Below are positions 1 to 64,000 of a stretch of 64,000 nucleotides of DNA, in pieces. Source of the DNA: Marsupella aquatica (lineage: Eukaryota > Plantae > Marchantiophyta); NCBI GenBank assembly GCA_973895155.1, contig OZ316898.1, positions 13,732,330-13,796,329 of the forward strand, given 5' to 3'. Positions within the stretch are counted from its first letter, which is position 1, and each line of letters starts with the position of its first letter. The notes beneath the pieces were generated by a model. It made no database searches. It had not been told where the DNA came from and was given only the letters and a program-made list of their open reading frames with translations. The position numbers and the translations under genes were made by a program.

Positions 1-290
1 CAAGTCAATTAAAACCATAAATTTTGTAAAGGAAACCATGAGGCCAACTTAGTGCATTAGATGTGCACATTGATCAAATTTATTTCTCTCTCTCTCATGA
101 GAAAAGAGAGAATTCACTAACGAATGATTGAAAAGGAAAAATTAAACATTTATGAGGGGAGCCAAATACATTCAAAATACTGTCACTAAAATAGAAAGGG
201 GTCCAAAAGTTAAATCAAACTCTAATTGATACAAATGATTCACCTTGTTAAGGTACATCAAAATCAAAATACCGAACACAAAATATGAGT
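1..290. repeat. Diverged dispersed repeat; second copy at ~7815-8110 in the same orientation
   Basis: Shared blocks in the same order: aaaaccataaa, atttctctc..ctcatga, gggg..gccaaa, aaatact, gaa(a)ggggtc.aaaa.ttaa, ccttg.taagg.acat. Confidence 0.6.
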
Positions 291-1290
291 AATAGAAAAC
301 ATGAAAGTTGGATTCACCATATATAGCAACTTCAAAGTTGAAAAACACTCCTTGAAAGAGGCTGTATCTAAAATGAATGCACTCAAACATACAAAGAAAT
401 AAATCATCAGTATCAAAAAATGCACTAAAAAATAAAGAGGAATAAATCACAGTTTTAAGTGTGTAAAAGTAATTCCCTGTAAAATACACTGAGAAAAATG
501 ACAATTTAAGTCAGATTTACGTGTTGCTAAAGAGCAAACTGTAGTCACCGTCCAACCGTCAATTCCACTTCTCAAAAGACATGATGGATCGCGTCCTCCC
601 GCAAAACCTTGAGCCCAAACACCTCTCTCTTTTGTGATGGATCATCAGGCACGCCTCAATTCAGGCGACTCCAGCCTCAGCCCGATCACCATCCCACCCA
701 GGTTGACGATAATAGTGAAGCTCGCTCTCCGCTGGCCGTGAAAACTGAGGTTGATCCACACAAAATGATGTGCTGCAGACTGATGTTGATCGTCCTCACG
801 ATTTGCGGAAATGGGTGAGTGGATGCATTTGTATTGGTGGGCCGGCTTTGGCGGATTTTAAAGGGTTGCTCATAGCCGTGCTTGACTCTGCTGCTGCTGC
901 TGCTGCTGTTGAGAAAGGACAAGACAATAATGGTAGCCAGGGCATTGTAATAATAGATCCGGTCACAACGACAGATGCTATGCGGACACCATGCAGGATT
1001 CAGAAGGGGAGAGGGGCACATCACACCACCATCATGAAAGTATCGCTTGGAATCGGGCTCGGATTCCCTGATTGGGTTTCAGGATTTGAAATTTTTGCAC
1101 GCAATGAGGTGATAGGCGTTTGACGTCATGTTCATGCTTGGATGGTTATGGAGAGACTATCTCTGTAGAGTAGCCACTACTGCCATTGAGGCTATCATTC
1201 TATCCAGAAGGAAATAAGGAAACAAAGACAAGCAAGCAAGGAAATAGAAAGTGTTTTAAAAGGATACGGAAAGCTCTGACTGACTGTGCC

Positions 1291-4200
1291 ATGTCAAGCT
1301 TTAGCAAAATGTTCACCAAGGCTCAGGATGTATCATTGGATCCGAAACGAGCAAAATCACTCCCAACACCCACAAAACAAGGGCAGGCTGGGTCCTCCAG
1401 TGACACACAGAGAAAGGTAGCCTGAATGTCCACCACCCTCATATGGGTTTTGTTTGAATGTGTCATGTGCACTGCCATGATCCAAAACTCGCTCCGACTA
1501 CGTCTGACTCTCGCCCAGGTGATTGATGCCCTACTTAGCTTTCAGTTCAGCAGAGTTCAGGGTATGCCCATGTCACCAAGCACCCACATCATAAGGGAAG
1601 GCAAACCAAAAGAATCTCAAGAGCAAGCCACTGACATTGGATGTCAACATTCCTGTCCAATTGTATTACTTGTGTCCCTTGTCATCAAATTCTTCCCAGC
1701 CTGCTCCCCCTCCCCCCCCCCCCAACCACACCATGACAACAACCTTCCCACCAATTTTCCCTACCAACAGGGTCTGAGGAGAATCCATCAATTAAATCCC
1801 ATTCTATCAATCATCATACATATTAAATTTCCTTGACGCCTGTATCCCTGCTTTGTTTCTTTGCCGTCTATAATTATCTCTTGTCAATGTGAGATTTTGG
1901 GAGTTTTTATTCTAGGGGGAAATGAAAAAGCAGCAAACAATAAGACATGATCCACTTACTATCACTCATTGATTTGGTCCACTCATGACTAATAATGCAT
2001 ACTTGTTTACAATAACCCTTTCATACAAGTTCTGAAGCTTTGGTAATGCAACACAGAAATGGATTGACAACCCAAAGTTCACAGAGTTCAAGCTCGGGGC
2101 AATTTTGGGCACTGGAAGCTTTGGGCGCGTACATTTTGCTCAGCACCAGCCTTCTGGTACAATTTGTGCGACCAAATCGTTGTCAAAGGCCTCTATTTTG
2201 AAAACGAGGCAGGCACGTAATCTCACGCTCAGTCTATTGAGGTTTCCTTTTCATTGAGCCATGTCTCGTCTAATCCTTCACTTTTATAAAACCTAACCTT
2301 GTACTCTTCTTACTAGATTTCATCTTGTCTAAATTTAGGAAAGGAATTGGGGTCCAAAGAATGCAATCATGACTGGGGAGGCATCAAACTCAAAAGCGAC
2401 TCTGCTCATAATTCACCTTGATTTGCTCCAATAATGGTCCAGCTGAGGATCTTAATTGTATGACTAATATTGGTAAGTGTCCTCAGATAGAGCACGTAAA
2501 GCAAGAAAAGGGCATCCTCAAGGACATCGATTTTCCCTTCATTGTGAATCTACTTGGCTACTGCCAAGATTCTACATGTGTCCACCTTGTGCTTGAGTAT
2601 GTATGTGGGTAAGTTTCAACCATTTAATTGTCTCTCAAATTTAGCCGTCACATCCTTAAAGATACAGGACAAAGCCACCATTGTCACAAAGGTCAGCTCA
2701 TTGTTATGAAATTTTAGCTAACCTAACTCATACATTATTCTTGATCTCCATTTACAATTTTCATGCCTTGCTTGATTGACAATGCTCAAGAATGAGCATG
2801 CAATTGACCCGCCATTTGAGTAGACTTTGAAACCGATGATTGATTGGAGGTGTTGAACAACTTATGACAGCTGCATTCTAAACACTTTTGTGTCATGATT
2901 ACATGTGTCACACAGAGGAGAATTCTTCACATATCTGCGCAGCACGGGACGCTTTGACGAGAACACAACTGTCAGACCATTTGCCTTTGTCATTGCCTTC
3001 ACTTGGATTTCTTGATAGTCTAGGAAATGAAATGTGCAGAAGCAAGCACTTGAATTTTACAACAGTACAATAATGGACTTGTTGCTTCTCTTTCTCACCC
3101 TATGCACATTCAGGCTTTAGTTCTAATATGAACAGTGGAACCACTTTTTGCAACATTCACATGTCATGACTAGCCTTGGAGACCACTAGATCACCACGTG
3201 TCTTCCTTGTCAATTTAAGATCAAGATCTCTAATCCTTCAGTTACAGCAAATATTGAGCAAGAATGATAGGTGGTGATAGAACTTTTGTACAATGCTCCA
3301 TTATATAAGCTTTACCTGAGCTGGCTCTCATTCAAGGCAGCCTGAATTTTTGAATCATAAAGATATTGTCTGGAAACTGGGAGTCTTTGAGATTGAAGCC
3401 CCCACCGTATTGGCTGGCAGAGGTTCTATGCAGCCCAAGTTCTCGTGTCGTTCGAGTACATTCACAACATGGATATTATCTACAGAGACTTGAAGGTAAC
3501 ACCAGTAACACCATGTCTCTTGAAACGATAGCCATCATAAGTGAACGGTTCTCCTGAGGTGGAGTAGACATAAGTTTGTGGTGTTATTGTACAAGTACAA
3601 GACATTAGATTTTGCCGATCTCTAATAGTCTGGCTATAAAACGTGTACTCAATTTTCTAAAACTAAAACCGTTACATGTTTGGGAATGCTCACGGAAATG
3701 CTTGAATGAAAATATCATCGCTATATTGGGGTCATGGGGACAGCCAGAGAATATGCTTCTTGATCAAGATGGTAACGTCAAGATTGCCGATTTTGGTTTT
3801 GCCAAGAAGATCGACCGAAGAACGTTCACTCTTTGTGGTAATTACAGCCCGTACTTTAGTTGGACTGTCGAGTCATGCTCTTCTGTATCTAGTCTCCACT
3901 CGGTATACCTCCTTCACACAGAAAGTTGCATATTTGGACAATGCGCTTCATCCAGGTAATTTGTATTACTATTTAAAAAATTAATGTTTTTATTTGACTA
4001 CATGTCTGGGGATGTAGCTCACATGGTAGAGCAATTGCTTTGCATGCAATAGGCACGAGGATCGATACCCCACACCTCCAATGTCCTTAAATTAGTCTAT
4101 TCTATCTATTTTTACCCCCCTCCCAAGAAATATGGTATAAGAAATTCCATCATTCTCCCATGTGTTTCACAATAGAGAGAAGAAAATGAAAATAGTAGAG

Positions 4201-6834
4201 TGGAGTTGGCTTGCACACTGTGACTGCTGCCATCGTAGATTTTGTGAGTCTATCGTTCCTGCTGACCTTCATGGCTTTGATGTGCAAACAGATAATCATG
4301 TACTTTGACTGTGCCATAGTCAGCAAGGAGTCCTGGTAGCGGAAATGGTGGACTCAGTTACCCTTTTTGCTAGCAATTTTTGTACGTGGAAGTGATCACT
4401 CATGATTTTTAATGTGTGGGCAATGCATAACATAGGTACTCCTGATTACTTGGCACCAGAACTCATCCTCAACAAGGGCCATGGGAAGCCAGTTGATTGG
4501 TAAGTTGATCAAAAATTGACTGGTTGAATGTGGGCAGTGTAGCTTCTAGCATGAGGAAAGTTGGGTCACTCTATTTTGAGTCTGTGACATCTGAAACATA
4601 GCTAAGGCTGTACTTGAGAGCATGAGTTTCTTACCTCACCAGTCACAATGCATCACACTAAGTGAGATCTTACAAAACACTAGCTTGTATACCAATAAAT
4701 AAGGGCCGCCCACATAGAGTAATGGGATGTCCTTATTAGTTAGAATAGGTCATCATGAATAATTGAAGTACTTGTTGTAAAGTATTCAAATATCTATTGT
4801 CTGTAGTGTTGATTGCTTCCTGTGTTCATTGCTTCCTTTATCGGTTTCCAAGACTATGCATGGCAAATGATTATGGTTCTAGTCAAGACTGATCAACTAC
4901 CAGCTAATTTGTTTGTGATCTTAATTCTTACCACAATGCACAAAATGATCAACCTGAAGAATTGAACGGATATAACTGTTGCTCTGTCACTTGTCCACAA
5001 AAGAAAAGATTTTAAGGACATTGCTGTCAAGTTTTCTTAGTTTTTGTGCACTACTTTAAATGAATGACCCAGCCTGAGTGAGCCAATGTTCTTCTGATCA
5101 GCAATCAAATTTGGACATATTCTTTTGTTACTTGATGTATAATCCACGTTTATGAATCTTGACTTTTGCAGGTGGGCATTTGGTGTCCTGGTCTTTGAGA
5201 TGCTAGCCGGCTATCCTCCCTTCTATGACGATGGTCAGTGAGTCAGGTTTCATTTGAATGGTGAATCTTGGAGTATCCTGTTACAGATTTAAGATCGAAT
5301 TGCTCTACTGCCCACATTGTTGCTAATAGTTTCCATCATCATTGTAGGCAAGTGAATTGATTTATAGGGGGGGGGGGGGGGGGGGGGGGCTGATTGTAAC
5401 TCGTTCCTTGCATTGAATTTCCGCTTAAACTTGGCATTGCAGATTCCAAATAGTAGTTATTTATCCAGGATTGTATTTTCAGATCCCGCTCAAACGTACA
5501 AGAAAATCTTGGCTGGGCGAGTGAACTTCCCTGGACACTTCTCTCGGAGGTAAAAAGCTTCATTGATGCAACAGAGAAGTTTTTGAATAATTAATTAGGG
5601 CTATTACCTGGTCCAGGTTATGAAATGGCTCAACGTGTTACAAAGTCAAGCAGAATTTATTCAACATAATGTAATTAAATCCTGAGATGAAACTTGGGCC
5701 TTCAATCACCCATACCTGTAATAGCCTTCCAATCAGTTGGCTGAGAATTGAACATGGACTATGGAATCAAGTTCCTTATAAGCAAGCCTAAAAGTCAGCG
5801 ATGCTAATACAATTCTAGGAACCCTTTGATCCAACTAGAATCCTGATCTACTTCTAATATATGGCTTGCATTCTGAATTTAGTTGCATTGGTTGTAAGAC
5901 ATTGTCTTAGTAATATCACAGCCCAGAAAAACACAGCAGTTCACATTGTACATGTTTACTATTGTTGACTTCTCTAGCGCAAAGGACTTGATCAGGCAGC
6001 TCTTGGTGGCCGACCTCACTAAACGGTGCGTCACTCTCCCTGATCAATATTATGTCGGAAAGACTAACAAATCTTCCTTTCTGTTCTTTAAAAAGAACTG
6101 AAAATTTGAACCTTCATAATTGACAGTGTCCAGTATATATGCATTCACCCATTATTCAATGTCTAGGGATAGTGAGCTAAAACAAAGAGATATTGACTTT
6201 GACAGATATACCTGAATAAATTGTGCTCGGCAATTATCGTACATGCATGGAAACTGCATATTAAACATAATCAGGCTCTGAAAAGCTATGGCGAAAGAAG
6301 CTTATAGTATATATCTCAATCTTAAGATGACTCTAAAATCGAGCCATTTGCCTAGATTAAATAAATAACGTCATTGTTAACTCAGCAAACTTCTGCTTGA
6401 GTCAGAATTTTTTACAACAAGTATATAGCATGGAACAAGCATCCCAAGAAGTAAATGGTTTGTGCAGGATTGGATGTCTGAAGGATGGAGTGAAAGATAT
6501 CAAAAATCATGCGTGGTTTTCTGGCACTGATTGGGACGCTGTAGTAAGAAAGAAGGATACACCTCCAATCCGGCCCAAAGTCTCGGTACGGTGTTACATC
6601 TCAACCGTTGAAAATGTATTCTAGTTCTGAATAATATGTGCTTGGCTAGCTTAAACTCGTGCAAGTTACCTCCCGGGAGAAGAGATGGGAGTACTAATTT
6701 TAAGTGTGGGTGCATGTCTGACTCTCCAGGGAGCGGATGATACATCTTGTTTTGACGACTACTCCAAGATGGAACCAATGAAGCACGAATTTGTGCTCTC
6801 TGCTAATGACCAGAAACAATTCGAGGACCTCTGA
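1291..6834 (+). CDS. cAMP-dependent protein kinase (PKA) catalytic subunit-like AGC kinase, 12 coding exons: 1291-1416 (tentative), 2057-2212, 2487-2608, 2916-2970, 3421-3495, 3744-3837, 4436-4499, 5172-5233, 5483-5549, 5978-6025, 6468-6585, 6730-6834
   Basis: Manual splicing gives a continuous kinase with consistent intron phases: [15 protein letters not shown]|[91 protein letters not shown], ending FEDL*. The first exon and start codon are less certain. Confidence 0.92.
4008..4080 (+). tRNA. tRNA-Ala(UGC), intronic, possibly a pseudogene
   Basis: GGGGATGTAGCTCACATGGTAGAGCAATTGCTTTGCATGCAATAGGCACGAGGATCGATACCCCACACCTCCA, 73 nt. It has the G3:U70 Ala identity pair, anticodon TGC at 4041-4043 and a perfect anticodon stem ATTGC/GCAAT. 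There is one A:C mismatch in the acceptor stem and two in the T stem. Confidence 0.8.
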
Positions 6835-7814
6835 GGTTGGGGAGCTACATTCGAACTCTATCTATCCGACCAGTTCATTCAGTTTCCAATCACCAATGGG
6901 GCTAGGAGGCCTGACAGAAATATTGGTAGCTGAAAACGCAAAGAGAATGAGAGAGAGATGTTAACATATCATGGTCGTTACCTTTTAATATTCTTTCCTT
7001 ATGATAGTCATTGGCCATTTCATTTAGTCTCCTCCTGGATTTGGATAGTCTACTGGCCTTAGAGCTTCCACCAACAAATTACAAAATTCTCACATCGCTT
7101 TACTAGTAGGCTCATTGGCGTACTGTAACATATGAGAGATTATTATTATCCTGTTCATCCAGTTCTCAGTGTTCCACTGGATATCCTAATCTCAACCCCA
7201 GAAACTTTGTTTTAGTTTTAAGAACTTCACTGTATCTTGTTGGTGGCGGTTTAGAAGCTAAGGTCTATTAAGACTACAACATTGTTTGATGGTATGCACA
7301 TGCACAAACCATGAAGATTGATGTAATTGTACCACCACAAAATTCATATTCATATTTATTTAGCTGTAACACACCTTAATCTTCAGCAAGTTTTCACATC
7401 CAAATTATCAGGTCAAGCTGAGTGTACGCACATTACATCCGATGGGCTTGTGCCAGAGTGGAGTGGAGTAACTGACATGAAAGTAGTTAAGATGGTCAAC
7501 TCGTCCAATTCCACTCAAATATCATAATGGCTCATTCATAATTGGTATGGTAATTTAGCTGCAAGCCGGAAGTGGATTGAAGAGTCGCCCGATATAGCAT
7601 GCTCATCCTGGAACATGCATGCTTGATTTTTTGTCTTGTAGTGATCTGAAAGTAAATCAAATATTAGAACATAACTAGAAGGAAAAAATAATGTAAGTAA
7701 AGTGTCTGCCAAGAAAAGCACAGTGACCAATGAAAACTACAGTCAAGTTTTATGACACAAGGATGCTACCATTTGTGCACTTAATTCAATGTGATTTATG
7801 AATGACCCTCATTT

Positions 7815-8110
7815 CAATAAAAACCATAAACTTACGAAAGAAAGACATGGGATTGAGGGGAACTTAAGACACAATGTGTTCATGTTATCCAGAATTATTT
7901 CTCTCACTCATGAAAATACTTTGTTCAAGTGGTGGAGCGGTTTCATCTCTAAGAGATCACAAACTTTAAAAGTTATAAGGGGGCTGCCAAAGTAAGTTTA
8001 AAATACTCTAGAATACCTAAAATTGAAGGGGTCTAAAAATTAATTAAAAATGGTTATGATGCAAAGGCTGCCCCTTGGTAAGGCACATTGAAACAAACAT
8101 ACATGACACA
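7815..8110. repeat. Diverged dispersed repeat (copy of 1-290)
   Basis: Same ordered blocks as 1-290. Confidence 0.6.
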
Positions 8111-8300
8111 AAAACTCTGAATGGTGGATTAATCTATTAAACCTACAGATCAGCTGGAATGTTCCATGAGAGCAAGAAGAGGACTAAAATGGCTTTCCAT
8201 TTACCTTGTCAAATGGTCAAATTCCAGAGCAAAGAGTGTCTGTCCATAGGTCTGCAGGGAGAAACAAAGGATAATAGGATTGTTGGGTGAGCTAAGGCTC

Positions 8301-8615
8301 AACTCGCATGTCATTGGTTTTTTCTTTTGTGGCTCTCAAAAGGTGTCATCATAACATTCATTTAGGCTGCCATGCCATAAGCCCCTCATTAGGCAAGCTT
8401 GACAGCAACTCTTGTTCTGACCCAAGGGCAAAGGCAGGTACTTTTTTAGCCCTTGCAGATCCCGACCTTTGGCTAGGGAATAAAACAAAAAAATAGACAC
8501 ACCACCTGTTGTCAATGGCCATTGTTGGCAAGTAGGGAAGCAGATTGTGACAGATTATGTTAGCTACTATTCCCAAAAGTATCAGCGTTGCATTCTTCAC
8601 ATGCAAGTTGGCTCT
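8301..8615. repeat. Repeat family A; inverted copy at 10634-10898
   Basis: cattcatttaggctgccatgccataagcccctc and cattcttcacatgcaagttggctct are reverse complements of gaggggcttatggcatggcagcctaaatgaatg and agagccaacttgcatctgaagaatg. Confidence 0.85.
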
Positions 8616-8806
8616 AAATGTCCCAGTAAGAACCTATGGTGACAAGTGAAATGGCAGCATATGAACCCAGCAAATCAAAATACAGAATGAAAATGATAAA
8701 CGGTTTGAATGATAAACCTGTAATAAGGATACACTTTTCACCCTGCCTGGCCATGACCTGCATATTAAACATTGATTTCCAGACAAGAAAACATTGGTTC
8801 CATTGA

Positions 8807-10616
8807 TTTTTTTTTTCAAAAGAAGGGGAACCACGAAAAACGGCAGCCCCGGGGACAAAGGCCACACAGGGACACAACACCGCGGCCCATGGCAAAACAA
8901 CGGCCAAGACACCACCACCACCAGGGGAATTAGTTCATGGACCCCTTGGCTAATAAAATCAGGGGGAAGAGTCAATCCGTCTCCATTTCTTATCTCCAGA
9001 AATCTCGTCCGTCCATCATAATGGCCAATCTATGGCTCAAAAGAAAGATCTCAAATAGATCTATGGATGGGTTCTGTCCGTTTTGCAAATGGGTTAATAT
9101 TTTTCAAATGAAAAATTAAACAAATCCAAGCCTTCCTAGCCGTTGATTTTGTTGATTTTACGATCTTTGCCGTCCATTTTGTAATGCCTCTAGAAATCTT
9201 ATTCATCCATGTTAGAAGGCAATCTAGGGTGCAAAAGAAAGGTCTCAATGCGATCTACGTCTGGGTATTTTTTGTTTTGAGAATGAGTAAATAGTTTTGA
9301 GTATAAAATTCGATAAACTTTCAAGATTCCAACCATTCCTCCTCCCCGATCCTGGGTTTCTATGTGCTCTTCCCAGCATTAATGGCCATACAATACGAGA
9401 GGTCCTTACATACCGAGAGTTGCGGTTTGACAAGAAAGTTATCAAGTTAGTTATTAGTCATTATTTATTATATGAAAAATACTTTTTCTAAATCTTTGAA
9501 TTTAAGTTTTAAAATTGGAAATGTAACTAAAACGGTTACATAGTGACAGTTTTAACCGTCTTGCTCTTTGCATTTCCAAAGTTTTTACTTTTTTTTACGG
9601 TACGGCGTCCCAAAATTTACACCCAAATTGACACAAACACGAATGAAAACTATAAGTTTGATTCTCAAAACCGACGAGTCTTGTTTGTTGCGGTTGTTGT
9701 TGACGTGGCACGCTGTGGTGCCAGGAATTTTGGAAGGGACCTCTAGTGGGGTCCGGAACAAAAAGCCAAAAGGACCTAGTTGGGCCACGGGGTCCTGTGA
9801 CTCCACCCGACGGTGTCAACATCCAAATACCAGGGTTCCTGTGTAGTTCTACATGAGCTGCCACCTTTCCTGTAGCTATTCGTAATCCTCTCTCTACTCA
9901 AAGTACTATTGTGTGTAGGGCTCCTGAATTGACTCCTCCACCAAAGCTTGTCATCAGTGTAGTCCTGGGGCTCACTTGCCTGCATAGGGTTGAGCCCCAA
10001 GAGAAGATCCTTGTTATGTGTCTATGTCTTCATCACTGGTGGAACAAAAGGAAACAGGAGTTTCAGTTCTCTCCCAGGGTTGAAGAACCACCTGCAATTG
10101 ATCAATGGTTGTTCTGAGCTGTCTAGTTTTCTTGGTGGACCGACATAGATCCAGCATGGCACACAAGTGTTTTTCCGTGAATCGAAGCACCACCCAAGTG
10201 GGGAGACGCCCAAGAAATTGCGAGTACATCGCAGCGTTCCGTTCTCTCCAAATGCTGTTGCACATTTCAGTCAGGAGAATAACTGGCCCGGGATTTCTCT
10301 TCTGTATACGGATAGCAGTGCAAATAGCTGCATACAAGGAGTTGTGGCAAGTGGGGAAAGCGGATAAACCGTGGGTCAACTGTTGAACATCTCTCCATCT
10401 ATCCTTCACTTAGCTGCAGCTGTAGAATAAATGTTCGGTATGCTCAAAACTGAGTTGGCAGCGGGTGCACAAACCATTGCAGACCTTCCAATGACTTCCC
10501 CGACCGTTGGTGAAGAAGCCGTGATTGAGTAAGCGCCATAGGAAAAACTCTATTATAGAGTTCTTGGAAACTGCATCAATGAAGGGTCCCATGAAGCATA
10601 TACCTCTATTTTCCAA
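8807..10616 (-). mobile_element. 5'-truncated L1-type LINE remnant (zf-RVT C-terminal region, 3' UTR, probable poly-A), interrupted by repeat B
   Basis: 10616-10014 (-) reads FFLWRLLNHGFFTN..CTRC....EHTEHLFYSCS*VKDRW...IWRERN, a zf-RVT pattern with one in-frame stop at 10410-10412. The T10 tract at 8807-8816 is the probable poly-A tail. No TSD was seen. Confidence 0.7.
8965..9215. repeat. Repeat family B; inverted copy at ~11010-11260
   Basis: tatctccagaaatctc, ggctcaaaag, tatttttcaaatgaaaaa and aagccttcct match the reverse complements gagatttctggagata, cttttgagcc, tttttcatttgaaaaata and aggaaggctt. Confidence 0.75.
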
Positions 10617-10633
10617 CTAGATTGCAGACAATA

Positions 10634-10898
10634 AGAGCCAACTTGCATCTGAAGAATGTGGCTCTTACAAAATTTGCTTCCCTACTTCTTGATGAGGCCA
10701 GAGTTGACAACAGGTGTAGTGGCTTTCTTGTTTTATTCCCCAGCCAAATATCAAGACCTCCAAGGGCTAGAAAGCTTCAGCCCTTTACCCTTGGGTCAGC
10801 ACAGGCCTGCGAAAGAGGGGCTTATGGCATGGCAGCCTAAATGAATGGCATCTTTCACTTTTGGGGCCACAAAAGAAAAGGCAGATCACATGCGAGTT
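10634..10898. repeat. Repeat family A, inverted copy of 8301-8615
   Basis: See 8301-8615. The ORF track shows the shared EGLMAWQPK* on opposite strands. Confidence 0.85.
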
Positions 10899-11009
10899 AG
10901 GCCTAGAGTACATGGAGTGAGCAATGACTTCACTTTACACTCCCCCACTCTGATTTAATTTTTGAAATGGAATACTCATTTTTGAAATGGAAAATACCAT
11001 GCCGTAGAC

Positions 11010-11260
11010 CAACAAGATTTTAGGAGTGGTACAAATCAGCGACAAATATTACAGAAGTGACAAATTCATTGGCAAGGAAGGCTTAGATATGGTTTATTTT
11101 TCATTTGAAAAATAATTGAACCAGTTTCAAAATGGAAAAAACCTCATCTGTTTTGAAAATGGAAAAAGCCTAATCTCCCTTTTGAGCCAGAGATAGCCAC
11201 TAATGTGGACCGATGAGATTTCTGGAGATAAAAGACAGACGGCTCAGATCTGTTCTTCTC
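11010..11260. repeat. Repeat family B, inverted copy of 8965-9215
   Basis: See 8965-9215. Confidence 0.75.
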
Positions 11261-11583
11261 CCGGGAACTCAAATTCTGAATTAGACCAATGAAATTGTAC
11301 AGTAAGTTTTTCCGGATTTTCTGATGAAACTGTTAAACAATTTGCTCACTTCTTTTACGTTTGTCCACTTGGACCCTCTTTTGTCTTTTGTACTCTATTT
11401 GGTACGTTTCTGTAAAAAGTTTGTATATTCCCCCGTTAAACAATTTCGTTCACTTGTTATTGAGAGGATCAGGATGTACATTCTGAGCCGTCGATTGCAC
11501 CTAACGGTGGACGAGAGATGAAGGTGCGAGCAGACATCCGATGGTTCAGGGGGGGCGCCCACTACGCGTCGCAAAGGTGAAGC

Positions 11584-11625
11584 CATACGAGACTGTTTCG
11601 TATGAGGACTCCGCGTAACGCGGAG
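11584..11625. promoter_or_regulatory. Two adjacent palindromes upstream of polyubiquitin 1; the second contains two CGCG boxes
   Basis: CATACGA-gactgtt-TCGTATG (11584-11604) and CTCCGCGT-a-ACGCGGAG (11609-11625). Confidence 0.4.
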
Positions 11626-11811
11626 CCACTTGTACCGTGATTTTGGTTCAGAGCTCCGACGCACAAGACGAGTCATTCTGTCTTCGTTCTTCGTCTTCTT
11701 TACGAGTTGGGCTTCCGGTGGGAGCTCTGAATTGAGGAGACCGCGGTGTGGTGTGGTGTGGTGTGGTGTGGTGGGGATCGTGTGCTGCGTAAATAATAAT
11801 TGGGTGGGTGA

Positions 11812-13263
<1,452 letters not shown>

Positions 13264-15421
13264 GGAGTGCAGGTCCACCATGTAGAGCCTAAAGGAGAAC
13301 TTCGGGTCATTATAGAGATTTGAAGATTGAAGGATTCATGTCTGAAGCGAGGCTCGTAGTCAGGACCTAGAGACTGTCTCCTCATACGTGCTCCACAAAG
13401 CTTTGTGGATACTTTCGACGGTTTCGTTGTACCACTATTCCCACCCATGTAAATATTCGGAAATAATCAGTTTGTTCATAGATACAGAGGACTGTCTCAC
13501 TATTGCATGATAAATTCGATTTGGTTTACTTCTAGTTCGTCACATTCCACCTCGTGCATGCTAAAATTATGGGCATAAATGAACCAAGTGGAGGCAGTTG
13601 GGTTGAGCATAGAAACTTGCAGTATTATTCTTTCATTCGTAACTGTCCGTGGGTCTTAAGGATGGAGGGATGAGAGTTGAAATTTTCTCAACTTTGAAGA
13701 TGTCATTTCCGTCTGAACCACCTCTTGTATGTAATTTTGAACATCAAACTGTGGGGGATCGTTAGCCAGAGAGATGTCCTTCAGTGTAGCTATGGTCATG
13801 TAAGCCTCAGGAGTATATGGTGTATTATTGCGTCAAAGTAACACCCTGTTTGCTTCCTTTTTTTTTGTTGGTCAAATTCGGGGACATCGACTGATCTTAG
13901 GTAGGAGCAGACTCAAACGTGACAACGGTCGCCACTGTGTATAGAATTGTCTTGAGTGCACAGTTACAGTGAGATGAGACCATCGCTCTTACAATCTTTT
14001 CTGTGGTCCGAATTACAAATTGAAACAGTCTGAGCCACTGTGATGTGTCGACACCAGTGTAAGAGTCAGAGTGCAACGTCTCTCTTTTACAATCGTCACT
14101 GGTCCCACTTACAAATCGTTAGCAAACTGAAGGGAAATGAACAGGAAGCTAAAGTCGAGAGTAAAGGTACGGTGGACTTTCACAAGAGAAACGTCTTAAA
14201 CTTCGAACAGTATACAGCAGTGAAGTAGTTCACGAACCTATCGTTTTCAAACTTGTAACATCACATCGTTATTGTGGTCTCATCAACCACAACTACTTTC
14301 GTCTTCCGGTACACTGGTACAGGAGTTCCTCGTGCTGACGTAAATCTCTGATGGGCTGGCAGGAGGCATTTGTACATCTTTCGTGCAGGTGAAGTTGGAG
14401 AGAGTGGGGATCCGTGAAAACCTGTTTACAATTCCAGATTTCGCAGATCTTGAAATCTCTTCAAACTAACACGTGATGGTGTTTTTCTTTCTTTGACTCA
14501 AAGACCCAGTGGCCAACACCTTTATGTCTTCACCTACACCTTAGCCAGAGACAATAAGTACTGCAGAATGGAACCAAGCCAGGAAGGTCATGTCTATTTT
14601 GGGGATTTTCATTCAGCAGGCCAATTGTAGGTTGTTTTGCCCAGAATGACTTGGAAGGACCTCAGCAAAACTACTGCCGGTATTGAATCTGAATGGCCTT
14701 GATCGCTACTTGAACGAGGGATCATCCACAAAAGTAGATCTCAAGCATGTGCCAAGAGTGCACAGCCTCAACTCCTCCGACTGAGGGGTAAGGTGATGGC
14801 ACGGTGGTCAATGTGCTCTTGTTGTAAGTCGCACCAGATGATCCATGTCCTTTGCCCCACGCCCATGCTTAACGAAGCAGTGCTGTAAAATTTGCCAGAT
14901 CAGGATGCAAGTTTAGAGAGGATGACAGGCACCAAATGAAGTTGGGTGTTCTTGAATTCCACATTTCCGATTGACACAAGAATTCTCCATGCACCCTGAG
15001 ATGAGCATTTTGAACCAAATTTGATCCCGCTCCCTCACGATTGTCTTTCAACCGATTTAAAGAAACTCCAGAGCAAAGATGCAGACAACCAGTCGGACAC
15101 ACTGGACATTGCCGATTGAGTTCGCTAAGTGGGTGCATTAATGTCCTCGAGACTTTTAAGGGTTACCACGAGGGTCTCAAGGTAATGCCAATATGAATTA
15201 CCCACTTATGATTGTATGCACAACTCTAGACAAAATTTTAGATACTTTCTGTGAATCTTAGAAAACAAATTGCAATGCATACCTTAGTAATATTCTTAGA
15301 CCTTAGTAATTAAAAACAAGCTGAATTCTACAGGGTTTTCATAGGTTTTTGCGATTTGCTGAAACGTGAAAACATTGAGCTTTTGTGCAGGTCCTGTGCG
15401 GGGCTACGGAAAATGTATAAG

Positions 15422-15568
15422 GTAATCACGGTCTTGTCGACCATTACCGGGGAGTAATAGGCACGACGCGGTTCTGACACAGGCACGACCGGCTGGAGCC
15501 GGGAGTGCCTGGGGAGGAACTGGGGAGGGCCGGTTCTCCCGGCAACGGACGAACAAGATCGTGATTAC
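15422..15568. mobile_element. 147-bp non-autonomous mini-element (or terminal hairpin module) with ~33-bp inverted ends related to the adjacent Crypton-like element
   Basis: Left end gtaatcacggtcttg-tcgaccattaccggggag versus reverse complement of right end gtaatcacgatcttgttcgtccgttgccggg-ag. Confidence 0.7.
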
Positions 15569-15819
15569 GTTACGTAATCAAGGGTAGGTCGTGCGGTTAC
15601 CGGTTGCTCTCGGTTAGACGACCGAGATTAAATCCATCAAACCTGGTCGCGATGGGGGTAAAGCGAGGCAACAGCGGATGGGTGCTCATACTATTGTTAG
15701 GGTAGGCTGCACTGTGAATGTCGATGCGCTGTGGAATGTTTTTGAGCGGGGATGGCGGCGAGTTGTTGGTGCAGATGGAGGCTAGTTGCTGCTGCAGGAA
15801 TGGAGGCCAGTTGCTGCGA

Positions 15820-16020
15820 GGAGCGGGGAATGGAGATGAGGCATTGTTTTGAAGTTTCTGTTGCTGTTATTGTGGCGTTGTGCAATGTCGATGGCTTGCA
15901 ATGTCACTGCGGGAATAGCCGATGTTCTTTGGAGCGGGGAATGGAGATCGTGACATTCTTTTTGAAATTTGTATTGCTGTTATTGTGGCGCTGTGCAATG
16001 TCGATGGCTTGCAATGTCGA
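15820..16020. repeat. ~111-bp tandem duplication inside the Crypton-like 5' region
   Basis: ggagcggggaatggagat...ttgctgttattgtggcg.tgtgcaatgtcgatggcttgcaatgtc occurs twice. Confidence 0.8.
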
Positions 16021-16052
16021 TGTGTTTGATGTGAATAACTGCTGGTGCGATA

Positions 16053-18136
16053 TTGGTTAAAATGACGATGTGTGTGGACAGTTTAGTTTCATTCTCGTCG
16101 ATTACTGAATCTGTGGAATCGGTGGTGCAGGGATACAGGAAGATGGAGGAGTTGGTTGACGATGGAGCTGCAACCGAGTGGACTGCTGGTGACATTGATT
16201 ACTGTTCCTTGGACGAGCTTCATGGCGAGCAATCGACTGAAGTTGATGAGATTGACTTACGCACTGTGTTTGATGAAATCTCTTGAGACTCTGTGGCTGT
16301 CGATGTCGTTTCTACTCTGTTCGAGAGTGAGTCTGTCCAGCAGTTAGAGGTAAGTGTGCCAGGGTTACGGGCGCTTCCCGACCCTATGCTAGCTTAGGCA
16401 GGTAGAGGCGAAGAGAAATCAGCTTCACACAACAACGATCGATGGGCAGCAAAATGAGCTGACAGTCTTCGAATGGGTCTTGGTTGGGACATGACGGTTC
16501 CTCTTGGGAGTTTGCCTTTGCAACAGCTTGATGAGCTGTTTAGTAATCTTTTTACAAGAGCTGTAAAAGTAGACGGTACTCCATATCCTTCAGCCACTCT
16601 CATGAACATGATGAATGGCTTTAATCGAATCTTGAGGCATGCAAGCGACATTAGATCATTGAGATGTGAGGGAAATCTGCTAGAGAAAGATTTTAATATC
16701 AATGCGCATCCAGCTTTTGCTAGAACTCGCATGGTCCTGAACGCTGCCATCAAGAAGAGTGCAAAGGATGGAGTAAACAAAAAAAGAAAGAAGGTATGCA
16801 GCTTGCTTTCGAAATAGTTTCTGTTTTCAGTGGAAGTTGTTGTTTGTGCATCTTTAACAGCCTTTCGAATGGTACAGGGTGAAGTCTTAACAGAGCAGAT
16901 GGAGACGGCAATCTTAGCAGACATTGACCATCAGCTGACCTATAGCCACGGATGTCAGAAGCGCTTGGCGTTCTTTTGTCTTGTCAGGTTGGGTTTGAGA
17001 GGAGGAGGGGAAATATGGAACTTGCATCGCAATGATCTGAAAACCTGTCTGGACAAAGCAGGCAGAGAGTATGTCATGTAAGTATCCTTTTGAATCACTA
17101 ACTTAACAAGTTTTTTCTTTCTGTGATCCCTGACTGCTCATATTATGTGGTTTTCGTGTTCAGGTTTGAAGAGAGGGAGAGCAAAAACAACTCGTACACA
17201 CTTCAGAAGTACCAAGAGGAGCAGTTTCGCAATGTCTTCCATAGTTACGATGAAGACTTCTTGATGACGGTGAAGCAGTACAAGCGGCATTTGCCACCTG
17301 AAGCAGAGTCCGAGAAGCCTGACTTGTTCATGCAGGCTGTCACAAATCCAGCAGGGATTGTTTGGTACAACAAATGTCACAAGGTTGGGAGAGATACAGC
17401 TGGTAAGTGGCTAAAAAATATGGCTCTACTAGTAGGATTGACACCTGAAGTATTCACCAATCGCAGTGGGAGAGCTACTCTCATCACCCGAATGGCTGCT
17501 CGTGGAGTTCCTGATGAAGTTGGTATGCTAATCAGTGGACACCATTCCACTGGGGGCTATTTGAGGTATGATCGAACATAGAGATTGAAGATGGAAGCAG
17601 CTACATTAGTGTCTAGCAATCCTGCTATGGATACGAGAAAGCCTTGTCACATGTATCAGAGAAATTTGTTGCAGAGGAGCTGGTCGGATCTTGTTCTGGT
17701 TTGAAGCTGCTTGTAAGCAGGGTGAGCGAGAACTCTAATCTGCCGATGGCCATTACGAATCTCTTGCAGGTAAGTCGATGCAGTACTTTCTGGTTTCTTG
17801 TGACTTGTTTACTGTAATCTCATTTTACTTATTCCTGCTATGAATTGGCAGGTCCGAGAGGAACAACATATGGAGGAGAAAGGTCCTACAAATAGTTCGG
17901 ATGGTTCAAACAGCAAGAGGTCGAGATGGGAGAGAAATTATGACGACTTTGACTGGGAGAATGCAATTCTGACCAAGGATCCAGAGCTGTTTAAGAGAAT
18001 GTCATCGCTACCGAAGTCACCACGTTCAGTAGGAAGTAATATGTCAGGGAATGCTTTCCATAATTGTAGTGTGACCATCAAGTTTGTTCATCCGAACAAT
18101 GAGGAAGACAAGGAGAATAGTGTAGGTCCAAGCTAA
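16053..18136 (+). pseudogene. Tyrosine recombinase (Crypton / DUF3504-like), spliced and disrupted
   Basis: Introns at 16794-16877, 17078-17163 and 17770-17851 (all GT-AG), possibly also 16350-16400. Motifs: DGTPYPSATL, AFARTRMVL, GLRGG (R), ERESKNN (K), VWY..HKVG, TNRSGR, SGHHS and YLRY (Tyr at His+9), with C-terminal FHNCSVTI. In-frame stops at 16284, 16395, 16455 and 17579, and an apparent 1-nt deletion near 17631. Confidence 0.88.
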
Positions 18137-18638
18137 TGGTGTAGATAGTGATAAGTCTCCATTGTTGAGACAGAGTTCTCATGTAGTCAGGCTAGTTATA
18201 CAATTGCTTATATAGAATTATCCGGTAAGTGTTCTACTGATTATACATTTATCATGAACCTGAAGTATTCTTTTGTCACGTCATTTGGATTGATCAGTAT
18301 TTTTGTCACCTTTCAATAAAACAGAATGATTTTTGTACATGAAACTGTTTGAGTCTTTTGTGACCAAATTGTGTATACACTTTCCGTCTGGATTGTCACA
18401 AGAAATCACTATCAGCCATGACACAGAAATAAAACCTGCCAAGAAACACAAGCCGAGTGTCGCCCCCACTGGAAACCAGAACAGACGATGCTCCTATTGA
18501 GAAAACAGAAAAGAAGAAAAAGGATTGGAATAGCCATGATCAAGAGTAAACTGGCAACTGAGAAATGTATGTTCTCCGTTGAAAAATATGCCTTGTCCAT
18601 CCACTCCTTATCCCTTTTCCATCCACTCCTTATAGGAC

Positions 18639-18701
18639 TCCGTAAGGGCATTATGAATTTCCGTCAAAGCATTACAGGGTTCCGTAAAGGAATTATGGAT
18701 T
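18639..18701. repeat. Three 21-bp subterminal tandem repeats near the right end of the Crypton-like element
   Basis: tccgtaagggcattatgaatt / tccgtcaaagcattacagggt / tccgtaaaggaattatggatt at 18639, 18660 and 18681. Confidence 0.7.
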
Positions 18702-20133
18702 TTTGTTGTGTCAGGATGGAATATTATGGTAATGGGCATAATGGACGGAAAGTTTCACCCAACGGTAACCGCACCACCAACCCGTGATTACGAGATTGCA
18801 AGTGTACTGCAGAATTGATCATGATTGTGATAAGTCCAAATTGAGTGGCCACCATGCTGATGTCAGTCACATTTGGAGGTCAGGAGCTTGCACTTCATTA
18901 GGGAGTCTCAAAGCCAGGCCATGGCTGAAAGTTACCAGTTTATGGTCCATCCTGTAACTCTAGTTATAGGACCCATTTAAGGATTTTCAAAAATGGGGGG
19001 AAGTAGCATTGACAGTCCCATAATGCATGGCTTTACACCCCGGCAACTTTCCATCGCTTCTTTAGAATGATGCGGGGTACATTATCTAGAGTGGACCTTA
19101 TCTCCCGGTGTCTGTCATCATGACCTTCTTTTAGACTGAGGGAGTCTGACGTGCTCTAGAGGGCTCACACATTAATTTCACAATTCTTTGTAGAGTGAGA
19201 CTGTTGGGTTTAGGGCATTTGATCAAATTCCCTTGCTTAACCCTCCCATGCAGCTCACCTTAAATCTCTACCAGGCTCTTCAGCTTGACGTCAGAGAGGT
19301 TTCAGGTATTTTTGTTCCTAGGTGCTTTGGTGGACTTTTGTCCGGGTCCCCTGGGCCTTTTGGTTTCTTTTGTTGCATTCCCTTGATTCAGTCATTTGCC
19401 TGTGGGATAATTTTTTCAGGTTGGGTGCCTTCAGTTTTTTGCAGTTTAATATTATTTTTATGGCGTCACCTTAGACTAATGACATATACTGTTTCTCCGT
19501 CATCCTTAGACACCATCCCAAATGCAGCAGCCACTAGTGCCTGGAAACACCGCGCAACAATGCAAATGTCCACTGCTTTTTGCGCAGCATTTGCAAATTT
19601 TTGTAGTGAGTGACAGGGTAGAACAAACTTATTGAAGGGGCACACCTGGTTGGTTCTAAACATCATAGTTTCGCTCTTTTTCAAGTATTTTGCGATTGGA
19701 GGAAAAAAATTTGAAAACAACCTTGCTTCATATTTGGTATAACTTCTAATGTGTTCTTTGCATCATTCCTGAAAAAAACTCATTTGCATAAAGAGTGGAC
19801 ATGTATGATCGTCAACAAAACTTGCTTAGTTTTGAAAATGCATCCATTTTTGGGAGTGAAGGTGGCGGGAGGAGGGCTATGAGATGGAACCCAGAGAGGT
19901 ATGGGTTGGAGACTAGAGGGCTATGGGATGAAGGGGGGAGGTGGGAGAAACTATGCGCTAGAGACCAGAGGGCTATGGGGTGGAAGCCAAAAAGCTATGG
20001 GATAGAGGCCGGAGAGACCATCCTAGACAAGCCCATCATGCCTAGAGCTGAGAACTAGACAGCAAAAAGACAGCAGTAGTGTGGAGAGGACCCCTATTGT
20101 AAGACTCAAGCTGCTCCAAAAACATTGGAAGCT

Positions 20134-20292
20134 GTGTGGATAGTAAGTGAAATTTTCTGAAGCACAAAGTGTGGATAGTGAGTGAAATTTTCTGAAGCAC
20201 AAAGTGTGGCTAGTGAGTGAAATTTTTAGAAGCACAAGTGTGGATAGTGAGTGAAACTTTCTGAAGGACTAAGTGTGGATAGTGAGTAAAAC
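20134..20292. repeat. 35-bp minisatellite, ~4.5 copies plus degenerate copies downstream
   Basis: Unit gtgtggatagtgagtgaaattttctgaagcacaaa. Confidence 0.9.
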
Positions 20293-20444
20293 TAGAGGGC
20301 GATGTCAACGTTAGTTGCTCAAAAACTTTTGGGAGCACCAAGTGTAGACAGTGATTGCAATCTAAAGTAGCACCAAGTGTGGCTGGCAAGTTAAATTCAT
20401 AGATAGCTCAATTCTTCATCAACACTAAAAAATATTGGATTGGT

Positions 20445-20755
20445 GGGAAAGATCCAAGAACACCTTGGAAATATTAGATTAGTTGTAAAGACCTAAGAAG
20501 GGCCGAATCTCTTGGATACAAAGGGAGATGTTGAAGGTGTGAAACACGTCATCAAAACTAGGAATGCCAGATTAGATTAGATTAGATTAGATGTAAAGGG
20601 AGATATTGAAGGTGTAAATCATGTCATCAAAACTAGCCATAGATTTGGAAAAGATCCAAGAAGAGCCGAATGTGTTCGATATCAAGGGAGATAATGAAAG
20701 TGCAAATGAAGAACCGAATGTGTTCGATATCAAGAGGGAAATTGAAGGTGTAAAG
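20445..20755. repeat. Degenerate local repeats
   Basis: ggaaaagatccaagaa, ccgaatgtgttcgatatcaag (x2), agggagat.ttgaaggtgt (x3) and (attag)n. Confidence 0.6.
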
Positions 20756-21609
20756 ATGTCACCGTCCATGAGGGTTTCCCGGTTCGCTGGCTGGGAATTC
20801 CATGGTTCACAGGCTGGACAATCGGGGTGTCAACTTCCATTTCTTGAAACTATTCTGTAGCACAGTATATAAAAGTAGTAGTGTGATGAAATCAAACGAG
20901 GACGTTGCAAATCTTGAGACAAAATGTTCGTCAATCTTTGAAAAATCCGATCTATCTGTACTGTCCATACACAAAGGCAACGGCTCTCACGTTTCAGTCT
21001 AGTTCTAGTTAGATCAGCCAGTGCCCCCGAATTTGACAAAAGCAAATGAAGCAAACATGGCAATGTTCGATGCAAACGTACGGAGATACTCCTGATGCTC
21101 AGATGACCATTGCTACGACTCGAGGACAACAGCTGGCTACTGAACCCCAACAATTTGAGGTACTTCAGACGGAAGTAACGTCTTCAAAGCTACGAGAAAT
21201 TCAGCGCTCATGCCCCATATAGCAGTAAGGATGAAAGAACAGTTCTGCAAGATTCTATGCTGAACCTCACATTCCAGATCTTCGAACAAGGCCAGTCAAA
21301 TCATATATGCATTCGATATTTGCATCTGAGCAGTGCACTGAATGACGAAGTAGAGGGAAACCAGATCAATTTCTCTCGCAATAGTGAAGTAGTCCACTGT
21401 ACTAGTGAACGAAACTGATTCTTCGGAATATTTACATCAGTGGGAAGAGTGGTACATGTAAAACGTCGACGTATCCACAAAGCTTATGGAGCACTATACG
21501 AGGAGATACTCTCCGGGTCCTAACTACAATACCAGCCTCGCTTTAAACAATGGATCCTTGAATCTCTGCGCTACAACCTCGGCTCTACAGTGGTCGACCT
21601 GCAGTGTCC

Positions 21610-22977
<1,368 letters not shown>

Positions 22978-23404
22978 TTAATCTCGATAAGATGAGCACT
23001 GGAGCAGGCGGAGGAGGAGGAGGAGGAGGAGCGGTGAAGTCACGTCAATGCTCCATAACGTGCTGTCTTGTACACCTATCCGTCTACTTTACTGTCTGCC
23101 GTCCCGTTGCAAACGTAAACAGATTCTCGTCCGTCAGATCCTCCGCATCCAGAGTGAGCGGTGTACTGTGGTCGGTTGGATCCGTCGTCTGTTGGAGGGA
23201 TCTGACAGTACAGCACTGTAAGTCTGTAATGTAAAGCAAGGTACGTTTCTTTCAACAGCAAGGAAAGCGAACGCATGAAGGAGTTGCGGACAATGCAAGA
23301 AAGAGGGCGGAACAAAATAATACCTCGAACTGTCTGGATGAACCTGGAGGACGGGCTTCTTCGGAGGGACCGTCCTGAAACTACCTACGGTAAAACAGAA
23401 TGGT

Positions 23405-23611
23405 CCTCTCTATGGTCAGTCAGATATTGAGGGCCTCAATAAGCTCAAAGGCAATAGGGCGTGTCAAAGCAGGCCTCTCTATGGTAGTCAGATATTGAGG
23501 GCCTCAATAAGCTCAAAGGCAATAGGGCGTGTCAAAGCAGGCCTCTCTATGGTAGTCAGATATTGAGGACCTCAATAAGTGCAAAGGCAATAGGGCCTGT
23601 CAAAGCAGGCC
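23405..23611. repeat. 68-bp tandem repeat x3 with an internal palindrome
   Basis: Unit cctctctatggtagtcagaTATTGAGGgCCTCAATAagctcaaaggcaatagggcgtgtcaaagcagg at 23405, 23474 and 23542. Confidence 0.92.
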
Positions 23612-23707
23612 TGAACTGTTACAAATCAGGACAAAAATACATAGAAGTAAGACTATGCTTACAGGAGAATTTTGCCAAAAATACACAGAAGTAAAACTAT
23701 ACTTAAG

Positions 23708-24731
23708 GGGAAATTTTGACCCTGAGTTAAATCTACATCAAGTTAATGCTCCCCCACTTTCCTGGGGCGCCGTACACTGCCCGTCCCAATCCCCGATGCT
23801 GCTGCCCGCTCCGGCCCAAGTTTGGCAGAACATAAACCAATACTCTAAGATTTAACGCATGCGCTCCGGCCTAATCGACTTTGCGCCATCGACTGCGGGT
23901 TTATGTTTTGGCACATTCGCTCACTCCAGCCCGAATGACTTAAGTTTGTGTCATCGACTTCTTCCTTGTGGAGTCGTGGTTTATGTTCTGGCAACTCTTC
24001 TTTCCAACAGAGTTATATTTTCTTTGTAAGAGAGTCTAAGTGTTCAAGGCAAGCCTAGTACTTTGGTTAAGAGTTCCGATTTATAGAGTCTTGGTTTATG
24101 TTGTGCCAAATACTTATCCTCTATGGACTTGTGATTAATGTTTTGGCAACACTTCTTTCCAAGGGAGTGATGTTTGTTTAGTAAGACAATCTAAGCATTT
24201 AGGCACAACCTAGTATTTGGGTTAAGAGTCATGATTCTAGAGTCTTGGTTGATGTTTTTCCAAATGCTTCTTCTTGATGGAGTCATGGTTTATGTTCTGG
24301 CAACACTTCTTTCCGATGGAGTCATACCTATTTTGTAATAGAATCTAAGTGTTCAAGGGGAGCCTAATACTTTGGTTGAGAGTCATGATTGTTAGACTCT
24401 TGGTTTATGTTATGCCAAGTACTTATTCTCTATGGAGTTGTGGTTTATGTCTTGGCAACACTTATTTCCAAAAAGTTGATGACACAAAGTAGACCGGGCT
24501 GGAGCGGCCGACAAAAAGTGATGGGTGCCAAAACATAAACCCGAAGTCGATGGCGCAAAGTCGATCGGACCAGAACACATGCGTTAAATCGTAGAGTATT
24601 GGTTTATGTTCTGCCAAACTTGGGCTGGAGCGGGCAGCAGCATCGGGGATTGGGATGGGCAGTGTACGGCGCCCCTGCAAAGTGGGGGAGCATTAACTTG
24701 ATGTAGATTTAACTCAGGGTGAAAATTTGCC
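23708..24731. mobile_element. Non-autonomous foldback/MULE-like element with ~250-bp TIRs and internal ~155-bp tandem repeats
   Basis: aaatttt.accctgagttaaatctacatcaagttaatgctcccccacttt... at 23711 mirrors ...aaagtgggggagcattaacttgatgtagatttaactcagggtgaaaattt at the right end. The interior repeats gagtc.tggtttatgtt. No TSD was recognised. Confidence 0.88.
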
Positions 24732-24934
24732 ACTCCCTAATGGCCCTATTGGAAGCTCTCAAACCAGCTTTTCTGTGGTAGTTTTACTTCATTGGCCGGA
24801 GGTTATTGGTCAAAATTCTGTTATTCCCAAAAATTCTACTCACTAATTCAGTGAACCAGTATCCACACCCAAAAAAATGATCAAATTCAAAAATGTCAAA
24901 TGTTGAATTAACCTAGGGGTGGGTGTTGTGCCAC

Positions 24935-26105
24935 AAACATTTTTTCTTCACCTCCACATTTTATATTTTTCATATCTCGCAATCTTTTCTCACCTTGAAA
25001 TCTTTATCTCATCCAGACATCTTTTCCTGACCCTCGACATCTATTCTCTACTTGACATCTTTTCCTCATCTTTGTTTCATTTTCTCACCTTGTCATCTTT
25101 TCTCTCCTTGATATTTTTTCTCACCTCAACTTCTTTTCCTCACCTCGCCATCTTTTCTCATCTCAAAATCTTTTGTGCAACTCACAAACATGCATCAGGC
25201 TATGTTCACATATTAGAACTATGACACTATGGAGACATGAGAGATGATGGGAGATTTCAGAGAAAATGGTTGGGCTTAGAAAAAAGGGAGAGGGAGAAGA
25301 TAAAAGGAAAAAAGAATAAAAGGGACAAGTTATTAAATCGAGACATGTTAAGTGGGGAAAAGAGAAGAATGGGAGAAAGGAGGATAATTTTGGATTTATA
25401 TCTTCCCAAAATACTTTGAAATACATACTCACATTTGTATATATATTGTGCCAAAATAATGAGACTTTCACACCCATAAACTATGACAAATATTCGTATG
25501 GTTTTTCACCGCAATTGTCTTACAAAATTTGACTTTTATTGTCCCAAAGAAAACCTTGGAAACAAAACAAAGAGGGGGAGAGGCAAGGAGAAATGGAAAG
25601 AAGGAGGGGGAGGGGGGGGGGCACATGGATGGGAAAAAAGGGAGGGAGAGGCTTCATCTTGCCCGACCCTTCTGGTTGCGGTTAAGTTAGGGTGGAAAAA
25701 GTGTCAAGTTTATTTTCATACCTCAAAATCTTTTGCTCTACTCTACATCTTTTTCTCTCCTTTGCACAAATTTCCCTCCTCAGCATGTTTTGTTCACGTA
25801 GACATGTTTTATCTCCTCATTTTTTTTCTCATCTCAACATCTATTTCTCTCCTAAACATCTTTTCTCTTTTGTACATATGTTTCTCTCCTTGACTTCTTC
25901 TATCACCTCGAAGTCTTTTCCTCACCTTGATATCTTTCTCAGTCACCTTGACATCTTTTCTCTCTTTGACATCCTTTTGCTCCTGGACATCTTTTATCAT
26001 GTCCTCACCTTGACATCTTTTCGCTCCTGGACATCTTTTATCACCTCGACATATGCTCTCTCTTCGACATCTTTTATCACCCCCATTATCACCTTGACAT
26101 CTTTC
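24935..26105. repeat. Low-complexity degenerate microrepeat (ctcacctcgacatctttt-like)
   Basis: Many short variants of cacct(t/c)gacatctttt at 24940-25165 and 25715-26105. Confidence 0.7.
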
Positions 26106-27149
26106 ATGCAACGCACGGGCATTGGGCTAGTCAAGAGATAACAATAAAGGTATGTTTGATGAGATCAATGGTTCAACTGGATTGAATGAGCATCAATGGT
26201 ACCTGCATGCGGGCAATTTTGTCATAACTTTCATTTGCCCCTAAAGTATGACATAACATACTTAATTAGTGTGATTCCTAATAAAAAAACTGTGTACACA
26301 ACTTAGTGTGAGCCACTCTAATTCTTCACTCACACTAATTGCAGTGTAGCTGATGATGCTTGGCAAGGCATGATGCTAGCATTAACTCCGTGCATGGAAG
26401 GTCTGCACGCTAGTGCAGAATTCTGAGCATCAAAGTTCTGGCTAATATCTTCATCCTCCCACAAAAACATTATTGAACTGCAAATTCCAGTTGTGTGTCT
26501 CATTGAGCAGTCCCAAGTTATGCCAAGGACATAGCCTCAACAATCTGTTCAATGAAAGACGGTTTGCATAAAAACTGCTCTGGGGCGAATTGCAAGAATG
26601 GAGAACCATCCTTAACAATGCTGAAGATTCAATACTGCACAGTAATCAGTCTGCCAATAATAGCCAGCCACTGATGATTGATTTCCCACTCTGTCTATCC
26701 TTTGCCCCTCTCATTAATTATAGTCTCTCGGTTGCCCCTCTTGTTATGAACCTGTGCTTCCTCACTTTGCAGCCATTTTCAGGCCATTGTAGGCACAACT
26801 CAAAACCTCTAAGAGAGAGCAAACTAGGTCAAAGGGAGTGACCAAATAGGTATAAGTGACACGGTTGGGCGTTGTGGTGACTCTGGCCATTCTGAAATCG
26901 CCCTCCGGATATCCACTTTTTGGACTTTTGGTCCTCACAAGGCACCTTTATAGATATCCCCCCATATTAAGGTTTATCCAGTTTTTGGAAGTCTAGGTTT
27001 ATCCAGTTTGGGACATTTGGTCCTTAAGGGTGGCACCTTTACAGTTTTTGTCCTGGCCATACCCATTTTCTGTCCCTGCAGTAACTCACTTAAAGTTTTG
27101 CACTGAACTTGATTTTGTGACTATTATTTACGGTGGTCACCAGCATTAT

Positions 27150-27420
27150 TTTAGAGGGGAAAGTTTGCTAGTTTCCTTTTTTCGAAAAAGTCTTAGCCAC
27201 TTTTTGCAAAAGTTTGTTAGTTGTTCTGTTGCCTATTAGCCAGTTTCACACCTAACCACAGACCCCATTATCCAAAATCTACTGGTCATCCTTAAATCTA
27301 GGGAGAGCTGATGGTAAAAGATAGATCAGGAATACTCCTAGCACCTTGTATTTCACAAGTTGACACTCCTAGCATATTCTATTTCACAAGTGGACATTTG
27401 TCACATTGGCCAAAAAGGAA
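27150..27420. repeat. Dispersed repeat; direct copy at ~60320-60510
   Basis: Shared blocks aaagtttgctag, ccccat..ccaaaatcta, atccttaa.tctagggaga, tcctagca and cacaag(g)tgg.catttg. Confidence 0.65.
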
Positions 27421-29935
27421 AAACTTTAGACATCATGCCCATGGCTCACATAATCTGGAAAAGTTGCTGCACTTTTTACATGGAAGGCTAATCAATACAA
27501 TCATGTTGAGGTCATTGACTTTATAGGACATTGACTTGAAATCTATCTGCTAGTCCAATTACCCATTTTTTGAACATAAATAGATTTCCAAGCACATGAA
27601 TTAGTGTTATTGTGGTCTCAAGAGTGGAAAAATAGAGGGGAAAAAACTATTTTGAAAAATCCACAGGAATCAGTGTTACTTTGGACTCAAGATCATCCAT
27701 ATTTTACTAACAATTCAACAAAATTGGAATAAAACTATTCTGAAAAACCAACAAAAATTGTGTTACTTGGACTCAAAATCACTTTTGCCAAAATTAATGT
27801 TAGTAACACTATTTTGTCCCAATATTAATTTTTGCATAAGACTAATTATGATGAACAGTGTAGCTGCTGGAATCTTGAGCTGGCCACCATCAAGTGGCTC
27901 TTCATAATCTTATGGCCCATGGCCTCATTAGCTTTGGTATACCTTGGGCCAGTGACCCACCTGGCAGTGGTCATTGCTTGTGCTACTTCCTGGGTGGCTT
28001 TAGTTCCTGAGTAAGTTGTGACGGGGCTTGTGTTCGGGTCTCGGTAACTGCACATCAAAATATGACATATACTATGTACGACACCCCTGCATACCGTGAT
28101 AATCCTAGTTTTTCTCTTTCAATCAATGAATGCAACCACATTTTGATGTGTGATTACCAACAGGGCTTGTGTTCCCCCCCCCCTCCTTTGGTGAAAAGCA
28201 TACTAAAACTCTCAAGCTAGGGATTATGGTCCTGATCCTGGTCCTGGGGTTCCAATTTCCAAAAAGAAGATAGGACCCTCTCTCAGCACGATCGAACCGG
28301 CTGGGCTGCATGCATGCATCCTTATTGCTCTGTAGAATTGATTGACTGAGGTACTCGTCCTAGTCTTCCCTGGAATTCAGTTTTTCCTTTCCTTGTCAGC
28401 ATTCCAGCTCTGACGGTCCAAAGAAGACAGGATGCCCAATCTCGTGACATCCCTCATTGTCACTCGTCACTAACAAAGACCTTATTAGAGTACCATATAC
28501 TGCAAAAAAACAAGAGGCACCCTTTTTAGAGTACTTACTCAGGTGTCAGTACTTATTGAGAGCCTGCAAGGTCAGGCTACTCTTCACCTAAGCAAATGGA
28601 ACAATGGCCCTTGTTCATCTAGGCAAAAGAACACTGGTCAGTTAGGGGGAGGACCACATTTTTAAACAGTTGCAGTACTTGGTAACTGCAATCTGGAATG
28701 AGATCTGCGTTTACTGTAAGTAAAACAAATTGCATTTCTGTAAGGGATTTCAACTCTAGAGTTTATCTGGTTCTAATTATATGCAAAAGATAGTGAAGGG
28801 TCAAGGAGAGAATTTGGAGCCGCCATGGACCACAAGGTTGGTCTTTGAAATCCCCATGGACCACATTTCCCAAATTTTGAGTTTACTTGTAATGACTTGA
28901 CTTGCAAGGACTGCTAATAACTTGAGATTCATAGATTCAATCATTTTTTAATTTTGGGAGAAATGCTAGGGGAGTAGGTAAGCTACACTTCCATCAAGTG
29001 AGAGTAATTTTTTGGCCAATTTGGTTGAGTTTTTCATCTTAGAATGAGGAGGGGGTATATTCCACTAAATTAATTTTTGTTGTGTTGATATGAAATATTT
29101 GGGCTTATATATTTAATGTCTCCTCCTTCTCTAGTGGTCTCCCAGGTGCAAAATTAAAAAGTATTTTAGAAATCATAATCATCAAGTTATGGGGCCCAAA
29201 TTCCCATGTGACCAAAATGTGATCCAGGGTGGTACATCCTGGCTTGAGTTTGGATAATTAAGGAGAAGTTGCTATTAATTATGTACATGTACATAGACAG
29301 ATAATAATAAAGCGTGCCTTCGGACATTCTGAAACAACCATAGCTTGGTTTTGCAAAATTGAGCGTTCCCACTACCATGAAGACTTCTCCATTTCGACTG
29401 ATCACCCAATTCTGTCTGCTGCTGATTCAAGTAAACCTACGTAGTTACTATCGACTAGCTTTGCTCAGGCCCATTGTTGTCGTCCCAATCAGTTGCCTGC
29501 ACCCCAGTGTCACGGTCGAGAGGCTTCATTCTATTCGAGAGTCTCCAGAGCATAGATTTCGATTGAGAATTAGTAGTCACGGTCGGTCCAAAGGCTTCAC
29601 TCTAGACGACAGGCTCCAGAGTAAAGATTTTGATTGCGAAATAGTAGTTAGATTATAACGAAATTACAGCTGAGGAGTACTTGCACGGGACATTTCGTTT
29701 CTCGGGGAATGTTTGGGAAGCACCACGGTAGCAGCCTGCTTCTGTTGTCTGTGGAGTCTACCATCTGTCTTGAGTTTTCGGTCTCTTTGCCGTTTGAGTA
29801 ACGTCAGGATCGGCTTTCCCTCTGGACGATGTTTCGAGGTTTTACTCGGCCGGCCTCGTCGGGAGCAGGATAGGTGACACTTTGAATTAGCCGAAGGTTC
29901 TAGCAAAGTGGGGTTTGTATGCACTCTGTTCCAAA

Positions 29936-32652
29936 ATGGTTAGTTCACTGACGGAGTTTGCAACGAAGCTCCGCAGCGAGAAGGTCCAGCCGTTTGTGCA
30001 AACGGAAGGCACCCTTCGAGAAGGTTGGATTTCTTCAGCCCTGTTGTCTCCCATTTATTCATCACAATTTCAACGACTTTTGGTTCCTACTGTTGTCGGT
30101 AAAAATGTTTAAGTAATGAAGATGTTAATATGTACACAATAGGGAGTCATCATTTGCTGCGAACTTTGCTCAAAGTGGGAGAGCTCTACATCTTTAGATA
30201 GTACATTTGCGTTGGAAGGACCCGTAATCTTTCCCGCCCAGTAATTGGACTAAACCCGTGGTTTTCTGCTATTTTGAGAATACAGTGCACGATGCAATAA
30301 CAGAAATGATGAAGCAACTGGCAAACGAACCGTCCGTGGGTCTTTATTTCGTTCAGCAGCATGTACACAAGGCCGTGCCAGGCTTGGTTTCGCTTAAGGT
30401 AGGAGCTTGGGATTTCTCAATGATTGTATTGAAAATTCTTGGCTTGAATGCTGCTGGCATAGTGGTGGTAGTGGAATGAAGGACTGAGTCATCGGTTTAA
30501 GGTCTTAGCGTTTCTTAGCTTTAAACATTGCAAGCCAATGAACGCGCATCTAGACATTCAAGGGAGGCCCATGAGTTCAGCGAGTCTTACATCTGTACTG
30601 TCGAAGGTGTGGCTTCAAACTATGCTCAGTCCCCCCTCTGTCCTGTCTCACGTGCGCTGTACGATCCTGTGGCAGGGATAGTTTCTTGATATCTTGCCAT
30701 AGTATTGTAAGCTTAGAAGGCATACCCTTGCATGGAGGCTAATAGCTAAGATACCTTCAGGCTTTCAAGCTACGAAAGCCAATACTGTCATTCCTCACCC
30801 TGCGCGTGGGTGATAAATTTCATGTCTGGATGCAGATACAGATGGTGGACAGCACTCGAGAAGTTGAGTATGTGACCCAAGATGTGAAAGACTCTCTGAA
30901 GTCTGTAAAATCCATGAAGGAAGTTGGACCTGCTGTCCTAGAGCGGATGATCAAAATTCTGGATTCCGCTCAGCCTCGTCTAGCATCCCTGCGCCCATCG
31001 AAAAGGTATTACCATGGACGATATTCTTAGCCCTGAACTTGCCCAGGATTACGTTTTCTTCAATATTGTAGCTTCGTATCGATGTGCCTATGTCGAGGTT
31101 TGCACCGTAGAGTGGCACGGGTGAACCACAAGACTAACTGAGGACTCCTCTCATGAAATATTTTTTTCCTTCTTTGTTTTTAATTTAAAGCATGTAGTGG
31201 GCTGAAAATCGAATTGGGATACCCTTCAATCCCTTGTAATTCCCGTGGTTGTATTTGAAAATAAAATGTTGATTTCTGAGTCTGATGGTCTTGTTACTTT
31301 CAGAAGTTTTCAGGACCGGCCAGCCTGGCATTACTGTCGAGGTTTCAAATTAGGTAGTTTTGTCATGGACACAGTTAAAAACAATCTTGTTGAGAGTCTT
31401 ACACGTGTTAATGAATTACATCTAGTACTCTACACGAAAAGTTATCTTCAGTTTGCAAGGGTTTGTTACAAATTGGCATTCAAGTCCAGAGCAAATATAC
31501 ATGTTCTCGTTCATATACTGTTAAAAATGAATTCAAGTGTAACTCATGGGACGAAACCTTTTAGTTCACCACTACCATCTGGAACCGAGGTCGCACTATC
31601 TGGACGCATATCCTCAGCCTGGTTTTAACGCAGAGCAGGACATCCCCAAAAAAGTTCGACTAGGACAGGAGAACCCAGCAGTAGAAAAGCAAAACAACTC
31701 ACCAAGAAGCCCACCTGCCTAGTGGAAATAGCCATGTTCCTGCTGAGTCTGTTCCTCTATATCTGTGAATGCTCAGACCCTGCTTAACCCCCATCTGTTG
31801 AAAAGAGTGTCCTCTGAACAGGTCCCGTTAGAGAAGCACATCTCTGGACAATCCATCTCAGCTGGAGATTATTCAGGATATATGAGGACAACGTTTGACT
31901 CTGCTTTCCAGAAGGCAAGCAGCATGGCGAATGTGTCAAGGTGGAATTCCTCCAATAAAGGCATCAGCTTAGAGAGTAGTTCATCTGGCGGTGGACAAAT
32001 CTTGGGCTTGGGTATTAAATCAGAAGCGCCTACGGAAATCAACCCCAGTCTCGATGCACAAGATCTTTTGGATACTGCTCACGGCACGGCTAGTAGCCTT
32101 AGGAAGACGGTATCTGAACCTTCTACCGGGACAAGTACAAACCAAGCGGAAGTATCAATGGCAAAAGAGAAGCAGGAGGTGCACGACCTGTCTACTCCAG
32201 TAATGGGGAAAACCCATTCTTTGCTAGCCTTCAGAGAAATATCTGAATATGGGAAACCAGTGCAATATGTGCGAGCGGTTTTCGGATCAGCAAGACAAAC
32301 TGCAGAAAATGTAAGCAAGGAAGCTACAAGATTTCTTTCTCCTGATGGGAGGAAACCTGTGTCCGCATCGGACAAGCCTGCGGAGGGTTGGGGCTGGCTT
32401 CAAGTACCTAGCAATGCATTACGAGCCTTCAACAAGCAGTCTCAACCTTCAGAAGATTTGATAGTGCTGGAAGGGAGGGGTAATACAGTCATCCTCAATG
32501 AAGCTTCTAGCAGCAGATCGGAAGAAGAAATTCAGCAGCTGTTGGATAGCGAAAGGGCGAGCTATGAAGCATTTGCAGCAGAGAAAGCCGCAAAGCTTGA
32601 GGAGTGGCTACAAGACACTGAAGAGGATGATAAAACGACCGAAATAGCATAG
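29936..32652 (+). CDS. BORCS8: BORCS8/MEF2BNB-like protein with a long low-complexity C-terminal extension; exons 29936-30023, 30286-30398, 30836-31005, an unresolved middle part, and a final exon ending at 32652
   Basis: EMMKQLANEPSVGLYFVQQHVHKAVPGL and DVKDSLKSVKSMKEVG match the plant MEF2BNB/BORCS8 family. The C-terminus is YEAFAAEKAAKLEEWL. Splicing between 31005 and ~31800 was not resolved. Confidence 0.8.
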
Positions 32653-33494
32653 TCATTTCTTGGCAACTAGTAAGTAAAAGTCTTAATCATGGCATTAATA
32701 GGAGGTGCTAGTCCAAACCCCGCAGATAAGCTCAGCATGATTAGAAGATGATGCTATCTAACTGATTTGTCTATTCCTGATTTCAAGTCTCGAACATCCC
32801 TGATTAAAAAATGTGTTCTCGATCATTCACTGCCCATCTAACCGAGGAGGGTTTTCATTCTCGAAGAAAACATTGTCTTTAGAACTGCGTCTTTGCGCAA
32901 ACCCTCGAGATCTATGCGGCTAATCTTCCTGAAGAGACTGAGAGAACCAAAAGTGTTCAGTTAAGTCACTACATGTGTGATTCAGTTCGTATCGATCATA
33001 CTAAGATGGGTTTCCTACAGTACCTTACGACATGGAATACGCTACGGGCTTTTTGCTGTACTTCTTTTACCAATTGTTGGGTGTAGAATGTACCTGCTAA
33101 CTGAGTCCACTACCCCGATTTCTAACGTGTTTTTGGTAACCTTTATGCAGGTCGAGCTTCTTGTAAACTAGGCAATTTGCACTGGTCGTGCTCTAAATAT
33201 GAGGCAGGTGTCCAAAAGGTATGTGAGACCATGTTATTTTGGGATATTTTCTGGATTGTTGACTTAGTCATTACAGCCGTGAATATAGCAAGGACACAAT
33301 GGGCTTAGTTAGAGTCCTGCAGTAGCTAATTAAAAAAGTATGCAGTATAGGCCCACATCAAGAGGAGGTCCCTGGAATTCAACCTTTGACTAGATTTTTC
33401 TTCTTACTCAATGTTGATGGCTTTTGCCGAAGGATCGCCCTAATATAGTTTGTGGTGCAAAAATACTGCTCCAGGGTCAGCACCACACAGATAG

Positions 33495-33830
33495 TCAGCC
33501 AATCCAGGAGGTGCAAAATTGATTTGCAGTGTAAGAATTTTCTGTCAGATTGGCTGAACACAAATACTGCAAATCTTTCCTAGCCACTAATGCCTCTGGA
33601 AGGTCACTGCTACAAAAAGCACGCAAGACGGAAGGCAAAGCAAGTCGACGTGAATCATGCCATGAAACCAGCTCTGGACAGTTTGCTTTCGGATGATATT
33701 CTTGTTTTGAGCCTGCTAGACGCGGCTCTGGTTTGTCTATCCATTCGGTAGCAAGTGGATTGCAAACAACAAAATCAGCATATTCAGTAGATAGATACGC
33801 CAACCGTCCACCTGGTGGCACAGAATTTTG
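33495..33830 (-). pseudogene. Possible degenerate F-box-associated (kelch-like) gene fragment
   Basis: GGRLAYL...FVVCNPLATEW resembles the plant F-box protein motif GGLL.....VCNPLT.EW; no intact gene is visible. Confidence 0.3.
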
Positions 33831-34624
33831 GAACTAGGGCCCCACAAAGTTGACAGGACAATCGTGACGCTGATTTCCACACACCTGACTGAAAGTAAGC
33901 TGTAAACTGGCCCATCCTCAAGTAGAGAATTTTTTCTCCACTGTCTAAGGATGTTGTCGAAACCTTGTCAAGATCAATCAGGACCGAGGAGACTTTTTCG
34001 AACAGAGCTTAGCTTGGTTTTGTGCATATTGTAAAAAATTATGAAGGTTTCGAATTCTGATGTAAGGTTTTCCTCCAGAGAACAGTGCTAAAAGAGTATC
34101 TGGCCAATTTTGAACCTAACCTGATACGGCTGTATGCCAGTGATGTTCTTAAGACATGGAGAGATCAGACAGTTCTATGGATGAGTGATTTATTTCGCAA
34201 GACTTTTCGAATTTTGACTGAATGTTCCGCGGTGTGCACTCTGTGCGGACTTGATACAGGTGTAAACTTCTTAGTATGCACATGTATATCACGATCTTTT
34301 AATTGCACCCTCTTAACTTGTCTTGCTGTTAGCGTTCTTTTGAAGAGTAACGTGTTTACCCAAACGGATCTTCACATTTGGAATCTTGAGTCACTTTTCC
34401 TTAGAAAACGTTCTTATCTAATCTGTTTTCTGGGAAATTGAGCTTTCCATGTCCTTCTCTGAATCACATAGAAACGTGTTGCAAGCATCCTTTTATGGAG
34501 TTGGGCCTTTCCTAAGACAAATGCGGAGGGAACAAGCTTTGCATTCCAAAGGTCTACACGCCTTGCAATGCTAATCTAGGCCAACTCAACAACTCAGTGC
34601 AAGCTCTATACTCACGACTGTAAC

Positions 34625-35015
34625 TGCATAGTATAGTACTGATGTCCAAAGTATACTAAGCGTCACTCTTTGATTCAAGTTCTATGTATGGATTGAAACT
34701 TCTAGACCATGATTCTGACTGAAGAGTATTGTAACGATGTCCAAGGTACGCTATTAAGTTTGATTCAGATCTATGTATGGAGTGAAGCTTCTAGACCATG
34801 ACTCCTACTATACCTGAATAGGTTTGTACCGATGTCAAATGTATGATATTAAGTTACTTTGATTTGATTCAAGTTCTATGTATGGAGTGAAGCTTCTAGA
34901 CTATGACTATACCTGACTAGTATTGTACTAATGTCCAAAGTATACTATTAAGTGCCGTGCATTCTTTGTTTCAAGTTCAATACATGGAGTGAAACCTCTA
35001 GACCATGACTCTGAT
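34625..35015. repeat. ~90-110-bp tandem repeat, ~4 copies
   Basis: Unit gatgtccaaagtatactattaag...tgattcaagttctatgtatggagtgaagcttctagaccatgact. Confidence 0.85.
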
Positions 35016-36632
35016 GTAGGAAACATTAAGGTGGGTATGACATGGAGTGTGATTTCTTTGCTATGCTAGAATGCCAAATCTGATGATAGGTTCACCATAT
35101 AAGCTCCATTAATGTTGCTATGTTTTGAAAAGGTGCATTCTTTTTTTGTATTTGAGAAGGGCTACTACGTCCAAGTGGAGATAACATTAACAATGTTCGG
35201 AATTGTGGGACGTTGAGAGTTACTTGTTTCAAAGTTGTTCAAAGTGCCTCAAAAGCCCAAAAGGAGTCAAGGGGCATACTTATCTTGGGGTGCCAACTGT
35301 GGGGTGTATTCAACATTTCCTGACTTAAATTCGAGCTTAAATTAAACATAGATGACAAATTTGCTGTAGGTGGACTTACACCGATCAACTAAAGCCATAT
35401 AGGAGAAGCTCCTTGATAAGCATGAAAGGTTTTCAAAATTTTGTTTTGGGAAGAAGTTTTAAAACTCTCTTTGTACCATACTTTGTTTCCAGAGTATTTT
35501 GTCTTCAAGATCACTCCCTGAATAAAAATGTTATGGGAAATTGACTTTGTCTTTGGGCATTGAACCCACTGAGATACCACTTTGCAATTGCCCAGTTTTT
35601 GGGTTTAGTAGTAACAAAGAGGCCAAATCAAAGAACTAGGGAAATCCAAAATATAAACTGAAGAAGTACTCAAGGGGATGTGCATCTTTGTTGTCTCAAG
35701 GATCTGAGTGTACCTTTGTATATACATTTTCCCTACCTTTGTATCATAGATTTGTACTTTTCCTGGTGAAGTGAGGGACTATTGTACTTTATATGATAGA
35801 CTTTTATTTTTTGTTGTCAGAATGATTGCATGTGCTGGACTTTGCTTTTGTATCATATAGCTCTCAATCTTAAGAAATACTTGCAATAGCCAAAAAGAAA
35901 TTAGATCATCTACATACACATATTGTTACAAGACAAAAAAAATGAAATGTGTTCCAGGATGAGCATGCTAGATTATATCCAAGTTTTGTATTCTTACTGG
36001 AGGTTTAGTTTTTCCAAACCCCAACATTTTAACAAGTTTAAACATTTCCCATGCCTTGTTGGCGCCATGACATTGCCAATAGACCTCTTCGTGGTCAAGA
36101 ATTTGCCAAAATGTTTTTCCAACCCTTTCTGGTGAATGATACAAAGGAAAAAGACAAGAAAGTTTCAAAACGTTGTCAGAAACCCACCATTGGCCGAATG
36201 CAAGTCACCAAATTTAGTTAAATCTGCCTGCTATAAATAAACGTAAAAACAACTCATTAAGAAAGTTGCATCCAGATCTACTTAGATCCGACTGATGTAA
36301 ACAAGATCTGAGAGCTGAAATATCCTGGACAGAGTGGAGTGGATCCCATCATTGAAGGGGCGCCACATTGACTCCCTTGAAATAAAATAAGCAAAATTGG
36401 TGGTTGCCAGTCTCCCCTGGTGAAGATGCCCTGGTTAATTAATGTTTTGTATGCATAGTAGCCTTTCTGAGGGCTGTCTTGGATGTACAAAGTCCTCAAA
36501 ACATAGGTCTTTAAGTGAACTGATGACAACATATGAATGAGTGGTACTTTCATGCCACCTTTAAGTGGACTGATACTTTCATGCAGCAATTCCTCCCAGG
36601 CAGTCTTGATAGCAATCATTGAGAGTTTCCAA

Positions 36633-36812
36633 GGGCAAGGGCTGGAAACTTTATAGCCCTTAATGTCCGAACCTTTGATTTGAGAAGGAGAAAAAGTGAC
36701 ATGTAAAATCTGCTTTCTAAGCGGGCAAGGGCTGGAAACTTTACAGCCCTTAATGCCCCAACCTTTGATTTGAGAAGGAGAAAAAGTGACATGTAAAATC
36801 TGCTTTCTAAGC
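36633..36812. repeat. 90-bp near-perfect tandem duplication
   Basis: gggcaagggctggaaacttta...aaaatctgctttctaagc at 36633 and 36723. Confidence 0.92.
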
Positions 36813-39313
36813 GGCATATTCTGGAATGTTGAGGGCCGGAAACTCAAGGACGTTCACACGCAAGACAACCCTAATCCCATCCTTTTACTTTCAGAGTTCC
36901 AAGGAAAGTCTAAAATAGTCCATCCTGGTTGTAGTGGTCCATACCAGTTGCTTGTCCAACATTAAAAGGTATACCACACGTGGGCTTCTTTTTCTTCCAG
37001 AAACGGGAAAAAACGTTAATTAAAAAAATCTGCTTTCCAGGGCCAAGCAAAAGAGGGATCTCGGGATGCTCATGTTTTTTTTAGGTTTTCCCCCTCCATT
37101 AATTTGACGTTGGCCTCTGTGCCTTCCATGAATAATCAAAAACAAAACAAAAATTGGGTCCCTACCAACCCCACAAGTCCACAACGGCGTGTGTTATAGT
37201 ACCGGTCTTATGCGCCTCCTCAAATTACGCTGCTGCCCCCAGAAGCTACCAGTCCAAGTCTCCCCCGTCGTCCCGTGACTGCGCGCCGTCGAACGGTCCT
37301 CAGAGGCGTCATCAATTCCTCATCGAACGAAAGACCGGAGACGTCATGAATTCCTCATCGAACGAACGATCATTCTTCTTCACCCCGCTTGACAACGAGA
37401 GACGGACGAATTACGGAAGAATCGGACAGTGATGAGAAAGGAGGTTGTCCTCCTGCTGCCCTTCAGAGACAACGACGAGCTCTGTTGTCTTTCGCAATCA
37501 ACTGACGAGCTCCTCCTCGGCTCTGATCCAATGCGGACGGTCCTGCGAATCGGCGTGAATTTTATTGTATGAATAGAGTTCTTGTTCGAGGTGAGCTTCT
37601 TTCTGACCAGCTCTTCTTTGTGTGGACCCGTTTGCTCGAATTTGTGCCCCGATTTGTGCCGCGTTCCAATCTCTGTACAGTTTTGTACAGCATTAGGTCT
37701 AGTCAGCTGCCGGTCAATCGAGCGAAGGACAGAGACTTAATAATAAGAATAATTGTCTCCGTCGGGCTGACTTAGACTACGGTACCCGATTGTTAGTTAT
37801 CGTATTGTCTTGTCTCCGATTGAATCGATTCCTTCGTTGCGCAATTTGTGTCGTACCATATTGGTCCGCAGAAGTTTGATTCATGCTCGTGCAGAAGGGT
37901 CAGATGGAGGAGTTATCGTTATTATCATGAAAGAATGATGTTGATAACAAAGAGCAATCGAGCATTACTGTACTCCTGGAGTAGAATTACATCAGACGTG
38001 AGTTCGATTAATTAATTAAGGAAGTGAGGGAGACGCGAGTCTGATTGGTAGACACCGGTCTGCGGACGACAAAAGGTGTGTGCGGCGGTGAGGTTCAAAT
38101 GTCATGGGGCCCGCCGTGGATGTGACTGGCTGTGTTACATTCTTCCCGGGAGCGACACCACGACAGATATCGCAGCAGCTGCAGGACGAGGGCGCACACG
38201 TCAGGGAAGGGGGATCTGGTGTTTCGGTTGCATACTGCCCCATATGTGTGTGTGTGTTTGTAGCAGCAGTCTCCTCAGTGGTAGCAATCCGCCAGCCAGT
38301 GTGATGAGAAGATGTCTCGTTAGTGGCCGCATCAGCAGCAGGACTCTTTGCTTGCTTTCCCTTCTCGTTTCGGTGGTTTGCCCTGCTGAGCTACGGCTTC
38401 CCTTGTCGCCGCAGTAGGGCATTGTTTATACTGCGGACTCTCTCGTGCATCGATTCTTACACACGGAAGGGTGAAAGCAGCTGTCTAATCTTTTTATCCA
38501 AAACGCAGCAGCAAACAGGTGAGATTGGTACAGGTTGGACGCGCTTCCCGGTGTGGCTTGGTACGATGGTGGTGCAAGTGATGATAGTCTTACGTTCATC
38601 ACTCGAGCGGGACGGGCGTCGCAGGTTTTGTCAATTCGGTGTCTTATGAATGAATGTGCGAAGGTCTGCGCGGATCAGCTTCGAAGATCCCCTGGACCAG
38701 CCTGATCAATCAGTCGCAAGGTCGTTCTTGCATGCCGATGAGAAGTGCAGGGGGGCTTGGCATGCCCCATCCCTGTCCTCGAGGCTCGTCCTTACCATCT
38801 TTGTGGTCGTTCCTCGATCCCTGCGTTCACTTCAGACTGGATCCGGTAGTATTCTCCGTGCAAGCAGCGAATCCACAACACGTCTGCGTCCTTCAAGGCA
38901 CCCTTGGTTTTGGATTCTCCGAAGCTTGCCTGAACGCACATTTAGGGCTGCTTCATCGCGTTAAAGAAATTGGCTGCATGCGGTTGATGAATGCTTCTCG
39001 AAGGGGCTGTCTTGGCGCTGTAAGTGATCGAGTGCTCTTCTGGATCTATCTCGAATTAGCCGTAATAAAGTTGGTAATGTTCAATGCATAGCTGCTTCAT
39101 TTATTACTGGCAGTAAAGAGAACAAACAAAGTAATGCAAGATTTGTGGACTTAATGGGAATCTAGTACTAGAGAGGAGGGGGTGGTTGGGAAATGGGAGT
39201 TAGTTTATTACGGTGGCTTCAAATTTCGTTTTTCAAGTTGAGGAACTTCCGAATGCAATCATTCAGTATGTCCAGACATTAATATTCAGAAGTGGACTGC
39301 AGTGATTGCAAAC

Positions 39314-42300
39314 ATGCCGACTAAGGGCTCAATGCCGTTAGCTCTGCTCCCGGATGCGGACCTTGCAAAGAAGAAGCAAGCCACCCGGAGTTGGTTGCTC
39401 CTGGATGAGAATGGGGATTCTATGATGCTGGAAGTGGACAAGTATGCTGTGATGCACAGGGTTGGAATCCATGCGCGTGATCTTCGCATACTTGATCCTA
39501 TGCTATCGTACCCATCGACAATATTGGGACGTGAGCGTGCAATCGTTCTGAATCTTGAGGTAGCTTGTCTTGTCTGACCAATCGCTTTCGGAAGCTATTC
39601 TTAGCTAGAACCAGTTTTCAAGTGGCCCTCGTTTTGTGGATCCATTGGGGATTTGCTCAAGTTGTTCTGCTATGATGTCCTCCACTTCCGCGTTTTCTAT
39701 TAACCGATAGTTGATCCATCGTTGCGTTCTTCAGTTTTGAAAAGTAGTTCTCGATCTCAGCTTTGAGAATATGGAGATGAGTTCGTTCTGCATCAGGAGC
39801 AATCGATTGTCATGCATTCATGTTTTGATACACTGTCAAGTTTTGGATTATATTTCAGCAGCTTCGTGGCTGTTAGGATGGGACTACTCTAGACCAAATC
39901 TTAAGTTCACTTCACTTTCTTCCGCATACTTTCAACACTACATTTTAATTAGTCTAGATTATACGCGTAGGAGCTCCCGCTTTCTGTCTATGATATCTGA
40001 TCTTTCATTGACCTTACCCCGCCTCGTGCATCGGTGTCCCTTTTCATATATTTTGGATGGTGCCGTCATAGGGTGGTTAGTCACGAGCACTGCTAACATA
40101 GTTGTTCGGTAATGTTTTACAGCATATCAAAGCCATCATAACTGCAGAAGAGGTACAGTCTCCTTGTCCCATGAATTCCGTGGAAGTTGTCTTGGTGTCA
40201 CATATTACACAAATCGCAGAGATTTAGCCATGAGCATTCGACGGTGCTTGTGCAGGTTTTGCTACGAAATCCCACTGACGAGTTTGTCATCCCAATCGTC
40301 GAAGAGTTGTGTCGCCGTCTCCCTCCAAATAATGGAAGAAAACACAAGAATGCATCTGCACTTGCTGATTCTGATAATGGGACGGAAAAAATGGCTACAT
40401 CATCATGGGATCCGAAAAATGAGAATCAAGACGGAGGCCAAGAGGGTGAGTATGCTAATGGTTACGCATAGCTGTCCAAAAGTCCAAATGTCTTGGTCAT
40501 CTTGAGTTGGTCATCGGGTCTGTCTTGGTCATCGGGTCCAAATGTTGGCATCGGGTATAATTTATATCGTGGCCTAGGAAACTGACAATTTCTCATTCTC
40601 TGGCTGGTGAATAGTCCCACCGTTTGAATTCCGGGCATTGGAGGTTGCTCTGGAAGCCATTTGCAGTTTTTTAGATGCACGAACAACGGAGCTAGAGAGT
40701 TCTGCATACCCGGCGCTTGATGAACTTACAAAAAAGGTGAAACCTAATGTTTACTCGTTTTCTTTACATTCCTTTGAGAATGTCCAGCCGCTGTCAAAAT
40801 ACAATTTGGAGTGGACTTCTGGGGAGTGTCGGTTACATGATTGATACAAGATAGCATTCTAAGAAATCTTTGGTTTCCTTTTGAGTTCACCTTAGGGTTG
40901 ACATGAGTTTTTATTTACTTTTCGTTTCCCACAGATCACAAGTCACAATCTTGACCGAGTCAGGAAGTTGAAGAGTCGAATGACCAGACTAACAGCTCGT
41001 GTGCAAAAGGTGTGTGTTTCCTGGATGCGAGTCCTTTCGTGCTCTTGATTTTTAGTTCCACTAAACTTTGCACGAAATTCCCGCATTGGCTGCAAAGCTG
41101 CACTACAGTTTTAGGTGCTCTGTAGGAGGAGCACTCAAGTTTTTAGGGATGTAAGTCCCTAGTGGGAATGATGGCAGGTAAGGGATGAGCTTGAGCAGCT
41201 GCTGGATGATGATGACGATATGGCCGACATGTTCTTAACACGAAAAATGGCTGGTGCAAATTCCCCTAATGCGGCATCACTACCAGCAAACTGGATACCC
41301 GCATCACCAACTATTGGTTCCCGCATCTCTCGAGCAAGCAGGGCAAGCAATGTGTCCTCTTACATGAACGGATCATCAGATGATGTAGAAGAGCTGGAAA
41401 TGCTTCTTGAGGTATTACTTTACAACCTACCCAGGATTACAGCCAGGCTGTGAATGGCGCAGCTTAAGATGTCAGGTTTCGTTTTACTGTCATGTGCAAT
41501 TCAAACTGAATGCTGGCAATTACCTTCAGCTACTCTGGCATTTTGAGTTTATTATCAAGTGTAGCATGACTTAGGGGCCAATCACTGAAACTTGGAAACT
41601 TGCAACAGTCTGATAAATGTAACCCTCAATGCTGGACTGGTTTACATCATTGCAGGCTTACTTTATGCAGATCGATGGCACGCTGAACAAAGTGACTACA
41701 GTTAAGTCCGTTCTTTGGCTGGCTTGCCGTGAGTTATTTTGTCCTCTCTGTCTGGACCTGTCGACTGTCTTTCATTCGTTTGTCCTATGGCAGAATTTGT
41801 GTGTTTTGTTTGAACATTTAGAAACCTGACTCTGTTCAACTTACATCTGATGCAGCTGCGGGAGTATATTGATGATACAGAGGACTACATTAACATTCAG
41901 GTTTGTGGAGTGTTGTCACTGCGCCGACACTCGATGCCAGTAAAGTGCAAGAACCGGATAAGATTTCTATGAAGAGATAACGTCCATTGGGAGGCTAGTT
42001 TCGTTTGTGAGCACGCGAGTATTAGTCAAAAAGCGATCTAGAAAAATGAGCCTCCGTACTTTCAATTTGAATTGGAAGCGGAAAGCGCAAGGCTTCTTTT
42101 CATGGTGAGAAGTCCAAAATCGTTTTTACAGCATAAGAAAGGCTAAGGTATACGGTTGATAATCACGTTTTCGCTGAATTACTTGTATTTCTTTCGACTT
42201 TTGTGCTTGCAGCTTGATAATCACCGGAATCGTCTCATTCAGGTATATACAACCTTTTTCTTTTAAGTGGGTTTTGGATTCCTTGTTCCTACGTGTTCCA

Positions 42301-42822
42301 AGACTGTCTTATTCCTTGTGATACTTGTCCACTTTTCATCTGGCAGGGGTACCAGCACACATTAATGTTGTGCACGTGAAAGACCTTTCGATCTGATCTG
42401 GACACAAATGTCCTTATTGTTTGTCTGCAGTTGGAGCTTATGTTGAGCTCAGCTACAGTAATGTTGGCGCTTTTTTCACTTGTAGCTGGAATATTTGGGA
42501 TGAATTTACCTTACAAATGGAACACTGGACATGACTACGTTTTCAAATGGGTAGGTTGATCCTCTCTTGTATCTCTCTGCCCTCAAGAAAGGGGCTGTTG
42601 TTTTCACTATGCTCAATCTATCGCAACTTACGGTGATGTTCAGACATGACCTGATCATATGTTGATTTCAGATTGTCATAACACGCATTTTATCCTTGAA
42701 ATGATCTTTCTGAGTGGTTGATGTTGTGTGAGCAGGTAGTTCTTTGTGGTGGGGTTGGCAGTGGTTTGGTCTTCGTGCTGGTGCTTACATACGCACGTTA
42801 TAAAAGGCTAATTTGGTCTTGA
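39314..42822 (+). CDS. MRS2: MRS2/MGT (CorA family) magnesium transporter; exons 39314-39559, 40123-40152, 40256-40445, 40615-40736, 40935-41009, 41178-41411, 41656-41700, 41856-41900, 42213-42242, 42431-42550, 42736-42822
   Basis: [27 protein letters not shown]|[40 protein letters not shown]|[16 protein letters not shown]|LD, and the GIFGMN (GMN) motif followed by a second TM helix. Confidence 0.95.
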
Positions 42823-45800
42823 AGCTTCGAAGCGAAGATGACTATTTTCCACTGCAGTCGCACAGACACCAGCGGGTGGTTCTCTTTCCATATTCATTCT
42901 AGGGGGCAAGCCAAATTGATGACACATGGTCTTGAATGACAGACATATCTCAGTCGTGGTTTTAAGATTAGTGCAATTATGTAACATAATTTCATTTATT
43001 TATATTTGTGAGCATGAGTGGAATGGTCATTGTTACAGTACAATCAATCAGTCCAGTAAGTAGACATGGCAAACAGTGTACTAACGTGCCTTAGCAAAAT
43101 TTCCTCTAGTGATTCTGCCTCCGAACCAACCACCTGAGCTCTTTGAATGAGAAAAGTAGCTGGTGAATCATTAGTGGAGAGGATCTTGGATTAATTTTCT
43201 CGAGCAGGAACTGGGGTACTGGTCAACAATGACATATCTTTTCCTTAATGATCACTCATCACCCATCACCCATCAGGTAATCTTGATTCATTTGACCAGG
43301 GCTACAAAGTACGTTATAGACATGAAGATTTTAGGCAGTTTCATGGCTTGGATGTTTTGACTAAAGACACTTGGCTAACTGCCGCCGCGCCCCCTTAAGT
43401 TTTCTCTCGTTCCACTAGTTCCATGAACAATCCTAAAAGGGCCTTCCTCTCCCAGGACAAAGGAAAAAGTATTTTGCCCAGCCTTTAGCAGCTTATTTAG
43501 CAATTAAGTGTTAGGCATGGACTAGAAGGGGGCCAGAAATCATACTCAAGACGCACTCGTCAGGATGCAACGTATGATGCAAGATCACAGATTAGAGCCA
43601 CCCTTGGCATCCTTTCCGAAGTACCATAGCAATGGCGATGCTAGATAAATCAGATGAATAGCAATGCATATCTATGGTGAGTGAAATGGCACAAATGTGA
43701 TCGGAAATTGACTAGGAGAACTCTGGTCACATGTCAAAGTCCCCTGGCCACTAGACCTAGATCACTTCTCAGTGCAGTTATCTGCTCAGGTAGTGGTTTA
43801 ATGTAGCCGTCAAATATGTGAACGTCTTGGGCAAGTTTACAGCACCACACATTCCAAACCTCAAAGACAAATCTGAGTCAGGCTCCAAGCACCCTAACTG
43901 CTTTCCTTTGGGCAATGTCCTTACAAAAGTACCTCAGGCAGGCCTGCCCTGAGGATCTATCCAGGACAATGCCTTTGTGAGAGAACTTTACTATACATGA
44001 GAATTGAACTGGAGACCTCTTGGTTATGGGTCCCTATTCCCTGGCTACTCGACGTGGACCAATAAACCTACCCAGCTAGTTTATGGCCTTTTAGTTTTGT
44101 ACCTTCAGAAACCCCAATGCATCTTGGAGTTCATTTGACATGAAGCACAGCTTAGGAGGAGAAGAGGAAGGAGTTGAATCTGCCACTACCTTAGGGATCA
44201 TCGGGTTTGTGGAGAGAAATGAACTTATTAGACCTCTTGGAGTGATTTTGTGTCCTGCTGAACCAGCATTTTCAGATTCTCTCCCGGTGGACCAGTTTCA
44301 TAATCTCTCCCAATGGACCTCTGGGCCCACTCAGTACAACCAGCTTCCTGTGAGGTGCTCTGCCAAAATTGGGCTTACCATGTAGCCTCTTGTCATCATG
44401 GTTGGTCCTGTGTGGAACATGGCGAAGGGTCATTATGCAGTTCAAGAAGTTCATCATCGCTTTGGAGCACACAAGCACAGCCCCCTTGGGTTCCTGCTTC
44501 TATGAATATGTTGTGCATATTGTAACTATACAAACTACAAAAGAAATTTGATTTCAAACGTGTCAGCCCTTTACAAAACCCATTCTACATATTGCACATT
44601 GTCTACTGATAATGAACACATATGGACAGATTCATGATTGGATGGTATACATTGTGCACAAAGTAGTTTCATTTCACTCTTAGAAAACAATTATGCTCAC
44701 TGGTCTTACAAAGAAGCTTGGCGCAGAAAGCCAGCCCAAATGGGCAAAAACAATTCTGTCCAGTAGACATGACCATGGACAATGTGTTCAAAGCTCACAC
44801 TTAGAAAAAGTTATATTTCCCAGGCCTTACAAAGACTCTTGGTGAAAAACTAAACCTAGTGGACAAACGAAGTGCCTGATATACATGGTGGACAAGGTAA
44901 TCAAAGCTCACAGTCATTATTTGTATGTATACAAACTCTAACTGCAACGTGCTGGCTCTTGCTAATGCAGTATGACAATCAACTGTTTTGACATTGCACT
45001 TGTAGCCAACAGGATTCAGCAAGGCAATGGAACACCCAACCCTTGTAAACAAAACTGGGTTCTTCAAGTGACTTCTCTTGCTATAAGAACTTCTGGCATG
45101 AGAAGGTACCATGGGTGGACCCTAAGGTTTGTTGGGAGAGGATTGATATGTTTTGGTCCATCCAGAAAGAATGTTTCTGCAAGAGGGCTACTAAGTAATT
45201 TTCTGGTTGTACATGCCTTTTGAGAAAAGCTAATCTATTTTCCTTTCAAATTATAGCACAATTTATGCCAAAATAAACTTCTTTAGATCTCCTTTTTAAA
45301 CCCTAAAAACAATGTATACATCTGACAAATCAGCATTTTGATGTAAACAGTATATAATTGGCAATACTGATGCTCACAGTAAAATATGTCTTGTTTATAT
45401 TTTTCTAATGTCACACAAATTGCAGAGCCTTTTCTCACGTAGTAGCAATGTGAAGAGAAGGTGCTCAAGTGTAGTGGCAGACTAAAGTGGAAAGGGCAGT
45501 AGTGCATTCAGCACTATGCACTGGACTATGCACTGGAGTAATGTGCATTCCATCCATACTTCTCTTGCGACACTAAGTAAGGTGTACTTCACATAAACGC
45601 ATCCTTCCAAAAGAAGAGGACATCCAAACCCTAAACAAGTGGCCTAATGTGTCACCTAAACCCAAATTAAAAATTTAACACAGATGTTTAGCTAGGGTTT
45701 AGGGTTTGGATTTAACCCTAAATCCCCCTTACTGGTCTGTGCTTCACTGGGTTGTCTGATGTTAGGCCCTTTTTGGGCCCAAGGGTTTTGTCTGGTCTTG

Positions 45801-47138
45801 ATTGCCCTAGTGTTGTATTATATCAATGTTCACTCTAGATTGTGATTTCCAAGACAGTTTTTGTAACCATGAGATGGCCTGAAGGTGCTATTTGGTGCCT
45901 TCTTTTGCCCAACCTCTCTCTCGTTCTGCACCTCACACACTTCTTGAAATCCAGTTGCTAGATCTGAGTTGTTCCACTCCAGCCTTTGTTTAGTGGCCGC
46001 CAACACGATCAGGGATGTCCACCTTACAGACATCTTTGTTACAACAAAAATGGAGACCAAAAATCATCAACTGACATCCTATCCTCACCTTATTGCAAGC
46101 ATCAGTATTGCCAATGCTATCAAATGTGGTAGAACCCTCACACAATTGTGCAGGCCCATGAGGAATGTAGGCCTCATGGAAACCTTGTGGGAACTATTAA
46201 AATCTTGCGTCTCAAAAAGACCTAATGGAGAAAACATACCAACTTGCCTCCCTCTGGATAGTGTACGCCTTGTTAAGAGAGGGACGGCTCATTAAACCAT
46301 GCTTGCCCATATAAAGGGTCTCATTCCCTGGCTGGCTACTGTTCATTCATGCTCGCAGGTTGACCCAAAACTATGAAGCTTACCGTAAAAGGTGGACCTC
46401 GCAACTATACCCCTGCCCATCAATTGTGTTCATTAACTCTACTTATTTGGATCAGGGTTTTTGTGAGGGATATAAATTGGCAGAAAAAGCTTACTTGATG
46501 AGCCTCCACTAAAGTTTATTTACCAAGTCCTCCCCCTCTTAATTAAACCACAGCTACGTGCATAAGAGCTAAGTTAACGTACAAAAAATGTGATTCCCCC
46601 TGAATGTGATTAATTAACCCACACAAGATGTTACCCATGATTGTGATTAATTAACCTACACTAGATGATAAAGCAAAAGAGAACCTACGGCTGTATTTAT
46701 GTAAACTCCCATCGGGCTGTCGCAAAATCAATTGCCTCTTCCACCAGATTGTAGTCAACAGGACTCTACTATATATATCACACTGCCAAAACGACAGGAA
46801 GGCCAAACCAGGAGACATGGTCCCAAAGAGGGAAGGAAAGAACCCAATGAAGGGGGGAGGGGGCGAGAGGAAAAGAGTCCAAGAAGACCAAAGAAGACCA
46901 AAGAGGCCCACCAAATGAAGGAGTAACCCAGATAAATCAAAAGACTAAGAAGCAAACAAAAAACCCGAAAAGCCTGAGCTCTGCAGTAAGAGGTAAACTG
47001 CAAAGCCTCTGGAGTAAACTCTACTTGTTGTGTCATGATTTGCCTGAAAAATGTTTAGGGTTTTCGGTGACCATACCCTATTCTTCGAGTGCTACGAAAA
47101 CACCAATTTGTCTCGTTGATAGAGCTTGATTGACATTT

Positions 47139-47362
47139 TCACGTGTCTGTGGAGCTGGAGGCATTGTTTGGCAACTCACTGAGATTTTCACGTATCTGTG
47201 GAGCTGGAGGCATTGTGTGCCAATTCTTTGAGATCTTCACGTGTCTGCGGAGGTGGAGGCATTGTTTGGCAACTCATTGAGATTTCCATCGTGGAGGTGG
47301 AGTCATTTTTTGGAAACTTCTTGAGATCTCCATGTGGCTGTGGAGGTGGAGGCATTGTTTCG
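47139..47362. repeat. ~50-60-bp tandem repeat x4 upstream of mTERF
   Basis: Unit cacgtgtctgtggag(c/g)tggaggcattgtttggcaactca.tgagat. Confidence 0.85.
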
Positions 47363-48506
47363 CTAGTCCTGCCTTATAGTACTGGTAGCAGCAGCAGGAG
47401 CAGCAACTCTTTTGGCGAGGTTGAGATGAGTGTTGACGAGAAGGTGAATCTGAGCTTTGCGAAGGTGACGACGATTTAGAGGGAGAGCTTTAGGGCACGT
47501 CAGCAGAAATTTGGTCGGATGTCGGGGCGAGCGCGAGGTACGTACTTGTTGCGACTCCATCGATTTGCGGTTTCTGTAATGTCCTGGTTGTAATTTTATC
47601 GCGCCTGGCAGACTACTGTCCGATTGTGCGTCCATTGTTCCATTTTGAATAATTCTGGCGATGGTTTGATAGGAATTCCACATTCTAGTCTGTTCTTCTA
47701 TCCTGTATTGCTAGAATTATCCAGAGATGTACCATCAGATGTGTTTGAGTGGCCATTGCCAACGTCGAAACACACCCGTTTTGTTTTGCGCCGTAGACTC
47801 TCCACTGTTGCCCGCCCTCGATCTATCCAACGCATAAGTTGCCGGCCCGTCTTAGTTTGAACTGACCAGGGAACGACTTTCGAAACTATGGATGCTTCAT
47901 TTCTCATTGTTTTACAGAACCAAACCATGTAGGTCTGTAAACGCTTCAATTATATCACTGTCTCGTTTCTCATTGCCTTAGTCAATGGAACGTTGAGGGC
48001 TTTCGGCGTCTTAAAACCCAGCTGCTTTGTAACTGAAATCGCGTTGACATGCCATCACCTTATTGCGGACTCCCAACACGGTATTGTTCACGATGAATGA
48101 AGTGAATTATATCTCGTGCTAAAACACGCTCCATGTTGTTTTTCCTTGCCAACATATAAACAACCCGCCCAAATTCTAAGGCTGATCTAGGATCTTTATA
48201 CACCCCTTCAAAATTGGTAGGTGGTCAGCTCATGCTAGCTCCGGGCATGTAAAGAGAGTCATCCCAGCAGTTTCCATGCTAAAGCCTGATGTAGCTTTTG
48301 TTGTATGCACCGCTGAATGTTTGTCAGTATACTGTGTTTGGAAGAGGGTTCTTCTTATCTGTCTTGTAAAGGCGAGGTTTGCAGCTTCTTTTGCTATCGA
48401 ATGTTGAAATGATATGTACCCGCAAATACATGTTGTTTCATACCAGCTAAGGTTTCTGGCTTATTTTGCAGAAGTGCTGTCTCTCAGCCGCATTTGCCTG
48501 CGTAAA

Positions 48507-50051
48507 ATGCGGTCTACAGGGACACCACCCCCACTTCACTCTGTTCCATTCCGGCTTTACTCTGTTCGACTGCAGCAGCTACCATGTTCTACAATTGATC
48601 GTTACACACTGGTCACTTTCGTGCAGCTTGTGGGACCGAAGAAAATACAGCTGTTAGACGTCGAGCCTTCGCTCTTCAATGCTGTGAGACGTCATCCTCT
48701 AAAGTGCAAATTTTCTGGACAAACTAGAGCCTATGCCTTGCTTTCCCACAGTTCATACCAAACTTCGGCTCCTTCCTTGGAGAAGGAAGACTCTCAATTC
48801 GAGACAGATGGACGCCAGGAACTTAAGCAAGCCTTGGCTGAGTTCATGGAACTTACTCTTAAAGTTAGCAAGCAACTTGCTATCGATATCTCGGAAAATT
48901 CCCCGGCCTTTGTTGATGGACTTGTAGAAAAATTGGAGGTGTCACAGGTGGATTATTCCTCTACTGTGAACAAGAGCCTCAATACAGCCGTCAAGGAGCT
49001 ATTGGTCAAGTCCAAATTTAAGGGAGTTGAGCCCTTCTTGGAGAGCTTAGGCGTCAAGCCCGAAAATATTAAGAAGGTCAGTGATTACGCACGATCTGGG
49101 ATTAAGGGAATCTTGGTCAAAGTTGACCTACTCAAGGCCATAGGAGTTAAGCCTGAAGAGATTCCTACAGTAATATCCACGAATCCAAGGTTTCTCAGTA
49201 ATGCACTAGTAACCAATCAAGTCAAGGTTGAGTATCTGGCGCAGCTGGGTATGTCTCCTGTAGAAATCTGCAAGCTTATCAATCAATATCCAAATTCATT
49301 GAGTTTTGGCCTAAAGGATGGTGGTCTTCCCCTGGTAAAGTTTTTAAAAAATATCGGTGTTAACGATGAAGACATATGCAAAGTTTTAATCCGCTCTCCA
49401 CAGCTGCTTACGCTCAACGTGGAAAGAAAGTTGCTACCTGCAATTGAAAGCCTGGAAAGTGTTGGTATCACAGGGAGCTATTTGGCAAGGGTCGTGGTCA
49501 TGCAACCCTCATTGCTCAGACGTAGACTCGAAAGGAATATAGCATTCTGTCGAGAGTTTGGATTAGATTCAAAACCTGGGGTCATAGCAAGGTTGCTTGT
49601 AACCTGCCCGAATTTCAGTGTGGATGGATGCGCAGCTCGAGTGAGCTATCTTGAAAGCGTTGGCCTAACAAAGGAGCAGATAGTGAGTATGATTAACAAA
49701 AATCCTGCCTTCTTGAGCTTGAATGTAAAAACCTCGCTGGCTCCAAAGATAAATTACCTCATGAATGTGATGGGACGACGAGTCGACCAGCTTATCACAG
49801 CATCCACCTTCCTTACTATGAGCTTAGAACACAGAATCAAACCTCGACATGAGGTCCTTGGTGCGTTGAAAGAAGCTGGTTTACTGAAGCGAGATTACAG
49901 TCTCTCAAGTATGGGTTCGTGGAGTGACGATTACTTCTTCAAAAAATTTGTGGAGAAAAGTCCACCACATATTATGGATTTATGGAACGGCCAATCAGTT
50001 AGAAGTGCACCTCTGGTAGACGGTGAGACGTCCCATCCACCAGCTTTGTGA
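48507..50051 (+). CDS. mTERF-family protein (organelle-targeted), single coding exon
   Basis: Repeated ~35-aa units L..IGV....I..VI...P..L and a C-terminal MSLEHRIKPRH...F..KFV. The ATG at 48507 follows an acceptor-like ttttgcag (~48471). The N-terminus is Ser/Arg-rich, like a transit peptide. Confidence 0.92.
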   Translation: MRSTGTPPPLHSVPFRLYSVRLQQLPCSTIDRYTLVTFVQLVGPKKIQLLDVEPSLFNAVRRHPLKCKFSGQTRAYALLSHSSYQTSAPSLEKEDSQFETDGRQELKQALAEFMELTLKVSKQLAIDISENSPAFVDGLVEKLEVSQVDYSSTVNKSLNTAVKELLVKSKFKGVEPFLESLGVKPENIKKVSDYARSGIKGILVKVDLLKAIGVKPEEIPTVISTNPRFLSNALVTNQVKVEYLAQLGMSPVEICKLINQYPNSLSFGLKDGGLPLVKFLKNIGVNDEDICKVLIRSPQLLTLNVERKLLPAIESLESVGITGSYLARVVVMQPSLLRRRLERNIAFCREFGLDSKPGVIARLLVTCPNFSVDGCAARVSYLESVGLTKEQIVSMINKNPAFLSLNVKTSLAPKINYLMNVMGRRVDQLITASTFLTMSLEHRIKPRHEVLGALKEAGLLKRDYSLSSMGSWSDDYFFKKFVEKSPPHIMDLWNGQSVRSAPLVDGETSHPPAL

Positions 50052-51702
50052 AAATCTTTGATTTTACAAGCACGACGTCAGCAATGGGAGTTTCGGTTCT
50101 ACTGTGACTAATGTACACGATGTAAAGGGAGCGAATTTTGGCCTCAAATATCATTGGCACATTATCGCAGAGAGGTATGATTTTATAGCAATTTCTGTGG
50201 CAGCTATGATTGTTGTGACAGCATGTAGTATTGACGTGTTTTTCTTTTCATTGATCCTTGCAATGAAAACCTTCTGCACTGAATGGCCGTATGTGTTGCA
50301 AATGTGGGGTCTTTTTGCGACAAGGTGCAGATTTCGGACATAAAATGATAGCAGAGTGTCTGAAGCAGATTTTTGTTGGTATTTGTTGTGGAGTTTTATT
50401 CAGGTGTGCTTTAGAGTACTTCAGATTGTTGATCGCCTTCTTCGGGCTTCTCTGTGTGCTGTGGAGTTAGCTTCAACTCCCTTGTTGGCGTCTTGTAGCA
50501 GGCAGGATGCTTCTTTATTGAAATGGCTGCCTCAGAAGGTTGTGTGGACAAACAGAAGTGTGTGGGAGCTGTAGTTAGTGCTATGAAACTTCTTGCCTGG
50601 ATCCACGTCGTGAAAACCCGCAGGAGCTAGCCATTGCCTCTCTTGATTTAGAAAAATTCAGAAGCAGCAGGTGGAGCGACTTGTGGTATTGTCATGTCCT
50701 CCGTAATGTGCAAATACTTCCATTGGGAGAAATTTTATTAACTGCCGTCAAGTACCCATCTGCAGGAGATGCAGTCCAAAGTTTGTACGGTATCAAGCTG
50801 CAAAATTGTTATGATCTCCAGGGTTTCTTACAGAGATTATCAATACCTTCGGAGTTGTACAGGAAAATGTTTGGAGCAAGTGAAGGCTTGTACTGCCAAG
50901 TCATCCAAGAAGTAGTAGGGGCAGGGAGTACATGTTATTCAAGTACTCTTCTTTACATCGAAGTTCAACTAATCTAGTAGCCTAAATTAAAGTCTGCTAG
51001 ATATTTTAAGTTTAGTTTTGGGTAGAGTGTTTCTTCACGACGGAAGTTCGTCGTAATACGTCTTCAGTCCCTAAACACGCACATGTGTAGTTCTAATACT
51101 TGCTGTATAAAGGAAGCCTTACAAACACACCTCTTTGGAATTGAACGTGAAGTACTCGAGTCATTGATGTGGAAATTCTGTATTGTTTCTTCCATTAGTG
51201 GGTTGGCCTGTTAAAACATTTGGAAGTAGTAAGCTGCCCATTGTCATGTGAACCATTTGGAGGAGTCCACCAGCGAACATAATATGGCAACAAGGTATTC
51301 ACTCAGGTCTCAAGGACGGCTACACCCAAGACACTCCAGACCCATCCCATCCTCTTTTGAAGACAACGGTTCTCGTGCAGTAGTCAGGTGGCTGGGATCT
51401 GATTTCAGTTTGCTAGGGTCCGTTGGACACCATACTGGTTCAGAACTTGGAGTGCGGGCTATGAGTTAGGGTAGCACGATGAAGCATTGAGTTAGGGTAG
51501 CACGATGAAGCATTGTCCTCCTGTAATCGTAGATACAAGATGGCCGACAGCTCTTACGTTGTCTTCCACCACTTTCACACAGACATAGAGTTTACTCTAT
51601 TCTCCTCTTTGCTGACTACGTCAATTTTCTGCCCAGCCAATTTCAGCTTTTGTCAGTTTTACAATCACTGCAAATTTCTGAAAGACTTTTATATCCACTA
51701 GT

Positions 51703-52140
51703 CCCTATTACCCATTCTTTGAACATGACCTATTACCCACATGAATAGAGAAGAGGACAACCTATTACCCATTCTTTGAACATGAAACATGACCTATTAC
51801 CCATTCTTTGAACAGGAATAGAGAAAAGTACAATAAAATGGAACAAAACATATTCTCTATTCCCATTATTTAAATATTAGTTAATGAATGATAAAAAAAA
51901 TCATGCATGTTATACATAACATACGATGTTTATACACATCTCGTTTACATGCGCATATATTTTGGTGGGGCCCTAGAGGACCTGTCTAGAGGGCTTCACT
52001 CAAGAAGCCTAGGCCCAGACTCTAGTTTCCCCTTCGCGCTTGATAAGTAAAATCACTCAAGAAGCCTAGACCCGATAAGTAAGATCACTCAAGAGCCTAG
52101 ACCCAGACTCTAGTTTCCCCTTCGTGCTTGATAAGTAAGA
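51703..52140. repeat. Cluster of short direct repeats (TE remnant)
   Basis: cctattacccattctttgaaca x3 and cactcaagaagcctag.cccagactctagtttcccc x2-3. Related motifs occur at ~27560, ~58515 and ~58650. Confidence 0.65.
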
Positions 52141-52468
52141 TTACGTAAAGTTTCTACATTTTTACCAGAATATGCCGATTGGTGTTTTTGTCAGAGGTCG
52201 CAAGCCATTGGCATACCTCGGCGTTCTGGATTTCCAAAATTCGTTGTCAAAGGAGACAGGTGTCAAGTAATTATATTTACACCTACTCATCAAGCGAGGC
52301 TACTTCACAATAGAAAGAGAACATTCCAGCGAATGAGACATTTTCTTTATTGTAAATTCTGTGCTTTGCGAATGTCGATAATTACAAACTCTCTAGTTTA
52401 AAATGGCACGTAAGGACATTTTCTTCCAAATCAGGAAGAGTGAATATCTTGTAGAACCAAAACTAAAA

Positions 52469-55400
52469 CTACTTCAAGGGGGTCGCCCAATTTTGATAAA
52501 GGGCAAGACTTTGAGTAAAATCAGTGAAAACTCCATCAACTTTCATAGTATTAAACCAATACTGGTATTCCTGGTAAGGGTCCTGGACAAAATTCCAGTG
52601 CAAAAACTGATTCTCGTTGCGAAATGTATAGGGATGAACCTGCAATTTACAATGGTCAAGCATGCAATCAGCAGGCTATTGATACAATCACAAAACAACC
52701 GAATTTGAGACTGTCAACACTAGAGTGCGATGAGCGAAAGCAATGTTACTCTAGATTCTATCCACCCATAGTTTTCCTATTTAATTTTCCGTTTCATAAG
52801 ATAATTTTCCCAACAAACCGATGAGGATATCATGCTCAAGATTACAAGCTCGTAACTTCGCGTAAGGACTCTGTAATGATTCCACTCATAACTTCTAGTA
52901 AGAACTGACTGGAAGGAAATAGTGATGGACATGACTGATTACGTACCTGCAGCCCTCGCAAATGAGCCCTCTGAACAAGATCTGTTGGGGGTTCTAAGTA
53001 ATTATCTTTAGATGGATCAAGGGTATCCTTCCACGGTCCAATACCAGCAATATACTGACTGATATAATCCAGATATGCATCTGAAGTAATTTCTTCGTAG
53101 GTCTGCACAAGCGGGGTTAGGAGCACTTAAAGTGAGCATACTGCTAGCCATTGTTCTCCCTTTAATATTTGATCTCTGATAACAGCCTGTAATAAGTCAA
53201 GGATTAGTTTACACTACTCAATCGATATCTTTCACCTCTATGGAGATAATTTTACAAATTTATCGGTTACTAAAATCCCCAGTGGTTAAAAACCGCTGAT
53301 CTGACACCATGTTACGATGATAACTCGCTCCTGTAGAGTGCATGCCCCTCAGGTTGAATGAAAACCTCATATAATTGTTATCTCACTAAGATTCATTTTA
53401 CCGAGTTCAACAAACTGCATTGTGTTCAACCATCGAAATCTCTCGTGATGTTAAATTGTTCAGAAAAATATATATATATGAAGAAATCCCTAACGGCAAA
53501 GTACAAGCAAAATTTCAATGACAAGCAATTCATATTAACACTTCTTATCCATAGAACTGACAGGTTCAAGACAACCAAGCAAATCCTCTTCCTTGAAACT
53601 TTGGGTAGAGAAATTTTAAGCTCAAAGACTGTCTCAAGTTATGAAGCCAAACCTGATTGGTGTCCTGAGTTCGAACAGTGACATCATCGATCAGGAAAAT
53701 TAATGGAGAGGTGGTGAAGTTCGAAACATAAATAAGGGACGTTGGAGCAAACGATTGTATAAAAACTGGCTGCGCAAGCCACTGTTTGGACAAGTATTTC
53801 CCATTGTAGCCGTACTTCAACAAGGTCTCCATAAAAATATCTTCAAATCGCTTGTTTCCAGGCCATTTTACCTGCAAATGACAACCATCCCCTTCCACGG
53901 AGTAAGTTCTAGTCTCGAACACTTCACTAGAGAGCACACAGCCAGAGTTCCTGACATCTGGTGCATGTACTTAGTAATTCAATTCAATCCTATCATTTGA
54001 ACAGCCACGAACATTCATTACGAAATTTCATATTTGATCCAGTGAACTGTCGTTCACATTCTCTAGAGTTGGACTCGAGAAGACATACGCTACTAGTTAT
54101 ATGAAGCAGTTGCCGAATTAATACAAGACGTTGAAGTTCAACTCACGTGTTTATTGACAAATACGGGGTCCTTGATTTCTGGATATATGCCAACAACCCT
54201 CGGTGCATCCAGCGCAATCGCAATGTACTCTTCGAAAGTGATAACTTGAAATAGACCTGACACAGCAGAATGGAAAACGGGTTGAGATTCTTTGCCCCCC
54301 TGCAGAAACATATTAATGCTTTCCTGGCTCGTATACTTTCTGTAAAATGTTACTGCGGGAATGAATTCACAATCCATCCTTAGTCTTCTTCTCTGTAGTC
54401 AATTCTACCTACTCTTCGTACAAGCCTACTCTGTTCCTCAATTTCAAGTTCAATCACTGCTTCGCCCTTTCAGTTCCGCTGTTTTTGTGTAACTTTTGCC
54501 ATACAGCTTGTTACTGGACTTGTGCGTGCAGGCAATTCATGTTATTAAATGAGAGTCTCAAACTATGGGAAAAATGGTTCACTATAATTTATGTTGCGAA
54601 AACAAAGCATGTTCCATAGGACCGACAACTGTAGCACATTTCTAGCTGTAAAGTGGTATGCCTTCTTACCGTCATAAGAATGATCACGGAAAGGCCATCT
54701 TTGGAGACATCTGAGAGTCTTGATCTCCGCAAGTGTCAAGTCCACTGTATTCAAAAGAAACCGTCGTTAGCCTTCACGAACATTACAATAGAAAGCAAGA
54801 AGGCAGAATCCACCTCACGGTCATGTGACGTAGGCAGTCTTTGTCTCGACTATGTCTTTCCCGTTCTCTGCCTACTATCTGTTCTCCTCCACTACTACAG
54901 TTCTACCTTCGAATACACAAACGCTCAACGCTCAAGCATACTCACCGGTGAAAATGCCCGTCACATTCACTCCCTCCACCTCGTAGGTGCGAACCCGATC
55001 TCCAAACTCAGTATGGTTCAACACGTCTGTGGTGGCATCGAGGATGACGTCGTGTATGCAGATCAACACCCCATCTTTGGTCGCCGAGATGTCCGTCTCG
55101 ATGAAGTCCGCTCCCACGTCAATTGCCCTCTGCCATCCCAAAGTCCCCCAGTTTTGGCGAGCTTAGCACACCAAACTTTCCATTTTCCTACATCCGTCGA
55201 GCACAACATGGAAACAAGAGAGGAGCCCTAACAAGAAAAATTGAGAGAGAGGGAGAGAGAGAGAGAGAGTTTGCCGCCACACACCACGTAAGCAGGGGCA
55301 GTTTCCTCGGGCAACTGTCCATTGGCGCCACGGTGAGCAATGTTGTAAGGCCTTGACGTCTGGATGGGTCGCCAGGACTTGCTTTTGTCGAAGACAAGCG

Positions 55401-55707
55401 ACCCATCCTGTCCAGCCTGCGCGTCTTGAATCCCCGAGAGCACGAACACCGCCCCGACGAGCAGGATCAAACCTATCAACAGCGTTATGAAAAGCGGCCG
55501 GTAAGTAGGGGACGGGGGACGGTCGTCGTTGAAAGAACTCTTCGTCCCATACGTACGATCCGCACAATCCACTTCAATCAAGAACGACATATCAGCTCCA
55601 GAGTCCAGGCAGACATATTTCATGAGGAATTGCGACGGCCCATTGACATCATGTGCACCTGCATTCTCTCCAATTTCCTGCCGTCTTGGCAGAAACCCAA
55701 CATTCAT
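52469..55707 (-). CDS. GDPD: Glycerophosphodiester phosphodiesterase (GDPD5/6-like); exons 55707-55285, 55129-54946, 54744-54670, 54256-54147, 53871-53653, 53102-52947, 52639-52469
   Basis: PYNIAHRGANGQLPEETAPAY|RAI..GADFIETDI.ATKDGVLICIHD, GIYPEIKDP, FIQSFAPTSL, GIGPWKD, VHPYTFRNE, VDGVFTDF. There is an N-terminal TM segment. The start could alternatively be the Met at 55590. Confidence 0.94.
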
Positions 55708-58700
55708 GAACAATAACGGAGCAAATTTGAACAACAAAGAACGAGCACACGCGAGAAATACATGGGAGAGACAAAAATTCGACTATTCAAGACGAGGAGA
55801 GAACGGAAATGGAGGCTGTTGAGAAAACGTGGTCCCCGGATAAGTGGAAGTACAGACTACAGACTATGCGGAGGACGTAAAAATGTACACGCAAGGAACA
55901 GCAGCATCCACATCAACAGCACCTTGGGGAATATCCGTGGTATCTACCGAGATTCAAAAGCGAAACACGGAAGCGCTCTGTTAAAAGTGAAAAACCGGGG
56001 ACCACGGTCTTCTTCGCAAAGGGCGGAAAGACATCTCTTCGGCCCTTCCAATGCAGAGTCATTGATGTCCAACATTATTGTTCTTTCTTGCCATCTTCAT
56101 GAGGGCTGCTTTGACCGAGGGCGTTCATTTCGGCGATTATTTTCCCGATACGAGCGGAGTTCGACGACTCTGGACAGACTTTGCGTCAAGCGACAAATAA
56201 TTTCTACATCGAGCTAAACTTCCAGGCGTGGAATCCCTCAGCCAGATCGTCGATGGCATTCCACGATTCCAATCCAGCAGCAGCATGCCCTCCGACCCTT
56301 TGTCTCATACCATTGCTCATGGTAAAAATTGTCTAAATTAAGAACGAAAATTTCGGCAGTGGAGGCACTCAGCAACGGAGACTGACCAACACGTACTACA
56401 AATCCTCTCTGCGTGAAAAACTACAGAGATTAGACTAGCCGGTCATGCATCCAAGTGAAGCGTCTCTCTCTCTGTCGCTCAATTCAACCCTCTGGCAGTC
56501 TGGCCCGGTAATACTATAGGTCTCGTGCGGGGCTCGTCTTCAAAACGACACTGCGTTTTTGGGTCATGGCGGATGAGCAGTCCTAAAAGACAAAACTTAA
56601 ATCATGGTACAAGAATGGACAAAAGATGTACAAGAGAGTAACTTTCTCCTTCGTATATTTTTGCCGCTGTTGGCTCCGTTTTTGGTAAAGTGGTTGTTTT
56701 GATTAAAAACGTGCAAGAATGTGTGTGATCAGGCGAAAATCCACAGCTGGAGTCTCGAGGGAGCTCCCTGGAAACCATCTCAAGTTTCTCGGGCCTGCAA
56801 CTCTTCAAATTGCCTCTCTCAAACAACATGCATGCATGCAAAAACCTCTCCGAAGCTCAAGGACTCATGACGTGATTGTTACATTTAGACAGTCATACGA
56901 AGAACCTTCAAAGAAAGTCGCTTCCGTGTTTCTTAATTCTGTAAGTCCGACAGTGGAATCATGCCAGGTGAGTAAAATTCTTTCCTGCTGACTTACTTGC
57001 CTTCCTGCGGCAACCATGCAAATTCCGAATATTTCTGCACTGCCGAGCTCGAGATGATGAACCAATGACACTATTCCTCGCAAAGGTAATCATGAAATCC
57101 AGCACTTCGGAAAGCGCTCATCCTCCAGGACACAATTCCAAGGACGATGCAAAACTTATCAACGTGACTACACCAGCTCGATTCTACCACAGCTTTCAAT
57201 AATCCAATCTGCAGTCTTAATTTACCGAACGTACAGCAGACTCAGCCTCCGAAAGTGAACAGAAGCATGCAACTTGCCAATTCTCTCACTCAGAGCATCC
57301 AAACAATCCAAACAGTCATGAAATATAAGTACAAGGTGCCAAAGCAATTTTTGCAAAGGCCTAGAGTCATCGAACCATCGCTGCATTGATCGAGACCCCG
57401 AAGAGCGATATCATACGAAATCACAGAACGGATCGAACCATCGAATGTTCTTCATGCTTGAGATGAAAGTGCCACCACGAGAGCTAACAGAGTGTGACTC
57501 GATGGAAAGCTTTGAAGCTACCACTTCCTGACAGAAATGAGAAAGGTGACAAGCCAGCACAAAGTTTGCGAGAAGAAGTGACATCCAGTCTATCAGTGCA
57601 CTCACCGACAATTCTAGCTCGCAGGAGATTCATCTCGCCCCAAGACAAGACAGCGTGGCTAATCACTCTATACGGTACCTTCAGAAAATACAGTAGATGT
57701 ATTCTCTGCTCTCTCTCCCCTCTGTCTGTAGACGAATCACTCTGACCAGCCCAGCTCCTCGCTTTCACCTGAGGAATTATGATGGCAAACACTTTCGCGT
57801 CCATCGGCTTAAATCCTGTGAACAGCCGCTGCTGTACGCCGAATTGAAGCCATCCGCATGTCGATTTGCAGCGTACTTCCTGTGGGCAGGAGCTGCTGTA
57901 TATCGAATTGAAGCCATCCGGGTGTCGAATTGCAGCACGGAAGCAGGAAAATGATACGCATATCGCTCGAATATTACTCTTCCGCGAAGATTCCTCCTGC
58001 AAATTTCGTAAAGAAATGTCGCTCGGTCGTTCTGTAAAGCAGCTTCTCCCACTGCCAGCGAGATTCCGTTGCATATTGTCCGTCGAATTGCCGCACAGCT
58101 GAAAGAAAGAAATGCACCACTCTCTTTGGTATTAGGGGGACCAATGAGTCGACGGGCCGTCGAAAACCCTCCATCGCAGTAGATTCCGCTTTCATAGCAG
58201 TTTAGTCAACTCATGTGGAGATTAATTCATGAGCGATTAATTTTTCTTATAAAACATGAATTACAAATTAGAGTTGGGGCCTAGGGGCCTAGGCTTGTAG
58301 ATTGAATCTCTAAACCCTACTTATCATGTGTATGGGAAACCATAAGTTTTATGGCCCCACCATAACATATGTGCATGAATACATACAAAAGAATATGATA
58401 TGTCATGTATAATTATTAAAATAATAATATGTATGATGGTTTTTTTTCATTTTATGATCAAATTAAACAATAATAACAATAGGTTCACAAGTTTTTAGAA
58501 GTATTAGCCTGATTACCCGTTTTTTGAACGTAAACAGATATGAAGAAAAAAATACTTACACAATAATATTTCTATGCTATTTAGTTAATTCTCATTTTAA
58601 GTATTTTTAAATTGAGATTCATGATCACTTTTGTCTGTACTGGGTTACCGTCTAGAGGTTTCACTCTAGACCCTAGGCCCTTAAGAGTAGACTTTCGTCA

Positions 58701-59920
58701 GTGCTTTTATAGTAAAATTGAAACATAGATGTTTTTGATGCTGTTCCATGTGGGGGACACTCTTTGGTTATCTTGTCTTATTGAATTACTTTGAAATTTT
58801 TAAATTAATCCACTCTAATTTATGTTTATGTCATGTATTATTAAGAATTTGGTCATTTCTACCAGCCCCTTAATTTTTTTTATTTTCTTGGTTTTTATTA
58901 AGTTCCCTATATTTTTATTTGAAAGGAAAATTTCTTTACTTCCATGAGAAAGTTGACACTTCAACCAGGCAACTAGGACTCTATTTATTGATGTCGTGCA
59001 GCTTATATGTACAATTAGTTATAAAGTTTATGGATTAACATGTGTCACCTAAATGAGAGCCTCTCCAAATAGAGAGAATTAAAAAGGAACAAGTTAGCGT
59101 AGTTCTTTGTGAATGACAAAATATGATACTGTACATTAACTAGTACATTCACATTAATGTACTTGTCTCAACCAGAAATTATTATTGTATCTCTCTCACA
59201 TTTAAAAAGATGTTTCAATACTAGCGTTTCATAAACTAGTCAAACTAAAATGTTTTAACTCTTATAATGATTTTCTCAAAAAAAAATTATAAGTCAAAAT
59301 AACATGTATTAGTATCAACATGTTATATGAAGCATACAAAAGTAGCAGGTCCACAAATGAATTTCGAGGAACAACAGCAAGATGACAAGGCGTCCAATCA
59401 TCCCTCACACCGTGGTCAAATAGACTGAACAATGAAAAAGAAAATTATGCACCAAATAAACAAATGAAAGAAAATTATGCTGCATTTATGATTTATGATA
59501 TCCAAATCCATCACTGTTGGTCATAAATATATCAGGGTCCCAAAGGACAAAAACGCCAAAGTCTGTGACAAATAGAATGAATGGTTGAAAGAAAGAAAGA
59601 AAGAAAATGCATCACTCTTGGATAAGTGCAAAAACCCTTGATAAGTATGCATTGCACTTATCAGTAAGCGCACATCCCATCATATTGCATTTACTGCTAA
59701 GTGCAGCCATTTTTGGTACTGTAAATAACTGCAAAGATGGAGTGGGACACCAATTTTACTGTAGGATGTACAATTGCTCCCGGTCATAAAACTGGTCACT
59801 AGCATTGTAGGGGTTTGCACTTATGAAGTAGTAGAAAGCCTTGTTTAGTGCACACTTCATCCGGCTTCTCAAGAGTGTGCACTTAGAAATATTTTTTTGT
59901 ACTTTATCCAAAATAGAACA

Positions 59921-60003
59921 TTGCATACTATTCACAACGGCGTACTGCGTACTATTCACAACGGCATACTGCATTCTATTCAAAACGGCATACTGCATAC
60001 TAT
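59921..60003. repeat. 24-bp tandem repeat x3.5
   Basis: Unit tgcatactattcacaacggcatac. Confidence 0.85.
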
Positions 60004-61387
60004 ATTAATGTTTTAAGGTGGAGGAGGTACCACCTGGCCATTGATACCAAACGTGGACCATAATTTTGGGAAAATGTGGTATATGCTCTTAGCATCCTCT
60101 AGATTTCGGGTTCTTAGGCTTTGAATAAATTGGCCATTGATCATATTGTATGGTCAAAGTGACCCTTTCCACAGAGCACGAGCCCATGGAAATTTGGCAC
60201 CCCCTACTTTTCTGGAAGTTCTAGCGTCCAAGCTGAGTAGGATTGTCAGACCCCTAGTCGAGCGTGTTTTTATATGACAAAAAAATGCTAGATTCCACAT
60301 CTTTAAAAAGTTTTGACTTTTGGCAAAAGTTTGCTAGATTTTATGTCTCCATTACCCAGTTTCCTAGCAGCTACAGCCCCCATCAACCAAAATCTAACAG
60401 CAATCCTTAATTCTAGGGAGATCTTTTGGTCAGAAAATAATCTAGGCAATTAGATAAGTAATAATCCTAGCATTTCTCCTTCACACAAGGTGGCATTTGC
60501 CCAAAAAAAAAAAAAACCCCAGTACGTCTCCTATGTCCTTTTTTGTCAGAATTTTTGTTGTGCAAAGGGATGTCGTAAGCTCAGATGGGATCTCCATCCA
60601 AATGAATAGACTCCGATAGGATCCCATATGTTCTCTTTGTACAAAAGGAAAGATTTTTTGCACTATATCCAGTGCCATCTTGGCTAAAATGAATGTTTAT
60701 GTCGATCCTGTCAACACTTAGAAAGTACCCTTTCCCAGTAAAAGGTTTCCTTTCACTCAATTATTTGTCCATGATTACTTTTTACTATATTGTCACTCTC
60801 TTCCATCTAAAATAATACATACTTTGTGTTGGGGTTCTAATCGGACAGCATGACAGTAGTAGGAACCAACATATAACAATGAATCAACACCAACAAAGAG
60901 AGTACTACGTGATTCACCCTACCTGGGCTATGTCCACAGTTGTGAGAAAAAACATCAATGAACATAACAAGTACACCCACCATAGCCTAGCTCCACATTC
61001 AAGCTCCACTATGAGCTGAGTGATCTCTCTCACAACCTCTACACAGAGGACTGAACTCTCATATTGAACTCTCAATATGAGCGTACATTTGTGATCCCCT
61101 TGGATATACCCGATCACATGGTCTATGGAAACCTGGAACTAAAAAAATTATTATCCTAGTCTGCTATAGCCTAACTAGTGCTATGGAAGTAAATATGTTA
61201 TATTAGAGGCATAACCTAACTTACACTTTGTTGCTTTTGAGTTACTTTAGTTAGTACATTGCTATTTTCTAATTTTGAGGTTTGGGAGGGTGGACGGGGG
61301 TGATGCTTTGATAATAATACCAACAAGGTGCACAAAGGACTATAATAGATATGTTCCTTCAAAATTAAACCTTAGAATAGTTTGAAT

Positions 61388-62863
61388 CACTACAAAGAAG
61401 GACTTAACATGACCCCTGTGGCATCTCCTGGACTTAACAGGACTACAAGATGCCATCAGGACTTAATAGGACCCCTGTGATTGGCCACCATCACCAGGAT
61501 CTTGTTGGAGTGCACATAATAAGTCACAGTTGGTTGTTGAGTGTGCGTTTCACAGTTGGTAGGCACACTTTGTTTTAGCAAAAACTTTAGCAGAGAGTTT
61601 ACAATAGGGGAGTCTTGAACAGGGTTGGGATAGTTGGGATAGCCCAAAGTTCAATGCGGGAGGAGAGTCAATAGTTTTGAATGAGAAACCTTGGCAATCG
61701 ATATCTCCAGTCTATTGAAGGAGGAAAACAGTGCATGAACCTTTGTGGTCTTGTTGGATCATGGACATTGCTGGATTGTGGATGCTACACTTCAATCATT
61801 GGATTGTGCTGGGTGACTCAAGTGTTGGCGACCTCCAAGGTACCAGTTACTTATGGAATCATGAGTTTTGTTTACAGATTTAAGGGCGCTCTCTCTGTTG
61901 AAGGGTGCTTTCTTTATTCTGAAAATCCAGAACAGCTAGCCCATTCAAGCTGATTGCCTACCTCTATTGATATGAGGTCGTCCACTTAAAAGTGTTGAAA
62001 ATTTTGAGTTAACAGGCCAGAAAGTGTTGTCCTTCTTGCGCAATGGCAGGCGATGGAGCTTTGCCGTCGAACGAGAATCACCAAAATTTGCTTGCAGCAG
62101 GGTGCGCCCTTTGTATTTCTATGGCGCCTTGAGTAATTGGTCAGAATTAATCAATGTAGCTTTCCCTCCACTGATCCGCAATAACCGACAATTCACATCT
62201 TTGGACAAAATTTCAGGTCGACATAATAAACCCTATGTGCAATCATCTTCAATCCACGAGCATTCGTCTAATGCCCCAAAGTGTCTCCTGATATTTGATT
62301 TGAGACTAAATGAGTGAGCCAGAATCCAGATGTCACTGCCGCCTGCCAATGCTTTGTTGAGAGGAAGCTCGCTTTCCCAGCTTGCTTTTAAGACTAGTTA
62401 CTTTTCCAGCTCAGTGGAGCTTTAGAAACTAGTTGACGATGATGGTCTTCAAAGACCTGTTCCAATCTACATCTTTGATCTTGTCATCCTTGTGCATTGT
62501 TGATGCTAAAACTCCCTTTTCTTGCTCCCTTCCCCAACATTTTCTGTTCATGGTACTGTATGAAACTGACCCGGCCTGCCGCTTGCTGTTCATGCTTGCC
62601 TAAAATGCCTCTCCAAGAGCCTCAAATAAATCACTCTGCTAAATCACCTCTACTCTGATCCCAACTGCGTTGTACTGCGCTGTACTGCGTGGTGACCTGA
62701 TGTTCTTGTATGACAATGACTCATGATCTGACAAGCACTCCATAAGAACCTAGCTACGGTATGCAGTCGTAGGGGTCCTATTAAGTCCTAATGGCATCTT
62801 GCAGTCCTGTTAAGTCCAGGAGATGCCAGAGGGGTCCTATTAACAAAGTCCTTCTTTGGACGG
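61388..62863. mobile_element. Non-autonomous CACTA-like element with ~85-bp inverted ends built from subterminal repeats
   Basis: The left end is CACTAcaaagaaggacttaa... 61393-61477 mirrors 62772-62858 (...aagtccttctttg). The motif ggacttaa(c/t)aggac is repeated. The right terminus is degenerate (gacgg instead of tagtg). Confidence 0.7.
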
Positions 62864-64000
62864 ACTCACGAAGACCGACTGAATAGTTCTTGCCTTCATA
62901 GTTTCTACTGCCTTGTCCCCCTTGGTTGGATTTCTATGCAATTCATGCAAATAAACCCTGGCTACCATACTGCCTCATTACTAGCTTCAATCCATTCAGT
63001 CAATGAATACACCAAATTTCAATAATTAGTGAAATCATTACCTAAACTAAAGCTCAACAAACACTAAAACTCATTAGTTGTTAAAGCTTGACCAAATGGA
63101 AAATTGCAACTCCAAATATGTCCCCCTCCTTGCCCACACCCAAACTTCCACCCATTTTTGCATCCCCCTAAGTATCCTATCTCACTTTAGTCTCTAGCTT
63201 TCATCTGTCTGGTTTGATGAGGGTCCATCATCACAAAGTTTAGGGACAGTAACTTCCTTCCTTTTTATTAGCAAATAGAACTAAACTATAGTACGTACCA
63301 TTGGTTTCAAGTGCACACTGTCAAATTTAACTATCAACATTGCATCTCATCGTCAATCTAAAAAATTTGATGTCATGCACCTTAGTATCCTTGTGACCAT
63401 TGTGCATTGTTGTCCATCACCTCACTGTTCGCCAATGATTGATCAAATGATTCAAGTATATTGCCCTTGATGGGAGCTATCAAGGTAGACGATGAAATCC
63501 ACATGAAAAATCTCATGATGACGGCACTAGTAAACATAATACTAACACAGTATTAGTGACAAAAATACTACTTTTGAATCTGGGGGCAACAATAAAAAGG
63601 GATGCCTTGCTGATCTGCTGGCCTCCTGACTGGCCTTCCACTCTGGGGGAAAACCAACAGGGTCTCAAGCAATTAATCTAACAGCTAGAGTTAGTCATTG
63701 TTATTTTTTAACTAACAAATAATATGAAGAAATGGTTTATTATGATTTGAAAAGTAAAAAAATGGTTACTATAGGGTACCAGTTTTGCTTCCTGTCGTTG
63801 TTTCTTAGCATGTCAATTTCCATTTTTCTTCATTTTTTACCAATCTTGGGTTTAACCACTTTTTGCTGGCATTGCAACAAACACAAACATACAGTTAAGT
63901 TATGTGTGTTTGTTTCCCCAAATATTGTCATTTGTATTTGTGGCAAAAATGGCTTATATGGCCCAGCCACAAACCAAGAATTTTGGAAAGAACTTGTCAT

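Follow-up and report, generated by a model that had tools for sequence, protein, structure and literature searches.

Crypton DNA transposons were reportedly introduced by Goodwin in 2003. Their mobility is known by analogy only, and their ends usually cannot be defined. Short terminal direct repeats of 4–6 bp serve as their crossover substrate. Cryptons have been described without terminal inverted repeats (TIRs; PMC3212892, PMC13465315) or long repeats, and animal Cryptons without any terminal repeats; in the model proposed for them, a circle recombines through a short shared segment (PMC3212892). In a 2026 study of Glomhopper, the boundaries could not be found (PMC13465315).

We analyzed a 64-kb stretch of the genome of the liverwort Marsupella aquatica, hereafter the window, which holds an element comparable with these systems. 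Like Cryptons of the DUF3504 type (CryptonA), the element has a tyrosine recombinase as its only recognisable enzyme and no reverse transcriptase. Weak matches of its relatives to DUF3504 and Phage_integrase, as well as the match of the structural model of one relative (P0018) to the Crypton-derived protein QRICH1, are possible further points of likeness, and so are the short, imperfect direct repeats at the boundaries, which suggest crossover in a 5–7-nt segment. Unlike Cryptons as described, the liverwort and moss elements possess TIRs of 26–37 nt and a conserved hairpin module; they occur in liverworts and a moss, ferns being represented by protein relatives, and the histidine of the HxxR motif is lysine or arginine throughout the recombinase family.

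The whole mobile unit occupies positions 15415–18792 on the plus strand of the window; its limits were set by empty paralogous sites and by the extent shared among relatives, and 15416–18792 or 15415–18791 are equally possible, as a single G is ambiguous between the ends. It is a composite of a terminal spacer, a hairpin module and a TIR-bounded recombinase part, arranged in the order GTATAAG, A1–hairpin–B1, 5 nt, A2–recombinase gene–B2, where the B arms are inverted copies of the A arms. The left terminal spacer GTATAAG (15415–15421, plus strand) was delimited by the alignment of relatives and by the left boundaries of the L042 family and of loci L003 and L046. The hairpin module (15422–15568, 147 bp, unstranded), an imperfect palindrome over its whole length, was recognized by repeat search, folding and self-complementarity; on direct reading, it begins with GTAATCACG... 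at 15422 and finishes with ...CGTGATTAC at 15568.

Four copies of the end motif were located by a motif scan: A1 (15422–15449, plus strand), the outer left copy; B1 (15540–15568, minus strand), the inverted copy which closes the hairpin module and has the same final bases, TTAC(G), as the element at its right end; A2 (15573–15602, plus strand), the left TIR of the gene-bearing part, 30 nt long and 90% complementary to 18763–18792; and B2 (18763–18792, minus strand), the right TIR, also found by the repeat search, the last bases of which, TTACG (18788–18792), are the likely crossover segment. A GTAAYC-type motif begins all four arms. The first-pass annotation had reported a bipartite motif at all four ends, and this was borne out: GTAATCAMG-N11–16-TTRCCG has exactly four matches in the 64 kb (15422+, 15568−, 15574+ and 18791−) and none in 100 dinucleotide-preserving shuffles. 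Its suggestion that the motif arms are the recognition sequence of the recombinase is, judging from the fourfold repetition, very likely correct, the arms being putative binding sites of the tyrosine recombinase with a predicted Cre fold that the element encodes. The perfect palindrome with 9-bp arms noted at the joint of the two parts is also present, as the 19-nt junction TGATTACGT-t-ACGTAATCA at 15562–15580 (read directly from the sequence, unstranded, 9-nt arms around T15571), which consists of B1, 5 nt and A2. It has the form of a right-end/left-end joint, as had been stated, and needs no separate explanation because two inverted copies of the end motif sit 5 nt apart.

The multi-exon, decayed tyrosine-recombinase gene (16473–18136, plus strand) was located by tblastn with relatives P0014, P0009 and P0001 and by the family alignment. 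Its likely exons lie at approximately 16473–16793, 16878–17077 and 17164–17577 or somewhat beyond, with a C-terminal part reaching 18136, and they are the only conserved reading frames in 15573–18792; no reverse transcriptase, RNase H or DDE transposase was found in the element. An in-frame TAG (17578–17580) stands right after ...RYDRT, where the relatives read on, and a frameshift occurs near 17630. Judged from these reading frames, the recombinase gene of the window copy is broken and the copy is dead.

The exons were searched individually, and no joined protein was used. With the catalytic exon (17165–17577), HMMER retrieved 136 relatives, those named being from Calypogeia fissa, Ceratodon purpureus and the ferns Adiantum capillus-veneris and A. 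nelumboides (the ferns as proteins only). The family alignment contains the blocks RGG.E, SKN(Y/N), (K/R)SGR, GH and Y.RYD, corresponding to an R / K / SGR / GH / Y pattern. Relatives P0013 and P0020 scored 24 and 18.5 bits, respectively, to the Pfam family DUF3504 (PF12012), under its cut-off of 29.7 bits, and weak, sub-threshold matches to Phage_integrase were also obtained with relatives; the single exons of the window gave no meaningful match in Pfam, and a sequence-profile search of the PDB with the family alignment gave none. The AlphaFold model of P0018, with pLDDT above 80 over most of residues 70–250, matched Cre with an E of 1e-6 across about 350 columns; further matches were QRICH1, Tn1549 Int, XerH and IntI. 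The family alignment, the Pfam hints and the predicted Cre-like fold together point to a Crypton-like tyrosine-recombinase element. An apparently young member of the family, P0143, is intronless, 843 aa long and present in multiple copies; it could be a candidate for expression. At 31 metagenome protein loci, only the last 35 residues matched, with about 50% identity, and several of these loci were situated on soil-type contigs of up to 132 kb; they were taken as bacterial integrases and rejected.

Two paralogous empty sites were found in M. aquatica, on contigs from two runs. They read ...AAAT-G-AGATTGC... and contain neither the hairpin module nor the large, gene-bearing part; realigned against these contigs, the window reads ...AAAT-G-TATAAG...GATTAC-G-AGATTGC at the same site, with a flanking direct repeat of 1 nt. 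The empty sites are diverged paralogues of the surrounding repeat, not alleles. Since both parts are missing from them together, we regard 15415–18792 as a single insertion. Its true outer left boundary is 15415/15416, because GTATAAG precedes the motif, i.e., 7 nt to the left of 15422. The 147-bp unit with inverted ends of its own, as first annotated (15422–15568), is thus real, but its outer boundary has to be moved and its palindrome extends over the whole length.

Boundaries in other copies agree with this extent. Left flanks of three different kinds occur among members of the L042 family; each of them runs up to the same base, abutting |GTATTGGG and stopping before GTATTGGGTAAC, and right flanks of three kinds start after ...GATTACG|; the metagenome contigs of this family are possibly chimeric across the repeat, and the pairing of left and right flanks is not always secure. 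Loci L003 and L046 of C. fissa align solely from GTATAGGATAACC (GTATAGG) to ...AAAGTTACGT (GTTACGT), with no similarity outside. We conclude that the composite is what moves, because loci share sequence out to the outer end of the hairpin and neither part is present at the empty sites. The 147-nt unit is probably a built-in, inherited and functional left-end module of one Crypton-like mobile unit and not a second element.

The relatives' loci comprised all those with obtainable DNA and were oriented with the gene on the plus strand; about 130 kb of related loci and the 64 kb of the M. aquatica genome were searched. Every relative with a readable left end has a hairpin unit of 125–160 nt, followed by 3–5 nt and then by the TIR-bounded gene part, and at every such locus the hairpin unit lies 5′ of the recombinase gene. 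The 3–5 nt of the relatives' junctions terminate in AC, and GTAAT follows. In C. fissa, the hairpin of L003 lies at 9480–9633 and the TIRs of its gene part at 9633–9667 and 13823–13857; L046, on another chromosome piece, has its hairpin at 9457–9610 and its gene part at 9608–13025; in L004, a member of a more distant family, the hairpin spans 9533–9683, with the start of the gene some 320 nt further downstream. The search for a right end of the L004 copy was unsuccessful, and this copy may be truncated. In the moss Ceratodon purpureus (L005), the hairpin (6467–6598) has 35-nt arms (97%), and the gene part spans 6602–12004. Loci L037–L045, plant contigs in JGI metagenomes, encode an identical intronless 843-aa protein; in L042, the hairpin (872–995) has 60-nt arms and a 4-nt loop, and the gene part extends from 996 to 4511. 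The TIRs measure 30 nt in the window, 35–37 nt in L003 and L046, 26 nt in L005 and about 19–30 nt in L042. A second called reading frame of 132 aa lies between the left TIR and the recombinase gene of the young intronless family (L042:1040–1438, also L037:78–476 and L040:1239–1637); no Pfam family is on record for it.

Layout and 5′ side are kept across five diverged lineages, from liverworts to a moss, despite sequence change. The hairpin units are mostly unalignable between lineages, and only those of the window and L003 share 72–78% identity, in the right half of the unit. The large part of the window has DNA similarity to L003 and none to L004, and the same holds for its hairpin unit. Since both parts match L003 and neither matches L004, they diverge in step.

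The left termini read GTATAAGG in the window, GTATAGG in L003 and L046, GTATATGG in L004, GTATTGGG in L042 and GAATTAGG in L005, and the left spacer is conserved as GTAT(A/T)NG among relatives. The possibility that GTATAAG is a Tn916-like "coupling sequence" was rejected, as different families retain GTAT. Every right end reads ...TTACG(T). Left flanks resemble this right end to different degrees: GGTTACG agrees at 7/7 positions in L005 and TTACGT at 6/6 in L003, the flanks of the L042 family (TGAC or TTAT) agree at 3/4, and those of the window (AAAT) and of L046 at 1/4 each. When the left-flank bases that precede the terminal G are compared with TTAC over eight sites, 21 of the 32 positions agree versus about 8 expected (manual count). 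From these sequences, crossover during integration seems to take place at the right-end TTACG, and the similarity of the flanks to TTACG fits the Crypton model of a circle recombining via a short shared segment (PMC3212892).

The element would accordingly leave its site as a circle in which the right end is joined to the left end, giving ...GATTACG+TATAAGG.... The predicted circle junction of the window copy is GAT-TACGTA-TAAGG, and TACGTA, which would also arise in L003 and L042, forms a small palindrome between inverted arms; among the reads, no such junction was seen. Integration would proceed by crossover in TTACG with loosely similar targets (TTAYG). In L005, a 13-nt direct repeat, GATCATGTGACAG, occurs at 6443–6456 and 12035–12048, just left of the element and 30 nt past its right end; it could be a local target duplication, or else the element could extend further to the right.

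At L003, an unrelated 428-bp TIR element (9051–9478) finishes with ...GGAGATTACGT (TTACGT), and the composite abuts that end exactly; the element is absent from the sister copy L046. The 428-bp element has the ends ACATAATCCCC... and ...GGAGATTACGT, with ACGTAAT-type termini, and contains neither a hairpin module nor a gene; it may be a true non-autonomous relative, and would then be part of the sole tandem accretion seen. End-to-end accretion does occur, since here the composite abuts the end of a TIR element, once. Head-to-tail accretion would likewise be expected, because no target could match TTACG better than the right end of the element itself. The pair of hairpin unit and large part may first have arisen by such end-targeted accretion and is now inherited as one piece. 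Site-specific integration at an element end, as proposed in the first-pass annotation, has its example in L003; a separate arrival of the two parts at the window locus is not supported.

The same observations could be read to mean that only A2...B2 is mobile: excision between the TTACG of B1 and that of B2 would leave the hairpin behind, and pairs would be re-formed because hairpin ends are preferred targets. B1 and B2 share CGTGATTACG exactly versus only AAATG at the outer left boundary, the internal junction has the form expected of a circle of the large part, and the accretion in L003 shows that such ends serve as targets. However, this reading predicts solo hairpins and hairpin-less large parts at TTAYG, and neither was seen at the nine left ends read or inferred. 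Moreover, the three different flanks of the L042 family all abut the outer end of the hairpin, and the paralogous empty sites lack the hairpin too. We consider mobility of A2...B2 alone unlikely.

The original proposal was that the 147-bp unit is an independent non-autonomous element at whose end the large autonomous one integrated, or vice versa, and that the two build cassette-like tandem arrays. The unit does begin and end like a complete element, with the same TTACG as the large part, and the end-targeted integration seen in L003 may be the origin of the composite. Against this stand the retention of the pair as a unit by five lineages, with side and spacing unchanged, the divergence of both parts in step and the empty sites without either. 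The module was attached to the large part throughout: in this copy, in at least one other copy in the genome, in one copy in run X5, in L003, L046, L004 and L005 and in the L042 family (three left flanks). A variant contig (15560T, 15569A and 15573T, all CpG-type transitions) crosses the junction of hairpin unit and large part in runs X1, X3 and X4, and a diverged contig of run X5 crosses it with at least 108 nt on each side, while X5 has no depth over the left flank. No solo unit, no array of units and no large part without the unit were found in the 64-kb window or the fetched loci, and a metagenome scan for the conserved core of the unit (20 specified bases) returned 0 matches.

Sequencing depth, as summed over contigs and to be taken as a rough guide, was 149, 216, 427 and 7.9 in four runs for 15379–15575 and 326, 827, 1090 and 5.3 in the same runs for the recombinase exon (17349–17545). 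We read this as a depth of the hairpin unit no higher than that of the recombinase exons, and the unit is thus not amplified in the manner of a MITE; in run X3, the summed depth within the module was 300 versus 100 at the junction, which leaves room for extra module copies. An autonomous/non-autonomous pair is contradicted by the constant attachment of the unit, the empty sites, the lack of solo units and the depth, and the count of solo 147-bp units, by which that proposal was to be judged, is zero in the window and the fetched loci. A tandem-array cassette system finds no support either, as no array of more than one unit was seen and the recombinase gene of the window is broken. Two independent elements are, in our estimate, quite improbable at this locus.

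The hairpin module is self-complementary across its whole length (72% over 155 nt), and as single-stranded DNA it is predicted to fold into one long hairpin of −44.6 kcal/mol (z = −7.6). The repeat search gave its arms as 15418–15437 and 15553–15572 (20 nt, 90%). A structure of 33-nt inverted ends around unrelated filler was rejected, as the unit is palindromic over its full length. According to fold predictions, five modules each form a single long hairpin with z from −5.5 to −16.9; the values for the relatives (L003, L046, L004, L005 and L042) include −5.5, −8.8, −14.1 and −16.9.

A hairpin of this kind could instead be a transcribed or regulatory feature, such as a promoter, a leader or a small-RNA hairpin by which the element would be tuned or silenced, and not part of the recombination site. 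Its constant position 5′ of the recombinase gene would suit such a role, long hairpins are good Dicer substrates, and Rfam returned matches to miRNA precursors. Those matches were all sub-threshold, with scores far under the gathering values (26 vs. 82 bits and 25 vs. 196 bits), and any long hairpin gives such weak matches to miRNA precursors. Furthermore, the hairpin lies outside the left TIR of the gene part, has the TIRs' terminal motif in its arms and marks the insertion boundary with its outer end at all loci. We regard a purely regulatory hairpin as very improbable. Chance adjacency of two unrelated TIR elements, in favor of which there is nothing beyond the adjacency itself, can be dismissed in view of four 15-base bipartite motifs versus 0 expected and the same layout in five lineages.

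Copies of the L042 family revealed inversion of the hairpin tip. L043 differs from L040 at 12 positions over 4.5 kb (99.7% identity) and from L042 at 14 positions over 3.6 kb (99.6% identity), with 10 of these 14 falling within the hairpin unit. In the comparison of L043:394–526 with L042:869–1000 and L040:1068–1199, copies which are otherwise 99.6–99.9% identical, inverting the central segment leaves 1 difference; the breakpoints may be anywhere in 24–49 and 82–107 of L042:869–1000. Mismatches of the outer stem are common to all copies at different loci and are not flipped. The idea that every transposition event regenerates the palindrome from a single arm was rejected, as these stem mismatches are common to copies at different loci. 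The inversion of the tip implies that the two hairpin arms interact in vivo, either by recombination between the arms or in a folded form. L040 and L043 share the element and 888 nt of the right flank, and on the left their flanks diverge precisely where the module's outer end lies; this reflects either a chimeric metagenome assembly across the repeat or a rearrangement breakpoint at the left terminus.

For the inherited module of the composite, we propose a role in recombination. Circularization would arrange the parts as B2–core–A1–hairpin–B1–5 nt–A2, amounting to a compound recombination site in which the hairpin module supplies two further binding arms beside the core. A tyrosine-recombinase synapse needs four protomers, and a four-way junction is what such enzymes naturally act on. 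The composite would thus offer four arms for four recombinase protomers. Recruitment at an unaided attB is solved in phage lambda by the arm sites of attP. Similarly, a loosely chosen target could not be counted on to recruit two protomers, and the element would carry the full set itself, as the arm sites of lambda attP serve attB. A cruciform in the supercoiled circle or a hairpin in single-stranded DNA would gather the four arms around the four-way junction. We propose folding because the palindromy extends beyond the arms, over the whole length, in every lineage. By analogy with these systems, the four-protomer or cruciform role of the module is conceivable, though somewhat doubtful, and it is one of several functions the data allow.

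Several described systems share single features with this arrangement. The tyrosine-recombinase retroelements with split direct repeats (Ngaro, VIPER and PAT, of the order A1...B1-A2-B2) and DIRS1, with its internal complementary region, resemble it in that a full and a miniature unit stand in tandem and the internal B/A joint copies the circle joint. Unlike Ngaro, VIPER and PAT, the element has no reverse transcriptase, its short unit is 5′, and its A and B arms are inverted copies which give a hairpin. Integron attC and CTX-phi attP(+) are likewise imperfect palindromes of about 60–150 nt in which recombinase-type arms form the stem base and mismatches are passed on, not erased; however, they are bacterial, and single-strand recombination has been shown there, whereas the liverwort element is known from its sequence and no cassette array was seen.

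By analogy, the extra sites beside the core, which would help to capture a target with poor recombinase binding, may be likened to the arm-type sites of lambda attP, and the low crossover homology of the flanks, 1–3 nt of 5 at most sites, to the tolerance of Tn916/Tn1549-type integrases for dissimilar crossover regions; unlike in lambda attP, the extra sites repeat the core arms themselves, and accessory proteins are not known. In the flip/flop hairpins of parvoviruses (AAV ITRs), copies that agree elsewhere may carry the tip of the terminal palindrome in either orientation, as in the L042 family. Unlike AAV ITRs, the element is an integrated eukaryotic transposon with a tyrosine recombinase in place of an HUH nickase, and the inversion could equally come from inter-arm recombination. 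No description of a hairpin end layout for Crypton-class elements was found in the searchable literature, i.e., outside subscription journals and Repbase.

It is possible, but as yet a tentative suggestion, that land plants (liverworts, mosses and probably ferns) carry a distinct Crypton-like class with a compound palindromic site, in which four arms surround a folding hairpin or cruciform whose tip flips. If true, this would be a eukaryotic counterpart of the folded-DNA substrates of integrons and CTX-phi, and no Crypton lineage before it would have had its ends and core site defined. The conserved hairpin and the existence of flip/flop isomers suggest that folded DNA takes part in a tyrosine-recombinase reaction of eukaryotes, for which we found no description in that literature. 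The family also widens the range of Crypton-type elements to bryophytes and, by protein relatives only, to ferns. Its ends are exact, TTACG is the likely crossover segment, the circle junction can be predicted, and four candidate arms and an intact P0143 are at hand; with these, the mechanism of Cryptons becomes directly testable.

Within the window element, the region between the left TIR and the gene contains a tandem repeat of a 23-nt unit (15750–15817, 2.8 copies) and a pair of 59-nt repeats 113 nt apart (15847–16018). This region shows the greatest length variation among copies, with insertions at 16036 and 16264 in other copies. Differences between copies in 15415–18792 (X1, X3, X4 and X5) are mostly C>T and G>A (in X1, 164 and 179 of 923, respectively), a pattern expected from deamination of methylated cytosines in silenced repeats.

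The DNA at 14000–15414 and 18793–19400 is repeated in the genome; several diverged contigs cover it, with many loose ends at 18939, 19013, 19131 and 19287. As two paralogues bridge the insertion site and the flanks are repeated, the element sits inside an older repeat. Further downstream, tandem arrays are situated at 20115–20403 (35-nt unit, six copies), 21617–22828 (228-nt unit, five copies with 65–100% identity) and 23418–23621 (68-nt unit, three copies, two of them identical).

What the first reader, a model, noticed from the sequence alone, without database searches (positions are those of the whole stretch)
15573..18792. Crypton-like tyrosine-recombinase transposon with intact boundaries in a land-plant genome
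Seen: a spliced gene whose exons join into a YR fold protein (GLRGG, ESKNN, TNRSGR, SGHHS, YLRY with Tyr nine residues after His, C-terminal FHNCSVTI). It is enclosed by 30-bp inverted repeats that are 27/30 identical and has 21-bp subterminal repeats. No RT or DDE transposase is present. Established: YR-only, intron-containing DNA transposons are Cryptons; DUF3504-type YRs typify animal CryptonA and domesticated genes such as KCTD1, ZMYM and QRICH1. Cryptons are known mainly from fungi, animals and stramenopiles. Inference: this is a full-length copy of a little-described land-plant Crypton lineage, and both its ends can be defined.
Basis: partly seen in the sequence, partly recalled or inferred. 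Interest (0 to 1): 0.9.

Follow-up and report, generated by a model that had tools for sequence, protein, structure and literature searches.

The report
Dead liverwort Crypton-like recombinase transposon
This is a dead copy of a mobile DNA element that moves with a cut-and-rejoin (tyrosine recombinase) enzyme, from a family found in liverworts, mosses and ferns, whose conserved end design (a palindrome plus inverted repeats) I could not find described for any such element.

Summary
The 27/30 inverted repeat, the 21-22-nt subterminal repeats, the recombinase motifs and the spliced but broken gene are all present.

The protein belongs to a land-plant sister clade of the DUF3504/CryptonA tyrosine recombinases (profile-profile E 4e-44). 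A full-length Calypogeia fissa relative models as a two-domain Cre-like fold. No RT or DDE gene is present.

The left end, however, is not 15573. Contigs with an empty site from the same organism, and two C. fissa paralogs, show that the mobile unit is about 15422-18791. The unit has four copies of one terminal arm (GTAATCACGG...) and no target-site duplication.

The same layout (palindrome, left inverted repeat, recombinase gene, right inverted repeat) recurs in C. fissa, in the moss Ceratodon purpureus and in a plant contig from a metagenome. Described Cryptons have no terminal inverted repeats, so this is a new variant of a known kind.

This copy is dead, with four in-frame stops and one frameshift.

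The scan has already met this family elsewhere in the same genome (s1-765044, s1-778898, s1-772899). I found no paper describing Cryptons in land plants. Repbase could not be checked.

The parts
15422..18791 (+). Whole mobile unit (3370 bp, +/-1 because one G is shared at both junctions; possibly up to 8 nt more on the left)
   Evidence: Empty-site contigs in runs X1 and X3 join about 15399 to 18792 and lack everything between (table 5c). Two X4 contigs diverge exactly at 18792 (table 7). C. fissa paralogs L001 and L005 share homology from the palindrome start to the right inverted-repeat end.
15414..15421 (+). Left-flank motif TGTATAAG, a candidate preferred target or microhomology
   Evidence: TGTAT(W)(W)G-like motifs abut the palindrome in the window, C. 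fissa, L003 and L004. The empty sites read TGTAAATG and GGTAAATG at this spot.
15422..15568 (.). Palindromic module P; its outer arms start with GTAATCACGG / GTAATCACGA
   Evidence: It is 72% complementary to itself over 158 nt. It folds as a single long hairpin, -47.8 kcal/mol, z -6.3. An equivalent palindrome lies at the same position in L001, L005, L003, L004 and L006.
15559..15583 (.). Internal junction: right arm of P, a 5-nt spacer (15569-15573), then the left inverted repeat. It looks like a complete recombinase core site.
   Evidence: Read directly from the sequence and from the arm matches. Comparable junctions occur in L001, L004 and L006.
15574..15602 (+).
15750..16018 (+). Tandem repeats in the 5' region: 23 nt x2.8, and a 111-113-nt duplication
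16062..16793 (+). Exon 1 (acidic N-terminal region and N-terminal DNA-binding-type domain). It carries in-frame stops at 16284-16286, 16395-16397 and 16455-16457.
   Evidence: tblastn of C. fissa P0150 against the window; ORF ends
16878..17077 (+). Exon 2 (contains the LRGGGE motif, the first catalytic Arg)
   Evidence: GT/AG sites read
17164..17769 (+). Exon 3 (SKNN Lys, NRSGR, GHH, RY nucleophile). It has a stop at 17579-17581 and a frameshift between 17630 and 17643.
17852..18136 (+). Exon 4 (C-terminal tail with the conserved NCxVxI motif; stop at 18134-18136)
18587..18701 (+). Subterminal repeats: 22 nt x2 at 18587-18633 and 21-nt units at 18639-18701
18763..18791 (-). Right terminal inverted repeat, ending in the outermost 10-nt arm at 18782-18791

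Best explanation
Window 15422-18791 is a decayed, structurally complete copy of a DNA transposon that is mobilised by its own tyrosine recombinase. The family is a land-plant sister clade of CryptonA/DUF3504 recombinases, found in liverworts, a moss and ferns.

Shown:
- The element encodes only a Cre-fold recombinase.
- It carries four copies of a ~30-nt arm (GTAATCA[C/A]G...TTACCGG), arranged as a ~150-bp palindromic module followed directly by a left inverted repeat, with the matching right inverted repeat at the far end.
- It sits as a discrete insertion without target-site duplication, next to a TGTAWWWG-like motif.
- It is multi-copy in its genome.
- This layout is conserved between liverwort and moss elements.

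Inferred:
- The arms are recombinase-binding sites.
- The element leaves and enters the chromosome by conservative site-specific recombination, probably through a double-stranded circle in which the right end joins the left end. That junction would be a palindromic core site like the one already present inside the element, between the palindrome and the left inverted repeat.
- The palindrome serves as a second core or accessory site, or as a cruciform or hairpin substrate.

This particular copy cannot make the enzyme (four stops, one frameshift). At most it could be moved in trans.
For: Protein:
- phmmer of exon 3 finds 146 relatives, including full-length C. fissa, Adiantum and Ceratodon proteins.
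- Of 37 long hits, 19 carry Phage_integrase and 16 carry DUF3504.
- hhalign of the plant clade against the DUF3504 clade gives probability 100%, E 4.3e-44, over 338 columns.
- The AlphaFold model of P0150 has pLDDT above 90 over about residues 211-580.
- Its best PDB matches are Cre-loxP complexes (TM 0.6, ~340 columns), then XerH, Tn1549 integrase and QRICH1.

Ends:
- Empty-site contigs (table 5c).
- Contigs that diverge at 18792 (table 7).
- Paralog homology limits in C. fissa.
- Four GTAATCACGG arms, against about 2 chance matches per 64 kb.

Conserved layout: L001/L005, L006 Ceratodon, L004, and the palindrome in L003.

Multi-copy: 261-288 contigs at 80-100% identity were laid on the stretch in X1 and X3.

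No TSD: junction sequences.
Against: - No activity has been observed, and no RNA run holds the sequence.
- The plant clade replaces the His of the HxxR box by Lys or Arg in every member, so catalysis is unproven.
- The role of the palindrome, the circular intermediate and the target motif all rest on inference from a handful of copies.
- The empty sites are diverged (paralogous or homeologous) rather than strictly allelic, so the exact left junction is uncertain by up to 8 nt.
- One related copy (L003) shows the palindrome but no detectable right inverted repeat.
Confidence: 0.75

Rival explanations
1. The recombinase gene is passive cargo inside a non-autonomous terminal-inverted-repeat element that is moved in trans by a DDE transposase encoded elsewhere (a Pack-MULE or MarCry-like situation).
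For: The element has terminal inverted repeats and subterminal repeats, features typical of DDE transposons. A Mariner-Crypton composite, MarCry-1_FO, is known (PMC3212892).
Against: No target-site duplication appears at any of four junction pairs. The inverted repeats and the palindrome diverge in step with the recombinase lineage across liverwort, moss and the metagenome plant, which is expected if the encoded enzyme uses them. No DDE gene lies in any element.
Confidence: 0.08
2. It is a remnant or derivative of a DIRS/Ngaro-type retroelement that has lost its RT/RNase H. The palindrome-plus-repeat arrangement would then be a relic of split or inverted repeats with an internal complementary region.
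For: The internal junction (palindrome arm plus left inverted repeat) duplicates what an end-to-end circle junction would look like. This is the logic of the DIRS internal complementary region and of Ngaro split repeats (PMC13465315 background). Another note of this scan reads a related copy as A...B-A-B (s1-772899, unchecked).
Against: The empty sites show that the complete inserted unit has no RT. The full-length C. fissa, Ceratodon and metagenome elements are also RT-free. Introns are retained, and one intron position is shared by moss and liverwort copies, which argues against an RNA intermediate. The protein groups with CryptonA-type proteins.
Confidence: 0.07
3. It is a decayed paralog of a domesticated host gene of the DUF3504 type, not a mobile element, and the inverted repeats are incidental.
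For: Many DUF3504 genes in animals are domesticated (PMC3212892). One relative (P0148, 843 aa) is intact and was seen with the same neighbours in 12 metagenome contigs.
Against: There is insertion polymorphism with precise ends. The family has many diverged copies, with C>T and G>A changes dominating. Paralogs lie in unrelated flanks. The candidate catalytic residues are retained, unlike in the domesticated animal genes.
Confidence: 0.05

Closest known systems
CryptonA elements and their DUF3504 derivatives (animals; Kojima & Jurka 2011, PMC3212892)
   Same: Both encode only a tyrosine recombinase with the same three-part layout: an N-terminal QRICH1-type domain, DUF3504 and a catalytic C-terminus. 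The two groups are homologous over 338 columns. Both even share a C-terminal Cys-x-x-N-x tail motif. Introns are present in both.
   Different: Animal Cryptons showed no terminal repeats of any kind in 50 copies (PMC3212892). This family has terminal inverted repeats plus a palindromic module. The plant clade is a separate, well-supported branch (98/91). It falls below Pfam thresholds. It has Lys or Arg in place of the HxxR His.
Glomhopper (CryptonA subfamily of Glomeromycota; PMC13465315)
   Same: Both are transposon-borne DUF3504-type recombinases that keep their catalytic residues, and both occur as intron-containing and intronless variants (compare the intronless P0016/P0148).
   Different: Glomhoppers are fungal. 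[quoted passage not shown]
CryptonF-1_cRei of Chlamydomonas reinhardtii (PMC9977147)
   Same: It is a YR-only DNA transposon in the green lineage. It inserts site-specifically next to a short motif (CAYCG) and excises cleanly. This matches the absence of a TSD and the candidate TGTAWWWG preference here.
   Different: It belongs to the CryptonF clade. Its end is defined by a 5-nt terminal motif shared with the target, with no terminal inverted repeats or palindrome reported. That element is demonstrably active; the one here is not.
Bacterial integrase-type mobile elements (lambda, Tn916/Tn1549) and Cre-lox
   Same: The fold is the same. The ends carry inverted recombinase-binding arms, so that joining the ends makes a palindromic core site. 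Subterminal repeats could act as arm-type sites. Insertion leaves no TSD.
   Different: This element is eukaryotic and spliced, the sequence relationship is distant, and no accessory excisionase is evident.
DIRS and Ngaro retroelements; Starships
   Same: All are YR-mobilised eukaryotic elements with structured terminal repeats. DIRS elements have inverted terminal repeats and an internal region that mimics the joined ends. Some Starships have terminal inverted repeats.
   Different: There is no RT/RNase H here, the element is small (3.4 kb), and the recombinase belongs to a different clade (Starships use DUF3435).

Membership tests
Tyrosine recombinase superfamily | Two-domain Cre/integrase fold | tested here: met
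   The AlphaFold model of the full-length homologue P0150 matches Cre over ~340 columns, TM 0.6, probability 1.0. This was tested on the homologue, not on the broken window copy.
Tyrosine recombinase superfamily | Catalytic R-K-H-R-H/W-Y set | tested here: inconclusive
   Arg (LRGG), Lys (SKN), Arg (SGR), His (GH) and Tyr (RY) are conserved in the plant clade. The His of HxxR is Lys or Arg in all members; it aligns to the XerA His. From my own knowledge, type IB topoisomerases carry Lys at this position, so activity is plausible but untested.
DUF3504 / CryptonA protein clade | Significant match to PF12012 (with PF25561 and PF00589 around it) | tested here: inconclusive
   The window exons give no hit. 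The best plant homologue, P0008, scores 24 bits against a cutoff of 29.7. However, profile-profile comparison with bona fide DUF3504 proteins gives E 4.3e-44, and phmmer from exon 3 reaches them directly.
Crypton (as defined by Goodwin 2003 and Kojima & Jurka 2011) | Encodes a YR and no RT, DDE or other transposase | tested here: met
Crypton | No terminal inverted repeats or long direct repeats | tested here: not met
   It has a perfect 10-nt outermost inverted repeat and ~30-nt arms, plus a ~150-bp palindrome, and these are conserved in four lineages.
Crypton | Short (4-6 bp) direct repeats at both termini, shared with the target | tested here: not met
   Only a single G is shared at the two junctions in the window. 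No consistent direct repeat is seen in C. fissa or Ceratodon. A one-sided target-like motif, TGTAWWWG, is seen instead.
DIRS / Ngaro | RT/RNase H linked to the YR | tested here: not met
   There is no RT inside the unit delimited by the empty sites or in the related elements.
DDE-type TIR transposon | Target-site duplication of fixed length | tested here: not met

The most novel reading that the evidence does not exclude
Bryophytes and ferns harbour an old, so far undescribed superfamily-level lineage of tyrosine-recombinase DNA transposons. It would be the first YR mobile elements documented in land plants. Its terminal design duplicates the joined-ends core site inside the element (palindromic module plus inverted repeats), so a DNA-only element would use the kind of end redundancy otherwise known from DIRS/Ngaro retroelements. 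Its catalytic set would be topoisomerase-IB-like (R-K-K/R-R-H-Y).
Probability: 0.45. Interest if true: 0.78.

Novelty: new variant of a known kind. Interest (0 to 1): 0.62.

Why it matters
A 2022 review of land-plant transposable elements lists no tyrosine-recombinase elements: DIRS is said to occur only in green algae, and Cryptons are not mentioned (PMC9033089). The 2026 survey of DUF3504 elements places them in Opisthokonta (PMC13465315). A family with definable ends, empty sites and intact members in liverwort, moss and fern genomes would fill that gap.

Crypton ends have always been hard to define. This family offers clear candidate binding sites (arms, core-like junction, palindrome) that could be tested directly with an intact recombinase.

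It also matters for annotating bryophyte and fern genomes, where these copies are currently called 'unnamed' or 'hypothetical' proteins.

Tried and rejected
- Pfam on the window's exons, searched one by one, gave no family hit.
- PDB sequence search with exon 3 alone and with the plant-only profile gave nothing significant. Only the mixed profile reached QRICH1 and Xer/integrases.
- Two scans of metagenome contigs, with alignment A2 and with P0016, returned no confirmed locus.
- DNA for the Adiantum loci could not be fetched because the files were too large, so the end design is untested in ferns.
- The search for homologous proteins with P0009 found only one further C. fissa paralog.
- The 12 contigs carrying P0148 appear to be one locus seen in many samples, so they gave no paralog boundaries.
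- A PIF/Harbinger-type TTA duplication and other TSDs were looked for at the junctions and rejected.
- Chance origin of the inverted repeat was rejected.
- A large inverted duplication of the flanks as the source of the repeat was rejected. Only the two polyubiquitin genes are duplicated.
Exons were handled separately by reference, and the full-length analyses used the natural homologue P0150.
- Repbase and Dfam could not be consulted.
Full report
**What is in the sequence**

By my estimate it is far beyond chance for a 4.5-kb stretch.

Between the arms lies one gene on the + strand. Its frames carry the quoted motifs LGLRGGGE, ESKNN, TNRSGR, SGHHS, YLRY and FHNCSVTI. I aligned the full-length Calypogeia fissa homologue P0150 (711 aa) to the window with tblastn and read the splice sites. 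This gives four exons:
- 16062-16793
- 16878-17077
- 17164-17769
- 17852-18136

The copy is broken by in-frame stops at 16284, 16395, 16455 and 17579, and by one frameshift near 17630-17643.

The subterminal repeats exist: 22 nt x2 at 18587-18633, and 21-nt units at 18639-18701. No other sizeable ORF and no RT or DDE domain is present.

They were searched separately by reference, and analyses that needed a whole protein used natural homologues.

**What the protein is**

Pfam finds nothing on the separate exons. A phmmer search of exon 3 (138 aa) against 1.84 billion representatives gives 146 hits.
- The nearest named hits are 'unnamed' or 'hypothetical' proteins of the liverwort C. fissa, the ferns Adiantum capillus-veneris and A. 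nelumboides, and the moss Ceratodon purpureus.
- The weaker hits are bona fide QRICH1-domain + DUF3504 + Phage_integrase proteins.

A profile of 11 plant proteins aligns to a profile of 12 DUF3504 proteins with probability 100%, E 4.3e-44, over 338 columns. The aligned region runs from the N-terminal domain to the catalytic tyrosine.

In a tree of the exon-3 region, a 36-row clade that holds all the named plant proteins is separated from the DUF3504 clade by a 98/91 branch. The window copy sits with C. fissa P0150 in a 99/94 subclade.

The AlphaFold model of P0150 is confident over about residues 211-580. Its best PDB matches are Cre-loxP complexes (TM about 0.6 on the target, ~340 columns), then XerH, Tn1549 integrase and QRICH1.

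The candidate catalytic Arg, Lys, Arg, His and Tyr are conserved. The His of the HxxR box is Lys or Arg in every plant member. From my own knowledge, that is the residue type IB topoisomerases carry at this position.

**Where the element really ends**

- It is 72% self-complementary.
- As single-stranded DNA it folds into one hairpin, z -6.3.
- Its two outer arms begin with the same 10-mer as the two long repeats. GTAATCACGG, allowing one mismatch, occurs at 15422 (+), 15559-15568 (-), 15574 (+) and 18782-18791 (-).

Three lines of evidence show that this module belongs to the mobile unit.

First, two C. fissa paralogs (L001 and L005, in unrelated flanks) are homologous from the first base of their own palindrome to the last base of their right repeat, and not beyond.

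Second, contigs of runs X1 and X3 (the organism of the window) join window position ~15399 directly to 18792, with a few diverged flank letters between. These are empty sites that lack both the palindrome and the gene (table 5c).

Third, two contigs of run X4 follow the element up to 18792 and then continue into unrelated sequence (table 7).

The unit is therefore 15422-18791, give or take the one G shared by both junctions. The outermost inverted repeats are a perfect 10 nt, and there is no target-site duplication. The left end at 15573 is an internal repeat.

**A conserved design**

The same order (palindromic module, a few bases, left inverted repeat, recombinase gene, right inverted repeat) is found in several loci:
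- C. fissa: 35-37-nt repeats, 89-91% complementary, with a 154-bp palindrome.
- The moss Ceratodon purpureus: palindrome arms 35 nt at 97%, repeats 26 nt at 85%.
- A plant contig from a metagenome that carries an intronless 819/843-aa gene: a 124-bp palindrome, and repeats found by eye and by seed matches.
- A second, more distant C. fissa lineage (L003): it has the palindrome, but I found no right repeat.

The arm sequences differ between lineages except for a GTAAY core at the outer end. Each palindrome has stayed a palindrome, and each repeat pair has stayed a pair.

One intron position, before the ...FEER/SKN exon, is shared by the moss and liverwort genes.

The bases just left of the palindrome resemble TGTAT(W)(W)G in four lineages. 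The two empty sites read TGTAAATG and GGTAAATG at that spot. This suggests a preferred target or microhomology.

In L001 a 428-bp element with family-like ends abuts the palindrome with one base between. That is what one would expect if element ends are themselves favoured targets.

**How it most likely works**

The established facts are a Cre-fold enzyme, four inverted arms, precise insertion without duplication, many diverged copies in the genome, and a layout conserved since at least the moss-liverwort split (or spread by horizontal transfer).

The rest is inference:
- The arms are recombinase-binding elements.
- The junction between the palindrome's right arm and the left repeat (two inverted arms around a 5-nt spacer, 15559-15583) is a complete core site.
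- Joining the two outer ends in an excised circle would create an equivalent site.
- Integration is conservative recombination beside a TGTAWWWG-like sequence.
- The subterminal repeats could be accessory binding sites.

What the palindrome adds is open. It could be a second core site, a cruciform or hairpin substrate, or a promoter.

This copy is dead and could only be moved in trans.

**Rivals**

- Cargo of a DDE transposon. This is unlikely, because there is no TSD and the ends have diverged in step with the recombinase.
- An RT-less DIRS/Ngaro derivative. This is unlikely because the complete unit has no RT, introns are retained and the protein has CryptonA affinity. The end redundancy is, however, reminiscent of those elements.
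- A decayed domesticated gene. This is unlikely because of the insertion polymorphism, the copy number and the retained catalytic residues.

**Comparison and novelty**

At the protein level this is a divergent sister of CryptonA/DUF3504. By definition, though, Cryptons lack terminal inverted repeats and carry short terminal direct repeats, and animal Cryptons showed no terminal repeats at all (PMC3212892; restated in PMC13465315). Neither feature holds here, so I file it as a new variant of a known kind, not simply as a Crypton.

In the searchable literature I found no Crypton or other YR element described from land plants:
- A 2022 review of land-plant TEs lists none (PMC9033089).
- The 2026 DUF3504 survey speaks of Opisthokonta (PMC13465315).
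- Searches pairing Crypton with liverwort, Marchantia, Physcomitr- or fern gave nothing relevant.

Repbase and Dfam could not be checked, and automated 'DNA/Crypton' labels may exist.

The scan itself has met this family elsewhere in the same genome. For s1-765044, the follow-up also concluded that the ends follow an undescribed conserved design. The other notes are s1-778898 and s1-772899, and the mini-element note s1-775370 on this window. I treated these as leads only.

**Host**

The mTERF gene of the window is 80% identical to its C. fissa counterpart and 56% to Riccia. The genome is therefore that of a leafy liverwort near Calypogeia, but not C. fissa itself.

Noticed in passing
window 11653-13945 (+) and 20964-22973 (-): Two polyubiquitin genes (6 and 5 ubiquitin units; ORFs 11833-13260 and 21613-22926) lie tail to tail as an 82-85% identical inverted duplication. 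The element sits in the 7-kb spacer between them.
   Followed up: partly
window 48414-50048 (+): An intact mTERF-family gene is 80% identical to a Calypogeia fissa protein and 56% to Riccia. This places the genome among leafy liverworts near Calypogeia.
   Followed up: partly
L001 5051-5478: A 428-bp element with 20-nt inverted ends of the family type (ACGTAATC...) lies one base from the palindrome of the C. fissa copy and is absent from the paralog L005. It is a candidate non-autonomous relative inserted at an element end.
   Followed up: partly
L001 6937-7939: The C. fissa copy that encodes P0009 has about 1 kb of extra DNA inside the gene relative to its paralog L005, and its annotated protein skips part of the catalytic exon. 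The gene model is of a damaged copy.
   Followed up: no
L004 / L007-L015 (metagenome plant contigs): An intact, intronless 843-aa family member was seen with identical sequence in 12 contigs from different samples, next to a Ty1/copia fragment and an LTP gene. It is a candidate active or domesticated copy.
   Followed up: partly
L006 10811, 10842 and 10998: In the Ceratodon element the terminal GGTTACG motif recurs twice within about 190 nt of the right end. These are subterminal copies of the arm core and possible accessory binding sites.
   Followed up: no
window 14900-19300 as laid on runs X1, X3, X4: Differences between the window copy and its paralogous contigs are dominated by C>T and G>A changes, the pattern expected for methylated, silenced repeats (table 1).
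   Followed up: no
proteins P0079 and P0070 (hits): Two hits combine a recombinase fragment with RVT_1 or with PPR repeats. They are probably chimeric gene models across neighbouring insertions rather than real fusions.
   Followed up: no
window 23405-23612 and 23708-24731: There is a ~70-nt tandem repeat (93-96% identical) and an adjacent ~260-nt inverted repeat pair (86%), both unrelated to the element.
   Followed up: no
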